A stretch of DNA of 64,000 bases from Eledone cirrhosa. Lineage: Eukaryota. The translations under genes and the position numbers were made by a program. Location of the stretch: assembly GCA_964016885.1 (NCBI GenBank), contig OZ024743.1, forward strand, positions 148,180,001 to 148,244,000, read 5' to 3'. Under the pieces are notes generated by a model. The model was not told the origin of the DNA. It saw only the letters and a program-made list of their open reading frames with translations, and searched no databases. This document shows positions 1 to 64,000 of the stretch, piece by piece (within the stretch, counting starts at the first letter, position 1; each line of letters starts with the position of its first letter).

Positions 1-177
1 TGCGGCTCAGTGGTTACCGATGATATTGATCTTTTCTTCTTTTCGGGTTATAGCTACTGTCGCTCAAAGAGTGGGAGTGGCTCAGTGCAAAGTCTTTTCT
101 CACTTCAGGCATTGCCCGATAGAATTAATTGATATCGTGCAATGGCCATATTCGATAATGAGGGGGCAGCCACCATC
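1..177 (+). mobile_element. 3' part of a non-autonomous RTE-related repeat (cut by window edge)
   Basis: Near-identical to the reverse complement of 53372-53582; ends ...gggggcagccacca like 31686 and 53372. Confidence 0.6.
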
Positions 178-865
178 ATGTATGTATGCAGATATGTACA
201 TATATATACGTGTGTATCTGTGGACTACTACTGTATATACTTTTGATGCTCAACACTCACATTTTGAAAATATTCTAAGCGTCTGAAATACTTAAGGTAA
301 AACAAGAAAATGTCTTCCAAAGATACGACCACACAAAACATACATTTACTATAGTATTATTTAGGCTAGGTATATTCTGATGAAGGACAAACTTTTCCGA
401 AATGCATAAAGGAAAACTCATGTTTTTCAAAATAATGATGAATAGCTAAAACTGTTTATATATCATTCTTTTGAGGGTATGATTTCTAAATCAAAAACTG
501 CACGCACACTTAAAATCTTTCCTTTTGCTTCAATGTACATGAATTTTAAATAGCATTAAATTCGATCAATCCATAAAAAGAAAGAAACAAATCCCTTTGC
601 ATCACCACAAGTTGTTCACTAACTAGAATCTCGGAGACTTCGAAGTGAAGTTCTGTCCACTCTTTGATGTTACATTTCCATCGATTAGTCTTTATAACTC
701 GTATATAGAGAATATAAAGAACTATATACAATTGTGCATAAGAACCGTGAAAGCGGTAAAGTAAATAAATATTCTTAAAAGACTCCAGCTGCATTTTCAA
801 TTTCTTTTCCAGATATATTTATCCGTGTGGGACATTTTAAAATACATTACTTTCTTATATATATA

Positions 866-1056
866 GGCGGTGGGTTGGCAGTATTGGTAGAGTGTCGGAT
901 GCCATGCTTTGGCGCATAGAGTTACGGCCCTTGCCATTCTGAGTTCAAATCCCGCCGAGGTTAACTTTGCCTTTCATCCTTACGGGGGTCGATAAAATAA
1001 AGTACCAGTAATACACTAGGTATTTGCTGGCCTTGTGCCTAACGTAGAAACAATTA
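866..1056 (+). mobile_element. tRNA-derived SINE with Meta-domain-like core
   Basis: A-box tggcagtattgg, B-box gagttcaaatcc, core gcctttcatccttacggggtcgataaaataaagtaccag, tail gtagaaacaatta; TSD attactttcttatatatata on both sides. Confidence 0.85.
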
Positions 1057-1080
1057 CTTTCTTATATATATATATATATA

Positions 1081-1119
<39 letters not shown>

Positions 1120-1251
1120 AAACAAAATTTCTTTTCTTTATAATATAACTGCAACATTTTAATAAATATTGGCTGTACAGGTAATCAAAGTATGTATGTA
1201 TTTTTGGGACACACTGTATATTATATATTTATGTGCATATATATATGAACG

Positions 1252-1459
<208 letters not shown>

Positions 1460-1544
1460 TGGGTGAGTTTGTGGTGTGTGTATATGTACGAGTATTCTAA
1501 AAGGGTAAAGGGGAAATATATATATGCAAATGCAGCAGCAGCTA

Positions 1545-1601
<57 letters not shown>

Positions 1602-1918
1602 CCGGAGAAGAAGGAAAAATGTGTATTAGAAAAAACCCACACTTATACCATGTTTTTTTATGAAAAGAATGATGTGACGTTGCTTACATACGTTAAGTTA
1701 TAATATTTTGTATAATTAACGTGAATTAAAACCTTCACAATCCTCTATCAAACGACGAGATACTGCTCAGATATTAATTTATTGTATATATCGCATATCT
1801 TTATCTATTTTTTAGAATCTCTTTTTGATCAGTGATATAACGTATGATTGTCTGTGTGCATGCCTCTGTAATCCGTGGGAGGATTTCCATATGATTATAT
1901 ATATATATATATATATAT

Positions 1919-1968
<50 letters not shown>

Positions 1969-2027
1969 TTTGTTATTGGAAGGATGACCCTTCCAAATTA
2001 CACAAACAAACACACACACGAATGTAC

Positions 2028-2091
<64 letters not shown>

Positions 2092-2124
2092 GGAGAGATA
2101 CATAGATACATACATATATATAAT

Positions 2125-2164
<40 letters not shown>

Positions 2165-2229
2165 GGCGTGTGTGTGTATGTTCGTGTCTGTATAATTTGG
2201 TAGGGTCATGCTTCCAATAATGAGAAATC

Positions 2230-2263
<34 letters not shown>

Positions 2264-3215
2264 TGTGTATGTGTGTATGAGTGTACGTGCGCGCGTGCAT
2301 GTGTGCGTGTGTCTGTACATGAAGGATCGATATTTGTACGTGTATTTCTACGTGTTAATTAAATAAGAACATAATAAATATATTGACAGGAAGAATATTT
2401 AAAGTTAGTGAGAGAGTTAGATGGAAATGGATATTTCTAGAGGCTGATATTTCTGACAGTCAGTAATAATTCCATAATTACAGTGTCTGTTCATTAAAGA
2501 TATAATGGTTACTACGCATAGTTACTCATATGAACACACATACTTACATAATACATAAATACATGCATACATACATGCATATATACACACGTACATACAT
2601 TCATACATACTTACCTACATACATGCATACATACATACTTATGTACATAAATACATATATACATACACATATATGTACTTAAAATATACTTGCGTAGATG
2701 CAGACATTCATGCATGCATACATACACACGTACATACATTCATACATACTTACATACATACATGCAGACATACATATATACATGCATACATATATATATA
2801 TACATACAAACATACATATATGTGTATGTTTATTAGTTAGCATAGAACCCATTAAAAATGAAGAAAACATTTAATTAAATAATTCCTCGATTACAATAGT
2901 CTATGTAACGATGTTTTAATTCTTTAGTTTTTATTGACCTCTTGTTACATCGGCAGTCATCGTATTTCATTTTAAATTCTCTTAAATAAATATAGTTTTT
3001 TAAACACTATTAAAAGTATGGCCACTGTGATACCAATGTTTTTATCATTCATCAAACTGCTATAAAGATTTGTGCTTTGTTCGTTGGTAAATATATAAAG
3101 AAAGACAGTGAGACTACCGGATAGGACGGAAGTTAGATGGATCATATGTTGTGATACCATAGACCATATTATATCTACATGAATTTGCGCACACACAGAG
3201 AGACAGACAGGCACA

Positions 3216-3426
<211 letters not shown>

Positions 3427-3759
3427 ACACACACACACGCACATATATATATTTATATACGTATGTGTGTATAAATATATATTTTATATAAAAATAATCA
3501 CGCAAGGAAAATATGTGTCTGACTGTATCTGTGTATGTATATACATCTGTATGTATGTATATTTTGACAGTAAAATCAGATACTTTAATATTTACATTTT
3601 TTCGATGACATTCTCTACTGGCACTTGCGCACATTACCCCTTCTCAGACAAATCGTCTTTCACAAACCAGTTTTTATGTCATCACTTACTTTATTATGAT
3701 CATAAGTCTGTGTGTGGGTGTGATTGTGTGCGGGTATGTGTGTGTGTGTGTGCGCGCGC

Positions 3760-3847
<88 letters not shown>

Positions 3848-3850
3848 GTG

Positions 3851-3942
<92 letters not shown>

Positions 3943-4989
3943 GTGTGCGTGTGCACGTGCGCATGTATGTGTGTAATGAAGTCGATATATAATACACGAG
4001 TGAGCCCTCAATAGATGTCAGCAGAATATAATATTCATTTTCCAACGAAAACTACGACTTCTCCCCCAACGACATCAAAATGAGAACATCGAAGTCCCTC
4101 TTACATTTTAAATTTAAAATAACAAATTCGTAGTTCATTGTTAATAATCATAGGGATGTATATGAAAGAATATATGAAACTTTTATGAACAACAAACAAG
4201 CGAGATATTCGCTAAGAATGTTTTTGTAGGTTGTGGCCATGTCACTTCTAATTGATAATAGTGTCTGTGTAAAATCACTATGCGGTGAAAAGAGATATAA
4301 GTGTTAAATTTCGATACGGCAGTAAGAGTAATTTACAATATTTCTTAACCAATAATTTAATATTCTTTTATTCTGGTATTATATTTCCTAGTAAGACAAA
4401 TAACTGTATCACAAACAGAAAAGAATGTGTTGCCAAAATTGAATCTTGTACAGAAGTGAATTGCTTTCAATTAATCAATTCTGTGGCAATAAAAATATTC
4501 GTGACCTGAGATTCTCAAGTCACATCCACTGTGACATATTATTAGCTGCACGAAGAAGATTGTTCACAGTGACACCATCACTTCTTAAAACAGGGGGACA
4601 CTAGGTTATGTTATGTAGCTCTTTGCTACGACCTAAATTAGAACGTCTGTTACCCAATGTTTTACTCATAGCATGATTTGTTAAATTTGACAAAGACGTA
4701 CTAACTCGTAATACTTTTGAATAAGTGATTCCCGGTATACTGTTTTAAAAACAAAGTCGAATGGATGGCCATGTCTTCATTAAGTTTTGGTGATGATTCT
4801 GCTTCATCAGAGCTAAACTGGGGCTAATCAACAAAATCAATATTGGAGATTGGGATGGCAAAGTTTTGTATCGCAAAATTATTGAATCAGGAATTTGTTA
4901 TTAGAAATAGAGGACCTGTCCTATTTGAGGAAAATGGGGGTATTTAGAGACAGCTATGCTAAAATGTTCTGAATGGAGGTGGAGGCATT

Positions 4990-6075
4990 AGCAGGTCACT
5001 CCGGGGGAACTAGATTGTTATAGAAGATAGGTACAGTAGAAAAAGTGTTGGGCCCACTTCTTTCATTATATCAATGACATTAGTGACGTCATCAAACACA
5101 GCAACATAATATGTTTTTGCAGATGATTCCAAGTTCCAGGAGGTCATCAATGGAGTGGGTGACTGGACATGCCTTCAATCAGATCTACTGGTTGTTATCC
5201 AATAGGTGGGGGGGGGGGGGAACAAGATACTATAGAACAAGGCTGAATTCGATTAATCCACTTTGGAAAAGATGCACTGAAGATCGCATAATCCTTTCCT
5301 TCAGGTGAAACTCTCCTGGCATCCAACAACATCAGAGACTTAGGAGTAATTGATGATAACAACATAAGCTGGGCCACTGAAGTAAAGAGCAAAGTTGACA
5401 TAACACGCAGAATGTGTTCCTGGATTCTCAGAACTTTCTATTATTATTCTCTTTTCTATATTTGCCCGACCTCACCTTGAACACTGTTGTCTACTGTGGG
5501 ATCACCACACAAAACAATGTTTTATGAAAATTGAAGCGCCTCAAAGGTCGATCACAACAAAGATAGATGACATTACAGGCCTTGGCTATTGGGGTTGATT
5601 AGAAAAGCTCAAACTCTACTCTCTCCAACGCCTCCGTCAACGCTACAGTATCTGCATGATGTGGAAAATATTCCATCAGCATTGCCCAAAAGATGTTGGC
5701 ATCAACTTTAAAGTATACCACATTTTTGGGCCCCCTGATAATCGCCCACAACCAATATCAAACTTGCATCTCATAACAATTTTCTGGCACAATTATTTCA
5801 CCTCAACTGATCCCGTTCTCTTTAACATTACACCAAAATACATTAAAACAGAAAGAGATCCCATAAAATTGAAATCAACTTTACACAAATTCCTAGAAGA
5901 AATCCCGGATAAACCTCCTACACCCAGATATGTCTCTGTAAACAATAGCCACCTCTAATTCAGCGGGCCTTAGTGTGGAAATCCTGATTTGAAAGACTTT
6001 GCCAGGTGGTACTGTTAAATTAGACATGGCCTGGGCCAATACTGGCCAGAAACTATCAACGTTATCAAAGTTATA
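4990..6075 (+). mobile_element. Decayed 5'-truncated CR1-type LINE (RT C-terminal region and 3' UTR)
   Basis: Frameshifted motifs VLGPLLF..INDI, FADDSK (5116), DLGVI.DNNISW, RPHLEHCCLLW, LYSLQRLRQRY. Confidence 0.8.
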
Positions 6076-6079
6076 TATA

Positions 6080-6370
6080 TATTATTATCTTCGTTTTTTT
6101 TCCGTTTATTGCCAGGGAACGTTTCCACGAACCAAAGTATCGTCTTCCTGTCTTCCTACGGTTGCAACGTTTTTCGAAATATTTACTTCTGCGTTCACAG
6201 ATTGATTTTTTTACTTTCAGAAGATCCCGTTAAAGGTGAAAGCAGCGATTCTCTGCGTAAATTTTAATCTGTTATTTTAATAAATATTTGCTCTACGGTT
6301 CTTATATATTTGATATATATTTATCCTTATCGAGCCCTCTTTGGATTTTAATCTTCAAATTTATTATTAT
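6080..6370 (+). mobile_element. 3'-end (pLTR) fragment of the Penelope-like element at 36354-39030 (family E), with HHR-like fold at 6213-6263
   Basis: Matches 38745-39030; CAGAAGA-tccc..aggt-GAAA-gcag..ctgc. Confidence 0.75.
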
Positions 6371-6550
6371 TGGCAGTATCGGTAGAGGGTCGGACGCTAT
6401 GCTTTGACGCATAGAGTTACGTGCCTTGCCATTCTGAGTTCGAATCCCGCCGAGGTTAACTTTGCCTTTCATCGTTACGGGGTCGATAAAATAAAGTACC
6501 AGTAATTCACTGGATAAATTGCTGGCCTTGTGCCAAAAAGTAGAAACAAT

Positions 6551-6553
<3 letters not shown>
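6370..6553 (+). mobile_element. tRNA-derived Meta-domain-like SINE
   Basis: Same family as 866-1056. Confidence 0.85.
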
Positions 6554-6601
<48 letters not shown>

Positions 6602-6640
6602 AATATATATATATATACATACACACACACACACGCACAC

Positions 6641-6672
<32 letters not shown>

Positions 6673-6710
6673 AAAATACAGATATAATATAGACACAAAC
6701 ACATATATAT

Positions 6711-7410
6711 AGTCTAACAAAGTTCTTTCGTTGCACATCTGCAACATGGTCAGTGGTGCTATTATGTTTCCTCTTGTTGTATTGTATGTCTACGCCATCT
6801 TTATTTAATCTGTTTATTTATTTATTTTTATTTATATTTGTCTTCTTCTATGTGCAGGTGTTTGCCTGTGTGTATAGTGTTTGTTGTGTGTTCGCGTTTG
6901 GGTGACTGTGTTTTGGTTATTGTATTCTATCTTAGTTTACTAGTGTGTGTTTATATGTGTTTGTGTTGTTATTGTGCTTGTGTATATATTTATTTATTTA
7001 TATTTCTCTTAGGTCAGTATTGTTTGTTTGGATATTGTTGTTATTCCATTCATTTTTTCTGTTTAGCTTTGGCCTTCTAAGTTCTATTTCACTGGCCTCT
7101 CTGATTTGCCTATCTGCTGGGTCATTTCTATGTTTAGATATTATTTTAATTTCTATGTTTTCTATGTTACCGTCATATGTTACTGGCGTGTTCGTATAGT
7201 ACTGAACCGTTATTTCTTCCTTTTAGTTCCCTTCAGTGTTGGTCTATCCTTTCACCTATGCTACGAGCTGTCTTGCCTATGTATGTTGTTGTCATGTTTC
7301 GTCAAGTACCCTCTGTACATCTTGTGCTATAGACTACGTTTCTAGTTTTACAGTTTATCCGGGGTTTACTTTACATATAATACATTTCCTATTACTACAG
7401 TGGGTTTTCT
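6711..7410 (-). mobile_element. 5'-truncated Penelope-like element (GIY-YIG end and 3' UTR), same family as 29990-31090
   Basis: Colinear with 29995-30670. Confidence 0.8.
6716..6757 (-). ncRNA. Degenerate minimal hammerhead ribozyme in PLE 3' UTR
   Basis: Minus strand acca-CTGACCA-t-gttgca gatg tgcaac-GAAA-gaac-TT-tgtt; the sister copy near 30010 retains CTGACGA. Confidence 0.55.
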
Positions 7411-7430
7411 TATATATACATATAAAGATG

Positions 7431-7468
<38 letters not shown>

Positions 7469-7610
7469 AAAGAATAGAGGTGTAACACACAAGTTATGAT
7501 ATATTGGTAAACGGAATAGAAAATGCTGACAAATTGTTCAGTGAAAAGTAGTTTAATTAGGAATAAGTGAGAATTAGTAATAGTATTGTTTAGTATTCAG
7601 TTTTGGTTTT

Positions 7611-7664
<54 letters not shown>

Positions 7665-8537
7665 TTTTATATTTATATATATATATGAATGCATGTGATA
7701 CACGTGTTAACACATACATATTTGCATATAAAACAATTTGCACAGGAATTTTTGTTAGAATGTACATACGTGTAGGTGTGTTTATGTGTTACTTGTGTGT
7801 ACTTGGCTTCCTGTTTGTTACGAAAAAAATCTACTAATATATACATAATATAATTATAACATATATACATAGATATTATGATTTATCATGTATCATACAT
7901 ATATATTTTGTCATGTATAATAAATATATCTCTATCTGTTTTGCATAACATACATATATCTCTATCATATTTTTACAAGTACATACACGTACAAACTAAA
8001 GCAACATAGTAAATGTAAATAAATAAATGAATAAATGAAGATTAGAATTTTTGAATAGCAAGTTTCACATTGGGAGATATCTATTGAATTCTGAAACTTT
8101 TCTCTGCTATATGTGTTTGATATTTTGTATGTGTGTGTGTGTCAGTGTGTATGTGTCCGTGTGTGAATACGTCAGCATTTATGTAATTGCGTGTGTCTAA
8201 GCATGTGGGGAAAACTGGAGAAGTAGTTTGCATAGATGGCTTGAAGAGCAAAGATGTTAATCCACTTAATAATTTTAAAGAAGCTCTTAGCGTTCTATAA
8301 TAGAGCACCATAAACGGCTCCCAGTGAAAAACCTGTTTGGTCAAGAAGGAAGAAAAGATATAGAAGAAAGAACGGAAGAAAGTAAGAATAAACAATTATT
8401 GCAAAAAGTAGATTACACAATGGAAAATAGATAGATATGTGGTTAAATAGAGGGATAGATAGATAGATAAGCAGATAGATAGAGAGAGAGTTAGATGCAT
8501 GCAGATATACATACAAATGTACACACATACATACATA

Positions 8538-8589
<52 letters not shown>

Positions 8590-8592
8590 TAT

Positions 8593-8674
8593 GGTTCTCT
8601 GATGAGCTTTGGTTTTCCATCAGATATCCATTGGATTCTGGGGTTTTACAAAGCGAAACTGATCAGTAAGGGCC
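8593..8674 (+). ncRNA. Type I hammerhead ribozyme
   Basis: ggttct-CTGATGA-gctttg..caaagc-GAAA-ctgatcag-TA-agggcc; intact core, GUA site, palindromic stem III. Confidence 0.85.
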
Positions 8675-8990
8675 ATTAAAAGAGGTAAATATTTATATTA
8701 TATTTTTTAATTTATTTTTAAAAATTGGTTGAATTTTACTTGTTCTGCTTATCTTAATATTAAAGTTCTGGTATATCAAATTAATACCATTGAACAACCT
8801 TGAATCATAGACAACCTATGTATTTCTAGGGGTAGCTAGTATCCCTAGACATATTAACTTCATTCATATATATATATATATATATATATAGGAGTGAGTG
8901 TAGTAACACATCATTTTCTCACGAGCGATCTACTATCAACTATATATGTATATGCATCTATCTTATTAAATTTCGCCCCTACATATGTGT

Positions 8991-9073
<83 letters not shown>

Positions 9074-9076
9074 CGC

Positions 9077-9129
<53 letters not shown>

Positions 9130-9179
9130 CGTGTGTGTGTATAGATTCCCCTATAATTTAATGACCGCAAGGTATAGAT

Positions 9180-9770
9180 TTCCGGGCTCTGTGTATTTCG
9201 CTCTATATTTTGATATATATATATATATTTCTGTTGGGGCTCTGAAATAGCGATGTATATATGAATGTACGTATTATATATCTAATTATATACTGTATGT
9301 TTATTGAAAAATATTTTGAAGGCTTTCGCTATGAATTCAAGGTACTGACTAACGTCACAAAAAATAACCAACGATCGTTTCTCACTGTTTAGTTGTTATC
9401 AAGGCTGTACTTCCCTTGTTTTTTTTTTGTGAACTATAGAAGCTAGATTCTTATAGAATTCCAATTATGTTCATGAGCTGTTTAAAATCATTAACACACA
9501 GAGCAGTTACCGGCACAGCAACAATTACAAAGTCATGTTGCTGCTCTGGAACAGCGATGTATTTATGAATCTACACATTGTATATTTAATAATATACTGT
9601 ATGTTTATTTTAAAACATTTTGAATGCTTTTTGCTATGAATTTAATGTAGTGACTAAAGTCACATACCTAGCTTCAGTAAAAACAAATGGAAATAACCGA
9701 CGATCAATATTGTTTAGCGGTTATCAAGGCTATAACTTCGTTGGAAATGATTGAAGCTCTATTGGAGCTT
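9180..9770 (-). mobile_element. Decayed ~305-325 nt tandem repeat (family C relative) with variant HHRs at 9365-9407 and 9694-9732
   Basis: gctctgaaatagcgatg at 9239 recurs at 9544; similar to 36903-37352; minus strand agcc-TTGATAA-..-GAAA-cgatcg-TT-ggtt. Confidence 0.65.
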
Positions 9771-10008
9771 ATATATGTGTCTGTAAGTTTGTGTATGAAT
9801 GTATGTATTCATTACATAACCACACCCATCCACATACATATAAACAAATATACATACATTATCTACGGATATAGTTCAATATATGTTTCATAGATAAATA
9901 GATATGTATCTCCTTCTGAGATAGATAAAAATTATGTGATCGATCGCAATAATTAATGAAAACATCAACACCACCAGCAGCAATAGCTGGAGTAATATTA
10001 GTCGTAAT

Positions 10009-10113
10009 AATTGTTTCTACATTTGGCACAAGGCCAGCAATTATTCCAGTTTATTACTGGTACTTTATTTTATCGACCCCGTAAGGATGAAAGGCAATGT
10101 TAACCGTGGCGGG
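10009..10113 (-). mobile_element. 5'-truncated SINE copy
   Basis: Reverse complement of the SINE core and tail. Confidence 0.8.
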
Positions 10114-10369
10114 TAGTAGCGAAACACCTCGAGATAACAAGGAAACCTTAATGCAGTCGCATGACTGAACCTGCAAACAATTGCTGCCAAATATCTTCCT
10201 CAAGTACTACTCTAAAGTCTTCAAAACATTTAGATATTCAGAATAAATTAGTAGTAGCGGTGGTGGTGGTGGTAGTGGGTACAGGAAACACTTGAAAATG
10301 TAGGTCAAGAAGCATTGCCGCAGGGAAGTGATGTATATAGCATATATAAATATATATATATATATATAT

Positions 10370-10559
10370 AGTAATAATAATAAATTTGATGACTAAAATC
10401 CAAAGAGGGCTTGATAAGGATAAATATATATCAAATGTATAAGAACCGTAGAGAAAATATTTATTAAAATAACAGATTAAAGTTTAAGCAAAGAATCGGT
10501 GCTTTCACCCGTAACCGGATCTTCTGAAACTCACTTTAATCTGTTATTTTAATAAATAT
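10370..10559 (-). mobile_element. Family E PLE 3'-end fragment with short 5' inversion; HHR-like fold at 10481-10531
   Basis: Reverse complement of 38872-39030; 10534-10559 inverts ~10457-10482. Confidence 0.75.
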
Positions 10560-10614
10560 ATATATATATGAAACAAAAACAAAGAGCGTTTACATCATCA
10601 ATTAATCTTTATTT

Positions 10615-10659
10615 GCTGACAGTGTTTCGTCCTTGAATAATTGCAGGTCACATCAGAGC
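10615..10659 (-). ncRNA. Degenerate minimal hammerhead ribozyme
   Basis: Minus strand gct-CTGATGT-gacct..aggac-GAAA-cactg-TC-agc, followed by aataaa. Confidence 0.65.
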
Positions 10660-11047
10660 GTTATAAAGAGGAATTAGATCAATAGTATAAACTCTACCGA
10701 CCTATATCACAAGAACGATCCATGTGTAGCACAGAGGACTAAGTAGAGTGGGGTGCGTGGACGACGCGTCACCGCTAGATGCCGATACATATAAGACCAA
10801 AATCAGTTACAATAATTAAAGATAAGGAAAAATTAAGTTAAGGAAATTAAAGATAAGAGATAAAACGTAAAGGGTAGAGTCTAGAAGTAAGGATCAAATA
10901 AAGATAACAATAAAGTGATGATAATATAAGAAAATATAAAAAAATAATAAAAATAATAAAAATAAAAATGAGAAGAAAATATGAGAATAAAAATAGGTGA
11001 TAAAAATAAAGATAAAAATAAAAATGAAAATAAAAAATATATATATA

Positions 11048-11241
11048 TAACGAAGGAGTTGTGGTAAGGAACCAGATGGACCATAACGCACCAGAGTACT
11101 CAATACTTAGGGTAGTAGAGTGGGTAATAGGAAAAGGTATGACCCCGACGGCAGAGCTGAAGCCGTTTCGACGGCTATTTCTGGACTGAAATAGCAGTCG
11201 AAACGGCTTGAGCTCTGCCGTCGGGGTCATACCTTTTCCTA
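11048..11241 (-). mobile_element. Family D short repeat with inverted 5' duplication
   Basis: 11128-11181 and 11188-11241 form a near-perfect hairpin; body matches 13458-13589 and 37351-37492. Confidence 0.7.
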
Positions 11242-11256
11242 TATATATATATATGT

Positions 11257-11300
<44 letters not shown>

Positions 11301-11438
11301 ATGAAGAAGGATTAAGATCAGCATGATTCTGACAACTACAAAGTTATAAGGCAGTTTGCCATGTATTTTTCATATATATATACATATATATATATAATAT
11401 ATATTATATATGTATATATATACAATATATTATATATA

Positions 11439-11519
<81 letters not shown>

Positions 11520-11807
11520 CAAATAACGAAACGAAATTAAATTTCGTTTCGCTTCTAACTCACTTTTGTATGACTGACGCTTAAACAATTAAGTTAAAAG
11601 TGTACATCTACATATGTATATGGAAATATTAGTATGCATATAAATACACACATGTATACATATGTACATGTACTGAGTTTTTCACTGGACACTTTACTGT
11701 GAGTGTCCAGCTAGTCTGTATGTAACCAAACAGACAAACCGGGTTTTAGAGTCATACGGGTTTTCAAGGAAACACATTTCCTCTATTCTCCAGAGAGCCA
11801 GACAGGA

Positions 11808-11850
11808 ATATTGGACTAGTTTCGATGTTATTACATCTCATCAGCAATAT
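11808..11850 (-). ncRNA. Type I hammerhead ribozyme (array A, inverted unit)
   Basis: Reverse complement of atattg-CTGATGA-gatg taataa catc-GAAA-ctag-TC-caatat. Confidence 0.9.
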
Positions 11851-12086
11851 ATACCCATCTTCCGGCTTCTCTAGAGAATCGTAAAAGCACATATCGTTAT
11901 ATGCTTTTTCTATGAAAATTAGTAGTGGGCAGACTAATTTGCATAGAACGTGAGTCATTGTACGCACCGGTTCAGCGGAAACTATACGTTCTATGCAAAT
12001 TAGTCTGCCCACTACTAATTTTCATAGAAAAAGCATATAACGATATGTGCTTTTACGATTCTCTAGAGAAGCCGGAAGATGGGTTT

Positions 12087-12129
12087 ATATTGCTGATGAG
12101 ATGTAATAACATCGAAACTAGTCCAATAT
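12087..12129 (+). ncRNA. Type I hammerhead ribozyme (array A unit 1), predicted cut after 12123
   Basis: atattg-CTGATGA-gatg taataa catc-GAAA-ctag-TC-caatat; stem I extends via ctctagagaagccgg / ctggctctctggag. Confidence 0.92.
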
Positions 12130-12450
12130 TCCTGTCTGGCTCTCTGGAGAATAGAGGAAATGTGTTTCCTTGAAAACCCGTATGACTCTAAAACCCGGTT
12201 TGTCTGTTTGGTTACATACAGACTAGCTGGACACTTACAGTAAAGTGTCCAGTGAAAAACTCAGTACATGTACATATGTATACTTGTGTGTATTTATATG
12301 CATACTAATATTTCCGTATACATATGTAGATGTACACTTTTAACTTAATTGTTTAAGCGTCAGTCATACAAAAGTGAGTTAGAAGCGAAACGAAATTTAA
12401 TTTCGTTTCGTTATTTGTTTTTATCGTTTCCGCTGAACCGGTGCGTACAA

Positions 12451-12471
12451 TGACTCACGTTCTATGCAAAT
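12451..12471 (+). promoter_or_regulatory. AP-1 site (TGACTCA) plus octamer (ATGCAAAT) in array A units
   Basis: Exact motifs at 12451/12464 and 12922/12935, octamer alone at 11993; octamer also conserved in array B. Confidence 0.45.
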
Positions 12472-12556
12472 TAGTCTGCCCACTACTAATTTTCATAGAA
12501 AAAGCATGTAACGATATGTGCTTTTACGATTCTCTAGAGAAGCCGGAAGATGGGTA

Positions 12557-12601
12557 AATATTGCTGATGAGATGTAATAACATCGAAACTAGTCCAATAT
12601 T
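12557..12601 (+). ncRNA. Type I hammerhead ribozyme (array A unit 2), predicted cut after 12594
   Basis: aatattg-CTGATGA-gatg..catc-GAAA-ctag-TC-caatatt. Confidence 0.92.
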
Positions 12602-13026
12602 CCTGTCTGGCTCTCTGGAGAATAGAGGAAATGTGTTTCCTTGAAAACCCGTATGACTCTAAAACCCGGTTTGTCTGTTTGGTTACATACAGACTAGCTG
12701 GACACTCACAGTAAAGTGTCCAGTGAAAAACTCAGTACATGTACATATGTATACATGTGTGTATTTATATGCATACTAATATTTCCGTATACATATGTAG
12801 ATGTACACTTTTAACTTAATTGTTTAAGCGTCAGTCATACAAAAGTGAGTTAGAAGCGAAACGAAATTTAATTTCGTTTCGTTATTTGTTTTTATCGTTT
12901 CCGCTGAACCGGTGCGTACAATGACTCACGTTCTATGCAAATTAGTCTGCCCACTACTAATTTTCATAGAAAAAGCATATAACGATATGTGCTTTTACGA
13001 TTCTCTAGAGAAGCCGGAAGATGGGT

Positions 13027-13069
13027 ATATTGCTGATGAGATGTAATAACATCGAAACTAGTCCAATAT
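13027..13069 (+). ncRNA. Type I hammerhead ribozyme (array A unit 3), predicted cut after 13063
   Basis: Identical core and stems to units 1 and 2. Confidence 0.92.
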
Positions 13070-13283
13070 TCCTGTCTGGCTCTCTGGAGAATAGAGGAAA
13101 TGTGTTTCCTTGAAAACCGTATGACTCTAAAACCCGGTTTGTCTGTTTGGTTACATACAGACTAGCTGGACACTCACAGTAAAGTGTCCAGTGAAAAACC
13201 CAGTACATGTACATGTGTATACATGTGTGTATTTATATGCATACTAATATTTCCGTATACATATGTAGATGTACACTTTTAAC

Positions 13284-13370
<87 letters not shown>

Positions 13371-13457
13371 ATATATATATTTATCCTTATCGAGCCCTCT
13401 TTGGATTTTAGTCTTCAAATTTATTATTATTACTATTATATATATATATATATATAG

Positions 13458-13587
13458 AATTAGCCGTCGAAACGGCTTGAGCTCAGCCGTCGGGGTCTTA
13501 CTTGTTCCTATTACCCACTCTACTACCCTAAGTATTGAGTACTTTGGTGCGTTATGGTCCACCTGGTTCCTTACCACATCTCCTTCG

Positions 13588-13589
<2 letters not shown>
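13458..13589 (+). mobile_element. Family D short repeat (3' half of an HHR)
   Basis: tagccgtc-GAAA-cggct tgagctc agccg-TC-ggggtc; TA-flanked. Confidence 0.7.
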
Positions 13590-13634
<45 letters not shown>

Positions 13635-13733
13635 ATACCATGTGTGTCATTTTAACGGCTTTACTGCATGCGTTGGGCAGGAAGCGAAATATTTACGTAC
13701 TGTAGGGCTGGCAACCTTATAGTGTGGAAATAA

Positions 13734-13814
13734 GCTGTCTGAAGATTCATTTCTTTCCATTGGAATTCCTTTGAATTTCCAATCTTAAGGAATGATGAAA
13801 ACATCGGTAACAGC
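13734..13814 (+). ncRNA. Degenerate type I hammerhead ribozyme with long stem II
   Basis: gctgt-CTGAAGA-ttcatttctt..aaggaatgat-GAAA-acatcgg-TA-acagc; downstream flank resembles that of 8593. Confidence 0.7.
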
Positions 13815-14056
13815 AATAGAACAGGTGATTATTTAAATCGTTTTTTTATTTATTTAGAGAATTGTTTGATAACCGCTTGCTCCGCTATTTTTTATATTGT
13901 TCTGGTATCTCGAATTAGTACCATTGAACCACAAATAGTATAAACACCTTGCATATTTCTACAAGTACATAGTACCTGTTGAAGTATTCATCCACTTTTA
14001 TATATATAAATGCGCATAATAAAATACATGGAACTCTTTTAACCATCTTTTGATCT

Positions 14057-14104
<48 letters not shown>

Positions 14105-14278
14105 ATATATATACATATATATATGTATATATACATATATATATAATATATATATATAATATATTGTAGATATATATATACATATATAATATATATTATA
14201 TATATGTGTATATATATATATATTATATATATGTGTATATATATATATACATATATATATATACATATATATATATAC

Positions 14279-14387
<109 letters not shown>

Positions 14388-14390
14388 TGA

Positions 14391-14565
14391 AAAATACATG
14401 GCAAACTGTCTTATAACTTTCTAGTTATCAGAATCATGCTGATCTTAATCCTTCTTCGTTCGCTAGCCATTTCCAATGGGTGAAGAATAAAAGACTAGTA
14501 ACATCAAGTTGCTTCGGGAAAATTCGAGTACCTAGGAAGTTATACGCCAGTTTACCATGTATTTT
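14391..14565. mobile_element. MITE-like element with ~34-bp imperfect terminal inverted repeats
   Basis: aaaatacatggcaaactgtcttataactttctag vs ctaggaagttatacgccagtttaccatgtatttt; partial inverted copy at 11297-11372. Confidence 0.55.
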
Positions 14566-15861
14566 ATGTAATATAGTGTATATATCTCTATGTTTACATA
14601 TTGAGCGTTCTTTCTTTTATGGAAACAGCCACAAATCCAGGTAACATCATGTATATAACTTTAAGTCACGCGTCAATATTTTCTTCTTTTTTTTCTTAAT
14701 TCTACACTTACCTTTTTAAAGTGTAGGGGAATATATTTGGTTCTGCTGAAAGAGGTGCAAGAGGGAGAGAAAGTATTATAAAGATAGGTCGTTTAGACAG
14801 TTTAATAGATGTAAAAGAGATGGACATATTTAGGTGGAGAAAGAGAGAGAGGAGAGAACGCGAGAGAGCTAGAGCGAGAGAGAGAGAGAGTGAAAGGGAG
14901 AGAGAGAGAAAGAGAAAGAGAAAGAGAAAGAGAAAGAGAGAGAGTGAGAGAAACAAGTGATCCTATAGTGGAGCATAACAAGGTATGGCAGAATAATTAG
15001 AGTAAGATATTAAGAATGATTAGTAAGCTGGAATGAACATAGAGTGTTACTGTAGAGAAATGAGCTCAGAAATGCAATATAATAAAATAACACGAGTATT
15101 GAAAGCAGGAATATAATAGACATAATGTGAGAGTTGGCACAAAATAAAGTGTGAACACTTACGACGGAAATAAGAGTAGATGGTGTGATATGAAGACGTA
15201 GAGACACTGTTTCATTGAATATATATATATTGCTTCCCACCTCTCTCTGTATCTCTCACCGTCTTTTACCCCCCTGTCAGTCATACTCTCTCTCTCGACT
15301 GGCCTCTTCCATACACTTATACTCACTCACTCTCTGCTTCTCCCCTCTCTCACTTCCTCCCGTTTGCCTGTATGAAATCCTTTTCTCGCTCACATCTCAC
15401 CCATGTCGGATGGTCTGTATATCTCTCGTCCTTGAATTCACCAAGCTTAATCTTAATAGATATCATATACTTGTTTATTTCTATCGTTCCGTTGCAATAA
15501 CATCTTTGTTTGTTAACATGTCTCGCTCGCTTCACGCTATATTACCTGTCCCAATAGCTTTATTTAGCTATTGCTCGCACCAACTAGAGGTATATGATTT
15601 TTAAACGATGAAATACCAATGACGGTTGGAAAATCACTGATGAAGGACTAATTTTATTCATATGTAACCCATGTGCAACCACGCAGCACTCCATTATTCT
15701 CATATTTATATTTTTTCATCAGCTGCGATTGTCTGTTTCTTTCTTACTGCTTCCCCACTCTCTCTGTATCTCTCACCTTCTTTTACCCCTCTGTCAGTCA
15801 CATTCTCTCTCGACTGGCCTCTTACTCACACTTCCACACACGCACCACTCCATTCTTCTCA

Positions 15862-15919
<58 letters not shown>

Positions 15920-16085
15920 ATTAAATAAATGGAAACTATATTTATAAAACCATATTTATTTCGTTATATATATTTCAGGGATATCATATTTAATATCATA
16001 AATATACTCCAAATACTTGTTGAGTGCTTTTATATCAGTTATAAATATTTACTCGTTGTTAACCCAACAATTTAAATATAACTTT

Positions 16086-16136
<51 letters not shown>

Positions 16137-16182
16137 AATTCAGCGAGAACCGCATTTCGAGAATCGCATATATTTATATAAA

Positions 16183-16353
16183 TAATCGTTTCTGCTTATG
16201 GCACAAGGTCTTCAAATACCCAGAGCACTTTATTTTATCGACCACGTAAGGTTAAAAGGCAAAGTTAACCTCGGCGGGATTTGAACTCAGAATGGCAAGG
16301 GCCGTAACTCTATACGTCAAAGCATGGCGTCTGACCCTCTACCGATACTGCCA
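16183..16353 (-). mobile_element. tRNA-derived Meta-domain-like SINE
   Basis: Reverse complement of the 866-1056 family. Confidence 0.85.
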
Positions 16354-16378
16354 AATGTATACATACACACTTATATAT

Positions 16379-16478
16379 ATAGGGTATCCAAAAAATGTAT
16401 ATACAAATGCTGTGCATTCTAATAAACATTGCCTGCCCAGGTAATCAAAGTGTGTACCATTTTGGGGATCACCCTGTA
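16379..16478. mobile_element. Tc1/mariner-type MITE
   Basis: tagggtatccaaaaaatg ... cattttggggatcaccctgta imperfect TIRs in TA context; related remnant at ~1170-1220. Confidence 0.5.
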
Positions 16479-16995
16479 TATATATATATAAGTATGTATA
16501 CGTACAAGTATATATGTATACAGACGTACTGTAGTATGTATATATATATACATACATGCACACATATATATATGTACGTATGGATTCACCAAACATTTAT
16601 TATAATGCTCGGTGTGTTTGTAAACAAACATCCCGAATTAAGCCGTACACATATTAAGGTACGGCTTAATTCGGGATGTTTGTTTACAAACACACCGAGC
16701 ATTATAATAAATGTTCGGTGAATCCATATGTATATATATATATGTGTGCATGTATATATATATATATATATACATACTACTGTACGTCTGTATACATATA
16801 TGTATGTACGTATACATACTTATATTTAAGTAACAGCCGTACTAAGAGTGAAAAATGAAATTTCATTTCATTTTTTCCGTTTATCGTTTTCGGTGCACCC
16901 GGCCGATTAACCCACTCGATATGCAAATTGGGCTACTCAGCCGTTAATATGCATAAGGTAAGTATATACGTTCAACAATCTGGCAGGAAGGTATA

Positions 16996-17036
16996 CGTCG
17001 CTGACGATAGCTAATAAGCTTGAAACTAGTACAGCG
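16996..17036 (+). ncRNA. Type I hammerhead ribozyme (array B unit 1, stem I mismatched)
   Basis: cgtcg-CTGACGA-tagc taataa gctt-GAAA-ctag-TA-cagcg. Confidence 0.75.
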
Positions 17037-17300
17037 TTCCTTTGTCAGTGTTGATCAAACGAGCAACGATGGTTACTGGACACTACGGCTTAATACGGGA
17101 TGTTTGTTTACAAACACACCGAGCATTATAATAAGCCTAAGAGTAAGAAATGAAATTTCGTTTCATTCTATTCCATTTATCGTTTACGGTGTGCCCGGCC
17201 GACTGAACTCACTCGATATGCAAATTAGGCTGCTCAGCCGTTAATATACATAAGGAAAGTATATACTTTCAGACGTTCAACCATCTGGCAGGAAGGTATA

Positions 17301-17341
17301 CGATGCTGACGATAGCTAATAAGCTTGAAACTAGTACATCG
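17301..17341 (+). ncRNA. Type I hammerhead ribozyme (array B unit 2), predicted cut after 17336
   Basis: cgatg-CTGACGA-tagc taataa gctt-GAAA-ctag-TA-catcg; stem I extends ctggcaggaa / ttcctgtgtcag. Confidence 0.88.
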
Positions 17342-17741
17342 TTCCTGTGTCAGTGTTGAACAAAAAGGTAACGTGGTTGCCTAAACACTGTACGGGGTAA
17401 TTCGGGCTGTTTTTTTGTTTACAAACAAACAAACCGAGCATTATAATAAATGTTCGGTAAACCGATACGTGCATATATATATATGTGTGTATATATATAT
17501 ACATACTACTGTACGTCTGTATACATATATGTATGTACGTATACATACATAATACTTACATTTAAGTAAGTGCCGTACTAAGAGTGAGAAATGAAATTTC
17601 GTTTCATTCTATTCCATTTATCGTTTTGGGTGTGCCCGGCCGACTGAACTCACTCGATATGCAAATTAGGCTGCTCAGCCGTTAATATACATAAGGAAAG
17701 TATATACTTTCAGACTTTCAACCATCTGGCAGGAAGGTATA

Positions 17742-17782
17742 CGATGCTGACGATAGCTAATAAGCTTGAAACTAGTACATCG
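17742..17782 (+). ncRNA. Type I hammerhead ribozyme (array B unit 3), predicted cut after 17777
   Basis: Identical to unit 2. Confidence 0.88.
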
Positions 17783-17875
17783 TTCCTGTGTCAGTGTTGA
17801 ACAAAAAGGTGACGTGGTTGCCTAAACACTGTACGGCGTAATTCGGGCTGTTTGTTTGTTTATATATATATATAT

Positions 17876-18250
17876 ATATTTATTAAAATAACAGATTAAA
17901 GTTTAAGCAAAGAATCGCTGCTTTCACCCTTAACGGGATCTTCTGAAACTAACAAAGTCAATCTGTAAACGCAGAACTGGATATTTCAAAAAACGTTGCA
18001 ACCGGAGGAAGACAGGAAGACGATACTTTGGTTCGTGGTAACGTTCGCTGGCAAAGAACGGGAAAAAACGAATAATACGTCATTAATAGGAGCGGTGAAA
18101 AACAATTACGCGCAAAGACAGAACCACGTTTATGGTATAAAAGAGGTCGTAGACTAATGTTCTCTTAGGTGGTTCATAGAGACGTTCTCTGGCAATGAAC
18201 GAAAAAACGAAGATAATAAGTCATATGTGGAGCGTGGAGAACAATAGCAC
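17876..18250 (-). mobile_element. Family E PLE 3' UTR fragment with HHR-like fold at 17900-17950
   Basis: Reverse complement of ~38665-38945; agttt-CAGAAGA-tccc gttaa gggt-GAAA-gcag..ttgc-TT-aaact. Confidence 0.75.
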
Positions 18251-18853
18251 GTAGTCGTTTTTGCTGCAAAATAAGGCACTGCCGCCTGTACTGCAGAGGA
18301 GTGGTAAATAGCCAAATACCGGGTTTAATAGACCACAAACTTCAAGAGTCCTATTACACCGAATTGCCTTTGTTCCTTCGAATAATCGCATAAACAGCAG
18401 CCCATATAAGGAAGGAGCTCTATGGGGCTGTGTGGCTGTTGCAGTGAGTGACGCTGGTGGTCGTTCTCTGTGGCAATGACGTAGTCACTTTGTCCGCAGG
18501 ACGCAGTTGAAAGAGACTGCCCTGATGGGATGTAGACTCTGTCGCTCTCACCACCTCTTTCATGCCTTTCATGGCTTAATTTATTTCATTTAATTTCTTT
18601 TCTTTTTCTTCTGTTCTATATTTCCTTAGTAATTTGTATAAATAATTCTGTAAATAAATGTACAAATATTAAAAATATATTTAAAAAATTTAAAATATTA
18701 AAAAAAATAAGTTTAAGAAATTAACCATGCTTGTGGTATCTCTAGGTTTGAGTATGTATGCGCGCGTGTGTTTGCTTGTGTGCGCGAGTATATGCATAAG
18801 TCTGTGTTTGGCACACACACACACACAGACACACACACACACACACACACACA

Positions 18854-18890
<37 letters not shown>

Positions 18891-18940
18891 ACACACATAC
18901 ACACACAAAACACACACACAAACACACACACACCCATATG

Positions 18941-18980
<40 letters not shown>

Positions 18981-18990
18981 CACACACATA

Positions 18991-19023
<33 letters not shown>

Positions 19024-19025
19024 TC

Positions 19026-19075
<50 letters not shown>

Positions 19076-19711
19076 TTGTATGCATGTGCATGTTTGTGTG
19101 TGTGTGTGTATGTGAATGTAAACGTGCACACTTGTGTGAGTGATACATTTGCGAAAAATAAATCAATACATTGAACGGCCATTAAAAGTTATAGAAATCT
19201 CAGTTAATAACAAATAAAAACAAATGGAGATCAATTCACTTTTTTCTATATTTTATTCTATATCTTTTTCTATTATTCATTTTCTATAATTATGACACTC
19301 ACTTACATTGTGACATCCTATTTTACTTTGATATCCTGTGGTACATACTTTATGTATATAAGGATATCAAAATAATAACCGAAAACAAATATATATTGTA
19401 TAATAATTCAATAATTTTATATCCATATGGATGTGTACATATTTATATATATATATACATATACATACATATAAAATATACGTGTATGTGTATGTGAATA
19501 TGTGTGTGTGTATATATGTGTGTGTGTATATATGTGTGTGTCTGTGTATTTTATAAACAAATTATTTCTTGAGGAGAAGTGTTTTATTCGTCTGAATAGT
19601 CGGTTGAAGTCATTTCTACCTGTACCTTCCCTAGCAACGCATTGAGAGTAACTTATTTTATTTAACTGTGGTCCACTTTCAGGAAAACCATTCTTAATTA
19701 TACACACACAC

Positions 19712-19819
<108 letters not shown>

Positions 19820-19861
19820 ACATATATATATCTAACATGTGGTCCTGACTCTTTTCCTATA

Positions 19862-19902
<41 letters not shown>

Positions 19903-19961
19903 GAAGAGACCTATAAATACCATATTTATTTTTTGATACCCAGATTCCTATTGATTTCTAA

Positions 19962-20151
19962 ATAATTGTTTCTACTTTAGGCACAAGGCCAGCAATTACC
20001 CAGTGCATTACTGGTACTTTATTTTATTGACCCCGTAAGGATGAAAGGCAAAGTCAACCTCGGCGGGATTTGAACTCAGATCGTAAAGGGACGTAACTAT
20101 GCTGGAAAGCATGGCGTCCGACCCTCCACCGATACTGCCAATCCACCGCCC
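19962..20151 (-). mobile_element. Full-length SINE with TSD
   Basis: Reverse complement of the SINE family; tgatttctaaataat on both flanks. Confidence 0.88.
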
Positions 20152-21331
20152 TAATGATTTCTAAATAATGAAACAGTTCTAGTCCTGTAGAATCTCATCT
20201 ATATTAAAACTATATATATATATATATATATATATATTGATGTGTTTATGTGTGTCTGTGTGATAGTGACACCACGGATTGTTAATTCATCGTTTTTCGT
20301 TATATACACACACACACACACACATCTATATATATATGTGCGTGTATGTGTGTACAAATATATACACACACACACACACACAAACACACTCATATGTGTG
20401 TGTGCGCATTTATCGAATATGGTCCAAGATACATTGTATCTTGAAGACAAAGATTGGATCGTCACAGTAGGAAATCCTTTTAATCAGAGTTAGCCTATAA
20501 ACAACTACACACCCATATATGTCTTCACATATACACACTCACAAGCATATTTACATACACAGATATATACAAACAAAGAATAACGCACACACTATTATAT
20601 ATATGTTTATATTAAGGAACTACGATATGAACCACATACCAGTTACGCCGCAAGACATAAACATTTAATAACTGATACATATCACATGTTTGATAGCAAA
20701 CAGATATATTACACGGTAAATCAATAAATGAAATAACATTTCAGTTATTCTGCATAAACATGGAAGCATGGGGTATATCCATTGCTCCAAGGGTTAAGCT
20801 ACTGAGATTATTCAATAAGTACCACCATTTTTCTTTTATAAGTTTTCTTCTATATTTCCAACAGTTTTTTTCTACTTACTCGTGAAATGTTTCCATTCAA
20901 TCCTGAGACATTTTAATAGATTTCACGAAGGTAAGTGTTTATATTGAAAAGGTTCGTGTGTATCTCTTATAAACTGTGTTTACTTATAACGATGGACACA
21001 AATATGGCTGTAACTAGGATGCATATTTTCTAACTACATAATTCTGAGTTCAATCCCAATATGTAGACACATATTGAGAAATGCCCAAAGACTGATATTT
21101 AATAGACCAAAACATAACTGAAGTGTGCGTGTGTGTATATGTGAGACTTTCTGTTGGTGTATCAGAAATGTATTGTCTAGAAATTGCAGCATCAATGAGA
21201 AATACCTTGTGGTAGTTATTTCGAACAAGTTACCTTTCTATTTATTGACGACGTAAGTCTTTCTTAACATGTATACAGAGAAAGTCTTAGGTATCTGTTA
21301 GAAATAATTCCCGAACAAAATTCCAGGATCA

Positions 21332-21411
<80 letters not shown>

Positions 21412-21418
21412 TTGAATG

Positions 21419-21449
<31 letters not shown>

Positions 21450-21464
21450 GTATATATACACACA

Positions 21465-21586
<122 letters not shown>

Positions 21587-24500
21587 CGTGTGTGTGTGAG
21601 TGTGTGTGTGAACATAAATATATATAAGTGTGTGTGAACATGAATATAAATATATACAATCATATATAGAGAAAGAGAGAAAGAAGTGGAAACACAAAAA
21701 TTGAGATTATTAATTTGTATTATATTTTTCTTTCTATTCTCTGATTTATACACGTATGCTACATTCTTTCTAGTTTTTCTTCTTTTGTGTGAACTTAAAA
21801 CATATTTCTCCACACACGTACAAATACTAACGCTCACAAACGCAAGTATAAAATTGCACAAACATATAAATACATACAATCAAGTCCATACATAAACACA
21901 CGCGAAGATGAGTAGGAATTCAAAACCCCACAAACACGCATAAGAATTGTAGTTACAATCTTCATCTCAAGAAAATCTGAACAAGAATTTTCGAAGATTT
22001 TTGTCTCTCCTCCATTGTGAAATATTTATTCATACCTTGATTACCTCCCATGCAAGATTTGTATTCGTTTGCATGAGTAGACCGAACATCAATAAATTAC
22101 GTGTTTGGCATGTTGTAATACATCTTATACATTCCATCTTATGTGAAATTATGTGTGTGGCAAGGATTGCTATACAAAATGTCATTTGTTAAATTCAATA
22201 CTAAAAATACAGATTACTTTTAATTAAGTTCAATTCAGATCATTTGTAGTTGATATTGGATACTGCTGTTGCTATCGATGTTTAGTTCCCAGATTAGTAC
22301 CCATCGCGTTGTCCGATGATCGAAGACGTTCCAAACATGACCACTTCATCTTGTATTCAGGATTTGTAGCAAACTAAACGAGAAGGAGATGGTAACCTTT
22401 AGATAAACCGTCTCCTATTTCGTAATGAAAGAGGACAATGCATAACACTCACGATTCTCTCACGGTTCTGCAAACCAGATTCTGAAAGAGTCAGGGATGG
22501 GGAAAGCGTGGGAGAAAGATAGAAAGAGAAAACGAGATAGATTTAAGTACAAAAGTGGTACTTATCTCGGTGAGATTTAAATAACACCAACTTCTCAAAG
22601 AAAACAGTCACTATGTATATTCGAAACAAAACGGCATTAAACGGGATTATTATAGATGGGGTGCATTTGACAGTGTCCACCTCAAGCTAAAATCACTCTA
22701 AACAAAGATTCTAAAAGTTCAATCCATACCAGAAACATATTTTGATGCTATTGTCTATACATCGACACTGCCTAGTGGCTGAACCATTAATATATATACT
22801 GACATTTAATTGCACTTGTTTAATAAAAATATCAAATATACACATTCACTCATATGAAATGTCTATAAATAAACATTTGAGTACATTTAAACATACTTTG
22901 GTATTGAAAGAAATGTTCGTATTATGAACAAAAATATATATCTTCATGAGTAGAAATTCAGTATCAGTTGATGTTGATTAACCCCGGGGCAGAACCTGAT
23001 CAAGGGAATTCCAGTCTGGCTCTTCATGCGTAGGAACAGCAATCAAGTGACATCCGCCAGGTACTGCAACCAGCTAACGATATTGAGATTAGGGTGCGTG
23101 AGGTCCACGCTTTCAGGCGTGCAGAGATCCGGGCACTCAACATATGCTTAGCCGTTCGTTTTGGTGAGACATACTGGGGTACAGTAGCAATACCTGAGAG
23201 CACGGGTAGTTAGTGTAGGATGGAAACATCCAGTAATGAGGAATAAGGTGCCGTTCAGAGCTGTATCTTGCTTCTTAATATGGAGGCTCCTGGACTGTGA
23301 GTAGAGGCGTACTTCGCAGTACCTTAGACCAGGCTAGGATACAGGTAGACAGAGAGGGTATGCCAGCATCCCATGGTGAGCTTAAGAATTCTAATTTTTT
23401 TAATTTGAAGGAAGATTTGGCTACTATTTCTGGCAAGTTTCATGGCTGCATAGTAGTTCCATCATTAGTACATTTCATGTTAATTTTATGAGGTCCGCCT
23501 CACTAAAGCTGCAACAGTATTTAAGTGTATTTCTACTACTTTTTATCAACTGCAAAAATACGTAGATAGGTTAATGTTGTGTGCAGCTCCTGGGTTGTAT
23601 GGAACTGATGTTTTATAATACTTATAAATAAAAAACACACATAGAAGCAAAAAAACACATTTCTCTTCATCAATAGCTTCAATAGATATATTTAGATGCC
23701 AAATCGAGCGCAAGCTAGTCTTTGATATCTATTGCAGTGACACAAATCTCATTGTCATGGATCACCATTTCTTGATTCAATGTCCTATTATAACTAATAA
23801 TGGTGACTTTATTTTGTCAATCAACCTACTACAAATAACAGCAAAATCTCCTACAATCTTCAAAAATCAAAAGACGCATTGAATAATCAGGTCCTAGATA
23901 CATTGCATGTATTTTTAAAAAAAGATGGTCGTGGCTAGAACATCTTTAATCAAGAATAACCTGCGACTAAATTACTATAATTGTTTCTACTTTAGGCACA
24001 AGGCCAGCAAATTACCCAGTGCATATAATAACAGTTAAAAAATTTTGCAGTTATTTTTGTTAAACGTCGATTGATGTTCTTGTTTATCTCCAGGTCAACA
24101 CTGATTAAGTAAGTATACAATCAAAGGCAAACCAGCCATTACCATCCCTTATTTTGCCTTTGTTCAGGTAACACAGCACCATAATATTCAACATGTTCTT
24201 TTGTAAGATGGAGCTGTTTGATTTAAGAGAGATTTATCTGCTCTTTCTAACAGGTCAAGAGACCATATAGTGGTTCCTATTTTGGCTTGCTCTAGATAGA
24301 TGAAAAGCATAGATGGTTTCTTGGAGATGTGAACTGAGAACAAAGATGCAGCATCCTGGCATGAGAGAAAAAAGGGAAATATAAGTTATTTAATTTTCAT
24401 TTTCTAATGCAACATTAAGTCGATGTTAGATATGTGAGGCAATGACAGGCATTTGCTTGTAGATGACATTACAAATGAAGTGAAATGAAACAAGCCAAAA

Positions 24501-25314
24501 TATAACAAACAATATTTAAAACAATAATCGTAAAAGTTTAAATGCGTAGAAGTTAGCCTGACTGAGAGGACCCATTATGAAAGGAGCTTCAGTCATGAAC
24601 ATGCTATTTTGTTTTTTGATTTTGGGGGAGGCGTCAGATAAGATGGTGTATGAAGGAGTATATTATCTAACGTATCCTTTCCTTTTTATGATGGTCAATA
24701 TGATTTAAGAGAGATTTAACTGCTGTTTCTAGTAATTGGATCGATCACATAGAGCCACTTTTGGCAGCTTGATTTTCTTTCTTGTTCATATATTTTTCCT
24801 TCCACGGCATGATGAAAAAATAGAAATCTGAAGAAGTGACAATCCTTTCCTCATGGCATTACAAATATAAATGGAGTGAAATAGTTGGCTCACAATACAA
24901 ATATATGTATATAATATTTTTTAATGAAAAAAGACAAAAATTAAGTGTTTTTTGATAGCTCAATTTTTCTATTTTAGAAGTTTTTAAACATTTTTTTTCT
25001 TTAGAGTAAAAAGTTTTTCTCCTGAAAACTGTCAAATGTAAGTATAAATTACATATAAAAAAGTGCATTTTGTTATTTTGGCTCTATTGTAATTATTGAT
25101 TAGTTTTATTCATATTTTCTCTTCTTTATCTTTCAACCATTTCTAGGTGTGTATTCCATGAAATAGATGAACATGATAGCAAATGTGTTTTTATTTCCCA
25201 TAATCACCAGTGTCGTGTTGTTCCATTGCATTACATACATAGAAGTTGTCTGCTTTGCTTATATATTCATTTGTTCTTCAGGGGACACACTTAAAAAATA
25301 TACTAAGAATATAT

Positions 25315-25475
<161 letters not shown>

Positions 25476-25722
25476 GAAAGAGGGATACACACATCTAGAC
25501 AGATACATATAAATATGATGAACATATATGTAATCATAAGTGTATGTGGTTGCATTTAGTTATGGGATATGTATATATACATATATTTATAAAGACAAAA
25601 TGATAGATAGATAGAGAATAGAAAGGTGTGTGTATCTTTCTTTTTCTCATATACACTGTCTGATTCTATCAGTCCCCCGACTCTCTATCTCTACCTATCT
25701 CTGTATCTCATTGTATATATAA

Positions 25723-25849
<127 letters not shown>

Positions 25850-26337
25850 TATTGATATCTATATATTGACACACATATACAAACAGGTATAATAGGCAAC
25901 TAAAAAGAACCAGCTAAAATGCCAAAAAGGTAAAAACGAAGACAATAAGAACAGTAGCAACATGAATAAGACAATAATAAATAAATAAATAATAGAGATA
26001 TACAAAGAAAATTTGGCATTTGTATGTGATTCCAAGTTGGTTGAGGTAAAATGGCATATACAATGGATTTACCATTGTCGAAAAGCACTGAATACCTTAA
26101 ATAATTGTTTTGTGTTCAAGAATTCTTTTCATATATCTACTGATTCACAATTAAGTATATTGTTGTCTTTTACTGGCAACAAGCAGCCACCTAGAACATT
26201 GATTTCTGTGAAAAACCATCAAATTCTATATATCTTTGACATTACCTCAATTTAAGTGGCAGATATGTACAGCACCCAGTGGAAAGTTTCCTGTTTAAAT
26301 AGATCGCATTTAGACATACATGCATACATACACATAC

Positions 26338-26450
<113 letters not shown>

Positions 26451-26647
26451 TTCTTTTTATAGTTAGATATCTTTTATTGTTGTTGTTCTGTAATATATAT
26501 ATTTATTCAACATTACAATCTCCTTTCTTTTCTATTAAGAAAATACAATTGACACATATTTTAGTTTCCTAAATATATATATATATATGTATATATATTC
26601 AAATATATTATATGTATATATATATATATATATATTTTTTTTTTACG

Positions 26648-26713
<66 letters not shown>

Positions 26714-26717
26714 GTAA

Positions 26718-26761
<44 letters not shown>

Positions 26762-26895
26762 TAAAATATTTATATATATATATTTATATATATATATTTA
26801 TATACGTATATATATTTATATATTTATATATATATTTATATATATATATATATATTTATATATATTTATACGTATATATATTTATATACGTATAT

Positions 26896-27018
<123 letters not shown>

Positions 27019-27354
27019 TATGTATACATATATACAGACGTGGGTGCAAAGAGAAGCTCGCAATCAAGATATGTTGTTCAAAATATTTTATAAAATGTAT
27101 TATTTCTGCATTACAAGCGGATTCAACGCATATCTATATCAATAGATGTATAGAAAATAAGTAGAACGAAACGCATAGAATGAAAATTAGATTCATACAG
27201 GTAAGGGACTCAATTGGTTCGTTTAGATCACGTACTGAAATTGTTAAATCAGTAGCCTTAGCTGAGGGAGCTGACGCAGAAATTTGCAAATTTGTATTAC
27301 CATTAAATTTGAAGCAATTTCGTGGTACATAATATTTATTCATGGGCATTCCCA

Positions 27355-27860
27355 TAATTGGTGAGAAGACTCCTAGGAGTTGTTGACTACTTTTGTTGCC
27401 TAAGTGAACTAATCAGCGTTGGGGTAGGATGCGTAGTTTCCAGAGTAAGAACTGGTTGGGAGAAATTTAGTATGATAGTACCTTTGCCTATAACAAAGGC
27501 TTCGCTTTCTAAGGGAAGAGTAGACTATATGATGCATGTGTACAGCAATGCTATATGTCAGGAAGACATGGGCCTTGATTACAGAATATCTGCGAAGGCT
27601 AGAAATACACGAAGCCTGTAGGCTCTGGTAGATATGTAATAGTGTGAATGACCGACGGGAAATGAGAGAAGAACTATATTTAAGAGAAATTAGAAAAAGT
27701 GGTGTGTGAGAGAGAAATCTGATATGGTATGGGTGTGATTCATGTGGAAGACGATATTAAAGAAATTTTAGTGGATGGGACCTCTGGAAGAACAAACTAA
27801 GAAGGATATCTGATGAAGTAGCGGGGACAGGATCGACAGGACTGACAATATAGAGTGGTG
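27355..27860 (+). mobile_element. Decayed RTE-clade LINE fragment (RT C-terminus)
   Basis: VVDYFCCLSELISVGVG..SRVRTGWEKF, then frameshifted RLYDACV, typical of the post-RT region of RTE. Confidence 0.7.
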
Positions 27861-28464
27861 GAGACGGCATGATTCATATCCCCGGTTCCTCCACCATTGC
27901 GTATTCTCAACATCATTGTACCTCACATCTTCCTGATAAACCCCACTACAACAATCACAGCACTATAGTAACTGTTCTTCCCGCTCGCCTATCACACTCT
28001 GGTCTCTTTCACAACACCCAACAAACTTGTCATGCACTATTGACACCTAATTTATCGATCTCTCTCCCCTTCTCATCTACTGACACTCATGAAATTTACT
28101 TATCTTGTTTGTATCCATCCTACCCCACATAGAATAGGAATGGTTGTTTAGATGAGTCAATGAACGACAACCACACTATGGCTTGCGCCATAATATAATT
28201 TACCAAGTACCCTCTCTAAAAACTTTAGGGGACAAAAATGGTCCCCAACCATAGATAACGTGCCAAACAAAATGTCGAGAAGAATCCTTTGATTGTGCAA
28301 AACGCAAAACTGTATGGCTGGTGGTGGTGCGATGAGAAAATTAACCTAGTGCACTCTAAAGAGTGCAGGCACGTTTGTAAGGTCAGTAGCTCCAATTATT
28401 AGGCTCTATAATCACACATCCACATTTAGCTGGCAGAGAAAACGGACATGAAATGTTAAAGGTG

Positions 28465-28509
<45 letters not shown>

Positions 28510-28514
<5 letters not shown>

Positions 28515-28718
28515 ATAATAAATGTGAAGACTAAAATCCAAAGAGGGATCGATAAGGAGATAAATATATATCAAATATATAAGAACCCTAGAGCAAATAT
28601 TTATTACAATAACAGATTGAAGTTTAAGCAAAGAATTGCTACTTTCACCCTTTAACGAGATCTTCTTAAGGGCGAAAGCAGCGATTCTCCGCTTAAACTT
28701 TAATCAGTTATTTTAATA
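28510..28718 (-). mobile_element. Family E PLE 3'-end fragment with 5' inversion
   Basis: Reverse complement of 38880-39030; 28667-28718 inverts ~28603-28655. Confidence 0.75.
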
Positions 28719-29618
28719 TATATATATATATATATTTATATATATGTGTGTGTGTGTTTTTATGTGTGCGTGTATTTTTTTTATGTGTGTGTTAGTGTGC
28801 GTGTGTTTGTGTGTGTATGTACAGGGTCAATGAAAAGAACCCGGTCTCACTCATCTATTGTATCATTGTGTGTTCATTTTCTAACAGATCAACTTTAAAT
28901 TTCAGGTCATGGCAGATACAAATTCAAATATACAAAACTGAGTTAAGACCTTTGAGACCTACTGTACAGCGAAGAACCTCAATGCAATGGACTATCCACT
29001 CTGCACGACCCAGAAAAACGTACAAATGACGTTGTTGACACGGTCCGAGAGTCTGAAACACTTCCGTAAGGTCTATAATAAGAATATTGTTAAAATTAAT
29101 TTATAACCACTCTGCTCATATTACAAATTTCTCGAAATATAGCATAAATAAGGACAACTATTCTCTAGTGGGGCAATACTTATCTAGTGTATATATATGT
29201 AAGGTTAGTTAATACCCATTCTACTTACAAGGCGAGTATATGGTTAACAGCCAATATATTCAAGCTAAGATATCAAATGCACAACCATTCCTTTCAATAT
29301 CCAATTGGAAGTAATTTCACTTCCCTTTCAGCCCATATGTAAAACTTAAAAGATATGGACATTCGATATGTTTTATGTGAAGGAGGTTATTTTGAACAAA
29401 ATTTCAGTGATGATTCAGTCATATAAGCATAGGATATACAAAACAGTTTCATATTTCAGTCTAACCTTGTACGCAAACAGACGTTATTGATCTACGCACT
29501 AGGAGGAAGCAGATGGAGTAGGTTTAGACGCGTTGATTAATGAACTATTATAATTTGAGACTGTAATTCTAACTCCAGAAGTATTATGAATCATACAATT
29601 ATACAGTTGAAACACATT

Positions 29619-29674
<56 letters not shown>

Positions 29675-29694
29675 CAAACGAATGCATATGTGCG

Positions 29695-29746
<52 letters not shown>

Positions 29747-29804
29747 CATATATATACATACACATATATATATACATATATATACATACATATATATATA
29801 TACA

Positions 29805-29853
<49 letters not shown>

Positions 29854-29989
29854 TACTTGGGGAGGGTCATATTTGTGTAATAATATTGCCAAATTAATAA
29901 CAGAACACACTCACTGTTTGGTTGGTTTTCGCTTCTGTATCTTTTATATCAGTTAATTTATTCGGTCCTCAATGTTACCATAGCACATG

Positions 29990-31090
29990 TTACCATTGCA
30001 CATCTGCAACATCGTCAGTGGTGCTATTATGTTTCCTCTTGTTGTATTGTATGTCTACGCCATCTTTATTTAATCTGTTTATTTATTTATTTATTTTTGT
30101 CTTCTCTGCGCATGCGTTTGCGTGTGTGTATAGTGTTTGGTGCGTGTTCGTGTTTGGGTGACTGTGTTTTGGTTATTGTATTCTATCTTAGTTTACTAGT
30201 GTGTGTTTATATGTTTGCTGTTATTGTGCTTATGTATGTATTTATTTGTTTATTTATACTTCTCTTAGGTCAGTATTGTTTGTTTGGGTGTTGTTATTAT
30301 TCCATTCATTTTTTCTGTTTAGCTTTTGCCTTCTAAGTTCTATTTCGCTGGCCTCTCTGATTTGCCTATCTGCTAGGTCATTTCTATGTTTAGATATTAT
30401 TCTAATTTCTATGTTGTCTATGTTACCTTTGTGTTGTTGTCTGGCATGTTCGTATAGTACTGAACCGTTTTTTCGTATTTTTAGTTCTCCCCAGTGTTGG
30501 TCAATCCTTTCACCTATACTACGAGCTGTCTCGCCTATGTATGTTGTTGTCATGTTTCTGCAAGTACCCTCTGTACATCTTATGCTATAGACTACGTTTC
30601 TAGTTTTACAGTTTATCCGGGGGTTTACTTTAGATATAATACGTTTCCTATTAGTACAGTAGGTTTTCTTAAAAGGGTAGGTTTTGCTGATCAGGGATTT
30701 TATGGTGGTTCCTGGCTTTTCTACCACCTTAATCTTTAAGTTGGTCTTTCTCAGGGCCTTTCTACACTGGTTAGCTAATTTCCCTCCAGGGGTAGCGTCC
30801 ACGAACATGACACTCTGGTATCTCTGGTTGTCGTACCATGAGCTGGCTTTCCCTATCTTATGCTTAATTCTATCTAAGCTATCCCATGATTTTCTCCTGT
30901 ATAATGGGCAAATTCCTTTCATGTCCAGTTCTATGAGGGTCTTATACTTCTCCATGGCTCCTTCGTATACCCTGATTCTGTCTCTTTGGTTGTAGCCAGA
31001 GAACTGCATACGGTTGATGAAGTGTTGGATGTGTCTTTCCATTTCTGTTGGGTCGTACATGCGGGACATGTTCTTCATCACTCGTACCAA
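29990..31090 (-). mobile_element. 5'-truncated Penelope-like element; ORF 30254-31090 = RT thumb, linker and GIY-YIG endonuclease
   Basis: MQFSGY, VMFVDATPGGKL, IKVVEKPG, NVVYSIRC..YIGETARSIGERIDQH..SVLYEH..RQIREA..LNRKNEW. Confidence 0.88.
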
Positions 31091-31685
31091 GTCTGCGGAT
31101 AAGAATGACTCACTTGTAGTGTTAAATGGTTTTTTGATTTAATTTTATAATATTATAATATTAGGAGTTGGTAGATCTAGTAAGTTCTTTGTTAACTTCG
31201 TTGGGATGAACTTTAAAGATTCCTGGTTAACTTGGGTTGGAGAACTTTCTCGCATTCGTCTGTGCTGATTGTCAAACTGAAATCATGTTGTGTTAAAATG
31301 TGTGACTATATATAAGAGAGATTTGGATGTTCTGGGGTGTGGTGTTAATGAGTGTTGATGATGATGAAGGTCCGGAGTAATTAAAGCATACATACATACA
31401 CACACACGTACATACACACACACATATACACACATATATATATACACTCAGAAAGTGGTGAGGTTGCAAGATAAGGGTGTTTGAGAACATTTATCAAAGA
31501 TGTGTTGTTGATATTGGTTTGGCAGAAGAAGTGTGGGGGGACATACTGGCTCACATATTCACTTCACTATATGTAAATATATCTACAGTCCATATATATT
31601 ACATACAAACACATACACAGATACATATATATATATACATATACATACACACACAAAAAAAACACATATATATATATATATATAT

Positions 31686-32297
31686 ATGGTGGCTGCCAAC
31701 TCGTTTTCGAGTACGGCCACTACTTTATATCCATGTAGGAGAACCCCTACCGATGCGCTGAACGAGTGTGACTTTTTAGTCCAGCCAGCGACTTGAAAAC
31801 TCTGGTACAAACACTACACTTGTGACAATTACAGACACATAGTGCTGGGCCCATGGTACCATGTGACGACAAGTGCAGAGAGATCTCCAGATATAAAGCA
31901 ATGCCTGTGCCGTGAAGCTTTTATAGTGAGCAAAGGCACTGCACAAAGCCAGTCCCACTCTCTTAACCAAGATGATATTTACCAAAAAGAAGAACAAGTC
32001 AACATCATTGGATACCATCAGGGTTGCAGGTGTTATATCAGAGTTTTCCTTCTCCTAGAATTCTGCCTTGACAAAGGCTAAGGGGTCATCTCTCCCGGTG
32101 ATTTTGGATGGCCATTGACTCTTAAGAGCTCCTTTGCCCTTTGACAGGTTTTGTTTTTAGTCCTGCAGGATGTCCAAAGTCACCCTCCTCACCAAGAAAC
32201 CTTGGTGGGGTTGCCAGTTTAGTCGCCAACGACCCGACCATGGGACAGGTTGTACTGGGATACATGTTACCAGTAGCACCAACTGGTGACCTGACAT
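31686..32297 (-). mobile_element. Non-autonomous RTE-related repeat (5' UTR-like head plus tail)
   Basis: ttttccttctcctag..gacaaaggcta motif and tggctgcc end shared with 53372-53720 and 1-177. Confidence 0.55.
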
Positions 32298-32851
32298 AAT
32301 ATATATATATATATATATACATACATACACATACACACACTATGTATATATATATATACACATATATACCATATATATACACTATACACATATATACATT
32401 TATATGCATATATATATACACTATGCACATATATACATATTATAAAAACACACATATATATATTTTATATATATATATATATATACACACATATATATAT
32501 CTTATACACACATACACATACACACTATACATACATATATATTATACATATCTTGTACATACACATATATATATATCATATACACATATATAGATATATT
32601 ACATACATACATATATATATTTTATACATACACACATATACCCTCTCCCAACCTCTTTATCATCTATTGCACCATTTAAGTGATACATTTTTGGTGTGAT
32701 TTTTAAAGACATTTTATGACATTATGTGCATCATGTATTCTGTGTTTTTCCATATAACGCTGGCTTCGGGACTCCCCTGCTGGTCCTTTAATCTTGTTTC
32801 GGTGACGCAGATCGATGGAGCAATCAACTATTGATATACTCTTGTTTATAG

Positions 32852-32896
32852 GCTCTGATGATTCCTGCCATGGGGTATGGATGAAACACTGTTAGC
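32852..32896 (+). ncRNA. Minimal hammerhead ribozyme
   Basis: gct-CTGATGA-ttcc..ggat-GAAA-cactg-TT-agc followed by aataaa; same layout as 10615. Confidence 0.7.
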
Positions 32897-32956
32897 TAAT
32901 AAAACAATGTATTTCTAAGCACTCTTTGGTTATTCCTATAACTATATATATATACA

Positions 32957-33084
32957 CATTTCTGAAGACAGCATGTATATGTGAAGGTGTGTATATTTTC
33001 TCTGATAATTTGTAATATTTTTACATAGATCTATATGATATACATACCAACACACATATACATCGTAGAAACGATCGTAAAATG
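32957..33084 (+). ncRNA. Type I hammerhead ribozyme with ~100-nt stem II
   Basis: cattt-CTGAAGA-..atgtatatgtg aa ggtgtgtatat..atatacatacc aaca cacatatacat..-GAAA-cgatcg-TA-aaatg. Confidence 0.75.
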
Positions 33085-33114
33085 ATGAATTTTTTAATAT
33101 AAGGAACTAGTTCT

Positions 33115-33315
33115 TTATTTCATTATTTTTATTAATTTATTATTTTTATTAATTTTATTTTTATTAATTCATTATTTTTATTAATTTATATATACACATA
33201 TTCATTATTTTTATTAATTTATATATACACATATTCATTATTTTTATTAATTTATTATTTTTATTAATTTTATTTTTATTAATTCATTATTTTTATTAAT
33301 TTATATATACACATA
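33115..33315. repeat. AT-rich minisatellite (attcattatttttattaattt units)
   Basis: Visible tandem repetition. Confidence 0.8.
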
Positions 33316-33549
33316 TCTATCTCGCATATATGCACGTGCACACATATATATACACACACACATATGCACAAATACATATACACAGACATATGCATACATA
33401 CATATACACACACACATATGCATACATACATATACACACAATCACATATGCACACACACATAAACTTGTATACATATATCTGTATACCTGCAGACACATA
33501 CATAAAAAACACATCTATACATACATCTAGTCAAGTGTTTAAGTTCATA

Positions 33550-35085
33550 TATACATTGGTGTGGGGAAGAGGAAATTAATGAAATGTTATTGTACCTCTG
33601 AGGGTTTTCCTTCTCTTCAGCGATCGAATGTTTGAAAGTACGGGTGTCATCAACTATTTTTCTTTTTCAATATGAGATCTTTTTAAAGAAAAGAGAGGGT
33701 GAGAATCCCGTTGCTTGAAGATGGAATATCACGTTTTTGTGTTCAGTAGTAGTTTGTATTTTCTAATAAAGAGTTCTTCTGTATATTTTCGGAAGTGTTC
33801 GTTGTCCGACCATATCTTAAAGAAGGGGAAAACTGTGAAATTTCACTTCCGCATGTTGCGAAGTGTTTACTGGATGTGGTGTTTCTGACAGAGGGGTCTT
33901 TAATTTGTTGTTTATGTACTCGTACTCTATCATGTAGACCCGTTCCGGTTTCACCAATGTAGTATTCTTTACATTGTGGGTAGGTTGCACAGTAAATCAA
34001 GTTTTTTGTTTTGCAATTCATGTTTGCATTAACTGTGAAAGACTGGTTGTTTTTAAAGGAGATTTGTCCACCCTCTCTCTTCAATGAGTTCGCAAGTTCC
34101 GCATCGAGGGTCCCCGCATTTCTTAACTTGCATTGCTTCATTATTCGACGTAAATTTTGCCTTGGTAACCAGTTTCTTAGGTTGGGTGCTTGGCGTCTAC
34201 TATATATAATTTGTGCGTCTTTTATGAATGCATACATTTTAGGGGACTGCTGGAGAATCGAGAGATATTGTTTGGCGGCTTTTACAATGTTGAAGTTCCT
34301 TGGATTGTGAGTAATGACAAAAGGGATAACTGTTTTTTCCATTCTATGTTGTTGCTTTGTTTTTCTCAGTGTTGTCACTGGGATGTTCTGAGATTTGGAG
34401 ATGGCTGTGTTGATGAGGTTCAGCGGATATTCTTGTCTCTTAAGGAACTCTTTTAATTCATATAATCTTTTTTCCTGTAGGGTGGGGTGTGTTACTATGG
34501 TGCACATTCGTCTTGCCATGTTAAAAGGAATGTTTCTTTTGGTATGTGATGGGTGTGCTGAACGGAAATTCAAGTATTGGTGTGTATCTGTTGGTTTGTA
34601 AAATAAGTCCTTTTTGATATTTTCCCCTTCCTTAATGACAAGAATATCCAGAAACGGTAGTTCCTTTTTATTACATTCCATGGTAAATTTTATTTCTTCG
34701 TGAAGATTGTTTATGATGGAATGGAATCTTTACAGGTCTTCTTGGCTTCTTTCCCAGAAGATGAAGCACTCGTCTAGGTATCGTTTCCAGTTGTGATTAA
34801 TGAAGTTGGCGAAGTCATGACTGAACGTTTCCTGCAGTTTGGTATGTAATTTTGCCTCCAGGTGGCCCATAACGAGTGTTGCATATGTTGGGGCCACTTT
34901 GGTACCCATGGCCATTCCTTTTATTTGTAAATATATATCGTTATCAAAAAGGAAGTGGTTGTTCTCCAGTACTAGTTTAAGTCCTTCCAAAATAATTTTT
35001 TGGGGGAATCTCTCTGAAATGTAATCTGGATGTTTTGTAATCCAGAAGTCAACAGCTTCAACTCCTAAGTCGTCTGGGATATTAG
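33550..35085 (-). mobile_element. 5'-truncated Penelope-like element (Neptune-like): RT and GIY-YIG, frameshifted
   Basis: YLQIKGMAMGTKVAPTYA, WKRYLDECF, LPFLDILV, FYKPTDTHQYLNFRSAHP, NLIYCAT..YYIGET..RVRVH. Confidence 0.92.
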
Positions 35086-35094
35086 TATATATAT

Positions 35095-35150
<56 letters not shown>

Positions 35151-35153
<3 letters not shown>

Positions 35154-35195
35154 CTGATGACCCTGTGGATACACAAGTGAATCTTCAGAGTAACA
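35151..35195 (+). ncRNA. Degenerate hammerhead ribozyme
   Basis: tgt-CTGATGA-ccctgtg gata cacaagt-GAAT-cttcagag-TA-aca. Confidence 0.5.
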
Positions 35196-35767
35196 GGACT
35201 CAATACTTAGCCATAATAAATCATATTTAAACTCTACTCCGGTATTGAGTTCTCATTCGCATGTCCGTCAGCATCTCACAGGTGTATATATGTATGTGTA
35301 TTTGTTGGTGTGGTATTGCGTGTATAGAAAAAATTGCTAGGAAGTTCAAAAGCGCCGCAGACATCGACCGTTGAAACGGACATAAACAATTACGCCCTTA
35401 CCGACAGAACTGCTGGTCCATTCGGGGTCACAGTTTCTAACAAGGTAGAAATCTACGCAGAACTTACGGGAAATTTTATGTCGAGTTCTTAATATCTATT
35501 CAAGTCGAAAAGGTGTACGAAGCGGTTCAGTTAGATCTATGGAAACAAAAACAAACACACAGTAACTGAGAGGAAAACTGGACGTAATCAAAACACCGAA
35601 ACGGAAAGAAAAAAAATTCAAGTGATGAGAGGCGAATCGTTTTGCGGTAAATATATGAAAATGTATCAACAGAAGCGAGAGTCGCGTGAGTCACAGATAA
35701 TATCCCCAAAGTACTAACACGTTGCAAACCTCCACATATTTCCTTGAGTTTACATATGTGCCTTGTG

Positions 35768-35832
<65 letters not shown>

Positions 35833-35863
35833 AGAAATTAAAAGATGGTTAAAAAAGTTCCAT

Positions 35864-35935
35864 ATATTTTATTATGCGCATTTCGAAAACAACATCATCC
35901 TGGGACAAAGATTGTGTTCTCATCAGATAAAATAT
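35864..35935 (-). ncRNA. Type I hammerhead ribozyme
   Basis: Minus strand atattttat-CTGATGA-gaacacaatc..gatgttgttttc-GAAA-tgcgca-TA-ataaaatat; its 3' part recurs on + at ~14008-14058. Confidence 0.85.
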
Positions 35936-36902
35936 GGTAACATGATATGAGGCATAATACCACTTGTTTACAGGAAAGTGCTAAGTCTACATATGACAGA
36001 AATTTAAGAGTAAGAAAAAGATAGGAAAATAGAAGAAAAGGAAAGAAGAAGGAGAAAAAGGAAAAAGAAAGAGTAGAGAGGAAAAAAGGAAAAAGGAAAG
36101 AAAGAAGAGAGGGAATGAGAAAATGAGAGAGAGAGAGACTTTTCATCAGGAACGCTGTCAAAATGAAACAAGCTGTAAATAACGGTTAAAAAGTAAATTG
36201 ATGAGGTGTATGTGCGAATATTATAGAAGGTATTCAAATATTAGAGGTCTACAATATAGAAACTGGGTATATTATTTTATATTGGTTTTAAATATAAAAA
36301 ATTGGATTAAGAAGTGTAAAAATGTATTAATAAAATAAATAAAATTAACCGACTTGGTTGGAATTTTCATCGTGAACTCTTTAAACCGGAAAATTCCTCA
36401 ACTTCGCGGTGGAATTTATCGTGTCTCTAATTGTAACAAAGTAAACGTTAATATTATTAAGAAAAATATACTTGATCTATTTAAGCATCTTAACTTAAAA
36501 ATTGAAATCGAGAATAATGATAAATTAGCAAATTTCCTTGATATATCCCTTAATCTAGATACCCGCCTATATTACCCATATCATAAGGATAATGAGAACT
36601 TAAATTACGTTAACTTTAAATCTAACCACCCTAATAATGTTAAAACTGCTATAGTCAGAAGTGTAGAAAAAAGAATCTCTAATTCATCCTCTAATATAGA
36701 TATCTTCGAAGCTAATGCCAACTATTATAATAATGCGCTATCTAGGGCTGGATATCCAGACAAAATTAGGTATACTAAGGAAACTAATCTTGACAGAGCT
36801 TATAGTAACTATAGTAATGTAGCTAGTAATAATTATACCACTAACAGTAATGTAGCTAGTAATAATGATACTACTAACAGGAGAATAAAATATATATGGT
36901 AT

Positions 36903-37352
36903 TAGTATTGGTGCTCTGAAATAGCGATGTATACATGAATGTATTATAGTACATTTGGCCAATGTACCGAATGTTTAATTAAAAACATTTAAAAGACCAT
37001 ACGCTATCAGTTTTAAAGTATTGATTATGTCACTTACTTCTTTTCGGCTAAAGAAGGGAGAGAAGCTGACAGCCTGTTTCCCGCTGGTTGGCGTTCATCA
37101 GGGCCATGTACCCCCCCCCCCTGCTTCCGCCGAAAATTATAGAAGCTGGATTCCTATAGAATACCAGTAATAATCAGGAGCTGATTATACAGAGCGATGG
37201 CCGGTCCAACAAAAATTAGGTATTAGGAGTGGTGCTCTGAAATAGCGATGTAAACATGAATGCATGTATAGTATATATGTCTTCTAAATGTTTTTAATTA
37301 AACATACGATATATTGCCAAATATACTATACATGCATTCATGTATACATCGC
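36903..37352 (-). mobile_element. Retrozyme-like element C (~321-nt unit, ~1.3 copies, 5' inversion) inserted in the PLE
   Basis: gtgctctgaaatagcgatg at 36911 and 37232; 37320-37352 inverts 37244-37276. Confidence 0.7.
37064..37105 (-). ncRNA. Type I hammerhead ribozyme (element C)
   Basis: Minus strand ggcc-CTGATGA-acgc caacca gcgg-GAAA-cag g ctg-TC-agct. Confidence 0.75.
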
Positions 37353-37492
37353 TGGAGTCCAGAAATAGCCGTCGAAACGGTTTGAGCTCTGCCATCGGGG
37401 TCTTGAACATTTTCCTATTACCCACTCTACTACCCTAAGTATTGAGAACTCTGGTTCGTTATGGTCCATCTGGTTCTTTACCACACTTCATT
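37351..37492 (+). mobile_element. Family D short repeat (3' half of an HHR)
   Basis: Matches 13458-13589. Confidence 0.7.
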
Positions 37493-38871
37493 CGGCCCAT
37501 AACATCACTGCTTCAAATTTAGCTAAATTACCTAACCGTAGGAACACGTGCAACCCGGTAGCTGATACTAACTGTAATTGTATGAATCGGGTTGACTGCC
37601 CTCTATCCAGGAAATGCCTCTCCAGTAACATTGTCTACAAATGTAAGGTCGAAACACCCACGTCCCGTAGGGCCTAGATAGGCTTAAACACCAATAGATT
37701 CAAGCAGCGTCTTTACATGCGCACCCATTCTTTTCTTAACCATTTAAGAAGGAATATGACGTCACTTTCAGCTTATATCTGGAGTCTGAAAGACAACCAC
37801 ACCCAATATAGGTTACACTGGGAGATCCTAGCTAAAGTTAGATCGTATAACGGAAAAAAAGACCATGCGATTGTTGCGCCGCTGAAGCCCTGAAAATACT
37901 CTACGCCAAGACCACATCTTAAACAAAAAAATCTGAGGCAATTTCGGCTTGTAAACACAAATTGCATAAAACTTTCCTGTATTATACCCTAACGGATAGT
38001 ACGAACAATACGCGGATAATTTACGTCTTGATGTGGTAGCTAAGTATATTCTATATTATACCTTTAGTTATTTGTATAGGTAAGTATATCTTACTCGTAT
38101 ATTTTGTGAAGGTACGTATACTTTCTCGTACGTATATATGCCTGCATTTGTTATAGGTGTATATATTATATTATATATACTGGTATATATACTTGTTATA
38201 TGCATATGTGTATTTTGTGTTCGTGTATGTATGTGTGTATGCGTGTTTTCACGTATGTAAGGTGTATTTTGGTTGACGTACGTTTGGTGAACATATGTGT
38301 ATTTACCTGTAGGTATGGGTGGGCGTGCGCTATATAAGTATTTATGTGTGTATATTAATATACATTTATATAATTATATGTATATACACACACTATATAT
38401 ATATATATGTTATGTGTACTTGGTGTATACCTTCGTATGTCGCGCGGGTTTATGTATGTATGTGCGCGTTTATGTGTACGTGCATGTATATGCATGCATG
38501 GAGGGTGTTTTCGCGTATGCACGTGTATGTACGTATTTGGATGCGTGTATGTATATATTTAATTATTATTGATTGTATAACCTCTGTCATTTTCGTTCTA
38601 CTAATTTATCTACATTATTCTTAACTCTGAAACCGAGAATCATTCGGTTTCCTAAATAGAATATTAGTCTATGACTTCATTTATACCATAAACGTGGTTT
38701 TGTCTTTGCGTGTAATTGTCCTCATCGCTCCACATAACGACATATTATCTTCGCTTTTTTTCCGTTCATTGGCAGGGAACGTCTTCACGAGCCAAAGTAT
38801 CGTCTTACTGTTTTTATTCGGTTGTAATGTTTTCGAAATATTTACTTCTGCGTTCACAGAATTATTTTTTT

Positions 38872-38922
38872 AGTTTCAGAAGATCCCGTTAAGGGTGAAA
38901 GCAGCGATTCTTTGTTTAAACT
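38872..38922 (+). ncRNA. Hammerhead-like motif with CAGAAGA core in PLE 3' end
   Basis: agttt-CAGAAGA-tccc gttaa gggt-GAAA-gcag..ttgt-TT-aaact. Confidence 0.6.
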
Positions 38923-39374
38923 TTAATCTGTTATTTTAATAAATATTTTCTCTAGGGTTCTTATATATTTGATATATATTTATCCTTATCGAGCCTTCTC
39001 TGGATTTTAGTCTTCACATTTATTATTATTACTATATATATATATACAGCCGGATGGCTGGAACAGCTGAAAGAGTATAAATACATACCTATATATATAT
39101 ATGCATACGTATTGATAATGTACTCTTTCTTTCTCAGAGCTCCTTTCTGAATGCCTCTTTAATTATTAGACTATTCTCTTGTATTATCTGTTACATGTAT
39201 TCCACTCTGTGCTTTTAATTTTAATTTTGAATTATTGTACAATTCTCGTATAATATATGTTGCATCCATTTCACCCTGTAAATACGAAACTGTTGCTGAC
39301 AACATCAATATATATGTATCTATATTATTGTTCAGTTGAATAGGAGGTTAATTACATGTACAAACATTGTTAAT

Positions 39375-39419
39375 GCTCCGATGACTCCAAACGAGAGTTT
39401 GGAAGAAACGATTGTCAGC
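39375..39419 (+). ncRNA. Degenerate minimal hammerhead ribozyme
   Basis: gct-CCGATGA-ctccaaac gaga gtttggaa-GAAA-cgattg-TC-agc. Confidence 0.65.
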
Positions 39420-39602
39420 TATTAAATGATTTGAACACAACTCTGATAATTGTCTAATTTATTTATTTTCCTGCTCTGTAAAACAACCGATGTTCTTACA
39501 TTGAACTATTTCTCTTACTAGTAATAAGGTAGTAGGAAATTACTGACCTTTCCTGTTTATAGTTGATTATAGTATATACATAACTATAAATACTATTATT
39601 AT

Positions 39603-39674
<72 letters not shown>

Positions 39675-40042
39675 ATGTGTGTGTGTGTGTATTTGTGTTT
39701 GTGTGTTCGTGTGCATATGTATATGTATAATTACGAATATATGTATGTTTGCATGTGTTTATAAGTGCAGATATGAATGGACTGTTCGTAAATATGTTAG
39801 TGCATATAATAGGAGAAAGACAGAAATGTAGTATGTCTGAACTATAGGTTTGATAATTGAAGTGAAGTTTAGTAATTTTATTAGTAGTACATGCAATGAT
39901 TTATATATATATCCTTTATTCTCACACTTTATTTTTATTGAGTTGAATCATAATTATTGCGTTTGATTATTGCATGTTATTCATTTTTGGTTTGTTATTG
40001 TTGTTTTTGTTATTATTAATATTATTATTATTATTATTATTA

Positions 40043-40191
40043 GTTACGTCCCTGTACGATCTGAGTTCAAATCCCGCCGAGGTTGACTTTGAATTTCATC
40101 CTTACGAGGTCGATAAAATAAAGTACCAGTAATGCACTGGGTAATTGCTGGCCTTGTGCCTAAAGTAGAAACAATTATTATTATTATTATT
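40043..40191 (+). mobile_element. 5'-truncated SINE with (TTA)n tail
   Basis: SINE B-box, core and tail. Confidence 0.85.
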
Positions 40192-43100
40192 ATGGGCGAC
40201 TGGAACGGGATCTTAGATGCACGCTGGGATTGTGTGGGGCTAGCGGATAGGGGAGGAAGGTGCAAGAGCCTCACCAACCTGCTCAGGCGTTTTGAACTGT
40301 CTGACAGGTACCGATTGGATTTCCCGAATGTGCCAATGTGGACTTGGACAAACCGCATCGGGTCATCCAGATCATATCTAGATAGAGTATTTTGTAGGGA
40401 AATAGATAGGTCTATTATAGGCTGTCCACAATTAAAGATAGTCAGCTACACGGAACACAAATTCGTGTCTGTGAGACAAGGACCCGGCTACTGGAAGTTA
40501 AACGCGTCATTAACAGCGCGCAAGGTCTACAGAGACCGGATTAGCGAACTAGTTAAGCGGGTGTTGACGGGGGCCATTGTCAACAACAAATGGTGGTTTG
40601 CTCTAAAAAGAGCGATTAGAATAAAGTCCATTAGATTTAGTAAGGCTTTAGCAATAGTAAAAATAGAGCAGAAGGAGAACTAGTTAGAAAATAAGACGAG
40701 GCGCTTACCAAAGGCATCGTTACCGAAGTACTTGCGGCGAAATTGGCCCTTGACCAATTATTCAATGCAAAGCCCGAAGGCTGCGTTGTCAGAGCTAGGG
40801 TGCGTTCAATGGACCCGAGTGGCGGAGGCGCGTCGTGGCAACAAAGCCACGATCCGGTCTTTGGTGGACCACGACGTTCGCATGGTACTCGATCCCGGGC
40901 AAATGTGTGAAGCTTTTCAGCGACACTTCGCTCAGCTGTTCGAGGGCAGCGGCGGGCCGGATCGGGGGATGGACTTTAGTGCCTACCTCGACGGACTCCC
41001 GCGGCTCTTGGCTACTGAGGCGGGGTGTTGCGAAAAGCCGATAACAGCAGCTGAAGTACGGGAGGCAATGACTGTTTTCACAAGGGGTAAATTACCTGGT
41101 TTGGGTGGTGTGCACTATGAAATTTACGTACAGATGCCAGACTTGTTCGGTGGCTTCTTGGCGGACGTCTACTGCAACTGGCAACAGCCGAGGAGTGGCG
41201 GCGCTGCTGGGAAAGGTTCCGGACAAGTGGTATAACATAGATAATTTCAGGACCATAACTCTGCTAAACACAGAGTTCAAGATTTTGGACAAGGTGCTAG
41301 CAAAGAGGTTGGCGCTTTTCGTTGGTGGTCTGGTGGGAGAGGCGCAGACATGCGCCATTCCAAACAGATCCATTCACGACAACCTCCACCTCATGCGATA
41401 CATCGTGGAGACGGTACCTAGGGAACCTGGTACGGGTGGGTCCATGTTAGATTAGTCGAAAGTATTCGATAGGGTCGACCATCGTTATCTGGCGGCAGTC
41501 CTGAGGGCGGCTGGCTTTGGGCCCGGCTTCAGAGGCTGGATCGCTGCCATGCACAGCGACATCTCGTCCCTCTTGTAGGTATAGACTCACGAGCCATTAC
41601 TGCACAAACTGGAGACGTTGAGTGGATCCCGCGCGAACTAGGCTGCGAAATACGATGTCACTGTAGTGATCGAACGCCAAACATATCGAGGCGATCGGCA
41701 CCACACTAAGAGAATACGAAGCGGTGACAGGAGCAATGATCAACCAGGAAAAGTCGGTGAGCCTGCAGCTCGGCACCTGGAGATGCAGGTCCATGCCGTC
41801 CAACTGCGTAGTCGGGCGCTGGACGGACCGGTTAAATAGCTAGGGGTCTGGTCTGGTCCACACCTCCAGGCGGACAAAAACTGGGACGAGGGGAAGAACA
41901 GGGTGGCTTCTCTCATCCAGAAATGGGCAGAGAGGAAGTTATCCCTGAAAGGTCGAGCGGAGGTGGCAAATGCGACCATCGCATCCGTCATCTACCACCG
42001 CCTGACCATCGTGCCTTGTCCTAAGCCTCGCCTGACTGCACTGGAGCGTTTGCTCTTTCGCTTTTTGTGGAAGGGACGCGCTCCGATGTTCAGGCGGTCC
42101 ATCTGCTGTCAACACCCGCTAAGTGGAGGGCTGGGCATGCCGTGGCAGATGCTGCGCAGAAACGCGCTCAGGCTACGACATCTCCATCTCTTCCTCGACG
42201 GGGATCATGTGTGGTCGCCGTTTGCTAGACGCGTCTCTCCCCAGCTCGTCTCCTTGACAGAACTGCAGTCCTGGGTCAAGCGAAGATTGAGAGTGAGCGC
42301 TTGGAGACTGGAATGTCTTCAGGTGTTCACGGCCCTCGACCAGTCGGGCAATGTGGTCGGTGGAAACTCCACCTTGGCGTTCTATAGAGGATTAGTGGAG
42401 GGGAAGAGCGACAACCTACTTGGGGAAACTCTAGGCGTCGACGAAAATCAACTAGCCAATCTCTTTGAAAGAACTTTCCTGCCGGGGCCTATGGACAATT
42501 ACAAGAAATCCTTGGCCCGGCAGTGCTTCCAAGGAGTTTTGCCAGTTCGGCATAAACTCTACAGGCACGGAAGTGCCGTCACCCGGGCATGTCCGAGATG
42601 CGCGCAGGGCAACGAAACCGTACTGCATGAACTCGTCCAGTGTCCGAGCATTGCTGACTTGTGGGTTTATTTCGAACACCTGCTGTCGCCTGTAGAACAG
42701 ATTCGGCTATCAGCTGAGTCCATCTTGAGGATTGCTCCGCCCTCTTCCTTTAGCCGGGAAAGGCAAACAGTTTTTATCTGTCTGGTGGCCATGGCGAAAG
42801 AGATAGTATGGTGGACGCGTCTGAAAAAGCTGAAGACGAGCACATACCCCTTCGGTGATGCCCTGATTAACTTTTCAAATTTCATTTGAAAAGGAAAATC
42901 AGGGTGGAGAGGGAAGTGCTCTCTTCCGAGAATTTTGTTGAAAGATGGGTGAGACAGGCAAGTATGGCCCGAGTGAATGGACCCACTCTGAGTATATGCC
43001 TGTAAATTGAAGGTGGAAAACGGGAGGGGGCACTTGCCCTGGTGGTCAGGGTCACCGTGGCTTTTTTTAATGGGCTTTCTCCACGGTGGCCCTCGGAAGC

Positions 43101-43300
43101 CCCCCCCCCCCCCCCCACACACACACACCTATTGGGGAATGTTTCATTGTTCTTCTTTTTGTCACATCCTTTGTTTTTTGGTTTTTGGGTTTTTTACACG
43201 CAGAAATAACCATTTGTACTGTCCTGTATTGTCCTGTACTGTCCTTAATGTCTACTTTATGTAAACCCGTGTGGTTAATAAAGAGTTTCCCCAAGTACGT
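40192..43300 (+). mobile_element. 5'-truncated, decayed Tx1/L1-type LINE (APE end, RT with internal deletion, CCHC finger, 3' UTR)
   Basis: GDWNGIL, SRSYLDRVF, GYWKLNAS, NFRTITLLNTEFKIL, LSLKGR, GGLGMP, CPRC..ETVLH..QCP; aataaa then ttattatta. Confidence 0.92.
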
Positions 43301-43596
43301 TATTATTATGGACGCACATGTGTGAAGACTATACAAATCTGCGGGGGGAAATGTTCGTAACTTTAAGCTGTTTTAAAGTGTCATTTTTTGTATTTTCTTG
43401 TCGTTAACGAAACATAAGGTACACATCTTGGTTTCAAGAGAGGGATACCTCTCAATATTCGGGCTTTAAGCCCGAATATTCAGATTTATTTTTTTTTAAA
43501 TCGGAAATTGTCGACCTTGAAACGGTAAACAACGTTCAGGTCAAAAGTTTAAAAGCAGCCACTGTAGATCTCACCACGACTACGACGGCTACAGTC

Positions 43597-45500
43597 ATGC
43601 CTGTCGTCCACTCTACTGAATGTGAAGGCAAAACTCAAAAGCTACCATCACAACCTTCTGTGTTAGCAGCAGTATCATCTGAAAACGACATCACCACCAC
43701 CACCGCCGCCGCCACCGCAACCACCGCCACCACCACCACCACAACAACAACTCAGAGCAATAACGACAATAACACCGACAGCTTCAATGTAAACACGGAT
43801 GGCGGTGGCAACAGCAACAACAAACAAAACAACAACAACAACACCAATAACAACAGCAAGAATGACAACACCAACAACAAGAGCATCAGAAGCACCACAT
43901 TTGCTGCAGCAGCACCAAAAACAAAGCGCTTATTGGATTTTGATATTAGCGATAAAGACGAACAGTTGGCCCAGGCGTGGGGGCTAATTAAACGGGAGAA
44001 GTCCTGGGCAAACCTGACCACCCCGGACGGGGCAATAGCGGCCATGCAAAGGAGGACGGTGTACTTTCGATGCATTCCGGTGCAGACACGAAAAGTGGAA
44101 CTTGCCAGCCAAGCAGAGGTCGAGGCTGCTTTGGAGTACATCGGAAGTAACATAGAGTATAAAACAAGAAGCAAACAGTTCGGTACCATCTCGGTACTGT
44201 TCAAAACCGAGGCCCTAGCTATTAAGCACTCGGTGACCCTCTGCAGAACGGAACGCATTATCATGCATCAGTCCAACATGGGTAAAAGGACAGTAAAGGT
44301 CCGCATTCCCAGCATCCGACCAGGAATGAACATATGGTGGCTGCTGGGATGCATAATCGAGGAGGGGACAGACACTACACTCCTGGATATCAAAAGGACA
44401 GAGAGAGAGGACTGGTCCGGTATGGATTTGGAGATTCTTCTACTTATGAAACCGGAGGACATGAACAACATCGCGGATTTTGCCCGCCTGCAGGACGGGA
44501 CAACAATCCAACTAATCACTGACGGAAGAAAGCCACGCTGCTTCGTCTGCGGGGAAGCAACGCATCTGCAAGCCTTCTTCCCTCAGCGCAAAAATGGAGG
44601 GGGTCGCAAAACTCCTTTGTTGCCAATGCCAGTGTCAGCACGGAAAGCTGCACCACCACCACCACCACCAAAAACACCACCACCAAAAACAACACCAACA
44701 AAGACACGGACACCAACATCAAAAACAGCCGGATCACCACCAACACCAAAACCAATCCAAGGGGAAAACGAGGAAAGCACTCCCCCCCCCCATTATACAC
44801 ATACACAAAACAATAAACGCACACACAGACACTGAGACACTCACAGCCACAGACCCTTTGTCTTCCAGCAGCGAAGATGAAGGAAAACCCAAAAGTGAAA
44901 AAAAACAGAAAACTCACAAAAAAAAAAGCCCCAACAAAACACAATAACATACACAACAAAAAATACAGACACCACTAACGCAAACACTTCCCCAATAACA
45001 TCAGCACCAACAGCAACATCGACACCACCCCCACAATCCCCGAAACGCAAACAACCTAAACAAACACAAGTACAAATAAACACACAAATACTTGAAATTG
45101 CAGACACCACACCTACAACAAACACAGACATACCCGAAACAACACCACCAAAACCATGACCACCACAGTCACCTAAACGAAAACAAATAAAACCACACCA
45201 ACAAAATGTTAAAAACTTCGTGCTTACAAGAAGGGCCAACGATAAACTGATGGCCCTCTTAGCACGAAGCGAGGACGTTCAAACAGAGGGGGAGATTTTT
45301 GAAAGGAGCACATTTTGCGTGCCAGAAGATTTGCTTCTGGTCCGAATGTCACTCAATTCCTTCAAAGAAATTCGAGAGAGCTTTCCTCAAGACGTGGGAA
45401 ACCCGAATGTGAAACCCACATCGAGATTTTAAAGGGGTTCCCAAAAGAAACCCCACCAACTATGGAGGTCGAACCACCCGACCTTCACCCCGGGAGGTAA
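43597..45500 (+). pseudogene. Tx1-type ORF1 (gag-like, zinc knuckle, Pro/Thr-rich), frameshifted
   Basis: 412-aa ORF with GRKPRCFVCGEATH, continuing in other frames to ~45500. Confidence 0.75.
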
Positions 45501-45533
45501 GTAAACCTTCCCTCTCTCTCTTAGCTTACCAAC

Positions 45534-48500
45534 ATGGCCATATTAAGAGTAGGAAGTTTAAATGTTCGCGGCCTGGGGTCACCCTGGAAGCAGGGTCGCC
45601 TGCTCAACGACCTCAGGTCACTGGAAATGGATATGATTGCCGTCAGCGAGACCAACATTTTCGACACGCGCGCACTAGCCCCTATTTTCTACGACTATCA
45701 GATCTTCGCATTTGTTAGCAGGCCGGGAATGGAGGTGGGGTGGAAGTGCTGTTTAGGAAAGGACTGGCTCTCGAGGTAAGTTCGATCTTCCGGGACCCGG
45801 ACGGTAATTTGGTGGTCTTGGATGTGAGCAGTAGCGAAGGTGGTGCCTTTAGACTGCTGGCCGCCTACGCCCCTACTGGGGCCGGACGACCGGATTTCTT
45901 TAGGCGCCTGGAGACCTTTCTGGGTACGTCTCGCCCTTTACTGTTAGCGGGGGACTGGAATGACATCTTAGACGCACGCTGGGATTGTGTGGGAGTAGCC
46001 GATAGGAGCGGGGGGTGCAAAAGCCTCAAGCACCTACTCAGCCAGTTCCAACTGTCTGACAGGTATCAACTAGATTTGCCCCAATGTGCCAGTATGGACA
46101 TGGACCAACCGAATGGGGTCATCTAGATCGTATATAGACAGGATCTTCATTAGGAAAATAGATATAAATAGTGTAGGCTGCCCACTTTTTAAAACGGTCG
46201 CCTATTCAGATCACAAATTTGTGATCTGTACGGTCGGCCTAGATAAAACGCGTAGATTAGGACCGGGTTACTGGAAACTGAACATGTCATTTCCAGCACG
46301 TAAGGCTTACAGGGACCGAGTCAACAATTTAGTTAAGCAAAAGTTGACAGGGGGGATCATCAACAACAGATGGTGGGGGGCTCTCAAAAGAGAGATTAGA
46401 GTAACTTCGATAGAGTTCAGCAAAGAACTAGCGTTAGAGAAAAATAGAAAGGAGGGGGAGCTGGTAGATAAGTTAGACGAGGCTATTTGTAGTGGCATTG
46501 CAACTGACGTGCTAGCGGCGAGAATGGCATTAGACCATTTCTTCAATGCGAAACACGAAGGTTGCATTGTCACAGCTAAGGCGCGTACGCTAAGAAACGA
46601 GGGAACCAAAGCTGTTCGATGGGCCCGCGTAGCGGAGGCGCAGCGTGATAATAAAACCACAATTCGGTCTTTGGCGAACCGAGACGGACACGAGATAAGC
46701 GATTCCAAGCGGATGTGTGAGGCCTTTCGCCACCACTTTGCTCGGTTCTTCAGGGAGAGTGGCGAGTCAGAGAAAGTAGCGGACTTCAGTCCCTACCTTG
46801 ACGGCTTGCCGCGCATCTCGACGGTCGACGCTGAGCGCTGCGAAAGGCCGATTACTTCAGCAGAAATTCAGGACGCCCTTGTCGGCTGCATGAGGCGCAA
46901 GTCACCCGGTTTGGATGACCTGCCCTACGAGATTTACGTAAATATGCCAGACTTGTTATCCGATCTCCTCGAAGCACTCTACTGCAACTGGCAGCAAAAT
47001 GGGAGTATTCCCAGTTCTGTGAGCAGGGGAGTGGTGACGCTGATAAGGAAAGACGAGAACAAGAGGGATACATTAGACAACTTCAGGCCCATAACTCTGC
47101 TCAACACAGAGTTTAAGATTTTGGCCAAGGTGTTAGCAAAGAGATCGTCGCTTGTCGTCGAGGATTTGGTTGGGGAGGCGCAACAATGCGCAATCCCAGC
47201 CAGGTCCATACACGACAATCTCCACCTCGTGCGATACATCATAGAGAGGATAGGGTGTAAACCTGGCTTCGGTGGGGCACTGATCAATCGAAAGCATTGG
47301 GGTCGACCATCGGTATCTGTTCGGCCCTGTCTTCAGAAGCTGGATCGCTGCAATGCACAGCGGCACAAGCTCGGTCGTCAAGGTTAATGGCCACCTCTCG
47401 GAACCATTTATGCTCTCCCGATCGGTCCGTCAAGGGTGCCCTCTCTCTTCCCTTCTGTACGTATTGACTCTCGAGCCTTTAACGCGTAAGCTGGAGCTGT
47501 TGCAGGGCATCCCGTTCGAACCGGGACGTGGAAGGGCGGTGTCGGTTTATGCGGACGACATCGCCGTGATGGTGTCGAACACCTCAGAGATCGAGGTGGT
47601 CGGCACCTTATTGAAGGAATTTGAAATGTTGACAGGAGCCAAACTTAACCCGGAAAAGTCGGTGTGCTTGCAGCTCGGATCCTGGAGTGGCAGGCCCATG
47701 CCGTCCAACAGCGTTGTGGGGCGCTGGACGGACGGACCGGTAAAGTTGCTCGGGGTTTGGTTCGGACCAGACCTCCAGGTGGAAAAGAATTGGGACGAGG
47801 TAACGAGCAGAATAGCCAGTCTCACCCAAAAATGGGCTGGGAGGAAGCTGTCACTGAAAGGTCGCGCGGAGGTGGCAAATGCGTACATCGCGTCCGTCAT
47901 CTACTACCGCCTGACCGTCGTGCCTTGCCCCCGTCCGCGCCTCGTCTAGTTGGAACGGCTCCTCTTCAAATTCTTGCGGTGGGGACAAGTTCCGTTAGTA
48001 AGGCGGACCCATCTGCTGCCAGCACCCTCTACGCGGAGGGCTGGGCATGCCGTGGCTAATGATGCGCAGACATGCGTTGAAGCTGCGACATCTCCAGATA
48101 TTCTGCCACAACGGTGAACAGGTGTGGTCGTCGTTTATCAGGTGGGCCTTTCCGCAGCTCATTTCTTTGACTGAGCTGCCGTCCTGGGTCAAGAAGAGAC
48201 CGAGACTGGGTGACTGGCACCTGGAATGTTGCCAGGCACTCACTGCCCTCTACCAAGCGGGCAATGCGATCAGATGAACTTCCACTCTCGAGTTCTATAG
48301 AGGATTAGTGGTGGGCAAGTGCGATGACGCACTCGGAGAAGCTTTGGGCCTCGACGAAGTCGAACTGACCAGTCTATACCGGAGGATTTTCGAGCCGAGG
48401 ACGATGGACAATTTGCAGAAATCCCTCGCTTTGCAGTGCTACCGGGGGACACTGCCGGTTCGGGATAAACTCTACAGGCACGGAAGTGCTGTCAGACGGA

Positions 48501-48920
48501 CCTGCCCAAGATGCGCACCGAACGACGAAACCGTTCTGCAGGCACTTGTCCAATGTCCGTGCATTACTGACTTGTGGAGTTATGTCGAACAGCTACTGTC
48601 GCGTGTGGAACGAAACCGGCTATCGGCCGAGTCCATAGTGAAGATCGACCCGCCGCCTTCCTTAGGTCAGGAAGAGCAGGAAATGTTCCTCAGTCTGGTG
48701 GCAGTTGCGAAAGAGGTTATATGGTGGACCAGGTTAAAAGGACTGAAGACAGACACTTTTCTCTTCGGCCAATCCCTCATCAACGTCTTCAAGTTTCACC
48801 TGGAAAGGAAGGTGAGGGTGGAGAGAGAAGTGCTGCCCCCCAGTACATTTGCTAAAAGGTGGATGAATGTGGTGAGAATGGCTCGTGTGAATGGGCCTAC
48901 TCTGACCTGCACCTACAGGC
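45534..48920 (+). pseudogene. Tx1-type ORF2 endonuclease/reverse transcriptase, frameshifted
   Basis: SLNVRGL, AVSET, YAP, GDWN, SDHK, KSPGLD, RPITLLN, SVRQGCPLS, YADDI, CPRC..ETV. Confidence 0.92.
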
Positions 48921-49212
48921 TAGCTAACTTAGAGGTGCTCTCCCTGGGTGCCCTAGAAGCGCAGGGTGGTTCAGGATTGGTGGGGTACCCGAGTCACCCC
49001 AGGGTCGTCCACCCCCTATCGGGGAATTTATTTTGTTATATTTATGCATAGTTTATTTTATATTCTTATATATTCATTATTAAATTAGTCTTGCCATTGT
49101 GCACTTTTACTCGACCTTATTGTAAACCCCCACTGTCCCTGTCTTTGTATTGTCCCCTACATGTCGGCCCTTGTGGCTAATAAATGAAATCCTTATTATT
49201 ATTATTATTATT

Positions 49213-49553
49213 CTTTGAGTCTCAGTCATTGCTGTTAGTTAACTGGAAAGTTTGTTGAAATGAATATCAAGCCACTACCTGCAGCCTCGGATATTCAGGA
49301 CTTATCGGAGGGTTCTTGCTGTTCCCAGCAAGCATGCCTTTTGAAGCGTTCCAAAAAGCGTGAAGGGGCTAATTTTCTTTAACCATCCCTGGAAACTTTT
49401 TGAGATAGTACCTAGTGCGCCTATGACAATCGGAACCAATTTGACTTCATGGCAGTTCCAAATCTTTTTACCTCCCACTCTAAGTCCTGGTATCGGTTAA
49501 TTTTCTCCCTCTCCTTCTCTTGCACTCTCGTGTCGAATGGGCAGGCCGCATCC
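49213..49553 (-). mobile_element. 3' fragment of an R4/Dong-type (RLE) non-LTR retrotransposon
   Basis: Minus strand DAACPFDTRVQEKEREKINRYQDL..WNCHEVKLVPIVIGALGTISK..QKACLLGTAR; 3' end abuts (TAA)n. Confidence 0.8.
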
Positions 49554-49554
49554 A

Positions 49555-49743
49555 GGGCGGTGGATTGGCAGTATCAGTAGAGCGCTGGACACCATGCTTT
49601 GAAGTATAGTCTTACGGCCCTTTGCAGTCACAGTTCAAATCCCGCCGAGGTTAACTTTGCCTTTCATCCTTACGGGGTCGATAAAATAAAGTACCAGTAA
49701 TGTACTGGTTAATTGCTGGCCTTGTGCCAAAAGTAAAAACAAT
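49555..49743 (+). mobile_element. Full-length SINE
   Basis: Same family as 866-1056. Confidence 0.87.
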
Positions 49744-49764
49744 TTTTATTATTCTAATTATTAT

Positions 49765-50645
49765 TCTTGGAGTCTCCGTCATTGATGTTATTTAACTGGA
49801 AAGTTTGTTCAAATGAACACCAAGCCGCTACCTACAGCCTCAGATATTCAGGACGTGTCGGAGGGTTCTGGTTGTTCCAAGAAAGCATGCCTTTTGAAGT
49901 GTTCCACAAAAGGGGGCTAGACTAATGCTCTTTAGTCATCCTGGAAAAATCTTCGAGATAGTACCTATTGCTCCTATGACAATTAAGACGATTTTGTTCT
50001 CATGACAGTCCGAAATGCTTTTTAATTCTTACTTTAAATCCCGGTAAAGTTTAATTTTGCATTCTTGTGTCAAGGTGCAGGCTACATCTACAATCAGGCA
50101 TGATTTTTTCCTTGTCAAAAACACCAGGTCAGGCCTATTGTGTTCTAATTTCTTGTCTGCCTGTATCTTGAAATCTCATAGCTCCTTATTATTATTGGTC
50201 GTTTTCTATCACCGACTCTGGCTTATGCTCATACCACGTCTCAGAATGTGGTAAATCATTTAGTTTGCATAAATGCCAGTGAATCACCTTTCCTATTATA
50301 TCATGCCTCCAGCCTTTATAGTGAGTCTGGGCTGAGTGTTTACACTCGGATACGATTTGAGCCACAGTGGCCTCTATCTCTCTCCACAGATCTTACACAG
50401 TAAGCTAGCCTCCTTTTCAATATGGAGTTTCACCCACTTCGTTCTGAGGGCTTGCACTTGTGCAGCCATTAGTATTCCTTCTGTAGCTTTTTTAAGGTCT
50501 CCTCTTTTTAATCTGCTCCATGTATGTGGATCTCTGAATTCCGTTTTCTTAAAGGTGCTCTGAAGGGATTTTTCTTGAAGGCTGCTCTTCCTCTTTGTTG
50601 TTATTTCCTCCTTGGACACCCCCTGGACTTTTGACTTCTCCTTCA
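49765..50645 (-). mobile_element. 5'-truncated R4/Dong-type retrotransposon (CCHC and RLE domain)
   Basis: LKKATEGILMAAQVQALRT..CKICGER; DFKIQADKKLEHNRPDLV; both ends in TAA-like repeats. Confidence 0.85.
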
Positions 50646-50684
50646 GTACAATTATTATCATTATTATTGTTATCATTATCATTT

Positions 50685-50740
<56 letters not shown>

Positions 50741-50878
50741 ATAGCAGTAGTAGCGTTATTAGTAGCAGTTATTTCACTGGATCTCCTATACTGCTTTTGT
50801 ATTGTAATTTTCAAATTAATCAAATAATATGTTTGTCACTGTGAAATACGGTCAGAAAAGACAAGTGACGTGTATAAA

Positions 50879-51050
50879 TAATTGTTTCTACATTTGGCAC
50901 AAGGCCAGCAATTATATCAGTGCATTACGACCCCGTAAGGATGACAGACAAAGTTAATCTCGGCGGGATTTGAACTCAGATCATAAAGGGCCTTAACTCT
51001 ATGCAACAAAGTATGGCGTCCGACCCTCTACCAATACTGCCAATCCAACA
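50879..51050 (-). mobile_element. SINE (internal deletion) with TSD gtataaataat
   Basis: Reverse complement of the SINE family. Confidence 0.85.
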
Positions 51051-51389
51051 CCCTTGGGGTATAAATAATGATGAAGATGCTGGAAACACCGTCGACGATT
51101 ACGAAGTATTTCACCAGTATAGTAATAATAAGTTATAAATGATTATTAGGAAATGACATTGACATTTCGTGATTGCTTCCTAGAGACGAAATTCAAAGAA
51201 AAGTCATGAAGTGCAAATGGCAACATGCCATGTTGAACAAGGGCTACTTCAGAATCTGATACATTTGACTAATCAGAAGTTTACACTTTAATAAAAAAAA
51301 ATAGTATAAAAACACGTGATTTAAATGAAGCTTTCTTTTTAAAACCATGTATTTATATGTACATATAAATTATGTGTATATACATATAT

Positions 51390-51476
<87 letters not shown>

Positions 51477-51804
51477 ATAATAGTGAAAAGAAAACAATTC
51501 GGATGTTGACAAATAAGTAGAGTGATGAAGATGAAAGAACGAAAGCCGAGGTTTATTAATACTATTATTAATATAGTTGTTGTTGTTGCTGTTATCATCA
51601 TTATTGTTATAAAAGTTGTTGTTTTGTTTGTTTTACTACATTTGCATTTTTTTTTTTCTCCAATTTTACATGTTTTCTCTTCTTAAGGAATAAACAATAT
51701 TTAGACATTTTCCCTGAAAACTTTGATAAAATCCTGAATTTCTTCATTAAAATATTAAATATAAAAGGATATTATATAAGTATAAAAAATAGCTACAAAG
51801 AAGA

Positions 51805-51878
<74 letters not shown>

Positions 51879-52341
51879 AACATATTCAGAATGTTTTGAA
51901 AGTTTTCAAGAATTAAGGAATTGAAAACAAAAAAAGAAAAAACAAAAGATGAAATAAACATACAACATTTAAAGAAATATAAAAGATTTAACAAAAAAGA
52001 AATGTTTTCTGAGATCACAAGTAAGTTATAACAACAAAATGAAGAACAATAACAAAAGCATATAAACAAATTAAATTTTCAAAAAAAATAATAGTGTGCC
52101 TTTTCTCAAACAATTTCATTATCAAAATGATAATTTCAAAAAATTCCAGAATTTTTCTAAAAAGTCTATTGAATATTGTAAAGTTATCCATACACTTATA
52201 GATTGAAATTAACAAAAAATACTTTAATATGAAAATGTGCCGTGTCAAAATGTTTTCATCATAAAATATTTGTATGTCAATATGCTTTAACTATCCATCT
52301 ACATATATACATTTATACATACATACATATATCTTTATATA

Positions 52342-52385
<44 letters not shown>

Positions 52386-53088
52386 AACATACGTAGATGC
52401 ATACGCGCGCACACATGCGCAGACATACGCATATATATATACAGGGATAAAAATGAATTAAAGACAGACAGACAATATAAAAATCTGATATATATGTGTG
52501 TGTATATACTTATGTATCCACTCTCACACACACACATATATGTATATATTTGTATATATATGTTTTCTATATATATATATATATATACACATATATATAT
52601 ATGGATATATATATATATACACAGATACATATATATGCAGACATATATATGTATATATACACATGTATGTGTATATATATATATATGTATTTGTATATAC
52701 TGTATATATATATATGTATCTATTATATATATTTCAATGTTACATGTAAATGTAGATACAATATCATAAAACACATATGTGTTTATTACATAAGTTTGGA
52801 GATTTATAGAAAATACAGTTTATTTGAGTGTGTGAGTGTAGAATTCTATATGAAAATACATGGGCGTATATGTGCAAACATTTAGGCCTTTAAATGCACA
52901 TGTGTAAATATACACATACGAGTCAACTGACCACATGTAAGTCTAGATTGACAAGGAATACACATATCCACTCTGTATTTTAAAATAGAGTGCGTATCTC
53001 GTTGATTGAAGTGCACCTCCTCGTACACATACACACACACACACATATATATATATATGATAAATATTTATATATATATAGATATATA

Positions 53089-53198
<110 letters not shown>

Positions 53199-53275
53199 AA
53201 CATATATATACATATATATAAATATACATATATATATACATATATATACGTATATATATGTAAATATATATAATA

Positions 53276-53371
<96 letters not shown>

Positions 53372-53373
<2 letters not shown>

Positions 53374-53720
53374 GGCTGCCCCATCGTCATCGAGTATCGC
53401 CATTGCACGATATACCATTAATAATAATTATTAATTAATTCTATCGTGCAATGCCTGTGCTTGAAGATATTTTTTAAAGTGAGGAAAGAATGTGCACTGA
53501 GTAAATCCCACTCTCTGAGCGACAGTAGCTATAACCCGAAAAGAAGAAAAGATCAACATCATCGGTAACTACTGAGCCGCAGGTTTTTTTATCGGAGTTA
53601 TCCCATTTTTCTGAGTTGCCTTCTCCTAGAAGAATGTCCTGACAAAGGCTAGGGGTCCTCCACTCCCAGTGGTTTAACAGCGCCATTGGGTATCCAGCCC
53701 GACTATTTCTATGTCCCTGC
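53372..53720 (-). mobile_element. Non-autonomous RTE-related repeat
   Basis: Homologous to 1-177 and 31686-32297. Confidence 0.6.
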
Positions 53721-53924
53721 GCATATACATACACATGCACCCATGCATATACACATATCTACAAATTCACACACATGTACATGTGTATATACATATTTAC
53801 ACACATAAGAGTCAACGGCTATCCAAATATATATATATATATATACTATTAATAATGAGTTCAAATCTCAGGTAGTCCTTTACAATGAAATAGCTCAAAG
53901 AAAGAAGTATTTCTGAGCCGTGTA

Positions 53925-54592
53925 ATACAAGTTAATACAAATTAATATATTTGATAAACACAAATACCAACATATCCATGTTTGTATTGTAAAGGACTAA
54001 GTTAGTTAGATTGAAAAATACTAATTATAATAATACAGTTTGCCTGTCTCGATTTAAAATAATAAATAAAAAAAAACAAAGTATATTGGCAAATAGCCGT
54101 GGTGCTTGGACAAATTTAAATTTCAAAATCAAACCTGTTCCGTAGACTGGTTTAAACCTTAAAATCCAAATAAGTTTCGAAAAATGAAAGTGAAAGAATA
54201 CCGCATTTCCATCTCCTCAGCAAGCACCAAAAAAATTGGTATGTTTCACTTCAAAATATTTAAAAAGACTGTTTAACGCACATTGTATTTCATGGTATTG
54301 CTGAGGAGATGGAAATGCGGTATTCTTTCACTTTCATTTTTCGAAACTTATTTGGATTTTAAGGTTTAAACCAGTCTATGGAACAGGTTTGATTTTGAAA
54401 TTTAAATTTGTCCAAGCACCACGGCCATTTGCAAATATACTTTGTTTTTTATTGATTTATTATTTTAAATCGAGACAGGCAAACTGTATTATTATAATTA
54501 GTATTTTTCAATCTAGCTAACTTAGTCCTTTACAATACAAACATGGATATGTTGGTATTTGTGTTTATCAAATATATTAATTTATATTAACT

Positions 54593-54597
<5 letters not shown>
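53925..54597. repeat. ~298-bp inverted repeat (53925-54223 / 54298-54597), probable PLE-type insertion with 5' inversion
   Basis: Near-perfect reverse-complement arms, 74-nt spacer, ends in (TA)n. Confidence 0.85.
54294..54372 (+). ncRNA. Degenerate hammerhead ribozyme
   Basis: ggtattg-CTGAGGA-gatggaaatg..catttttc-GAAA-ctta..taagg-TT-taaacc. Confidence 0.5.
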
Positions 54598-54663
<66 letters not shown>

Positions 54664-54823
54664 GTCTATATATATATACATGTATGTATATATATATATA
54701 TACATACATATATATATATATATATATAATAAAAAATTGAACAGGGACAGAACAGAGAGGCAGTACGACAAATGTTTATTAGATTCACGCTCAGGTTCGA
54801 TCGTGAACAAAAAATCATGGAAT

Positions 54824-55002
54824 AAGACGAACTTTACATGATACTTAAATGAAAACAATGAAAATGGATGTCTTCAAGACATAGGTTTAGTCCACAGGAC
54901 TAAAGTTAGGTTGTGTGTGTGTGTGTGTGTGTGGACTAAACCTATGTCTTGAAGACATCCATTTTTATTGTTTTCATTTAAGTATCATCTAAAGTTCGTC
55001 TT
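54824..55002. repeat. 73-bp inverted repeat
   Basis: 54824-54896 mirrors 54930-55002. Confidence 0.85.
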
Positions 55003-55199
55003 GAGTAACATTGCTTAAAGCCACAAGGAAAGTTAATAAGACATTAAAGGCTAATGCACATGCCTGATACCTAATATTATGACTGAAAATGTACATTGTG
55101 TGTTGTTTTTTTTTGTATGTGTGTCAAACTTGAATTGTTCTTATGTCATGTTCATTTACCATTTGATAAATGGGTGGTGGATAATTTTGGTAAATAATA

Positions 55200-55440
55200 T
55201 TCATTATGTAATTTTGTGTTCGTGTGCAAATGAATAAATTGTTGCTGCTTCCAACTGGTGAGCAACCAACATAGAGTTGACCGTGAGATCAAGTCCAACT
55301 ACCTTGAGGGATTGACCCTGAGATTTGTTAATTGAAATAACAAAATTTAATTTGACTGGAAACCGAAGCCTCTTCAATTCAAAAGGAACATCTATAGGTA
55401 TGAAAGCGACTTTTGGAATAAAGACATTTCTTTCACTATT
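55200..55440 (-). mobile_element. Helitron RepHel PIF1-like helicase C-terminal fragment
   Basis: Minus strand VFIPKVAFIPIDVPFELKRLRFPVKLNFVISINKSQGQSLKVVGLDL/HGQLYVGCSPVGS. Confidence 0.85.
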
Positions 55441-57910
55441 GTAAACAAATAAATATCAACATCTGAAAATATATATATATTAATCTCTATTTTTGTATGC
55501 AGTGTAAATTAACTCACACACATATACTTGTCAGTCAATACATATGTATATGTATGTGTAGATGTGTGTGTGTGTTTAATTCTCTATGTATTTAATTAAA
55601 TATTTACTTAGGAAAATGTGTATATGTAACTTAGTAAGGCGAAACGTATGTTACGAATGCGCAAACACTCATAAACAAAATGTGACGTCGTCGTCGTCGT
55701 GTTATAAAATATCAATTTACTTAGTCGTCTATAGTAGGGTATATTAGATAAAATGTTATATTACTTTAATCCAAATGAAAATAAAAACTGTTTCTCCCAG
55801 GGTTTCCCAGGGTCTCTTGTAAAATTTGATTTGATTTGGTCCACCGTTTGAGGATGCATAAGAAGACAGCCAGAGAGACAAACAAGTTTAGATATACAGA
55901 GATAGCCTCATGTTGTGCTTTCATTATATGACACTGTTTAAAAGTCATCATGAAGATTTTTACATCTACACTTCCATACTGGTATGAGATATGTGGGACT
56001 ATTTGAGGCAGTGTTTTATGGGCGCATGTGTTTTTAGTCACCTTTAAAGACGCAAAGAGTACAATGTACCCATTCTAAAATCCCGTTTTATAGATTAGCC
56101 TATGTAGAAAATGAATTAAAATGAAAAATTAACTTAATAAATTAAGAAAACAATATAACTTAAATGAATAATTGATCAGTAAGATCCATCAATTTAAGGT
56201 GATAAATTACAATTTATAGAACTTCCATATTGGGGTCATTGACTTCAGTGGTGGATGGTGGGATCAATGTTGTATTATTGCAGTTGTTACTGAACATGTT
56301 TACAGTTTCTAGCTACTGATGCTGCTGCCATTGTTGCTGTTGTTTTTGTTGTTATTGTTGCTTCTGTTAAGTTATTTTTGTAGTTGATACATTTGTTTTG
56401 GTACAAGGAGACGAAATAGTAGATGTTCTTGTAATTATTGGGATTTCTATTAGTGTTTACATCCCATACATATCCTCTGAACATTCATTTAGATAAGACC
56501 ATGTTGGCTGTTGACAGTATTACTGTTACTGCTATTTTTCCGCATCCTGCTTTTGTAGAACATTGCAGTTATATTGCTTGTTACTCATGTCAACCTGATG
56601 TTAATATAAGTGGGCATGTGAGTGGGGTGATAATGCTTCAGTGGTTGACATTGCTTATAGTGGTGCTGTAGGTTTCCACATAGAATTCCATTAAATAAAT
56701 TATGACCGTCTAAACTTTAAATTAGAACTTACAGAATAATACGCCGAAGCAAAATGAAAAGAATTTCCTTATAAATCCTTTATGAACAATTTTCTTATAT
56801 TTCCTCCACCAATCTTTCACCACTCTTAAATTCCCCTTTAGTGAATTCTTTCTATCAATTTTGTTTCTATTCTATTATTCAGTAATTTAAAAAAAACTTT
56901 CCATCATAAAGCTATACTTTAATCATTAAATATATGCACTTATATACAAGTATGTACATATATATGTGCATATATAAAATAAGTTGCAACAAAAGAATTT
57001 AGCCGGCTTGCATGATTTTCTATGGGGCTATGACAAGGACGATTCTTATAACTCTAGATGGAGCCAAGCATATATACAATCAACAAAAGTGTTACAGTCC
57101 ACTGAATTACATCTCATACCACATACTATACGACTAAGCTCTTCATAAAACTTTGCAACATCAATAACTCTCGCATTAGTAGTTATATAAATATCATGAG
57201 GTATTCTTTTGTAGGCTTTGGTAACTTAAGTTTTCTGAGCTTTTCAAGAATTTTGTATCAAACATCAATAAATTTAGTACTAGAAACATTGCATGTCCAA
57301 ATGAAAATGTGGTCAATCTCTGACCCAACAGATAATGTTTTTCTGATGAAAAGTTGTAGTTTTTTAGATACGTATATCTTACAGCCACATTCCATATCGC
57401 CGTTATATAAGTATCACGAAGTGCTACTAAACAGACTAATTAATTAACAAATAGTTTGTTAATTTCCCAATTTCAAATACACTACTGTTCTCATGTAGGC
57501 TGTGAAATGGTAGAATTATTACAGCAGCAGACAAAATATTTTGCAGTATTTAGTCGCTTACATTCTAAGATACTTCCACATAAAGGGAGCTATTTATTCG
57601 ACTGTATTACAGGCCTTCTCTAGCAACAGACTATGTCTGAGAATCCGGATTATATTTTTGACCTAATGGTAAACAAAAAGCAAAAATATAATAATTTACG
57701 TACTTTTTCCTAAAGCAATAGCGAAAGGGTTGTTAAGTTCTAAAACGAATTTCAAAGTTTGTTGCAAATGGTTCATTTTGTTTCCTCTCGGCTATATCAT
57801 CGTTAGTTTCCAAATATTTCATTTAGTTAATTATATTAGAGTAAACATCTGAGTTTTGAGTTTAAATATTAAACACCTCTTTACCATTTTAGATTACTGA
57901 CTAGATAAAA

Positions 57911-58060
57911 TAATTGTTTCTATTTTTGGCACAAGACCAGCAATTACCCAGTGCATTACTGGTACTTTATTTTATCGATCCCGTAAGGATGAAAGGCAAA
58001 GTTAACCTCGGCGGGATTTGAACACAGAATGGCAAGGGCCGTAACTCTATACGTCAGAGC
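57911..58060 (-). mobile_element. 5'-truncated SINE
   Basis: Reverse complement of the SINE family. Confidence 0.85.
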
Positions 58061-58563
58061 AATCAGTTAATCGTTCTTTCTGTTCAATTATTTCGTTAGG
58101 ACATTGGCCATAGCAGAAACTCATTTTTAGATAGTTTCAGAGCATTTACGGTGTATAAATGCCTCAGTTAAATGAATTGAGATTTATAATGTGAGGTCCA
58201 CATGTATCGAGTTTTCACACAAGTATGTATATATGTATACGTCTACTTATGTATTCGTATATTTATTAGGTATGTGTACGAGTATTGAAGTCATTGCACG
58301 TATGGAGTTGTATGTTTTGACTTATGTATTTGTACATAGATATTTGATTGTTTGTTGTCCATGTGTAAATGCGCTTATTACATACAAAACCTAAGGAATG
58401 CTTTACATATTTGACACTGCCAAACTTTTTTTAAGGATGTAGTTTCCTAATTAACCATGTATTTTCTGTTGTTGGGAAGCCCAGCTTCTCAAGACTGATG
58501 CAGAATCCAAGTGCTCTAATAATTACAGGTATTTCAATATACCCCAATATTTGGATATATGTA

Positions 58564-58660
<97 letters not shown>

Positions 58661-59174
58661 GTGTGTGTGTGCATACATGAACTATGCGTATGTATGTATT
58701 TATGTGTGTATGTAACTATGTATTCATTTGTGTGTTTATGTACATGTATGTATACATGTATCTATGCATGCATGATTTGTATATACTCATACATGTATGT
58801 ATGTTGGTATATATTACAATAATAATTTGCCATATCTGAGCAACCACAACAGGAAGAAAAATAATAATAATATGAAGAATTTTAGATGCGATAATAATAT
58901 AACTGTGAGCACAACAACAGAATACGCAATAAAAGGAGCAAAGGACATGAAAATAAGAGGCAACAACTGAGACAATAGAATCCACAACAGCAGTAATAAC
59001 AACAACAGCCATAGCAACATCAGCAGTAGCAGCCAAGAGCAAAAACACGCAGAACTGAAACATCAAAGAACAATACCAACAACGACATGCAGGGAAAAAA
59101 ACAACAGAATTGACAACAACAAAAAACACAATTGCAATAAAAACAACATTGTGTACAACAAAAGCACCAATGAA

Positions 59175-59875
<701 letters not shown>

Positions 59876-60071
59876 GTCGATGACAATTCATTCAACGAGG
59901 CAAACATATTTACACTTACAAAAGTTACAAAAAACAACAAAACCAACAGTAATTGTCTCACTGTCACCAAGAAGATGATGACCCTCATAATTGTGATCAG
60001 CATCATCTGCATCACACCTCCTTGAATATCATCATCAACGGCAGTATCACCAACAACTTCATCGCTCTAAT

Positions 60072-60250
60072 TTGGCAGTATCGGTAGAGTGTCGGACACC
60101 ATGCTTTGAAGTATAGAGTTACGTACCTTTATGATCTGAGTTCAAATCTCGCCGACGTTAACTTTGCCTTTCATCCTTACAGGGTCGATAAAATAAAGTA
60201 CCAGTAATGTACTGGGTAATTGCTGGCCTTGTGCTAAAGTAGAAATAATT
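60072..60250 (+). mobile_element. tRNA-derived Meta-domain-like SINE
   Basis: Same family as 866-1056. Confidence 0.85.
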
Positions 60251-61275
60251 ATATTCAAGCCAATCATTAGCATCATTGAGAGAACCAACACTAATTATTC
60301 TAAGGAAAGCGCATTTTGATTTTATATTTACGAAATATACAATGTCTACTTCTTTGTCACTCTCCTCCTGTCTCTCTCTCTTTCACACACACATACATAG
60401 ACAGACATACACACGGTGTTTTCCACTAAAACATGTATAAATTCGTATCATATTTTAGTCCAATGTGTCATGATTATGCTACTAAACAAAGGGATTTAAA
60501 TCTAAATCTAAATATATCATCATAACCATCAACATATAATTTCCGATTTTCCAGCTTGTAAGGGCTGGACAGGTCGACACAGAAAAAATCATTACTTTAT
60601 CGGGGTTACTGATCTTTCGTGCTGGACGCGTGTTCATATCTGGTTTGCATACGTTCCGGCACTCCGCAGAGAAGGTGCACCGGGTTCATTATATCGTGGA
60701 TCAAACACTATGGAAGACACCATATCTTTGATACGACTGAAGTGTCCTTCCGACCATTTATTTAGCAGATTTCTACGACCGAATGCTTTTCGAGGCACAA
60801 TAATCACTTTACAGAATGTACAGGGAGAACTCATAGCGTCACCAGCACTCGAGAATTAGTCGTCCACATGCTAAAACGTAAGTTCCCCACTAAATATTTT
60901 GGGGATGGTTGCTATACCTTGGTACCATTCCTATCACCCACAATCTTATATGGTCTAGTGGCGCATTCTTGAGGGTTGCATCTCTAGAGAGGTTTTTGTG
61001 TCATGACAGGATCGTTTTTTACGGTTAAAAGACCTTTCTAACATACACCACTTCACAAAACACAATGGTTGCAACATCACTAAATATGCTGTTAATGATA
61101 GACATGGCTGAAGGACCCTCTCTACCTTATGTAGGGGTTAGAGGAAGGTACTAGGATTGGGAGGGTAAGAAGACTAATAAATGCATCATAGTTAAGTAAC
61201 AACATTCATATATATATATATATATATAAGAGAGTACTGAAGTTTGCTTGAAGCATTGTGGAATAATAAGGTAAA

Positions 61276-61569
61276 TTTCTTTAAGTCGTTTGGAAACCTC
61301 GACAATGCAGATGGATAAATCTCCGGGTAACAAAATCCGGTGATGGAGAGAGAGATGTAAGTGGGTGTACGTTGAGATACGTGGCGTGTAGAAGACTGCA
61401 GCATGTATTTTTATCCTTTACGCTCTTTCTTACATTCTTCTACACGCTACAGTCTTCTACACGCCACGCATCTCAACGTACACCCACTTACATCTCTCTC
61501 TCCACCACCGGATCTTGTTACCCGGAGATTTACCCATCTGTATTGTCGAGGCTTCCAAACGACTTAAAG

Positions 61570-61572
<3 letters not shown>
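61276..61572. repeat. 132-bp inverted repeat between (TA)n tracts
   Basis: 61276-61407 mirrors 61441-61572. Confidence 0.85.
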
Positions 61573-61634
<62 letters not shown>

Positions 61635-62020
61635 TATGTATATAACCAAATAAAAACATATATGTATATATATAGAGAGAGTAAGAGCCATACATCGTAC
61701 AAGAAACTCATATTCTATAGAAGAATATGTACACATGTGAAATCTTAAGTGAAACCTTATAGTGCTATTTCAAACTTGGGAAGTGTGACTAAAAATCTAT
61801 CTATGTAATCGATCATCGAAAAAATATCAATCAATATAATCGATCATCGAAATAAACTATTGATTATGAATAAACCACATGAGACTCAGGTACTCATCGG
61901 AGGTTTAGTCTCACCATTCTAAAGGAAATATAGAATGAAGATAGCAAATAAATCAATTTAGGTTGCTTATTGAGAAACACACCATTCTAAACATATTTAA
62001 TGTTTTGATTCATTATTTAT

Positions 62021-62145
<125 letters not shown>

Positions 62146-62258
62146 TGTGTGTGTGTGTTCAATACGAAATAAAGCTAATAACCCCAAAACTCATTATAGA
62201 ATTTATTTTTCTACCGTCTTTTCTTGTTTTGGAATTCGAAACATAAGACATTACATTT

Positions 62259-62327
<69 letters not shown>

Positions 62328-63239
62328 GCGTGTGTGAGTGTGTGTGTGTGTGTGTGCATGTATCTGTGTATGTGTGTGAGTGTGTGTAGATTCTTAATTT
62401 CTTAATTTCAAACGTGTGCACCGGCATTACGTATAAAATCAAAGATTTTTGGAAATTTGTAAATGCATTTTTCAAGTGTATTTTGTTTATGCCCTGAAGT
62501 ATATTATTTTTCAGGGTTCTCAAATGATGAATATAACAAGTAATGACTGCAAACTCAAGAAGCGGTACATTTTACATGTCTCCATGAAAGACAGTTAAAT
62601 TAAGTAAAAGATCAGAAGCGATTATCATAAATGTTTTGGTTGAAGATGATAAATAACTTGCATCGGCATTCAGTTAGTTCGAAGTTTATTAACATTATCA
62701 GATTTAGAATTAAAGTTATAATTTCTTTTACTTTAAATTTCACGAGAGATGATACCATCAAATTAAACGTTAAACTGAATAAACTAATTTTAGGAATAAA
62801 TTTACAAATAAGAGACCAAATTCCCTGACATGGAAGGAAGCTTCATCTCAGTAACATGTATTACAGTATAAATAAAGAAAAGCAACAAACCAACCTATCC
62901 AACATATCCAAAAATTAATACAGCAGCACACAAGATTATTCAACAATATGATCAAACAATGCACACCGGAGAGATATAGTATACAGTGATCCGAAGTATT
63001 TCTAGAGATCTTCGAAGAATCCAAAGTAGGCTGGATTTCCACTTTCAAAATATATCAGTTTACTAAATTCCGCGGAGCAGAAACAACTGAAAACGTATCA
63101 AATAATTGTTTCTGCTTTTGGCAAGGTTAAACAGAACCAGTAGCAAAATGATGTAAATATAAGACATTAAGCAGCAATTTAAGCAATATATGAAAAAACC
63201 GTTTAGTGTGTGCATTCTCCCCCCCCCCATATATATATA

Positions 63240-63362
<123 letters not shown>

Positions 63363-63408
63363 ATATAAATATGTATATATATATACACACACACACATAT
63401 ATATATAT

Positions 63409-63626
63409 ATATTGTTATACTTGGGGAGGATCATATTTGTGTAATATTGCCAGAATTAATAACAGAACACACTCACTGTTTGCACTGTTTGGTTGGTTTT
63501 CGCTTTTAGCTTCTGCGTCTTTTATATCGGTAATCTAATTTATTCGGTCCTCAATGTTGCCATTGACTGACCAACGGTCAAAAATAATACAGATACAATA
63601 TAGACCCTCCCCAAGTATAACAATAT
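63409..63626. repeat. Dispersed repeat with 21-bp inverted termini; second copy at ~29855-29990
   Basis: atattgttatacttggggagg / cctccccaagtataacaatat. Confidence 0.65.
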
Positions 63627-63680
63627 TTGTTTCGACACACGATTTCATATAAAAAACCTCGCAAAACTAATTCATCGCCG

Positions 63681-63770
<90 letters not shown>

Positions 63771-64000
63771 TTTATGGTTATGTATGTAATAAAACCTTTT
63801 ATGGTAATATATTTTTTTATACAAACCCTAAATAGTGAAAGATAGTCATTAATTACTATCTTATTACCAGTAAGATAAATAGCTCAATGTAATAACATCG
63901 GTTGTTTTACAGAGCAGTTATATAGAGATTACAATAATCAAAGTTCAGTTTAAATCATTTATTTGCTTACAATTGTTTCCTCCAAACCGAGGTTTGAATT

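Follow-up and report, generated by a model that had tools for sequence, protein, structure and literature searches.

In vertebrate-type snRNA promoters, an octamer forms the distal element about 220 nt upstream. The promoter of newt satellite 2, the subject of work by Coats, Zhang and Epstein in 1994, reportedly contains an octamer. Satellite 2 is a hammerhead satellite whose internal snRNA-type promoter is read by Pol II (cited in PMC2220036), and polymerase choice in insects depends on minor differences within the proximal element (PMC1761439). Metazoan non-LTR retrozymes have been described by Cervera and de la Pena (2020, PMC7229834) and by Li, Clavereau and Pollet (2026, bioRxiv 10.64898/2026.07.22.740005); in its accessible sections, a 2020 review assumes that such elements are transcribed by read-through and names no conserved helper motif (PMC7761336), and the accessible part of PMC5680766 contains no passage on promoters. 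A Penelope-like enzyme starts in vitro at two stem-loop sites, the genomic tail being the stretch between them (Frangieh et al. 2024, PMC11167929), and Craig et al. (bioRxiv 10.1101/2021.04.23.441226) give the same end layout for Penelope-like elements, together with (TA)n targeting in the Hydra clade. The literature that we searched, with few subscription papers and none of the supplements of bioRxiv 10.1101/2021.04.23.441226 and 10.64898/2026.07.22.740005, described no promoter in an invertebrate retrozyme of this kind; those two supplements (Hydra sequences and retrozyme consensus lists) may bear on the helper and on novelty.

Who transcribes and who copies animal retrozymes are questions addressed by a repeat unit found in a 64,000-nt stretch of the Eledone cirrhosa genome (hereafter the window). 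This unit offers a candidate promoter, with a predicted start at about 12537, together with two mapped candidate start sites of reverse transcription. What is known is the kind of element; what is new is its promoter-like part.

Arrays A and B and their hammerhead units

The host genome (3.0 Gb) is AT-rich and microsatellite-rich, and the window holds two arrays of the repeat, A and B. Array A consists of an inverted arm on the minus strand (11513-11986), whose long end (unit position 432, TTTAT|) abuts (TA)n, and of a tandem arm of 2.8 x 471 bp on the plus strand (11986-13289), whose short end (unit position 358) abuts (TA)n as well. Array B (16489-17862, approximate bounds, no strand assigned) is formed by a short inverted arm and three partial or whole units, with octamer boxes at 16921, 17218 and 17659. 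Another short repeat with an internal inversion occurs at 11037-11242, 13456-13601, 37353-37494 and 1237-1401, and borders array A on both sides, in opposite orientations and abutting (TA)n.

Array A carries a type I hammerhead motif (12545-12617, plus strand), with its core CUGAUGA at 12564, a palindromic CUAG loop III and a predicted cut after 12594 of the same strand. Four A copies scored 28.8-32.9 bits against Rfam HH9 (E 2e-5 to 5e-4), for a gathering score of 52; the Rfam search at the gathering threshold gave no match in the window, and no B copy was among the HH9 matches listed. Genome-wide, the ribozyme core pattern had 40,624 matches against 16 for the control. With tandem non-coding units, a type I hammerhead in each of them and a dispersed multicopy family, all of them features of non-LTR retrozymes, the stretch appears to belong to an abundant non-coding hammerhead repeat, a retrozyme, the RNA of which would be cleaved and pass through circles. 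Elsewhere in the window, each arm of a large inverted repeat (54080-54600) bears a CTGAGGA...GAAA motif that resembles a hammerhead and has a long stem II.

Over the whole unit, the global identity of A and B is 61%, against 48 ± 1% for 30 shuffles. The two are homologous along the whole unit, so that their sharing of motifs is by descent, and A and B are best described as sister families of the hammerhead repeat. In a list made after filtering out TA-rich words, the longest exact runs common to both were the octamer box (12 nt), a hairpin arm (11), TTTATCGTTT (10), ATGTGTGTAT (10) and the ribozyme core (9).

The first-pass annotation had described a promoter-like block shared by A and B upstream of the ribozyme. 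The block is real, and all the motifs named in A were found where they had been placed, namely AAGTGAG at 12372, GAAACGAAATTT at 12387, TTTATCGTTT at 12420, TGACTCA at 12451 and ATGCAAATTAG at 12464. The octamer-to-CUGA distances (100, 100 and 98 nt in A; 80, 88 and 88 nt in B) match those given before, and the shared motif set holds overall, except that the exact (a/g)agtgag is present in just one of the three B units and the exact hairpin motif in two of them. Seven of the ten exact octamers of the window fall within arrays A and B. Across the genome, the pattern TTTATCGTTT-N25-45-ATGCAAAT matched 17,679 times, which is a lower bound for exact octamer modules, against 4 matches for the reversed pattern used as control.

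The upstream half: insertion ends, RNA fold and Penelope-type neighbours

In 27 A loci, 37 of the 39 family-A 3' ends fell at unit positions 358-363 (n = 18) or 423-433 (n = 19), corresponding to 12350 and 12424 in the window, the second within TTTAT|CGTTT (unit position 432), and the 38 A 5' ends were scattered over unit positions 1 to 465. Where both ends of a two-armed A locus could be seen (12 loci), all but one (L171) had one end of each kind. Among 34 B loci, three of which yielded no segment, 34 of 41 ends lay in two clusters, the long cluster being again at TTTAT|. In sister family C, described below, the ends likewise formed two clusters (17/17, 9 loci), with one of each in 8/8 two-armed loci. 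Scattered 5' ends with an inverted arm, and two fixed 3' ends bounding a tail (A, B and C), are the pattern of Penelope mobilisation. A surplus of 5' ends at the ribozyme cut site was also considered and found unconvincing, just 2 of 38 lying near position 131.

The two fixed ends in A bound a 74-bp tail (12351-12424, plus strand), the putative region in which reverse transcription starts; it contains the agtgag motif, a 13-bp hairpin predicted by RNA folding (12384-12412, plus strand) and TTTAT. The long insertion end follows about 12424, within TTTAT|CGTTT (12420-12429, plus strand), with an uncertainty of 2-3 nt from TA microhomology. Contigs from four runs over part of the unit, three of these runs with just 1-3 thin contigs, speak for its presence only; they have no listed difference in the tail or in the octamer box. 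The upstream half (agtgag, hairpin and TTTAT) is a Penelope-type tail, and likely the structure at which reverse transcription starts.

RNA folding further predicted a three-way junction (12374-12458, plus strand), which includes TGACTCA and ccgg and is closed by a stem of GUGAG (12374-12378) with CUCAC (12454-12458). The fold z was -5.7 for A (12365-12505), -2.6 for B1 and 0.02 for B (17570-17700), the last being no better than shuffles. In the closing stem, 4/6 pairs were changed on both sides and 90% of cells were paired, which 0/500 shuffles reached, in a count over 22 sequences chosen for intact arms and with a shuffle control that ignores relatedness; RNAalifold independently picked the same closing helix. 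The five core positions are all paired in 38 of 54 distinct units, in the versions GTGAG/CTCAC (28 units), GTGGG/CCCAC (8) and GCGAG/CTCGC (2), and the other 16, mostly old copies, have 0-4 pairs. The stem covariation amounts to about two independent compensatory events, and the upstream half, by its fold and pairing, behaves like RNA structure.

The hairpin and TTTATCGTTT had been proposed as promoter parts. Since both sit in the insertion tail, and since TTTATCGTTT is lost in older relatives (3-5 mismatches in 10/10 representatives, which were picked for having the octamer), we do not count them as such. TGACTCA, earlier read as an added (AP-1) site in A, occurs in one of 17 lineage representatives and sits in the 3' arm of the RNA stem; that reading is abandoned.

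Several units are adjoined by pieces of Penelope-type ORFs bearing the Hydra marks DKT and CxCX5C. Such ORFs are common here, being found also beside two snRNA loci and at 36342-37713 of the window, so that their adjacency lends weak support. The Penelope-type assignment follows motifs given in section 11 of Craig et al. (bioRxiv 10.1101/2021.04.23.441226), and Pfam and PDB searches did not name the pieces. Behind 12 truncated Penelope-type ORF ends, no shared terminal sequence was found; the octamer box was absent within 650 nt (or less) behind 11 of 12 such ends, the one match, with 2 mismatches, lying in a TA-rich stretch.

Several further arrangements were seen around ORFs of this type. 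A broken Hydra-like Penelope-type ORF on the plus strand of the window (36342-37890) is interrupted by other repeats. An old hammerhead repeat related to C lies inside a Penelope-type ORF on the minus strand (36898-37300, core 37077-37101), with a period of about 321, AATT-33-TCAG-26-TATA (p 0.012) and a weak distal motif. At L291:3707-7346, a B unit stands at the turning point of two opposed, truncated Penelope-type ORF arms, and at L295:6005-6015 the exact host distal motif TTACCTCCCTT lies 51 nt behind a Penelope-type ORF end. A GC-rich part of the window (40100-50050) holds two related, broken LINE-type copies with endonuclease, RVT_1 and zf-RVT matches.

The octamer block and the snRNA-type promoters of the host

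Host promoters were taken from Rfam searches of the host's own genome, giving seven top-ranked Pol III type-3 genes (three U6, MRP, U6atac and two tRNA-Sec) and 15 distinct U1/U2/U5 genes; the layout of L093, L094, L095, L143, L144, L152 and L153 was compared with that of the U1/U2/U5 loci. Left out were the U6 loci L106 and L107 (no box at -77, L107 having one at -275), four U6 array copies with the box at -270, seven lower-ranked U6atac, three lower-ranked tRNA-Sec and three sub-threshold tRNA matches (none with a box at -77), 12 single U6 matches, of which two fitted the start pattern but had no promoter, and U1/U2/U5/U6 duplicates that were nearly identical. The U6 array copies L099, L100 and L102-L105 have other sequence between the octamer box, shifted to about -270, and TATA.

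An octamer with 0-1 mismatch was present at -76 to -79 in 7/7 top-ranked Pol III type-3 promoters; the box was found at that position in 0/15 U1/U2/U5 promoters, and these 15 had no exact octamer at -200 to -300 either. The Pol III type-3 promoters have TATA 46-48 nt behind the octamer (7/7) and CCT at +15/16 (6/7), and the host Pol III genes contain no internal T4 and end at T5 or longer. U1/U2/U5 promoters have their YCA(G/A) core at -55 to -58, preceded at a distance of 32-34 nt by AATT (15/15) and followed 25-28 nt further on by TATA (14/15). Viewed by class, the Pol II snRNA genes show AATTAA at about -89 and ATCAGTG at about -57, and the host layout includes a 3' box like AAA(T/A)CAGAC; a TATA-like box at -30 occurs in both the Pol II and the Pol III classes, as does the distal motif ATTACCTCCCTTG, found at -233 to -288 in 12 of 22 promoters, mostly at -257 to -271. 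The comparison thus also shows how the host's snRNA promoters are laid out, the proximal octamer being confined to Pol III genes. Judged by this layout, the octamer in this host is proximal and marks Pol III genes, and the distal element is another motif, ATTACCTCCCTTG. The 'distal' label given to the octamer by the first-pass annotation had been taken from vertebrates and does not apply here.

The octamer box of array A, TATGCAAATTAG (12463-12474, plus strand), matches the -76 to -79 box of the host U6, MRP, U6atac and tRNA-Sec genes. The host box consensus TATGC(A/T)AAT(T/G)AG is present in the repeats, at 18.2 bits in A and B and 14.7 in B1, while 0.017% of background positions score 14 bits or more. 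Among the 38 ribozyme-picked copies covering the site, 30 have the exact octamer and eight have one change (four of them from one array); 20 further ribozyme-picked copies are truncated. In a copy-level decay check within B, 7/315 octamer cells differed, mostly through private decay, and subfamily changes affected 0/9 sites of the octamer against about 21/124 elsewhere, a difference that is not significant.

A YCA core stands at octamer+16 (12480-12483, plus strand), the position of the U1/U2-type proximal element, reading CCAC in A, where it is weak, and TCAG in B. It is followed at octamer+43 by a TATA-like box (12507-12512, plus strand), which reads TGTAAC here and TATAAC in two neighbouring units; the TATA of the flagged A copy is mutated, and contigs of run X1 read A at 12508. 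Extrapolating from the host TATA at -30, transcription is predicted to start at TATA+30, that is at 12537 (plus strand), 27 nt ahead of the ribozyme core; the start predicted for B is at about 17290. With YCA at octamer+16, core and TATA are 26-27 nt apart, which is the U1/U2 spacing, whereas the octamer-TATA spacing is 42-43 in A and B against 46-48 in the host, and there is no CCT core.

Among 16 lineage representatives, the first TATA lies at octamer+41 to 44 in 12, at 46-48 in two and at 52 in one, and is missing in one. Eleven of the 16 came from an octamer-requiring pattern, D having first been found without it, and the invariance of the octamer in G, F and H is partly built in, because these were mostly picked for it. 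The mean TATA score by offset was flat. First matrices for the U1/U2-type core gave p values of 0.50 (A), 0.056 (B), 0.032 (B1) and 0.11 (C), and of at most 0.0075 on 15 host genes, each left out in turn; shorter matrices with the AATT block, chosen afterwards, gave 0.26 (A), 0.002 (B), 0.0003 (B1) and 0.002 (C). The U1/U2-type core spacing therefore shows a modest fit in B, but only a weak one in A. The host distal motif ATTACCTCCCTTG is absent from A, B and B1, and the 3' box from A and B.

The octamer box likely belongs to a built-in promoter. The idea of an snRNA-type promoter in each unit stands in so far as the octamer block resembles host snRNA-type promoters, the hairpin and TTTATCGTTT dropping out as its parts, and the accompanying claim that the promoter region is copied along with the unit is borne out, at the level of sequence, by tandem arrays and scattered 5' ends.

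The octamer does not have the generality attributed to it. A search that ignored the octamer and looked for hammerheads with a different loop III sequence gave 20,485 matches against 3,559 for the control and yielded mostly a young family of 310-312 bp, family C (L215-L244 and L252-L259), which is abundant and has no octamer; seven other single loci from this search comprised one with an exact octamer box, one with a decayed box and five with none. Since family C and most other octamer-blind loci are without it, the octamer is best regarded as a feature of one lineage, and snRNA-like promoter parts recur. In family C, the host distal motif (19 bits, 0/200 shuffles) stands at -257/-259 relative to the start predicted for the next unit, AATT-33-YCAG and a TATA-like box are present at U1/U2 spacing, and the two fixed ends are 26 bp apart. 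Part of this distal motif may be fixed by pairing, since there is an overlap with ribozyme stem I in its 3' arm.

A proposed cycle, its alternatives and known systems

Building on the motifs, spacings, host matches, fixed ends and stem covariation observed, we think it probable, though by no means assured, that this retrozyme is the junction of a folded Penelope-type tail and a U6-like octamer box likely belonging to an internal promoter, and we infer a cycle of transcription, cleavage, circularisation and copying, with a putative polymerase and helper. Transcription would begin just before the ribozyme, about 73 nt behind the octamer, under a promoter made up of the octamer box, the YCA at +16 and the TATA-like box at +42/43, and would continue through T-runs into the following unit. 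From this RNA, hammerheads acting in pairs would release a monomer that contains the following unit's promoter and is then closed into a circle. After nicking (TA)n, an enzyme of the Penelope Hydra clade would begin copying at both tail sites and so produce back-to-back arms with one short and one long end; by extending beyond the cut site, this copying would give every new insertion its tail, promoter and ribozyme back.

From the predicted start to the following octamer, the sequence contains T4 and T5 in A, T6 in B1 and T7 in B3, and neighbouring units in two A arrays are 99.9% and 99.2% identical. As new insertions include the promoter region and can extend over many near-identical units, their template must cross the T-runs. 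This favours read-through by Pol II, of which newt satellite 2 is a cited case (PMC2220036), and hence Pol II as the presumptive polymerase of the units. The same element and tail could instead carry a true U6-type Pol III promoter with shortened spacing, leaky termination giving the multimers. The box does match Pol III genes only, including the T and G variants after the octamer, and in A a T5 run ends no more than 2 nt from the long insertion end. We nevertheless consider Pol III transcription unlikely: the spacing is 4-5 nt short in most lineages and reaches 46-48 in just 2/16 representatives, T5 (A), T6 (B1) and T7 (B3) lie in the transcribed region of units whose host has Pol III genes without internal T4, B ends lie beyond a T6 run, and C ends have no T-run.

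Similarly little weight is given to a unit without any promoter, in which descent, or a role in an RNA or protein-binding signal, preserves the octamer and RNA arises by read-through from flanking genes. The 2020 review, as far as its accessible sections go, says that retrozymes seem to be without promoters (PMC7761336), one 12-nt run alone is weak given an A/B identity of 61%, and a hairpin seen in A and B1 has the octamer as one of its arms. This octamer hairpin, however, had compensatory changes in 0/13 pairs over 20 rows, and its 3' arm was unpaired at two positions in 16 of those rows; pairing thus does not explain the octamer, and its maintenance by RNA pairing alone is rejected. The spacing of box, YCA and TATA is, moreover, kept across diverged lineages, and a second lineage has different host promoter motifs at host spacing. 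About as unlikely is an ordinary Pol II promoter of octamer and TATA, inherited from the terminal repeat of a Penelope element, in which a POU factor binds the octamer and the resemblance to the U6 box comes from that same factor. An internal promoter does exist in Penelope (PMC2377424), a relationship links retrozymes with the terminal repeats of Penelope (bioRxiv 10.64898/2026.07.22.740005), and A is without a clear proximal element; but 11/12 Penelope-type ORF ends have no octamer box behind them (650 nt or less), and in sister family C the snRNA distal motif of the host stands where the host itself has it.

Returning to a Penelope-type tail joined to an internal promoter, a wider reading is possible, and we put it forward as tentative: retrozymes may be self-promoting retroelements made from permuted parts of host snRNA promoters. 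A, B and their older relatives would have joined a U6-type box to a U1/U2-spaced core, creating a Pol II promoter able to read T-runs, and C would keep its distal element in the ribozyme stem, so that a tandem copy is needed to place it at -257. The order of ribozyme, promoter and Penelope start signal would be such that a live insertion results only from copying a circle or multimer. The units further offer a natural spacing series for the choice between Pol II and Pol III.

In common with metazoan non-LTR retrozymes, the element has non-coding tandem repeats, one type I hammerhead per unit, low GC, many dispersed copies and a proposed Penelope helper (PMC7229834, bioRxiv 10.64898/2026.07.22.740005), and its sequence also fits retrozymes as presented in PMC4209133. 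Its units are 422-471 bp long against the 170-400 nt reported for metazoan non-LTR retrozymes, and they carry promoter-like blocks, unlike retrozymes as the 2020 review portrays them (PMC7761336).

With Hydra-clade Penelope-like elements the units share (TA)n targets, scattered 5' ends, inverted arms, two fixed 3' ends and a hammerhead with a palindromic loop III. They differ in having no ORF, and no sequence link to any helper's terminal repeat was found; the tail measures 74 bp in A, about 56 bp in B and 26 bp in C, against the usual 30-40 bp in Penelope-like elements.

Among host promoters, the octamer box is that of the U6/MRP/U6atac/tRNA-Sec set, and the YCA-to-TATA distance of 26-27 that of U1/U2/U5. 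The block matches neither set completely, with an octamer-TATA distance of 42-43 instead of 46-48 and without CCT core, distal motif or 3' box. Compared with newt satellite 2, the predicted promoter here has its octamer in a proximal position, 16 nt before the YCA core, and in the host this octamer is a mark of Pol III genes; if this promoter is true, the case of newt satellite 2 would be extended to an invertebrate.
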